A stretch of 5,849 nt of DNA from a virus (taxonomy: Duplodnaviria; Heunggongvirae; Uroviricota; Caudoviricetes). A model generated the notes under the pieces. That model had not been told where the DNA came from. It saw nothing but the letters and a program-made list of their open reading frames with translations, and made no database searches. The translations under genes were made by a program, and so were the position numbers. How positions within the stretch are numbered: position 1 is the stretch's first letter; every line of letters begins with the position of its first letter. Shown piece by piece: positions 1 through 5,849 of this stretch. Location: IMG/VR virus record IMGVR_UViG_2541047926_000003, positions 1 through 5,849 of that record; one strand, given 5' to 3'.

Positions 1-146
1 GCGAACCACTCCGGTGGCTCAACACCTTTGATGGGCGTAAAAACAGGTTCATCTTTGTTCAGGGCTCGCTTGCCGGGGTTTCCGGCCAGCGCCTTGCGCG
101 CCGTTGGCTTGGGGCGACGCCCGGAACGCCCCGCCGTTCCAGCCAT
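1..146 (-). CDS. Terminase small subunit, N-terminal part only (gene continues past the window start)
   Basis: Minus-strand ATG at 146-144 preceded by AGGAG (about 8 nt upstream). Translation MAGTAGRSGRRPKPTARKALAGNPGKRALNKDEPVFTPIKGVEPPEWF resembles, from memory, the N-termini of P27-family phage small terminase subunits (basic stretch, then GNPGKR). Position directly downstream of an HNH endonuclease fits HK97-like packaging modules. Not in the ORF track because it is truncated by the window edge. Confidence 0.65.
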   Translation of the reverse strand, partial: MAGTAGRSGRRPKPTARKALAGNPGKRALNKDEPVFTPIKGVEPPEWF

Positions 147-196
147 ATGCGGCACTCCTGGTTAAATTTCATTTTTCGCGGGTATAAAAAAACGAT

Positions 197-245
197 GGGG
201 CGGGCAGTCCGGAAGACGTCAGGTCACAGAGATTTGACCCGCCCC
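197..245. repeat. GC-rich inverted repeat GGGGCGGG (197-204) / CCCGCCCC (238-245) between the HNH and terminase genes; candidate cos element or intrinsic terminator
   Basis: Perfect 8-bp inverted repeat read directly; arms separated by 33 nt containing the palindromes GACGTC and TCCGGA. On the minus strand the 3' arm is followed 4 nt later by a run of seven T (A-run 186-192 on the + strand). Function is inferred from position only. Confidence 0.4.
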
Positions 246-271
246 TCCCCTCAGACAGTTGAGAGTTATTA

Positions 272-622
272 TCACTTAAGCCGTTCACGGGCCGTCTTCG
301 CCTTATGGCACGGCCAGCACAGACTCTGCAGATTGCAGTCAGCATCAGTGCCGCCATGCGCTTTAGGGATAATGTGGTCAACGGTTTTCGCCTCACGCAC
401 CACACCGGCACGCAGGCACAACTGGCACAGGCCTTTGTCACGCTTCAGCACACGCGCGCGGATAACGTCCCACTTCGAACCATAACCGCGCTGGTGTCGG
501 GACTGTCCAGGTTTGTACTGCTTCCAGCCTTCGCTTTTGTGGCTTTCGCAGTAGCCTGACGGGTCTGTGGTTGTAGAGCGGCAGCCGCGAACACGGCAGG
601 CTTTTGGGGTTCGTGAGGGCAT
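272..622 (-). CDS. HNH endonuclease (phage packaging-associated HNH family)
   Basis: 116-aa ORF with paired Cys motifs (CRVRGC, CQLC, CWPC) and an HNH signature (DHIIPKAHGG ... NLQSLCWPCHKAKT). ATG at 622-620, TGA at 274-272. Sits immediately upstream of the terminase small subunit, as in HK97-like phages. Confidence 0.85.
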   Translation of the reverse strand: MPSRTPKACRVRGCRSTTTDPSGYCESHKSEGWKQYKPGQSRHQRGYGSKWDVIRARVLKRDKGLCQLCLRAGVVREAKTVDHIIPKAHGGTDADCNLQSLCWPCHKAKTARERLK

Positions 623-797
623 TGCATAATACTCTTGGTTGGTTCACGTGCGATATGTGGCATCCTTTTCAGAATCGATGCGTACTCCACTACGGTTTTG
701 CCATAAAAACCTCAGGATTTTTTTGTTAGACAAATCGATAGTAAACGTTCAAATTTACAAGATATTAGCAACAAAATAGCCTCTACAAGGAATCAAT

Positions 798-1346
798 ATG
801 TTTGATTTTACTCATTTTGAAGAGTTGACTTTAGCATCCCATCAACCCGATAGAATAATGACTATAGTTCGGTCCCAAGATGACATTGGTATCTATCTCC
901 GCACTCACCTTTTGATTGAACAAATCTTGGAAGCTTGGATTATCTGTGCCTCTGGTAACAGGGATTTCTTCAGCGGTTTTGGCGAAAATATCAACATGGA
1001 TTTTGCCATTAAAGCTCAGCTTGCGATGAACTATGGGATGAGCTCAGAGCTAAACAAATTTATTCGAAGGTTCAACAACTTCAGAAACAAACGTTCACAT
1101 CAAATTAACAACTCTGACATCACTAACAGTGAGATTGACTCCTTAACAAGTCTAATGGAGCACGGTTACCCTGATAGCTTGACCCCCATTAGAGATTTTA
1201 AGCTTGGGGTTTACGGAGCAGAAACTAGGGTTGTAAGTTTCACGGGATCCTCTACAAGCTTACGCGATAAGCTCATTATGTTATTCGCTATGTTTTCCAT
1301 GAGGGTACATTACGAAGCAAAATGCTTAAGCACGCCACAGAGCTAG
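798..1346 (+). CDS. Hypothetical protein (cargo gene A), 182 aa, with an R-N-x3-H motif suggestive of a HEPN-type RNase
   Basis: ATG at 798 with AAGGA (787-791) 6 nt upstream; TAG at 1344-1346. AT-rich codon usage unlike the flanking phage genes. Motif R96-N-K-R-S-H101 (nt 1083-1100) follows a predicted helix (ELNKFIRRFNNF). No family recognised from memory. Confidence 0.6.
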   Translation: MFDFTHFEELTLASHQPDRIMTIVRSQDDIGIYLRTHLLIEQILEAWIICASGNRDFFSGFGENINMDFAIKAQLAMNYGMSSELNKFIRRFNNFRNKRSHQINNSDITNSEIDSLTSLMEHGYPDSLTPIRDFKLGVYGAETRVVSFTGSSTSLRDKLIMLFAMFSMRVHYEAKCLSTPQS

Positions 1347-1424
1347 GCTCTACTTTGATGCTCTAATAACATTCGATTATTTGCATTTCCTGTTGCATTA
1401 GCGACCTGCCATTGAGGAGTAAAA

Positions 1425-1985
1425 ATGATCCATACGGTACATTTTTTGACAGATGTTACAGTTGCCTCTGTAACTAATCTGATGGATGTCTGCTTAAAAG
1501 CAGTTTCAAATACTAATCAACCAGCAACAGAAATTAAGCTCTATATTTCCAGCAAAGGTGGAGATACAGTTTCAGGCTTTACTGCTTACAATTTTTTAAA
1601 GTCACTTGGTGTAAAGGTTACTACGCATAACCTCAGTAATGTTGAATCAATCGCAAACGTGATCTATATGGCTGGAGAAGTGCGAACTGCCAACCCACTT
1701 TCTCGCTTCCTTCTTCACCCACTGCATTGGGGGTTCGCCGCACCCAGCGCAGATCACCTACGATTGAGAGAATGGGCTTCATGCCTCGATGACGATCTAA
1801 ATCGATTTATTCAAATCATGGATATTGAAACAAAAAAGAAAAATCCAAGTGAGATTGCTGATTGGAAGGATTTGATCACTTCGGCAACCATCCTTCATCC
1901 CGGAAGGGCCTCCGAGTTGGGAATTGTTCATCAAGTCGAGGCTGCAACCATACCCACGGAATCGATCCGCTGGTGGGTACTTTAA
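1425..1985 (+). CDS. ClpP-like (S14/ClpP-fold) serine protease homologue (cargo gene B), 186 aa, N-terminally truncated relative to canonical ClpP
   Basis: ATG at 1425 with GAGGAG (1414-1419) 5 nt upstream; TAA at 1983-1985. Blocks align, from memory, with E. coli ClpP: LYISSKGGDTVSGFTAY vs LYINSPGGVITAGMSIY; THNLSNVESIANVIYMAG vs TICMGQAASMGAFLLTAG; SRFLLHPL vs SRVMIHQP. Candidate triad Ser75 (nt 1647-1649), His98 (1716-1718), Asp149 (1869-1871) has spacings 23 and 51, close to ClpP Ser97/His122/Asp171 (25 and 49). Confidence 0.75.
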   Translation: MIHTVHFLTDVTVASVTNLMDVCLKAVSNTNQPATEIKLYISSKGGDTVSGFTAYNFLKSLGVKVTTHNLSNVESIANVIYMAGEVRTANPLSRFLLHPLHWGFAAPSADHLRLREWASCLDDDLNRFIQIMDIETKKKNPSEIADWKDLITSATILHPGRASELGIVHQVEAATIPTESIRWWVL

Positions 1986-2006
1986 AATCATAATATTCAC
2001 CATAAT

Positions 2007-2034
2007 GCGGGCTTAGAAGCCCGCTCTTTTTTTC
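2007..2034 (+). terminator. Rho-independent terminator ending the + strand cargo transcript
   Basis: GCGGGCTT-AGAAGCCCGC hairpin (2007-2024) followed by TCTTTTTTTC (2025-2034), 22 nt after the gene B stop. The hairpin overlaps the last codons of the convergent Rz1 gene. Confidence 0.6.
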
Positions 2035-2270
2035 TCAGCCTGCCTGATATCAGCCTTATCCCGATTGCACTGGCCAAGTGCCGATAGCAGACTGACATTT
2101 AAATTAAGACTATTACCCCATGTCATATTATCCGGAATGTCAGGATAAGGCGTTTCAGCCGTCAGGCTTGCTGGCAACGGTACCGCCGGAATAGGCACGT
2201 AAACTGTTCGCGTACTTCCGCAACCGGTCAGCAGCGGCAGCAGGCACAGGACGTGAAGCACAATCATCAT
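2013..2270 (-). CDS. Rz1: o-spanin (Rz1-like outer-membrane lipoprotein), overlapped out of frame with Rz
   Basis: Inside the 141-aa track ORF 2013..2438, the segment from ATG-ATG at 2270-2265 reads MMIVLHVLCLLPLLTGCGSTRTVYVPIPAVPLPASLTAETPYPDIP...: hydrophobic signal, lipobox LLTGC, proline-rich mature region. Starts inside Rz in another frame and extends about 140 nt past the Rz stop. Exact start uncertain; an in-frame TTG at 2276-2274 is also possible. Confidence 0.55.
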   Translation of the reverse strand: MMIVLHVLCLLPLLTGCGSTRTVYVPIPAVPLPASLTAETPYPDIPDNMTWGNSLNLNVSLLSALGQCNRDKADIRQAEKKRAGF

Positions 2271-2547
2271 CCGCAACAGCCACTTTGATATCTTCCTGGG
2301 TTCTCTGTGACTCCAGTGTGATCTGCTGTTTTGCATGCTGGTTAGCCTCCAGAACTGTATTGACGATTTGCAGTGATTGCAGGACGTTATTGGTAATGGC
2401 AGTTGCTGATTCAGCATTTCGTACAGCCTCATCAGCACGTTTCTTTTCGTACTGATATTTGCTGTAGTAGTGGTTGGCAGACCAGATGAAAGAACCGATG
2501 ACAGTAAAGAAGAATGCAGCGATAACCAGCTTATAGCTCAACTTCAT
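2155..2547 (-). CDS. Rz: i-spanin (Rz-like inner-membrane spanin component)
   Basis: 130-aa ORF. N-terminal transmembrane segment (KLVIAAFFFTVIGSFIW), then a charged, helical-looking periplasmic region. Start ATG 2547-2545 overlaps the endolysin 3' end by 17 nt. Position right after holin and endolysin is the canonical lysis-cassette order. Confidence 0.7.
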   Translation of the reverse strand: MKLSYKLVIAAFFFTVIGSFIWSANHYYSKYQYEKKRADEAVRNAESATAITNNVLQSLQIVNTVLEANQHAKQQITLESQRTQEDIKVAVADDDCASRPVPAAAADRLRKYANSLRAYSGGTVASKPDG

Positions 2548-3007
2548 TTACCACCCCACCAGCCTCTTTAAACCGGGAAATCAGGTCACTGATTTTATGT
2601 TCATACTGACCATAACCTGCACCAGGTAACGACGCCCAGATATTGCTGCAACGATCGATAGCCTGACGGATATCACCGCGATCAATCATCGGTAAAGCGC
2701 CACGCTCTTTAATCTGCTGCAATGCCACAGCGTCTTGGCTTTTCGGAGAGAAGTCTTTCAGGCCAAGCTGCTTACGATAGGAATCCCACCAACGGGAAAG
2801 AAGCTGGTAGCGCCCGGCTGCTGTTGATTTGAGTTTTGGGTTTAGCGTGACAAGTTTGCGAGGGTGATCGGAGTAATCAGTAAATAGCTCTCCGCCTACA
2901 ATGACGTCATAACCATGATTTCTGGTTTTCTGCCGTCCGTTATCCGTTCCTTCTGACCATGCCACCATATCGAGGAAAGCCTTACGCTGAGGATTAAGAT
3001 TTTGCAT
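2531..3007 (-). CDS. R: Endolysin, lambda R-type lytic transglycosylase
   Basis: 158 aa, near-identical over most of its length to my memory of lambda R (…QRKAFLDM.AWSEGTDNGRQKTRNHGYDVIVGGELFTDYSDHPRKLVTLNPKLKST…), including the catalytic Glu in WSEGT. ATG at 3007-3005 overlaps the holin 3' end. Confidence 0.9.
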   Translation of the reverse strand: MQNLNPQRKAFLDMVAWSEGTDNGRQKTRNHGYDVIVGGELFTDYSDHPRKLVTLNPKLKSTAAGRYQLLSRWWDSYRKQLGLKDFSPKSQDAVALQQIKERGALPMIDRGDIRQAIDRCSNIWASLPGAGYGQYEHKISDLISRFKEAGGVVNEVEL

Positions 3008-3299
3008 TTTTCACCCCTGTCAGTCGTTCCCAGAAGTACGTCAGTGCAACCGAACCCATCGCACCACTAATCCCCGCTGTCGCGAGAATCATGTAAATAC
3101 TGAATCCACTTTCGATGCTGATCAGGCCACCAATAACACCGGTGAATCCTGATACCACTATCTGAGCCAGAGCATTTATCCAACTCCACGTTGCTTTACT
3201 CTGCTTCACATCTATCAGGTAGCGGACCAGACCGCCCCAACCTGCGATGATCAGCAAAACGAGCCAGAACGCTCCGGCAAGGCTCTCTTTTTCGTGCAT
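2994..3299 (-). CDS. Holin (about three predicted transmembrane segments)
   Basis: Track ORF 2994..3311 starts at a TTG (3311-3309); the first ATG is at 3299-3297 (MHEKESLAGAFWLVLLIIAGWGG…). Three hydrophobic stretches and a charged C-terminus (ERLTGVKNAKS). Lies directly upstream of and overlapping the endolysin gene. Start codon choice unresolved, and no clear SD before either candidate. Confidence 0.7.
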   Translation of the reverse strand: MHEKESLAGAFWLVLLIIAGWGGLVRYLIDVKQSKATWSWINALAQIVVSGFTGVIGGLISIESGFSIYMILATAGISGAMGSVALTYFWERLTGVKNAKS

Positions 3300-3413
3300 A
3301 TGAATAGCCAATGTTTCGCCGCCGACAAAAGGCCGGGACGTTAAATGTCAGAAATCAGGCTCACGGGGTAATTTAACGACAAAGCACGGAGTTGATGCTC
3401 CCCGCAAGCCTGG

Positions 3414-3439
3414 AATAAAAAAGCCAGCATGTAGCTGGC
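3414..3439 (-). terminator. tR'-like intrinsic terminator of the short late leader transcript (minus strand)
   Basis: Minus strand reads GCCAGC-TACAT-GCTGGC followed by TTTTTTATT (stem 3439-3423, T-run 3422-3414). Located about 180 nt downstream of the Q stop and about 100 nt upstream of the holin, matching the lambda pR'-6S RNA-tR' layout. Stem is only 6 bp. Confidence 0.4.
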
Positions 3440-3561
3440 AACAGAGGGTTAAGCAATATCAACTCAACAGCTGAAGACACCCTGGCTGGGGTAGGTTGGA
3501 AGGCTACTCACCGTCCAGAAACAGAAAAGCCCAAAGTTTTAAACCTCGGGCTTGAATTTGG

Positions 3562-3590
3562 ATTACTGCCAGTGCGTACAACATTGGCAA
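3562..3590 (-). promoter_or_regulatory. Candidate late promoter (pR'-like), where a Q antiterminator would be expected to act
   Basis: Minus strand TTGCCA (3590-3585), 17-nt spacer, AGTAAT (3567-3562), just downstream of the Q stop codon. Hexamers are imperfect; assignment rests mainly on position. Confidence 0.3.
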
Positions 3591-3620
3591 AATATCAGAT
3601 TTACACGAAATATATGCTTT

Positions 3621-4310
3621 TTAATCCAGTTTTGCAATACTTTGCTGTGAAAATGTCGTCTTTTGTTTTGAACGTGTTTTCGTTAAAAGCAATAAAGCTT
3701 GGCTATCAAGCTGTAGAAAAATGTGCTTCATTGCAACCCAGCGTTCAGTAAATGTCTCAGACCAGTTTTTTGATGTCACTCCCACCAGTGATGCCAGCTC
3801 CTGGTATTCATAGGTCTTACGCCCTGCCAGCTCGTTCTTCACATCCTGTGCCGCCAGCCAGATCAACTTCTTTAAGCGTTCCAGTGTCTTACTGGCAATT
3901 TTTCTTGTACCTAACAGAGCCTTAAACTCGTTCCATGCCCACTGCGTTACGGCAACCTGATGCTCCCAGCGAACACTTTCGCTGTAACTCCACAGCAACC
4001 ACGCTTTCTGGTGTTCTTCGAGAGACAGAACCGCGCGGCGCCATGAAGATGTTGAGAACTCAACCTGGCTGACCAGTGCAATGGATGAACCTTTTGCGTA
4101 CGACTGCTTACCGGAAATCGGCGGATTATCCAGCGTAATCATCCTGCCAGTTACCTCATCCAGAATGCGCGGCTTCTTTCGTTTGTATGTACCAGTATCA
4201 AATTGAGCATGCTCCAGCCAGGCTTCAAGCTGGCCTTTCGTTACTCCGCTCAAATCAGCGGTAGCCACCATGAGTTGCTCGCGAACATACTGTAAATATT
4301 GGATATTCAT
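3621..4310 (-). CDS. Putative late antiterminator (Q-like protein)
   Basis: 229-aa ORF, ATG at 4310-4308 with GAAAGGAG 7 nt upstream. Lies between the rusA-ylcG block and the late promoter and lysis cassette, the position Q occupies in lambdoid phages. No similarity to lambda Q recalled; the family assignment is positional and needs a profile search. Confidence 0.55.
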   Translation of the reverse strand: MNIQYLQYVREQLMVATADLSGVTKGQLEAWLEHAQFDTGTYKRKKPRILDEVTGRMITLDNPPISGKQSYAKGSSIALVSQVEFSTSSWRRAVLSLEEHQKAWLLWSYSESVRWEHQVAVTQWAWNEFKALLGTRKIASKTLERLKKLIWLAAQDVKNELAGRKTYEYQELASLVGVTSKNWSETFTERWVAMKHIFLQLDSQALLLLTKTRSKQKTTFSQQSIAKLD

Positions 4311-4447
4311 GCGGCAGCTCCTTTCAGTGTTTTGGCGTAATTCTTCAGTATTCGGTAATCGGTCAAAACAGAACCGGGAAAACGATATAAGCGCAGGCGC
4401 ACCCAGCGGCGGCGAAGACGTTCTGCCATATAAGACTCAAACATCAT
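4307..4447 (-). CDS. ylcG: YlcG-like small protein (46 aa)
   Basis: Absent from the ORF track (too short). Minus-strand ATG-ATG at 4447-4442, stop TGA at 4309-4307. Translation [46 protein letters not shown]. Start overlaps the rusA stop (ATGA) and stop overlaps the Q start (ATGA). Same size and rusA-ylcG-Q position as DLP12 ylcG. Confidence 0.6.
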
Positions 4448-4806
4448 TCATCTCCCAGTTCGGTGATGGTCAGCTCCAGCTTCCCACCTTTGGTAACGGG
4501 CATCTTCACAACGCGATAATCAACGACCTGAGCATCATCCAACCAGAAACCTGCTTTGGTGAGTGCGTCAAAAGCGGCCTTTTGTAGATTATCCAGGTCA
4601 CGGCGACGGCGATCCGGCATGTGACACTCAATGCGGATTTTCACTGGCATAGCCAGGCCGATATCCAGCATTGCGTTTTTAATGATTTGAGCGACGTTAT
4701 CGCGGTATGCCTGTCCCTCTGCGCTGACGTGCGTGCGCCCGCGATTATGCCGGTAGTAGCGGTTATTGCTCGGCGGCCAGGGTAGTGTGATGTGGTAAGT
4801 ATTCAC
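4444..4806 (-). CDS. rusA: Crossover junction endodeoxyribonuclease RusA (Holliday junction resolvase)
   Basis: From the GTG at 4806-4804 the product (V/M)[37 protein letters not shown]…[20 protein letters not shown] is 120 aa and matches my memory of E. coli RusA nearly residue for residue. The track ORF (4444..4869, 141 aa) is an upstream in-frame extension. GTG start overlaps the ybcO stop (GTGA). Confidence 0.9.
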
Positions 4807-5093
4807 GCCTTGATTACCCCCTCTTTCAGCCAGATAACCTGCGTTCTCGCCATACCTTCCAGCGCGCATTCTTTTGCGTACTCAGCATCGACAAAATGCG
4901 TGCGGCGGTCGATCTCATCGTGACAGGCAGAACATGCAATGGTGGCAATCAGGTCTGGCGGTTTGGTACCGGTGCCACACAATCCAGCCAGCCGGATATG
5001 TGCCAGTACAGACGTTTCAGAATTACCATTACATACGCCAGGGATTCTTACCTGGCATTCCCGACCACGCGCTGCTTTTCTCAAATCAGCCAT
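4803..5093 (-). CDS. ybcO: YbcO-like protein (DUF1364-type; putative nuclease)
   Basis: From ATG at 5093-5091 (AAGGAGG 4 nt upstream) the product [62 protein letters not shown]… is 96 aa, with Cys/His clusters. The track ORF starts at an upstream TTG (109 aa). Size, sequence and ninE-ybcO-rusA synteny match DLP12 ybcO as I recall it. Confidence 0.8.
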
Positions 5094-5256
5094 GATTCCT
5101 CCTTGCTGCCAGTCGCAACCATTTTTTATCAACCAGGCTGGCGGTATACCCTAGCAGTGTTGGTATTTCGGATGGCTTCAGCTCAGGCTTACGCTTACGA
5201 CGATTTGGTACTCTGTAGATGTGTCCGTTCATGACCCGAATAAGCGGTGTAGTCAT
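5086..5256 (-). CDS. ninE: NinE-like protein
   Basis: From ATG at 5256-5254 (AGGAGG 4 nt upstream) the product [56 protein letters not shown] is 56 aa; the basic KPxxKP…WLR pattern resembles lambda NinE as remembered. The track ORF (77 aa) is an upstream extension. Start overlaps the upstream gene's stop (TAATG). Confidence 0.65.
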   Translation of the reverse strand: MTTPLIRVMNGHIYRVPNRRKRKPELKPSEIPTLLGYTASLVDKKWLRLAARRNHG

Positions 5257-5711
5257 TACGCCTCCTGCTTGTCGCGCAGCAGCTGGAACTCGCAGCTCTG
5301 TGGAATAGTCAGGTGGCAACCAATATTCATCGCCCAGGCTTCAACCTTACACAGGAAGACATACATCTCTCCGGTATCAAGATCGGAGGTATGGCGTAAC
5401 GACTGGATAGTGGTGATATCACCGGTTACGACATCAACCAGGTCTTTGGTTTCATAACCGAGATATGTGTGTTTGAGAGCATCTTTTACCCAAGCTGGAG
5501 TGGCGAACGTTTTACCCCTGCTGATGAGGTATTCACTGATTTCGCTGTACCACATGTGGCTGAGTGCATTCTGGGAAAGACTGCGTCTCTCGCGCCACGG
5601 TTTAAGCATCATGCGAAAGCATTTTCCGTCCTCCAGATAAGGCTGGATCTGCTGACCGATAGCGGTGAAGTTACCGCGATGCAATTTGATGCCGTCTTGT
5701 GGGAGGTTCAC
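5256..5711 (-). CDS. ybcN: NinB/Orf-family protein (YbcN-like), 151 aa
   Basis: GTG start at 5711-5709 with GGAGGTG upstream and an in-frame TGA at 5717-5715 fixing the 5' limit. Contains [15 protein letters not shown], resembling the RNRSLDQNRKLW motif I recall in lambda NinB/Orf. Size and position upstream of ninE match DLP12 ybcN. Confidence 0.7.
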
Positions 5712-5849
5712 GCTTCACCTCCGCAGAGGTCAAACGCTGGATGCAAAAAATCGCAGGTGCATCTCTGCATCTGTGAAGGGAGAAGAGAGTTTGGATTGTA
5801 TGTGCGCATAAACGTCCCCGTTTAGCGCAGAAGTCACCGGAGTTGTTCA

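Follow-up and report, generated by a model that had tools for sequence, protein, structure and literature searches.

Between an HNH endonuclease gene and a terminase gene, the stretch of viral DNA analysed here (5,849 nt; the window) carries a GC-rich inverted repeat within positions 147–271. The initial annotation offered two readings of this interval, a prophage cos site or a strong terminator through which a Q-modified polymerase reads, and the question addressed here is which of the two it is and whether the repeat itself contributes to it.

The inverted repeat

The elements that drew attention to the interval are the following.
197–204: left arm of the inverted repeat, GGGGCGGG, 8 nt
238–245: right arm of the inverted repeat, CCCGCCCC, 8 nt
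208–213: palindrome TCCGGA
215–220: palindrome GACGTC

Re-reading of the sequence located the arms, the internal palindromes and the minus-strand run of seven T exactly where the initial annotation had placed them. The two arms are 100% complementary and lie 33 nt apart, and the A7 run at 186–192, which reads as T7 on the minus strand, begins 4 nt beyond the stem. The repeat is nevertheless statistically weak and only marginally unusual: of 2000 dinucleotide-preserving shuffles of 147–271, 124 (6.2%) contained a perfect inverted repeat with arms of 8 nt or longer and no more than 60 nt between them, and the window holds five such 8-mer inverted repeats. The 63-nt hairpin, at −24.1 kcal/mol, folds better than its shuffles (z −3.0), and the entire 125-nt interval folds no better than shuffled sequence (z −0.8). 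Among related phages, the corresponding fold is also significant in phi644-2 (z about −3), while HK97 and phi467 lack a stable hairpin (z +1.05 and −0.69, respectively). Rfam covariance models gave zero matches at the gathering threshold across the whole window, and a structured RNA was rejected as a candidate on that absence.

Flanking genes and prophage context

Open reading frames and family matches bear out the location of the repeat between an HNH gene and a terminase gene (PF01844 on one side, a P27-type small terminase, TerS, on the other). The genes and signals of the late region are listed below.
5711–5256, minus strand: NinB-like gene
4869–4444, minus strand: RusA gene
4310–3621, minus strand: antiterminator Q gene
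3311–2994, minus strand: holin gene
3007–2531, minus strand: endolysin-like ORF, with no Pfam match, annotated in E. coli LD91-1 as glycoside hydrolase family 24
2547–2155, minus strand: Rz-like spanin gene
1425–1985, plus strand: insert gene 2, a 186-aa stand-alone ClpP-like serine protease (PF00574, E 2e-12)
798–1346, plus strand: insert gene 1, 182 aa, phrog_5483, with no Pfam, NCBIfam or PADLOC match
622–272, minus strand: HNH endonuclease gene, 116 aa (PF01844, E 5e-15; phrog_144, E 1e-44)
159–155, minus strand: AGGAG Shine-Dalgarno sequence of the small terminase gene
146–1, minus strand: beginning of the gene for the P27-family small terminase, with its ATG at 146–144 and a translation opening with MAGTAGRSGRRPKP; its remainder lies beyond the window

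The late region of a lambdoid prophage occupies the window, with the minus strand as its phage-sense strand. Positions 1–2100 match a prophage in the chromosome of E. coli LD91-1 at 99.9% identity; in that prophage, TerS is followed by the large terminase (TerL), portal, HK97-family prohead protease and major capsid genes and by myovirus tail genes. At least 80% of this 2100-nt segment is present in only 15 of 5426 complete E. coli genomes, and part of it in 1157 of the 5426.

The HNH protein combines an N-terminal CxxxxC...CxxxH zinc ribbon with a C-terminal HNH domain and shares 41% identity over 46 aa with HK97 gp74 (E 3e-10). By this similarity it is a packaging accessory nuclease homologous to gp74. 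The full-length TerS orthologue of Shigella phage SfV matches PF05119 and TIGR01558 (sm_term_P27), each with E 2e-21. TerL itself lies beyond the window; its SfV counterpart is 26% identical to HK97 gp2 over 520 aa (E 4e-31), and both carry PF03354 and PF20441. As judged from these homologies, the succession of HNH, P27-type TerS and TerL genes is an HK97-type packaging module.

A separate observation concerns the two insert genes, which occupy 798–1985 against the direction of the late operon, between the Rz/Rz1 spanin genes and the HNH gene, with a hairpin at 2007–2024. The product of the second is nearest to ClpP-related head-maturation proteases. The pair resembles a moron and may be considered a candidate cassette for defence or exclusion.

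Identification of the cos site

Comparison with phage records strongly favours the packaging reading. Megablast located the HNH–TerS junction in SfV, SfI, SfII, SfIV, ST64B and others, with several linear phage records ending within the interval. On rebuilt record junctions, the HNH/TerS intergenic DNA of the window is 100% identical to that of SfV and differs from that of SfI at a single base (A196 here, G in SfI). The SfI end has been mapped experimentally: run-off sequencing of SfI virion DNA against its prophage revealed 10 missing nucleotides, 5'-TGCCCGCCCC-3', which were read as the cohesive end (PMC3636060), and the cos of SfIV was reported to be the same (PMC3851460). Because the SfI decamer corresponds to 206→197 on the minus strand of the window, the left arm of the repeat is part of the cohesive end.
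206→197, minus (phage-sense) strand: 10-nt cohesive end 5'-TGCCCGCCCC-3', placed by the SfI-mapped end and homologous ends

Homologous positions in more distant phages agree with this placement. The GenBank record of phiP27 carries a 'cos-site' misc_feature, CGCCCGCCCC, at the homologous position (NC_003356, 21806–21815). The linear records of HK97, Edwardsiella EPP-1 and Burkholderia phi644-2 terminate at the homologous column, and that of Pseudomonas D3 ends at approximately the homologous position. For phi644-2, a ten-base 3' extension, CGCCCGCTTC, has been published (PMC2920897), and it falls at the position homologous to the cohesive end of the window. HK97 has a 10-nt 3' overhang (PMC9410871, PMC11331095). 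On this last point PMC9410871 contradicts itself, giving 10-nt 3' for HK97 in the legend of Figure 1 and 'lambda 10-nt 5' overhangs, HK97 12-nt 3' overhangs' in the Discussion; PMC11331095 and the present alignment are both consistent with the 10-nt 3' value.

Transfer from these relatives would give the prophage the same 3' polarity and set its exact nicks, on the phage-sense strand between 197 and 196 and on the other strand (the plus strand of the window) between 206 and 207. The SfI sequencing produced a gap and not an overlap, which we infer to be what 3' extensions give.

Record ends require some care in this group. The SfV and SfIV GenBank records are linearized at 214|213 (GACGTCT|TCCGGAC), 7 nt upstream of the SfI-mapped cohesive end, at a site where the sequence is identical to that of SfI. 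The SfII record opens directly behind the stop codon of the HNH gene, and that of ST64B starts 15 nt ahead of the terS ATG. Record ends are therefore unreliable markers of the physical ends in SfV-type phages.

Alignment to known cos regions, the check that the initial annotation had suggested, settles the question for cos, being gapless against the phiP27, HK97, phi644-2 and EPP-1 ends. We conclude that interval 162–250 is very probably where an SfV/SfI/phiP27-type temperate phage integrated in E. coli has its cos site. On the strength of these alignments, the cos reading is right and already described for SfV/SfI/P27-type phages, and the feature is an ordinary one.

Anatomy of the cos region

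The alignment of 13 diverged cos regions needs no gaps over a span that begins 50 nt before the cut and extends to about 40 nt beyond it. The AC immediately before the cohesive end (A49, C50) and a GCC core within it are invariant in this alignment, and the columns of an upstream G-run and of AAATC are invariant or nearly so. The subsites that we distinguish are listed in phage-sense order.
250→231, minus strand: G-rich box GGGGAGGGGCGGGTCAAATC, containing the right arm (238–245), conserved across the 13-phage alignment, HK97 and D3; candidate cos subsite
209–207, minus strand: GAC triplet directly 5' of the cohesive end, its AC invariant
192–186, minus strand: T7 tract, +5 to +11 after the cut, the A/T-rich part of the right side of cos
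183→162, minus strand: ACCCGCGAAAAATGAAATTTAA, +14 to +35, probable small-terminase recognition site (cosB-like), as suggested by its conservation with TerS type

The box stands at a fixed distance from the cut. From T237 of the box to position 206 there are 31 nt, and the T of TCAAATC lies exactly 31 nt from the first cohesive-end base in the window, phiP27, Kp ST101, phi467 and HK97; D3 carries a near-identical G-rich box upstream of its record end. A scan of viral contigs for GGNGGGGCGGGTCAAA returned at least 120 loci, with 78 unique downstream sequences among the matches listed. About 65 of these 78 have AC[CT]G 30–31 nt past the T of TCAAA, against a calculated chance expectation of roughly 1.6% at that spacing, a comparison to be read with the mutual relatedness of the sequences in mind. 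The box GGNGGGGCGGGTCAAA(T/A)C, fixed 30–31 nt upstream of AC|YG, was thus seen in HNH-associated cos phages of E. coli, Klebsiella, Edwardsiella, Pseudomonas and Burkholderia.

No prior description of the box was found in the literature searched, and one may already exist in the older HK97/HK022, SfV, phiP27 and D3 papers or in Kala 2014. With that reservation, a widely conserved G-box at fixed spacing is the sole element of this analysis that is mildly new. We tentatively consider, as a possibility with the odds somewhat against it, that the box could be a distinct, uncharacterized cos subsite of HNH-dependent phages, cosQ-like or serving as a TerL/HNH docking site, with the HNH enzyme nicking C(G/A)|GT and TerL the other strand.

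The sequence around the nicks is compatible with such a division of labour. At 206/207 the plus strand reads CA|GT (...GGCA|GTC), and HK97 and phiP27 have CG|GT (...GGCG|GTC) there. Cos-adjacent HNH nickases of Gram-positive phages show the specificity CG|GT, that is, AC^CG on the opposite strand (PMC3592412), and it has been suggested that TerL cuts one strand and the HNH protein the other (PMC11331095). By analogy, the 206/207 nick may be assigned to the HNH enzyme.

Downstream of the cut, conservation follows the small terminase. The T7 tract is replaced in relatives by AATTTTT, AAATTTTT or AATTTTTT. The motif CCGCGAAAAATGAAATTTAA is kept wherever a P27-type TerS of the 'M(A/P)G(T/V)AGRSG' kind follows, including in Edwardsiella EPP-1 and in phi644-2 of Burkholderia, a distantly related beta-proteobacterial host, and it is replaced in phi467 and F1055, both of which have different TerS N-termini. 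On this distribution, the left half of cos (box, spacing and AC|YG) appears common to lineages with homologous TerL and HNH proteins, and the right half appears to change with TerS type. As a related observation, phi467 and F1055 share the HNH gene, G-box and spacer with the window, and the resemblance is lost completely from the cohesive end onward (phi467) or from just beyond it (F1055). The comparison suggests a mosaic joint at cos, at which recombination would swap left and right halves as separate modules.

Alternative explanations

Whether the inverted repeat is functional in itself was assessed from conservation. Across the 13-region alignment, the eight proposed pairs gave 81.7% paired cells, compared with 81.0% in column shuffles, with no excess covariation. 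Among 32 representatives of diverged lineages, less than 80% identical downstream of the box, a perfect complement of the arm occurs in only one, the window's own. The box stays constant where the cohesive end differs (CCGCCGCCTCA, CGCCGCCTGA, CGCCGCCAAA, CGCCCGCTTC, CGCGCAATAG and CGAAGGGGTA). The repeat is probably incidental, arising because a G-rich box happens to stand close to a C-rich cohesive end, and the pattern of conservation suggests no role for it as such. The hairpin may have a lineage-specific structural role, given z of about −3 here and in phi644-2. The palindromes GACGTC and TCCGGA were rejected as functional sites, being missing in phiP27, Kp ST101, the L042-type, HK97 and EPP-1, where only the GAC beside the cut is kept.

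The alternative under which the repeat would matter is that the two inverted GGGGCGGG motifs, whose centres lie about four helical turns apart, are paired sites for a symmetric protein (a TerL or HNH dimer) that function in this lineage. Throughout the SfV/SfI/ST64B/phiP27 group the arms are perfect, several lineages repeat a GGCGG core in the box and in the cohesive-end complement, and in-register pairing (81.7%) exceeds that of registers slid by 1–3 columns (61–67%); that excess, however, is what a structure taken from the window itself would be expected to show. In HK97, the L042-type, phi644-2, EPP-1 and most box carriers, moreover, the cohesive ends are unrelated to the box, and lineages with the ends CGCGCAATAG, CGAAGGGGTA and CGTCGCCATA still keep the box, the spacing and AC|YG. 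We consider paired sites improbable and prefer an incidental repeat within a cos site.

A decayed remnant of a defective prophage, its packaging region devoid of present function, is less probable still. Many E. coli prophages of this type, e14 for example, are defective, and inducibility cannot be read from the window alone. Set against this, the cos interval is base for base that of SfV, a plaque-forming phage, the HNH and TerS reading frames are intact, and the packaging, head and tail module is uninterrupted in the closest genome (LD91-1).

Lowest in probability, and hardly to be credited, is the second reading of the initial annotation, in which the hairpin and the minus-strand T7 form an intrinsic terminator of the lysis/HNH transcript that Q-modified RNA polymerase reads through. 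In its favour are the phage-sense 8-bp stem composed entirely of G/C, followed 4 nt later by T7, the stability of the 63-nt RNA given above, and the fact that late transcription from the Q/pR' region has to pass here. The anatomy speaks against it: the element was not called by a consensus terminator scan, its loop measures 33 nt, and its U-run is offset from the stem by 4 nt, so that neither the loop of about 3–8 nt nor the immediate U-run of an intrinsic terminator is found. Conservation speaks against it as well, with neither a covarying stem nor a conserved U-run. The T-run is shorter and farther from the stem in relatives (CTCGAATTTTT in ST64B, GTCAAATTTTT in phiP27), the stem is broken without compensating change in HK97, phi467, Kp ST101 and EPP-1, the complement is retained in that single lineage of 32, and cos accounts for every conserved base. 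Better terminator candidates occur elsewhere in the window, at 3553–3527 and 3439–3423 (after Q) and at 2007–2024. On anatomy (loop, offset and scan) and on the absence of stem and U-run conservation, the terminator was rejected.

Of the two alternatives in the initial annotation, then, the cos site stands, on SfV identity, the SfI-mapped end and homologous ends, and the terminator falls, on the scan, covariation and lineage counts. In 14 of the 32 diverged lineages the cut is followed by TTTT, and nearly all of these lack a complementary upstream arm; T-rich tracts in lineages that lack the arm fit a DNA-level role on the TerS side of cos.

Upstream, a sigma-70-like promoter match at 3637–3609 (minus strand) overlaps the end of the Q gene and is followed, before the holin gene, by the two terminator-like sites at 3553–3527 and 3439–3423 (both minus strand), each a hairpin with a T-run. 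Segment 3637–3423 is most likely the pR'/tR'-type arrangement expected as the target of Q, and the Q-dependent terminator most likely lies there and not at 147–271.

Proposed packaging mechanism

In the mechanism that we propose for this cos site, the P27-type TerS, the HK97-type TerL and the adjacent HNH nuclease would cut the concatemer by staggered nicks, 197/196 on the phage-sense strand and 206/207 on the other, and so leave 10-nt 3' cohesive ends 5'-TGCCCGCCCC-3'. The left arm at 197–204 would be simply a G/C-rich cohesive end, and the right arm at 238–245 part of the separate conserved box GGGGAGGGGCGGGTCAAATC, 31 bp upstream of the cut. This box would probably position TerL or HNH, in a cosQ-like role, and the T7 tract together with ACCCGCGAAAAATGAAATTTAA would make up the TerS-side (cosB-like) half. 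We infer which protein binds which cos subsite; the identity to mapped cos sites and the conservation of the box, its spacing and the AC|YG context are read directly from the aligned sequences.

In terms of annotation, the assignment locates the packaging site, and with it the ends of the virion genome, for a prophage type that is present, at least partly, in 1157 of 5426 complete E. coli genomes. Where a GC-rich hairpin with a T-run stands between HNH and terS, cos is the annotation to give and a terminator is not. The division into left and right halves could also guide mutagenesis in the HK97 in-vitro packaging system, where the TerS site alone has been defined so far.

Comparison with known cos systems

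The likeness to lambda cos is one of functional logic, namely an upstream element for termination (cosQ), a cut and a downstream TerS-binding region, all before the small terminase gene. Lambda has 12-nt 5' ends, a dyad centred on the nicks, a gpA-type terminase and no HNH protein, whereas the ends here are, by homology, 10-nt 3' extensions, and SfV TerL matches only PF03354/PF20441. Searches of phage records returned no similarity to lambda cos. The initial annotation had likened the repeat to the partial dyad symmetry of lambda cosN, and this analogy fails in detail: the dyad centre lies at about 221, away from the nicks at 196/197 and 206/207, with one arm within the 10-nt cohesive end and the other in a separate upstream box. 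The nick-centred dyad and gpA-type terminase of a lambda-type cos are both absent. Two marks of an HK97/P27-type cos, location between HNH and TerS genes and a match to an experimentally mapped cohesive end, are present.

HK97 is closer. Its cohesive end occupies the homologous column (GAC|CGCCGCCAAA|G), its G-run and TCAAATC box stands exactly 31 nt upstream, an A/T tract and an ACCCG motif follow downstream, and its TerL and HNH proteins are homologous. It differs in having no inverted repeat, since its G-run (G9) and its cohesive end are not complementary. Cleavage of HK97 cos is stimulated by the HNH protein gp74 (PMC11331095, PMC9410871), and the HK97 TerS site at +15 to +29 has a C:G pair beside an A-tract (PMC11331095). 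In the window, ACCCGCGAAAAA (ACCCG, then A5) lies at +14 to +25, 4 nt nearer the cut than its HK97 counterpart, and its conservation goes along with P27-type TerS. By analogy this suggests a loose and weak likeness of the TerS site to that of HK97. HK97-like TerS binding by way of protein homology was rejected, as the P27-type TerS has no detectable similarity to gp1: BLASTP found none between SfV TerS and HK97 gp1, gp1 has no Pfam or NCBIfam match, and a PDB sequence search with SfV TerS came back empty. BLAST of the HK97 lineage returned near-identical sequences only, adding no information.

With phiP27 the window shares the G-box, the spacing, the GAC context and the downstream ACCCGCGAAA motif, and the cohesive end, CGCCCGCCCC, is one base different. 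The phiP27 spacer between box and cut is unlike that of the window and lacks GACGTC, and its T-run is AAATTTTT. Closest of all are SfV, SfI, SfII, SfIV and ST64B, in which cos has the same location between HNH and P27-type TerS genes and the same cohesive end, TGCCCGCCCC, with no substantial difference in cos. What sets the present prophage apart from these Shigella and Salmonella phages is that it resides in E. coli and carries the additional, oppositely oriented insert at 798–1985.

Follow-up and report, generated by a model that had tools for sequence, protein, structure and literature searches.

A HepS-like HEPN gene and a short ClpP gene, probably two separate accessory modules in the lysis/packaging hotspot of a lambdoid Escherichia coli prophage

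Introduction

HepS is a "HEPN solo" protein of the Gifsy-1 prophage of Salmonella Typhimurium 14028 (Sargen et al., Nature 2026; PDB 9OIJ/9OIK; PMC13043305). It acts alone, without a partner gene, and is non-toxic at rest; the HepS tetramer is triggered by the siphovirus J tail-tip protein and targets tRNA anticodon loops, the outcome being abortive infection (PMC13043305). The trigger peptide is bound by the N- and C-terminal segments of HepS, which form a β-sheet with it, and 393 homologues are given in the same work (PMC13043305).

PpClpP1 is the ClpP1 protein of Pseudomonas plecoglossicida (Chen et al., PLoS Pathog 2026; PDB 9UXT; PMC12900304). It forms a homotetradecamer with a dilated pore, has weak peptidase activity and does not bind ClpX, and its mixed tetradecamers with canonical ClpP raise ClpXP activity (PMC12900304).

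A third point of reference is the Rz-cos interval of lambda with its bor/iss morons. The bor/iss product is an outer-membrane lipoprotein giving serum resistance.

The present analysis deals with a stretch of 5,849 nucleotides from a tailed-phage record of IMG/VR (the window). Its region 623–2055 is likely to be a stack of two separate accessory modules (morons), one encoding a HepS-like HEPN protein and the other a short ClpP, inserted at the hotspot between the lysis and packaging genes of a lambdoid E. coli prophage.

Organization of the locus

The insert and its flanks are composed of the following features:

272–622, minus strand: HNH endonuclease gene, left flank, edge of the conserved backbone (Pfam HNH, 5.3e-15; RefSeq annotation of the identical locus)
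623–686, no strand: spacer from the backbone to the A module (blastn: flanks stop at 622, A module from 687)
687–797, plus strand: leader of the A module, presumed promoter region, with AAGGA Shine-Dalgarno sequence (shared with the A-only prophages L027/L028, blastn)
798–1346, plus strand: gene A, single-domain HEPN protein
1347–1365, no strand: junction of the A and B modules, without terminator (blastn against L027/L028, 687–1364, and L062, 1366–2349; terminator scan)
1366–1424, plus strand: leader of the B module, with GAGGAG Shine-Dalgarno sequence (shared with the B-only locus L062, blastn)
1425–1985, plus strand: gene B, short ClpP paralogue (Pfam, match to PDB 9UXT, AF2 model and Foldseek)
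2007–2033, plus strand: intrinsic terminator closing the plus-strand unit (terminator scan)
about 2013–2267, minus strand: Rz1/lysC, embedded in Rz (coordinates from RefSeq)
2155–2547, minus strand: Rz
2531–3007, minus strand: GH24 lysozyme
2994–3311, minus strand: holin
3621–4310, minus strand: Q

Genes A (182 aa) and B (186 aa) have the same orientation with a spacing of 78 nt and converge on Rz/Rz1, all flanking phage genes being on the minus strand. The HNH gene adjoins a P27-family small terminase gene. The same two CDS are annotated by RefSeq in a cassette of 99.9% identity. The Shine-Dalgarno sequences, read directly, lie 6 nt (A) and 5 nt (B) ahead of the start codons. The terminator, GCGGGCTTAGAAGCCCGC followed by a T-run, has a 7-bp stem (6 G-C pairs) and a 4-nt loop; it is the sole strong one found in a scan of 560–2100, and none was found between A and B. 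The coordinates, strand and convergence of the two genes given in an earlier note on this DNA are thus borne out by the ORF list and the RefSeq annotation, as are, by the sequence and the terminator scan, the own Shine-Dalgarno sequence of each gene and the clean terminator after B. Since a single terminator follows B and none separates it from A, both genes probably share one transcript in this E. coli lineage. Neither gene is preceded by a sigma-70-like site according to the promoter scan, whose sole match lies inside A, and scans of the cargo for Rfam families and tRNAs gave no matches. The GC content of 623–797 is 36.6%, and the spacer 623–686 has no counterpart in the A-only loci as judged from the blastn boundaries. 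At the opposite end the terminator hairpin and the Rz1/lysC stop codon overlap (lysC as placed by RefSeq). The final ~40 nt of lysC belong to the B module; backbone homology is back at 2053–2056 (blastn).

The insert is foreign in composition. Its GC content (623–2034) is 0.409 compared with 0.585 for positions 1–622 and 0.494 for 2035–5849, and the lowest-GC 1412-nt window of the whole sequence begins at 621; non-overlapping windows of this size have values of 0.464–0.520. GC3 is 0.38 in B, 0.46 in A and 0.45–0.63 in the flanking genes. The direction of the difference estimated by hand in the earlier note, 38% against 48–50%, is therefore right and its values are slightly off (computed, 40.9% against 58.5% and 49.4%).

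The position of the insert is variable among related E. coli prophages, the flank homology to which ends at 622–635 and returns at 2053–2056 (blastn). Between these conserved flanks there is nothing in prophage L002, a 170-aa ORF on the minus strand in L003, a 125-aa ORF on the plus strand in L004 and, in exactly the same slot of the sister prophage L005, iss/bor on the plus strand. The comparison thus confirms a presence/absence cassette at a bor-equivalent site between lysis and packaging genes, and, together with the AT-rich composition, this variability supports horizontal acquisition of the cargo. The cassette is present in 15 of 5426 complete E. coli genomes with DNA identity of 98.7–99.9%, and E. 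coli LD91-1 (NZ_CP042585) is one lysogen with it; megablast against 50,697 phage records gave no match.

The HEPN protein A

Protein A (RefSeq WP_000459434.1) is a stand-alone, single HEPN domain of fewer than 250 aa, as is characteristic of "HEPN solo" proteins of the HepS type. It harbors the motif R96-N97-K-R-S-H101 (RNxxxH), which fits the Rx4-6H catalytic motif. No substitution of R96, N97 or H101 occurs among 16 close and 60 remote homologues, and in the remote ones E41, K72 and N93 are likewise invariant. Members of the extended family match several HEPN models of Pfam: RiboL-PSP (8 members), Abi_2 (6), Apea (2), HepT (1) and Csm6 (1). The resemblance of A to HepS is detectable both in sequence and in fold. 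The profile of the A family matches HepS at E=6e-13, the pairwise identity being 25% (for a HepS fragment taken from HMMER output), and R96, N97, H101, I103 and F61 of A align with R100, N101, H105, I107 and F66 of HepS, respectively. The model of A has a terminal helix (155–178) and a small hairpin (135–147), and the protein is ~25 residues shorter than HepS. Neither A nor B has a match at E up to 1 in PADLOC-DB v2.0 (2023), which pre-dates HepS; Foldseek of the A model against viral structures of BFVD gave nothing significant, and tblastn of the HepS fragment against phage records gave no match. The HEPN-like nature proposed for A in the earlier note is supported, and by its sequence A is a candidate abortive-infection RNase, distantly related to HepS.

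In Enterobacter, Citrobacter-like and other prophages, A-family genes are found on the opposite strand beside the lysis genes, 20–93 nt from the small terminase gene; further homologues are gp52 of phage phi80 and a protein of Salmonella phage FSL SP-016. Homologues of less than 100% identity have neither B nor any other constant neighbour except the phage lysis and terminase genes. A scan of species-representative genomes with the A family yielded four distant loci only, none of the four with B.

The short ClpP B

B belongs to the ClpP family, as had been assumed: it matches Pfam CLP_protease (2.1e-12, 47.7 bits against a cut-off of 20.2), and its residues 3–185 align with residues 4–181 of PpClpP1 (PDB 9UXT) at E=1.6e-32. 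The AF2 model (pLDDT 88.7) has 9uxt_A as the best Foldseek match with TM 0.86, compared with 0.68–0.76 for canonical ClpPs. Catalytic Ser75 and His98 are invariant across the family. The third position of the triad is occupied by Ala154 (Ala, Ser or Thr across the family) instead of the Asp of canonical ClpPs. The chain has no N-terminal axial loops and starts directly at strand β1, residue 5 of B being aligned with residue 28 of E. coli ClpP; the score with the clpP equivalog model of NCBIfam (TIGR00493) is 23.9 bits against a cut-off of 308.6. B is classified as a ClpP of PpClpP1 type with a truncated N-terminus.

The biochemistry of PpClpP1 is transferred to B from a protein that is only 36–45% identical, chromosomal in Pseudomonas and set in a non-phage context.

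B-type genes are scattered. Among the IMG/VR loci kept (best 80 of 126 matches), 42 of 80 have B downstream of mnt in immI modules; operons of mnt and B are present in phiv205-1 and PhiR12_1. Other B-type genes lie beside Rz1 in Klebsiella, beside N in Proteus, in Chromobacterium between the tail and the lysis genes, and also inside baseplate genes. B-type genes thus travel as single morons at many prophage sites.

This distribution raises the possibility, which we regard as tentative and less likely than not, that B alone is an anti-phage or superinfection-exclusion factor, that is, a gate-less subunit that degrades proteins of an infecting phage or joins host ClpP rings and thereby speeds ClpXP turnover of, e.g., lambda O-type replication initiators. 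Wherever it occurs, B is a moron, either on the opposite strand or in a lysogen operon; its sites (downstream of mnt, next to N or next to Rz1) hold genes of the sieA, sieB or bor type in model phages, and the invariant catalytic Ser and His would fit as well. The higher ClpXP activity of mixed PpClpP1 tetradecamers (PMC12900304) points in the same direction. However, there is no PADLOC model for such a factor and nothing on it in the literature searched, where neither a ClpP-like prophage defence gene nor an immI-linked Clp protease is described. Moreover, Pseudomonas has members of this family as ordinary chromosomal genes with stress genes as neighbours, and the linkage to mnt suits antirepressor control or host proteostasis equally well. 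In its broadest form the idea is speculative and rather unlikely: B would represent a new class of lysogen-expressed prophage function, a gate-less subunit which, alone or after entry into the ClpP barrel of the host, reprograms proteolysis, so that superinfecting phages are excluded or lysogeny is enforced by removal of an antirepressor. Such removal would explain the frequent operon with mnt. In this lineage B would be transcribed together with the gene of a HepS-like nuclease, with possible synergy between the two products.

Independence of the two modules

The earlier note regarded A and B as plausibly a paired anti-phage or abortive-infection system. Under this explanation they form a true two-component defence in which the ClpP-like protease senses or processes something and thereby activates or restrains the HEPN nuclease. 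The anatomy agrees with it, as the genes have one orientation, are 78 nt apart and share one terminator with none between them; both are foreign in composition, the cassette is intact at at least 98.7% identity in 15 E. coli genomes, and homologues of both genes occur in a second, unrelated prophage. The genomic distribution, however, speaks against it. In IMG/VR A and B are paired in 6 of 35 A loci and in 6 of 80 B loci (best 80 of 126), and all six pairs are the 100% identical cassette; the other pairs fetched, an E. coli genome locus (L001) and two metagenome loci (L151, L152), are copies of the same cassette. None of the 29 remaining A loci of IMG/VR has B within 4 kb, nor was B found within 3–10 kb in 4 genome loci, 10 non-identical metagenome loci, further A contigs and phage phi80. 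Similarly, A is not found near any of the 74 remaining B loci (of the best 80 of 126). Diverged homologues of A (84–34% identity) are always without B nearby and those of B (96–50% identity, among the kept loci) always without A; the closest examples are L027/L028, where A at 84% has no B, and L062, where B at 96% has no A. Comparison at the DNA level with these loci gives two blocks of homology (blastn), the A module at 687–1364 and the B module from 1366, which abut at 1364/1366. In the second prophage the two homologues are 15 kb apart and belong to different operon contexts.

A and B are therefore two independently mobile modules rather than a dedicated two-component system: their adjacency is confined to one near-identical E. 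coli lineage, diverged relatives of both are solo, and the homology blocks meet at 1364/1366. The sufficiency of HepS alone, non-toxic at rest and with no partner gene (PMC13043305), and the lack of any HEPN + ClpP system in the literature searched argue in the same way, and we consider the two-component explanation improbable. The remark in the earlier note that the pairing is not a named defence system agrees with the absence of PADLOC matches for either protein. Some synergy between A and B is nevertheless possible because of the tight spacing, co-orientation, shared terminator and the second prophage with both genes.

B was also considered as an antitoxin or immunity partner of A, and this was rejected, because relatives of A stand alone and resting HepS is non-toxic.

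Two further explanations concern the single proteins. It is very improbable that A is a non-catalytic regulator with HEPN fold of the MtlR/YggD type, devoid of nuclease activity; this candidate was rejected on the invariance of the catalytic motif. That B is a structural enzyme of the phage, a ClpP-related prohead maturation protease, is hardly credible and was rejected on gene context and score: the matches to PHROG phrog_94 "head maturation protease" (1.8e-25) and NCBIfam NF045542 (1.4e-13), and such a label on the homologue in one GenBank record, are outweighed by an NF045542 score of 51.2 bits against the 120-bit cut-off, by the location of B outside the head module on the opposite strand, by a separate prohead protease of the HK97 family, encoded between the portal and capsid genes of the same prophage, by the 50 best structural matches listed (none a prohead protease; PpClpP1 first, the others cellular ClpPs) and by homologues of B in immI, N-proximal and tail regions and not consistently within head-assembly modules.

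Proposed function and significance

The preferred explanation, two separate morons, suggests the following mechanism, in which expression of both genes in the lysogen is inferred. In the first module (687–1364) A would, by homology, sit in the lysogen as an inactive oligomer. A protein of a foreign phage made late in infection would switch it on, and the RNxxxH site of activated A would then cut RNA and the infection would be aborted. In the second module (1366 to about 2050) B is predicted from the homology to PpClpP1 to form an open-pored tetradecamer, a weak peptidase unable to bind ClpX. It is possible that B co-assembles with host ClpP, which would alter ClpXP proteolysis in the lysogen.

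The claimed new two-gene defence system is thus replaced by a simpler, testable picture, and adjacency inside a hotspot turns out to be weak evidence of a functional pair. A distant E. coli branch is added to the HepS family, of which the Gifsy-1 protein is so far the sole characterised member. The new branch, to which phi80 gp52 also belongs, occupies the slot where lambdoid prophages classically have bor and occurs here in a prophage with contractile-tail genes, which makes it a natural place to ask about HepS-like triggers other than the J tail tip. The more novel half of the insert is B as a prophage accessory gene: a short ClpP paralogue, of a kind whose biochemistry was reported only recently from Pseudomonas, is spread as a moron through temperate phages of enterobacteria, most often in an operon with the maintenance repressor gene mnt. 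Its linkage to mnt points to a possible tie of prophage maintenance or exclusion with host Clp proteolysis, which was not found in the literature searched.

Comparison with known systems

Like HepS, the A family is frequently prophage-encoded and without a conserved partner gene. In contrast to HepS, to which it is only 20–25% identical, A has 182 aa (the HepS constructs in PDB have 212–228 aa) and its prophage has contractile-tail genes, Gifsy-1 being a siphovirus. Because of this low identity, the ~25 missing residues and the possible loss of the trigger-binding segments, the trigger and the RNA target of A may differ from those of HepS. The HEPN fold and RNxxxH are also common to A and Abi_2 (AbiD/AbiF) and other HEPN abortive-infection proteins. 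The Pfam matches to Abi_2 are weak (0.042 for A; 6 of 60 family members at 0.01 or better) with all scores well under the gathering threshold, and HepS is much closer to A.

B (186 aa) is homologous to the PpClpP1 chain (183 aa) over the full length. Catalytic Ser and His are present in both, the third residue of the triad is non-acidic in both, and neither has N-terminal axial loops. The third position is Ala in B (Ala, Ser or Thr in its family) and Pro in PpClpP1. B is a prophage moron, whereas genes of the PpClpP1 type are chromosomal and located beside KGG and DUF6555 genes.

With the bor/iss morons of the lambda Rz-cos interval the insert shares the slot, the opposite-strand orientation, an own terminator and the foreign base composition. 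The proteins are unrelated, and the slot here carries two predicted cytoplasmic enzymes.

Organization of the region

The window comes from a lambdoid E. coli prophage, whose backbone genes in this stretch are all oriented on the minus strand; two genes, A and B, lie on the plus strand between Rz1 and the HNH endonuclease gene.

Features of the window
Beyond the HNH gene, minus strand: P27-family small terminase, start only
272-622, minus strand: HNH endonuclease
798-1346, plus strand: gene A, 182 aa
1425-1985, plus strand: gene B, 186 aa
2007-2033, plus strand: intrinsic terminator, GCGGGCTTAGAAGCCCGC followed by a T-run
2155-2547, minus strand: Rz, with embedded Rz1/lysC
2531-3007, minus strand: GH24 lysozyme
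2994-3311, minus strand: holin
3621-4310, minus strand: antiterminator Q
Minus strand, further backbone genes: NinB, YbcO, RusA, YlcG

The ORF calls reproduce exactly the positions of A and B proposed in an earlier note on this sequence, and both CDS are annotated likewise by RefSeq in a 99.9% identical copy of the cassette (the AT-rich insert, ~623-2034, that holds them). As had also been described there, each gene is preceded by its own Shine-Dalgarno sequence at the usual distance (AAGGA before A and GAGGAG before B, read from the sequence) and the pair ends in a terminator. The hairpin at 2007-2033 is the sole good one found by a terminator scan of 560-2100, and nothing terminator-like was found in the A-B interval. 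The GC content of 623-2034 is 40.9% vs 58.5% on the left and 49.4% on the right, close to the earlier hand counts, and the lowest-GC 1412-nt stretch of the entire sequence starts at position 621.

Within 2007-2055, the Rz1/lysC stop codon (2013-2015) is overlapped by the plus-strand terminator hairpin, and the final ~40 nt of lysC accompany the B module instead of the backbone. Prophages that carry B and those that lack it therefore have different Rz1 C-termini. A match to the isrJ sRNA below the Rfam threshold (28.5 bits vs a gathering score of 37, E=0.031) occurs at 3526-3605 on the minus strand, between Q and the holin gene, where one expects the late promoter and its leader; GC falls to 0.365-0.38 at 3501-3800.

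The insertion site is a variable slot

Of 5426 complete E. coli genomes, 15 carry the cassette, chromosomal in every case and 98.7-99.9% identical. The full window is matched by a single one of these genomes; the backbone that surrounds the cassette is therefore mosaic. The HNH/terminase and lysis blocks of the window recur in sister prophages, whose homology to the window ends at 622-635 and restarts at 2053-2056. Between HNH and Rz1 the slot is empty in strain RM9245; it holds a 170-aa minus-strand ORF in NT1F25 (locus L003, 1230-1739), a 125-aa plus-strand ORF in STEC005 (L004, 1250-1624), both hypothetical proteins, and the bor homologue iss on the plus strand in strain 123636 (L005, 1647-1940). 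The slot occupied by A and B is thus the classic bor/iss slot, which bears out its earlier designation as a bor-equivalent moron site.

Gene A encodes a HepS-like HEPN protein

The only Pfam match of A is to Abi_2 (sub-threshold, 0.042), and in PHROGs the protein falls in phrog_5483, a family of no known function. A belongs to a small family, with 16 clusters (90% identity) in 5.8 billion sequences and, by a family-profile search, 191 representatives (E <= 0.001) in 1.84 billion. Residues E41, K72, N93, R96, N97 and H101 are invariant in 60 remote relatives (19-66% identity) and, judged from sequence, form the N..RN...H signature typical of HEPN nucleases; scanned singly, remote relatives match the RiboL-PSP, Abi_2, Apea, HepT and Csm6 HEPN models.

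HepS, a defence element of the Gifsy-1 prophage, was published in January 2026 under the term "HEPN solo" (PMC13043305). It is a single protein with no partner gene, forms at rest a tetramer with occluded active sites, and is allosterically activated by a stretch of 32 residues from the J tail-tip protein of siphoviruses; activated HepS cleaves tRNA anticodon loops and the infection is aborted (PMC13043305). In a pairwise alignment at 25% identity, R96, N97, H101, I103 and F61 of A correspond to HepS R100, N101, H105, I107 and F66, which comprise catalytic residues, a residue repositioning the catalytic His and a tetramer-interface residue (PMC13043305). A carries the HepS-family features for which it could be checked and, by its sequence, joins that family as a new, rather remote member. 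The HEPN-like assignment of the earlier note is thereby borne out, and so is the defence reading as far as A is concerned, for which such a role is probable. A has some 25 residues fewer than HepS, and its trigger-binding termini may therefore differ.

In family members of at least 56% identity the small terminase gene lies 20-93 nt away, in the lysis/packaging gap; some more distant relatives, including phi80 gp52 (34%), are likewise found directly downstream of lysis genes. The latter (ABF05_gp52; L136, 1172-1786), annotated only as a hypothetical protein, is on the opposite strand downstream of Rz, between rha and the cos end. A further HepS-like homologue is found in Salmonella phage FSL SP-016 (36293-36790).

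Gene B encodes a short ClpP

B passes the Pfam CLP_protease threshold, in agreement with the earlier assignment to the ClpP family, and is far under the NCBIfam cut-offs for cellular ClpP and ClpP-related head maturation protease alike. Its closest solved structure is ClpP1 of Pseudomonas plecoglossicida (PpClpP1; PDB 9UXT; E=1.6e-32, full length), and its AlphaFold model (pLDDT 88.7) has a TM-score of 0.86 to 9UXT vs 0.68-0.76 to canonical ClpPs. B is therefore a short ClpP of the PpClpP1 type. A phage head protease was rejected: a separate HK97-family prohead protease is encoded between the portal and capsid genes of the carrier prophage, and no prohead protease is among the 50 best structural matches listed for the B model.

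PpClpP1 is N-terminally truncated, with the axial loops gone, and forms a homotetradecamer with a pore of 42.7 Å (PMC12900304). Its Ser-His-Pro triad requires Ser and His but not the third residue; its peptidase activity is weak and ClpX is not bound, and with canonical ClpP it forms mixed tetradecamers that are more active with ClpX (PMC12900304). B is truncated likewise. Its Ser75 and His98 do not vary, and the third triad residue is not acidic: Ala154 in B, and Ala, Ser or Thr in the family. The genes of the Pseudomonas relatives are ordinary chromosomal ones, not prophage-borne, with KGG-repeat (stress-protein) genes and a DUF6555 gene as constant neighbours (L139-L144, ~6001-6552), whereas B resides in a prophage, a new context for the short-ClpP family.

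Among the best 80 of 126 IMG/VR loci of the B family, 42 are directly 3' of an mnt-like gene and 17 adjoin Rz, the remainder being elsewhere. Individual homologues occur solo next to Rz1 in Klebsiella (79%), after mnt in a P22-like immI module in Pectobacterium (53%), between tail and lysis genes in Chromobacterium (53%) and next to the N gene in Proteus (50%).

In the commonest arrangement B follows an mnt-like ribbon-helix-helix repressor gene, co-oriented and with overlapping start and stop (L015/L016, 5747-6537; L137 and L138, each 3253-4037; the 42 of 80 among L056-L135), within an immI-type module with divergent arc and antirepressor. In phage PhiR12_1 the entire mnt-B module is placed between tail genes L and K. 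No description of an mnt-clpP operon was found in the searchable literature. The Klebsiella homologue (P0023; L012-L014, 6001-6717) is called as 238 aa and resembles B only from residue 53; its annotated start is probably too far upstream. In the Proteus prophage (L018-L020, 7421-9051) a DUF4411 and Peptidase_M78 (ImmA/IrrE-like) gene pair upstream of an S24 repressor adjoins the solo B gene and the N gene. An otherwise identical metagenomic cassette copy (L152, 10628-10989) has an apparent frameshift in B at residues ~61-65, which could be a sequencing error or mark a pseudogene.

A and B are separate modules

The earlier note had also proposed that A and B work as a paired system. Both proteins were compared by tblastn with each fetched locus.

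Co-occurrence of A and B families
IMG/VR, A family: 35 loci; B within 4 kb in 6, all the 100% identical cassette
IMG/VR, B family: best 80 of 126 loci; A within 4 kb in the same 6
Species-representative genomes, A family: 4 loci; B within 10 kb in 0
Metagenomes, A family: 12 loci; B nearby in 2, both 100% identical copies

Among the loci compared, adjacency is thus confined to identical copies of the cassette, and diverged homologues are solo: A homologues of 66%, 53% and 46% identity stand alone on the opposite strand beside the small terminase gene, A copies at 84% lack B (L027, L028), and a B copy at 96% protein identity lacks A (L062). In DNA alignments the A-only loci cover 687-1364 of the window and the B-only locus 1366-2349; the modules therefore abut within two bases, as a recent end-to-end juxtaposition of two morons would give. 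Room for a non-random co-residence is left by a 44.8-kb metagenomic prophage (JGI 3300011912, contig Ga0121678_100150; L145, 10001-10564; L146, 10001-10600), in which an A homologue (59%) and a B homologue (69%) occur together in a second, independent instance. However, the two are 15 kb apart, both on the opposite strand, with A in the Rz/terminase gap and B among baseplate genes, again as separate units. The paired system is unsupported by the data; the earlier interpretation is in part upheld, for the cargo and the hotspot as for the HEPN and ClpP assignments and a probable defence role of A.

Proposed workings

Judging from the anatomy, A and B are probably transcribed as one unit from the AT-rich 687-797 to the terminator at 2007-2033; a promoter scan found no consensus promoter for it. 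By analogy with HepS, A would be kept in the lysogen as an inactive oligomer, would open on binding a late protein of a foreign phage, and would then cleave RNA in an RNxxxH-dependent manner, leading to abortive infection. In E. coli LD91-1 the carrier prophage encodes a tail sheath and a tail tube. If the trigger is a siphovirus J-type tail tip, as for HepS, one may speculate that the carrier is not expected to set off its own defence.

From the biochemistry of PpClpP1, B would form a Ser-His peptidase ring with an open pore and may co-assemble with host ClpP. The frequent location of B in the mnt operon and at exclusion-gene sites of model phages suggests expression in the lysogen, and its role could be in lysogeny control or exclusion.

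Comparison with known systems

Neither PADLOC 2.0 nor the searchable literature contains a HEPN + ClpP system or a ClpP-type moron, and hence the greatest novelty here lies in B being an accessory gene of prophages rather than in the pair. The cassette does not represent a new kind of defence system; it extends the very recent discovery of HepS and provides a lead on an unstudied moron family.

Follow-up and report, generated by a model that had tools for sequence, protein, structure and literature searches.

Gene A of a lambdoid Escherichia coli prophage encodes a predicted solo HEPN protein of the HepS family

The Salmonella Typhimurium prophage Gifsy-1 encodes HepS (STM14_3211; PDB 9oij and 9oik), an experimentally proven anticodon nuclease of 210 aa that has one HEPN domain and acts by abortive infection (Sargen et al., Nature 2026, PMC13043305). 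Its family was characterised in January 2026, with 393 homologues published (PMC13043305). Latent HepS is a tetramer with two composite active sites, which open when the J tail-tip protein of a siphovirus binds to N- and C-terminal segments of HepS; once active, it targets the anticodon loops of tRNA-Thr, tRNA-Ile, and tRNA-Ser (PMC13043305). RNA cleavage in vitro requires R100 and H105, and a chromosomal H105A mutation abolishes defence. The catalytic histidine is repositioned by I107 and Y20 (I107A abolishes activity), F66, K78, and L83 are required for tetramer function, and N101 and K71 are modelled anticodon contacts (PMC13043305). Overexpression of HepS is non-toxic, and hepS has no conserved partner gene (PMC13043305). 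Tha, a HEPN RNase of prophages that is activated by a protein of the phage tail, shares the functional theme proposed here; the HepS authors describe it as an entirely different system, a non-specific RNase that is repressed by its prophage (PMC13043305). Here, we describe gene A, a prophage gene predicted from sequence profiles and a structural model to encode a divergent solo HEPN protein of the HepS family, of ribonuclease type.

The window (the whole 5,849-base stretch that was analysed) corresponds to the late region in a lambdoid prophage of E. coli, and its recognisable phage genes all lie on the minus strand (Table 1). Genes A and B, both on the plus strand, separate the lysis cassette from the HNH/terminase genes, and GC content over positions 600 to 1650 was 36 to 41%, compared with 50 to 59% in the flanks. 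The reading frame of A and the position of its RNKRSH motif agreed with a preliminary description of the window, as did the AT-rich composition. The protein is identical to the product of a coding sequence annotated “hypothetical protein” in an E. coli genome (WP_000459434.1; locus L001), and the gene was assigned to phrog_5483 (function unknown; PHROGs). Compared with homologues of 84 to 90% identity, gene A gave a dN/dS of 0.10 to 0.16 and is therefore a real gene under purifying selection. A Shine-Dalgarno sequence was read directly upstream of A and a weak promoter-like pair of hexamers was picked out by eye; a promoter scan found no match to the sigma-70 consensus either upstream of A or in the gap that separates it from B. 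Scans of the window for Rfam families and tRNAs returned none.

Table 1. Positions of genes, signals, and key codons in the window.
Feature	Position	Strand	Basis or remark
HNH endonuclease	272-622	minus	Same gene order in annotated twin locus
Upstream region travelling with A, about 110 bp	690-797	plus	Conserved with 84-90% homologues in other prophages
Weak TTTACA-17-TAGCCT	754-782		Upstream of A; by eye
AAGGA Shine-Dalgarno sequence of gene A	787-791		Read from sequence
Gene A, predicted HepS-family solo HEPN protein	798-1346	plus	182 aa, ATG start
E41	918-920	plus	In helix 29-52; sole residue invariant in 85/85 relatives, also in HepS
RNKRSH (R96-N97-K98-R99-S100-H101), predicted HEPN catalytic motif	1083-1100	plus	Aligns with HepS R100-N101-K102-Y103-A104-H105
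R96 codon	1083-1085	plus	
H101 codon	1098-1100	plus	
I103	1104-1106	plus	Invariant in 17 close homologues; aligns with HepS I107
Gene B, ClpP-type serine protease truncated at the N terminus (S75, H98)	1425-1985	plus	186 aa; Pfam and PDB 9uxt matches
GC-rich hairpin with T-run	2007-2034	plus	Sole terminator-like site downstream of A, positioned after B
Rz/Rz1-type spanins	2013-2547	minus	Same gene order in annotated twin locus
Endolysin	2531-3007	minus	Same gene order in annotated twin locus
Holin	2994-3311	minus	Same gene order in annotated twin locus
Non-coding stretch of about 300 bp between holin and Q genes	3312-3620		No Rfam or tRNA match; presumably holds the late promoter and terminator, following the phi80 annotation
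Q antiterminator	3621-4310	minus	Reading of ORF translation
RusA	4444-4869	minus	Reading of ORF translation
NinB-like gene	5256-5711	minus	Reading of ORF translation

Relatives of A were compared in a narrow alignment (A1; 17 sequences) and a broad one (A2; 85 sequences), the latter drawn from 193 relatives that a profile search of 1.84 billion representative sequences retrieved. The best match of the 17-sequence profile in the PDB was HepS (E value, 0.0037), and the 85-sequence profile reached HepS at an E value of 2.7e-14, spanning HepS residues 26 to 135 (chain numbering). Alignment of A1 with a 54%-identical HepS homologue (hhalign) gave an E value of 2.3e-5, and intermediate family members matched both sides, as P0059 did with the profile of A (5.6e-13) and with HepS (1.4e-11). 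Pairwise identity between A and HepS was about 21 to 26%, a match that taken alone was not significant at database scale. The AF2 model of A, built from the 17-sequence alignment (pLDDT, 88.3; pTM, 0.86), is a single domain of seven helices and one beta-hairpin with the all-alpha core fold of HEPN proteins, in keeping with the largely helical protein first described. Independently, Foldseek searches with the model placed four HepS chains on top (probability, 1.00; TM score, 0.57 to 0.59); MtlR/YggD was the second-best fold match. At 182 aa, with one HEPN domain and with no conserved same-strand neighbour in 46 loci outside the lineage of the window, A fits the criteria applied to the HepS family in PMC13043305 (≤250 aa, one HEPN domain, and lack of a conserved partner gene).

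Members of the family of A also gave scattered weak matches to the Pfam families RiboL-PSP, Abi_2, Cthe2314, Apea, HepT, and Csm6_HEPN. Neither A nor B matched PADLOC-DB v2.0.0 at an E value of ≤10 (a library of 2023, which predates HepS), and NCBIfam gave only a chance-level SlrR match for A. The A-B region had no match by megablast in 50,697 phage records, and a HepS fragment had none by tblastn in the phage collection. Abi_2 (AbiD/AbiF-like; PF07751), one of the HEPN families named in the preliminary description, was rejected as the family of A, which reached only 14.6 bits (gathering threshold, 25.6 bits; E value, 0.042). Abi_2 proteins and A are both HEPN proteins and both associated with abortive infection, and residues 33 to 102 of A weakly matched the motif-bearing C-terminal part of the Abi_2 profile (positions 116 to 179 of 184), but this weak match recurred in only 6 of 85 relatives of A. 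Abi_2 proteins are typically much larger. HepT/MNT toxins (such as SO_3166, PDB 5yep; 7ae2) resembled A in structure far less than HepS did, and a HepT-MNT toxin-antitoxin pair was rejected, as the window and the gene tables of related loci contained no MNT nucleotidyltransferase gene.

RNKRSH is the only Rx4-6H sequence in the protein. In 20,000 shuffles of protein A, RNxxxH arose in 2.4% and Rx4-6H in 71%, so the motif by itself is weak evidence, as had been cautioned at the outset, and draws its significance from conservation. R96, N97, R99, and H101 were invariant in the 17 close homologues (identity down to 43%), and among wider relatives (about 20 to 85% identity) the arginine was kept in 83/85, the asparagine in 84/85, and the histidine in 84/85; the motif thus proved to be conserved when homologues were compared, one of the tests that had been proposed for it. 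Of 164 retrieved proteins of the family, 158 contained RNxxxH, and three of the six exceptions were fragments of 64 to 76 aa. Two full-length members of the wider family (P0087 and P0096) have lysine in place of the catalytic arginine, and P0087 also has serine in place of the histidine; both may represent HEPN copies that have lost activity or been put to another use. The motif had been placed at the start of a helix; the AF2 model instead puts it at the C-terminal end of helix 83-101. The position of I103 was variable (I/L/V/H and others) across the wider family. Profile, fold, and motif conservation together support the reading of A as a HEPN-type RNase.

For comparison of individual residues, the full 210-aa HepS sequence was rebuilt from overlapping database fragments, and all residue numbers in PMC13043305 fit this reconstruction. 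The catalytic motif was conserved (HepS R100, N101, and H105 aligned with A R96, N97, and H101), as were HepS F66 (A F61) and a glutamate in the second long helix (A E41), and the switch residue I107 has its counterpart in I103 of A. HepS L83 aligned with A Y79, where hydrophobic character is retained; HepS K78 (A Q74) and K71 (A M67) were not conserved. Since M67 replaces K71, the tRNA specificity of A may differ. A starts at the position of HepS D15 (alignment A6) and thus has no counterpart of the first 14 HepS residues, including the S13 strand, a segment that in HepS forms a composite beta-sheet with the J trigger peptide. The C-terminal tail of A is about seven residues shorter than that of HepS, is variable within the family of A, and was modelled at a pLDDT of 53. 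The alignment gave no clear equivalents in A of the trigger-binding residues S13, D15, S202, and T203 of HepS. The missing trigger-binding strands concern the trigger of A and not its homology to HepS; with both the N-terminal strand and the K71 contact missing, trigger and tRNA target may differ between the two proteins.

The A-B segment was found, at 98.8 to 99.9% identity, in 15 of 5,426 complete E. coli genomes, always on the chromosome, which places A in about 0.3% of complete E. coli genomes. Relatives of A occurred in prophages of Citrobacter, Enterobacter, Kluyvera, and Erwinia and in phage phi80. In gene tables of other loci, homologues of A occurred singly, oriented against the lysis genes and the small terminase gene that flank them, and in all loci examined the recognisable flanking late genes lay on the strand opposite to A. 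The 34% homologue in phi80 (gp52, YP_007947985.1; L020, positions 1172 to 1786; motif RNDLAH) and the 37% homologue in Salmonella phage FSL SP-016 (AGF88098.1; L021, positions 3486 to 4031; motif RNxxxH) are both annotated hypothetical; each follows the lysis genes and is encoded against the direction of its neighbours. Within the window, minus-strand ATGGCAAAACC (positions ~690 to 703) matches the start of a Terminase_2 small-subunit gene that abuts A in loci carrying homologues of 84 to 90% identity (L007 and L010); here a stop comes almost directly after it. The terminase 5′ remnant therefore reads as a scar, indicating that A and its upstream flank passed between prophages as one piece. 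At the same hot spot in other prophages, a colicin/pyocin immunity-type gene lay beside one homologue of A (L005, positions 6632 to 6883), and a colicin-domain gene lay near one homologue of B (L015, positions 1603 to 3045); this colicin-related cargo fits a general landing site for accessory genes.

In E. coli strain LD91-1, the prophage around A has genes for a tail sheath, a P27-type small terminase, and an HK97-type prohead protease, and the tail sheath gene indicates that this prophage has a contractile tail. The carrier in the E. coli genome examined (L001) is thus not a siphovirus, unlike Gifsy-1, and a lambda-type J tail tip would not be expected in it. If J were the trigger, a prophage that has no J of its own would not self-trigger A. 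Phage phi80, however, is a siphovirus and carries the homologue gp52.

Gene B matched the Pfam family CLP_protease (2e-12) and was closest to PpClpP1 of Pseudomonas plecoglossicida (PDB 9uxt; E value, 1.6e-32), an N-terminally truncated, low-activity protein (PMC12900304). The P. plecoglossicida ClpP1 paralogue may itself be prophage-borne. Ser75 and His98 of B were invariant in 25 homologues; homologues shared 47 to 80% identity, and one cluster (named for Klebsiella) comprised 206 member sequences. Synonymous sites were saturated in the dN/dS comparison of B with a 78% homologue. Homologues of B recurred as solo genes on the opposite strand, some at the lysis-terminase hot spot and others flanked by tail genes, and the prophages that carry them also encode prohead proteases of their own. 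A literature search found no ClpP-like prophage defence. B is an uncharacterised solo cargo gene of prophages and possibly a defence or counter-defence factor.

The preliminary description had joined the two genes, with A as a HEPN-type RNase under the control of protease B; the HEPN part of that proposal stood up to the profile, fold, and conservation analyses, and control by B did not, because the two genes adjoin in a single lineage. A and B share a strand and are separated by 78 bp, with no terminator-like site between them and one after B, which makes co-transcription plausible here, and the conservation of the pair in the 15 complete genomes extends to 6 IMG/VR contigs. Together with the retained catalytic Ser75 and His98 of B, this arrangement speaks for a two-gene system in which the ClpP-like protease would act on the HEPN effector A by activation, processing, or degradation. 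We compared 60 loci for the presence of both genes. B adjoined A in seven, all of one E. coli prophage lineage with A 100% identical, and was absent near A in 46 of the 46 loci with A at 34 to 90% identity, the 90% and 84% homologues included (flanks of A were searched up to about 5 to 6 kb, and some loci end earlier at contig ends). A was in turn absent from all seven loci with B homologues, and on one metagenomic prophage contig (Ga0121678_100150) homologues of both genes lie about 14 kb apart in different modules. A conserved A-B operon was accordingly rejected. The pattern indicates independent cargo genes stacked in one hot spot, and the solo occurrence of A agrees with the published absence of a conserved partner of hepS (PMC13043305), so that we consider a two-gene A-B system very improbable. 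Apparent co-transcription with a truncated Ser-His ClpP could also mark a new protease-coupled variant restricted to this E. coli lineage, a less likely reading.

Two further explanations were weighed. A could serve as a toxin whose unrecognised antitoxin is a small ORF, an RNA, or B, in a toxin-antitoxin or addiction module that keeps the prophage stable. The loci examined offered neither MNT nor any other conserved same-strand neighbour for that role, no Rfam family was matched, and the plus-strand ORF at positions 639 to 779 overlaps the opposite-strand terS coding sequence in the 84 to 90% homologues. Since overexpressed HepS is non-toxic (PMC13043305), an inhibitor is not needed in the family, and a toxin-antitoxin role for A appears unlikely. 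The HEPN fold also occurs in non-catalytic proteins such as MtlR/YggD, which may count against reading A as an RNase, and the rank of MtlR/YggD in the fold search would suit a non-catalytic regulator or binding protein of that type. Conservation of the catalytic motif argues the other way, as does the sequence search, which found HepS only; a non-catalytic A is in our estimation quite improbable.

The best explanation, which we consider probable, is that A is a stand-alone HepS-family RNase of the prophage that is latent, is triggered by phage, and aborts infection. As an accessory gene (“moron”) on the opposite strand of a contractile-tailed lambdoid E. coli prophage, A would, by analogy with HepS, be produced by the lysogen in the form of a latent oligomer with its paired R96/H101 sites closed. 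Late in infection, a protein of the infecting phage would bind A and the sites would open; A would go on to cleave tRNAs in their anticodon loops, or other RNA, and translation would stop. The infection would thereby be aborted, and the lysogen population and its resident prophage would be protected. More tentatively, and with some doubt, the clade of A might be a distinct HepS-like branch, including phi80 gp52, that occupies the lysis-terminase hot spot and senses a cue other than siphovirus J, cuts a different set of tRNAs, or both; its hosts are enterobacterial prophages, at least some with contractile tails.

These comparisons give a predicted function to a gene annotated as hypothetical (WP_000459434.1; phrog_5483). 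Points of interest are the possibly different trigger or target of A and the recurrent solo, truncated ClpP-type cargo gene beside it, and the locus illustrates that adjacency within a prophage cargo hot spot is by itself no proof of a functional pair. The HepS family would gain a divergent branch, found at another prophage hot spot and in a prophage with a contractile tail. As this branch departs from HepS both in the termini that bind the trigger and in one modelled contact with tRNA, it may serve as a natural comparison for how solo HEPN sensors choose their triggers and tRNAs.

What the first reader, a model, noticed from the sequence alone, without database searches (positions are those of the whole stretch)
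1425..1985. Stand-alone ClpP-fold protease with intact catalytic triad but no N-terminal axial-gate region
Seen: protein B aligns block by block with ClpP (from memory), with Ser75/His98/Asp149 at ClpP-like spacing. It begins about 22 residues later than mature ClpP, at the segment matching ClpP's VIFLTGQ. Established: the ClpP N-terminal residues form the axial pore loops that gate the chamber and dock Clp ATPases; deleting them or opening the gate with ADEP allows unregulated degradation. Inference: B could be an ATPase-independent, constitutively open protease, a plausible toxic effector or processing enzyme; no ClpX/ClpA-like ATPase is encoded nearby.
Basis: partly seen in the sequence, partly recalled or inferred. 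Interest (0 to 1): 0.8.

Follow-up and report, generated by a model that had tools for sequence, protein, structure and literature searches.

The report
Prophage cargo gene: short ClpP protease
This is a real but non-canonical ClpP-family protease gene carried as a stand-alone cargo gene by an E. coli prophage; it belongs to a short ClpP type whose structure was solved in 2026, it lacks the usual catalytic aspartate, and what it does for the prophage is untested.

Summary
ORF 1425-1985 (186 aa, "B") is a genuine ClpP-fold protein. Its closest solved relative is Pseudomonas plecoglossicida ClpP1 (PDB 9UXT): E=1.6e-32 over the full length, TM 0.90 to the AlphaFold2 model of B.

The fold is ClpP. 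Ser75 and His98 are the catalytic pair. About 23 N-terminal residues (the axial loops) are missing. No Clp ATPase lies nearby.

Asp149 is neither conserved nor homologous to the ClpP aspartate, which aligns to Ala154 (the proline of PpClpP1's Ser-His-Pro).

The "constitutively open, toxic protease" reading is weakened by published PpClpP1 data. That protein has a 42.7 Å pore but 13-fold lower peptidase activity than canonical ClpP2. Alone it does not degrade casein or GFP-ssrA, and it does not bind ClpX. It forms a more active hybrid 14-mer with canonical ClpP.

New here:
- The enterobacterial clade is a single-gene prophage moron on the opposite strand, at the lysis/terminase junction, between tail genes, or coupled to the Mnt repressor gene in P22-like phages.
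- The neighbour A (798-1346) is an independent HepS-like HEPN protein, not a partner.

Best reading: a lysogen-expressed accessory ClpP subunit that retunes host ClpP. Its function is untested.

The parts
1425..1985 (+). B: 186-aa short ClpP-family protease (PpClpP1-type), a stand-alone prophage moron
   Evidence: ORF. Pfam CLP_protease 2.1e-12. PDB 9uxt 1.6e-32. AF2 pLDDT 89, TM 0.90 to 9uxt_A. 58 homologous clusters.
1414..1419 (+). GAGGAG ribosome-binding site, 5 nt before the ATG; an in-frame TGA at 1413 excludes a longer N-terminus
1647..1649 (+). Codon of Ser75, the nucleophile (= ClpP Ser97, PpClpP1 Ser73)
   Evidence: Invariant in A1. Present in 148 of 150 representatives. Alignments. 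S73A abolishes PpClpP1 activity.
1716..1718 (+). Codon of His98 (= ClpP His122, PpClpP1 His96)
   Evidence: Invariant. Present in 146 of 150 representatives. H96A abolishes PpClpP1 activity.
1884..1886 (+). Codon of Ala154, the position homologous to the ClpP catalytic Asp171 and to the Pro of PpClpP1's Ser-His-Pro; not acidic
   Evidence: hhalign, MAFFT, phmmer alignment to 9uxt. A/S/T in the clade.
1869..1871 (+).
2007..2034 (+). GC-rich hairpin plus T-run, an intrinsic-terminator-like site just after B, overlapping the end of the convergent Rz1/LysC gene
   Evidence: sequence
1366..1424 (+). 59-nt leader that travels with B in a prophage lacking A (module boundary at about 1366)
   Evidence: blastn against L029 (B 96% identical, no A) starts at window 1366
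798..1346 (+). A: 182-aa HepS-like HEPN protein (RNKRSH, aa 96-101); an independent neighbouring moron, not a conserved partner of B
   Evidence: Invariant R96/N97/H101. Profile against HepS 9oij E=4.9e-6. AF2 model best matches HepS. Found without B.
640..2006 (+). Low-GC (0.41) two-gene plus-strand cargo island between HNH/terminase (left, GC 0.585) and Rz/Rz1 (right, GC 0.49), both on the minus strand
   Evidence: Present in 15 of 5426 complete E. coli genomes.

Best explanation
B is a functional member of the short ClpP clade typified by P. plecoglossicida ClpP1 (PDB 9UXT). It has a ClpP fold with a conserved Ser75-His98 catalytic pair, no canonical aspartate (Ala154 in its place), no N-terminal axial loops and a largely polar surface where Clp ATPases normally dock.

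It is a single-gene, horizontally acquired prophage accessory gene (a moron). It is not a head protease and not half of a two-gene system with its neighbour A.

Inferred mechanism, by analogy with PpClpP1: it assembles into ClpP-like heptameric rings with a wide pore. On its own it is only a weak peptidase that cannot take folded or casein-like substrates and cannot recruit ClpX or ClpA. In the lysogen it stacks onto a host ClpP ring to form a hybrid tetradecamer, changing the output of host ClpXP/ClpAP.

The benefit to the prophage would be lysogen maintenance, host fitness, or interference with superinfecting phages that depend on or are controlled by ClpXP. This benefit is inferred, not shown.

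Shown here: identity, active-site make-up, truncation, stand-alone moron architecture, and independence from A. Inferred: oligomeric state, hybrid formation with E. coli ClpP, expression in the lysogen, and biological role.

The confidence of 0.55 is for the whole statement. Roughly: identity and stand-alone moron status 0.9, expression in the lysogen 0.65, action through a hybrid with host ClpP 0.35.
For: Identity:
- Pfam, PDB and fold matches.

Active site:
- Ser and His are invariant; the Asp position is Ala/Ser/Thr.

Truncation:
-.

Docking pocket:
- Mostly polar.

Homologue biochemistry (PMC12900304):
- Homo-14-mer with a 42.7 Å pore. Ser and His are essential. Low peptidase activity. No casein or GFP-ssrA degradation alone. 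No ClpX or ADEP binding.
- Forms a stable hetero-14-mer with canonical ClpP2 that binds ClpX and is more active.

Moron architecture:
- Low GC, opposite strand, terminator-like site.
- Solo at the same Rz1/terminase slot in Klebsiella prophages.
- Solo between baseplate and tail genes.
- In 42 of 80 IMG/VR loci an Mnt-like repressor gene lies directly upstream; in the loci where ORFs were called, B's start overlaps that gene's stop codon by 1 nt. P22's prophage-expressed sieA lies between genes 16 and 9, next to orf59a and mnt; equating the B position with that slot is inference.
- 18 of 80 loci have Rz/Rz1 convergent downstream.

Independence from A:
-.

Not a head protease:
- The prophage has its own HK97 prohead protease.
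Against: - No experiment on B or any phage-borne member was found.
- B is only 36% identical to PpClpP1, so the biochemistry may not transfer.
- The Pseudomonas clade is chromosomal, beside stress-protein genes, and not phage-borne, so its physiological role may differ.
- Hybrid formation with E. coli ClpP is untested.
- No convincing sigma-70 promoter was found upstream of A or B, so expression in the lysogen is inferred from context only.
- PADLOC has no model for it.
Confidence: 0.55

Rival explanations
1. One reading: with the axial gate deleted, B is a constitutively open, ATPase-independent protease that degrades proteins without regulation and acts as a toxic effector or processing enzyme.
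For: The gate-forming N-terminus is absent. The solved homologue has a dilated 42.7 Å pore. Ser and His are conserved.
Against: - PpClpP1 alone does not degrade FITC-casein or GFP-ssrA. It has 13-fold lower peptidase activity than ClpP2 and was over-expressed in E. coli.
- The canonical Asp is missing.
- The gene is carried alone, with no conserved neighbour, in many prophage backgrounds. It is coupled to the lysogeny repressor gene mnt.
Confidence: 0.08
2. B is a self-sufficient anti-phage or superinfection-exclusion factor. A wide-pore peptidase in the lysogen destroys unfolded or extended proteins of incoming phages (for example ejection proteins), or cleaves a specific phage protein, without needing host ClpP.
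For: - It occupies slots typical of prophage defence cargo: the lysis/terminase junction next to a HepS-like Abi gene, and just downstream of mnt in P22-like phages, near where P22 carries sieA.
- The neighbouring slot is hypervariable and includes a YafO-like toxin.
- Catalytic residues are strongly conserved.
Against: - No experimental support.
- No PADLOC model matches.
- The homologue is a poor protease on its own.
- The related Pseudomonas clade is a chromosomal gene with growth and motility phenotypes, which points to a general proteostasis role.
Confidence: 0.2
3. A and B form a two-gene system: a HEPN RNase toxin or effector with a ClpP-like protease that activates or neutralises it.
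For: In this prophage lineage they are adjacent on the same strand, 78 nt apart, inside one low-GC island ending in a single terminator-like site. An A homologue and a B homologue also occur on one 44.8-kb phage contig.
Against: - Adjacency is confined to one E. coli lineage (L001, L023-L028).
- B at 96%, 79% and 69% identity occurs without A.
- A at 90%, 84%, 66%, 57% and 53% identity occurs without an adjacent B.
- On the shared contig the two genes lie more than 12 kb apart in different slots.
- Homology to a B-only prophage starts 59 nt upstream of B.
- HepS works as a single protein.
Confidence: 0.07
4. B is a ClpP-related phage head-maturation (prohead) protease, or a displaced remnant of one.
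For: Best PHROG is phrog_94 'head maturation protease' (1.8e-25). NCBIfam Clp_rel_HeadMat gives 1.4e-13. One phage record annotates a homologue that way.
Against: - The score is below the NCBIfam cut-off, 51 bits against 120.
- The phrog_94 profile is 622 positions long and B matches only positions 81-259 of it.
- B is on the opposite strand, outside the head module, with no scaffold domain.
- The prophage has its own HK97 prohead protease between the portal and capsid genes.
- Homologues sit in the immunity region or among tail genes.
Confidence: 0.03
5. B acts as a dominant-negative or sequestering subunit. It caps or poisons host ClpP rings and so lowers ClpXP/ClpAP activity in the lysogen, regardless of its own catalysis.
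For: It lacks the ATPase-docking features. The homologue forms mixed 14-mers with canonical ClpP. A hybrid would offer only one ATPase-competent face.
Against: Near-universal conservation of Ser and His argues that catalysis is selected. The PpClpP1P2 hybrid is more active, not less.
Confidence: 0.1

Closest known systems
Pseudomonas plecoglossicida ClpP1 (PpClpP1, PDB 9UXT; PLoS Pathog 2026, PMC12900304)
   Same: - Full-length homologue (E=1.6e-32, 36% identity, TM 0.90), about 183-186 aa.
- Same N-terminal truncation and the same conserved Ser/His.
- A non-acidic residue at the ClpP Asp position.
- The motif around the His is conserved (HP-x-HW).
- The residues that form the bortezomib pocket of PpClpP1 are partly conserved: G44/G46, D121/D124, H99/H101, W100/W102 (PpClpP1/B).
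   Different: - Ala154 in place of Pro at the third position.
- B is phage-borne (opposite-strand moron). The Pseudomonas gene is chromosomal, next to KGG stress-protein and DUF6555 genes.
- No biochemistry exists for B.
Canonical ClpP (E. coli ClpP, MEROPS S14, Pfam PF00574)
   Same: Same fold (TM about 0.78). Homologous Ser and His. Handle-region residues partly conserved.
   Different: - Lacks about 23 N-terminal residues, the axial loops.
- Lacks the catalytic Asp.
- The docking pocket is mostly polar.
- Not linked to clpX.
- Only about 17-23% identity.
Accessory ClpP isoforms that work in mixed tetradecamers (Listeria ClpP1/2, Mycobacterium ClpP1P2, P. aeruginosa ClpP2)
   Same: A catalytically atypical or weak isoform that gains function by stacking with a canonical ring. 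Listeria ClpP1 has Asn instead of Asp. The abstract of a 2026 PNAS paper reports that P. aeruginosa ClpP2 modulates ClpXP assembly (abstract only).
   Different: Those isoforms are host chromosomal genes of about full length. B is shorter, is mobile on phages, and its partner would be a ClpP from a different genome (the host).
ClpP-related phage head-maturation proteases (NCBIfam NF045542; PHROG 94)
   Same: ClpP-like fold in a phage genome. Comparable profile scores.
   Different: B is below the family cut-off, outside the head module, on the opposite strand, and without a scaffold or capsid fusion. The prophage has a separate HK97 prohead protease.
Prophage-expressed single-gene morons such as P22 SieA and Gifsy-1 HepS
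   Same: Same kind of genomic slot and architecture. P22 sieA lies between genes 16 and 9, beside orf59a and mnt. HepS is single-gene and prophage-encoded.
   Different: No sequence or fold relationship to B. A defence phenotype for B has not been tested.

Membership tests
ClpP / Pfam CLP_protease (MEROPS S14) | Profile match above the curated threshold, and ClpP fold | tested here: met
   PF00574 47.7 bits against a cut-off of 20.2. AF2 model TM 0.73-0.80 to many ClpP structures.
ClpP / Pfam CLP_protease (MEROPS S14) | Catalytic Ser and His at homologous positions | tested here: met
   Ser75 = Ser97 and His98 = His122. Invariant in the family.
ClpP / Pfam CLP_protease (MEROPS S14) | Catalytic Asp (Asp171) completing the triad | tested here: not met
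   Asp171 aligns to Ala154. Asp149 is not conserved. No Asp at this column in 150 representatives.
ClpP / Pfam CLP_protease (MEROPS S14) | N-terminal axial loops that gate the pore and contact the ATPase | tested here: not met
   B Met1 corresponds to about mature ClpP Leu24. An in-frame stop lies 12 nt upstream of the ATG.
ClpP / Pfam CLP_protease (MEROPS S14) | Hydrophobic pocket for the IGF/LGF loops of ClpX/ClpA | tested here: not met
   Y60K, F82S, I90H, F112T, L114N and L189E by MAFFT. The pocket residue list is recalled from memory. The homologue binds neither ClpX nor ADEP.
ClpP / Pfam CLP_protease (MEROPS S14) | Double-heptamer (tetradecamer) assembly | not testable with these tools
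   Only monomer prediction is available. The homologue PpClpP1 is a 14-mer by cryo-EM and AUC.
PpClpP1-type short ClpP | Full-length sequence and structure similarity to 9UXT | tested here: met
   E=1.6e-32, query 3-185 to chain 4-181. TM 0.90, rmsd 1.7 Å.
PpClpP1-type short ClpP | Truncated N-terminus, and Ser-His with a non-acidic third residue | tested here: met
   B has Ala where PpClpP1 has Pro.
PpClpP1-type short ClpP | Forms a hybrid tetradecamer with canonical ClpP; no direct ClpX binding | not testable with these tools
   Shown only for PpClpP1.
ClpP-related phage head-maturation protease (NF045542) | Score above the curated cut-off | tested here: not met
   51.2 bits against a cut-off of 120.
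ClpP-related phage head-maturation protease (NF045542) | Located in the head module (portal-protease-capsid), same strand | tested here: not met
   B is on the opposite strand between Rz1 and HNH/terminase. A separate HK97 prohead protease lies between the portal and capsid genes.
Known anti-phage defence systems (PADLOC-DB v2) | Match to any defence-protein model | tested here: not met
   No hit for A or B at E<=1.
Two-gene HEPN + protease system (A+B) | Conserved co-occurrence and adjacency across lineages | tested here: not met
   Adjacent only in one E. coli lineage. Each gene occurs alone elsewhere.

The most novel reading that the evidence does not exclude
The enterobacterial short-ClpP clade is a previously unrecognised single-gene prophage function. 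A phage-supplied ClpP ring stacks on the host's ClpP and reprograms host ClpXP/ClpAP in the lysogen. It would thereby exclude or cripple superinfecting phages, or stabilise lysogeny. That would be a new mechanistic class of prophage-encoded immunity or host take-over, based on hijacking the host protease core.
Probability: 0.25. Interest if true: 0.7.

Novelty: new member of a known kind. Interest (0 to 1): 0.4.

Why it matters
The protein type is therefore no longer new, and the "open, unregulated protease" idea is already weakened by those data.

What remains open is the biological context found here. A sister clade of this short ClpP is carried as a single cargo gene by many temperate phages of Enterobacterales. 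It sits in slots that usually hold lysogen-expressed exclusion or defence genes, and is often translationally coupled to the Mnt maintenance repressor gene.

If it acts by forming hybrids with host ClpP, it would be an example of a phage retuning the host's central protease from within. It would also be a testable candidate for a new prophage-encoded immunity function.

It also shows that PpClpP1, presented as a drug target, belongs to a large family: 53 clusters (at 50% identity) match at E<=1e-30 and 1753 at E<=1e-10, some of them mobile.

Tried and rejected
- PADLOC scan of A and B: no hit.
- megablast of the cassette against the phage collection: no match. tblastn then found six P22-like phages and other phages with a 52% B homologue.
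- Literature searches for a ClpP-like prophage defence gene, for WP_000582030, for sieA/mnt/Clp and for phage-encoded or truncated ClpP found nothing on the phage-borne clade. A TepA search was uninformative.
- BFVD fold search: only generic viral ClpP-like proteins at <=25% identity, none closer than 9UXT.
- The promoter scan found no convincing sigma-70 promoter upstream of A or B, so no promoter is claimed.
- tRNA and Rfam scans of the window: nothing.
- An A+B two-gene system was considered and rejected on co-occurrence.
- A prohead-protease role was considered and rejected.
- An alternative acidic third residue was considered. E116 and D124 are the best-conserved acidic positions.
- The genome-contig scan returned only 8 loci because the degenerate patterns were narrow. 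The IMG/VR scan was far richer.
Full report
**Setting**

The window is the late-gene region of a lambdoid-type E. coli prophage, read on the minus strand. In order it carries NinB-like (5256-5711), YbcO (4803-5132), RusA (4444-4869), antiterminator Q (3621-4310), holin (2994-3311), a 158-aa lysozyme-position ORF (2531-3007; no Pfam hit, but its counterpart in E. coli LD91-1 is annotated glycoside hydrolase family 24), Rz/Rz1 (2155-2547 and about 2013-2267) and an HNH endonuclease (272-622).

Between Rz1 and HNH lies a low-GC island on the plus strand. Its GC is 0.41, against 0.585 to the left and 0.49 to the right. It holds two genes, A (798-1346) and B (1425-1985). The island is 99-100% identical in 13 and 95-99% identical in 2 of 5426 complete E. 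coli genomes, always chromosomal.

In E. coli LD91-1 the cassette sits in a complete prophage. That prophage has its own HK97-family prohead protease between the portal and major-capsid genes, and no Clp ATPase within 20 kb.

**Checking the observation**

B is a 186-aa ORF. It has a GAGGAG ribosome-binding site 5 nt before the ATG. An in-frame TGA lies 12 nt upstream, so the short N-terminus is not an annotation artefact.

The ClpP relationship is solid:
- Pfam CLP_protease E=2.1e-12, above threshold, matching profile positions 41-178 of 182.
- phmmer against PDB sequences gives one outstanding hit, 9uxt (E=1.6e-32, residues 3-185 against 4-181). About 100 canonical ClpPs follow at E>=1e-6.
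- The AlphaFold2 model (pLDDT 89, pTM 0.86) superposes on 9uxt_A with TM 0.90 and rmsd 1.7 Å. It superposes on canonical ClpPs with TM about 0.73-0.80.

B Val5 aligns with mature E. coli ClpP Val28 (TVHFLT against RVIFLT).

**The catalytic residues**

In a 26-member family alignment Ser75 and His98 are invariant. Asp149 is not: the column reads D/N/S/E/Q/L/A/T/G.

Profile-profile alignment (hhalign) of the family against E. coli ClpP places the ClpP aspartate (Asp171 mature, Asp185 precursor) on B Ala154. An independent MAFFT alignment gives the same result. That column is A/S/T in the enterobacterial clade and Pro in the Pseudomonas clade.

A profile search of 1.84 billion cluster representatives found 53 clusters at E<=1e-30 and 1753 at E<=1e-10. 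Among the best 150:
- Most are 180-199 aa and start within a few residues of B's start.
- Ser is kept in 148 and His in 146.
- The third position is A/G/R/S/E/P/Q.
- The Asp149 column is K/Q/E/D/N/A/S.
- The best-conserved acidic residues are E116 (123 of 150) and D124 (108 of 150) in the handle region.

So "intact triad, Ser75/His98/Asp149" is wrong in its third member. This is a Ser-His enzyme of a distinct short-ClpP clade.

**What is already known about this kind of protein**

9UXT is ClpP1 of Pseudomonas plecoglossicida, published in February 2026 (PMC12900304). The paper reports the following:
- A >15-residue N-terminal truncation and a Ser73-His96-Pro "triad".
- A homotetradecamer by cryo-EM and AUC, with a 42.7 Å axial pore.
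- 13-fold lower peptidase activity than canonical ClpP2.
- Complete loss of activity in S73A and H96A, but about 60% activity retained in the Pro-to-Ala and Pro-to-Asp mutants.
- No binding to ClpX, and no stabilisation by ADEP.
- No degradation of FITC-casein or GFP-ssrA by ClpP1 alone.
- Formation of a stable ClpP1P2 hetero-tetradecamer that binds ClpX through the ClpP2 face and is more active than either homo-oligomer.

One discrepancy: by my count on the phmmer alignment the proline is residue 150, while the paper writes 151. Either way it falls in the column of B Ala154.

B also has polar residues at most positions that form the ATPase/ADEP pocket in E. coli ClpP: Y60K, F82S, I90H, F112T, L114N, L189E. 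The list of pocket residues is from memory.

They argue against the idea that removing the gate yields an unregulated or toxic protease.

**Genomic context of the clade**

This part is new. A and B are not a conserved pair.
- Of 80 IMG/VR viral contigs carrying a B relative (126 found), only the six with a 100%-identical B also carry A.
- A prophage with a 96%-identical B lacks A. Its homology to the window begins at position 1366, 59 nt upstream of B.
- Klebsiella prophages carry a 79% B alone in the same Rz1/terminase slot.
- Erwiniaceae and Pantoea prophages carry 50-70% homologues alone, on the opposite strand, between baseplate and tape-measure genes.
- Conversely, A homologues at 90%, 84%, 66%, 57% and 53% identity sit alone in the lysis/terminase slot. 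More distant ones are phi80 gp52 and a gene of Salmonella phage FSL SP-016.
- On one 44.8-kb phage contig that has both, the two genes are more than 12 kb apart, in different slots.

B is therefore a self-contained module.

**The P22-like context**

In 42 of the 80 viral loci an 80-96-aa gene lies directly upstream of the B homologue. In the loci where ORFs were called, B's start overlaps that gene's stop codon by 1 nt. Representatives of this gene match Pfam Arc, and one also matches Repressor_Mnt, which identifies it as the Mnt maintenance repressor of P22-like phages. Arc lies divergently upstream.

In P22, the prophage-expressed exclusion gene sieA lies between genes 16 and 9, adjacent to orf59a and mnt. 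I infer that the B homologue occupies the equivalent slot.

The gene convergent with B in these phages is hypervariable. Examples are a YafO-like toxin, a P63C-domain protein and a PEGA-like lipoprotein.

Another 18 of the 80 loci have Rz/Rz1 convergent downstream, as in the window.

In the window a terminator-like hairpin with a T-run follows B (2007-2034). No convincing promoter was detected.

This is classical moron architecture. It suggests expression in the lysogen but does not prove it.

**The Pseudomonas clade**

The PpClpP1 clade, by contrast, is chromosomal. It is conserved in length at 183 aa and present in more than 200 clusters. It is flanked by KGG stress-protein and DUF6555 genes, not by phage genes. 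Its deletion slows growth and reduces motility.

**Protein A, noted in passing**

A has invariant R96-N97-x3-H101, a HEPN motif. A family profile hits HepS (PDB 9oij) at E=4.9e-6 across the catalytic helix. The AF2 model (pLDDT 88) has HepS as its best PDB match, TM 0.55-0.59.

HepS is a single-protein, prophage-encoded abortive-infection tRNase triggered by siphovirus tail-tip proteins. A is thus a plausible independent Abi gene stacked next to B in the same hotspot.

**Interpretation**

The best-supported reading is that B is an active Ser-His short ClpP carried as prophage cargo. By analogy with PpClpP1 it should form wide-pore rings with weak autonomous peptidase activity. It most plausibly acts by stacking on a host ClpP ring, changing ClpXP/ClpAP output in the lysogen.

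The identity, active-site composition, truncation, stand-alone status and independence from A are shown. The oligomeric state, hybrid formation with E. coli ClpP, expression in the lysogen and the biological pay-off are inferred.

Rivals:
- A self-sufficient exclusion peptidase. This remains possible.
- A dominant-negative cap on host ClpP. This is less likely, given the Ser/His conservation and the activating effect seen in Pseudomonas.
- An A+B system. Rejected on co-occurrence.
- A prohead protease. Rejected on position, score and the presence of a dedicated HK97 protease.
Disfavoured by the homologue's biochemistry and by the gene's solitary carriage.

**Novelty and score**

As a protein type this is a new member of a family whose first structure and biochemistry appeared in 2026.

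The phage-borne clade and its moron and Mnt-coupled context did not appear in any paper found here. They make a concrete, testable candidate for a prophage function that manipulates the host protease. Interest is moderate at 0.4. It would be about 0.7 if the hybrid/immunity model proved true, to which I give roughly 25% probability.

Noticed in passing
window 798-1346 (+): Protein A is a HepS-like stand-alone HEPN protein. It has RNKRSH at aa 96-101 (nt 1083-1100) and invariant R96/N97/H101. A family profile hits HepS 9oij at E=4.9e-6, and the AF2 model best matches HepS. It has no Pfam or PADLOC family. It is a likely independent abortive-infection RNase.
   Followed up: partly
L012:1172-1786 (phage phi80 gp52) and L011:3986-4531 (Salmonella phage FSL SP-016): Well-known phage phi80 carries a distant (34%) homologue of A between Rz and cos, on the opposite strand, annotated as hypothetical. 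FSL SP-016 has a 37% homologue in a similar slot.
   Followed up: partly
window 1366; L029:4930-5635: A mosaic breakpoint. Homology to a prophage that has B (96% aa identity) but not A starts 59 nt upstream of B's ATG, so a short leader travels with B. Whether it holds a promoter is unknown.
   Followed up: partly
L010:4753-5537 and 41 other IMG/VR loci (e.g. L055-L096): In P22-like phages an Mnt-like ribbon-helix-helix repressor gene lies directly upstream of the B homologue, whose start overlaps that gene's stop codon by 1 nt. This is near where P22 carries sieA/orf59a. An RHH gene followed by a coupled gene also resembles a toxin-antitoxin operon layout.
   Followed up: partly
L074:5586-6002, L071:5317-6384, L057:4790-5221 (minus strand): The gene convergent with the B homologue in P22-like phages is hypervariable: a YafO-family toxin, a P63C-domain protein or a PEGA-like lipoprotein. 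This indicates a cargo or defence hotspot.
   Followed up: no
L103-L108, gene at 6001-6552: The Pseudomonas PpClpP1 clade is chromosomal and conserved next to KGG-repeat stress-protein and DUF6555 genes, which suggests a stress regulon. I found no discussion of gene neighbours in the sections of the PpClpP1 paper I read.
   Followed up: no
B aa 110-127 (window 1752-1805): D110, H111, R113, E116, D124 and R127 are invariant in the enterobacterial clade. E116 and D124 are also kept in 123 and 108 of 150 distant representatives. They lie in the handle helix. Possible roles are ring-ring contacts or a substitute third catalytic residue. The geometry could not be examined.
   Followed up: no
L013-L015, gene at 4001-4717: The Klebsiella homologue is annotated as 238 aa, but the family alignment shows the conserved start (MIHTVHF) 52 codons downstream. 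The database N-terminal extension is probably a start-codon miscall.
   Followed up: partly
window 2100-5849 versus L001: The E. coli LD91-1 prophage lists a different gene set to the right of the lysis genes (a different antiterminator, extra genes). The cassette therefore appears to sit in mosaic prophage backgrounds. Only window 640-2100 was aligned directly.
   Followed up: no
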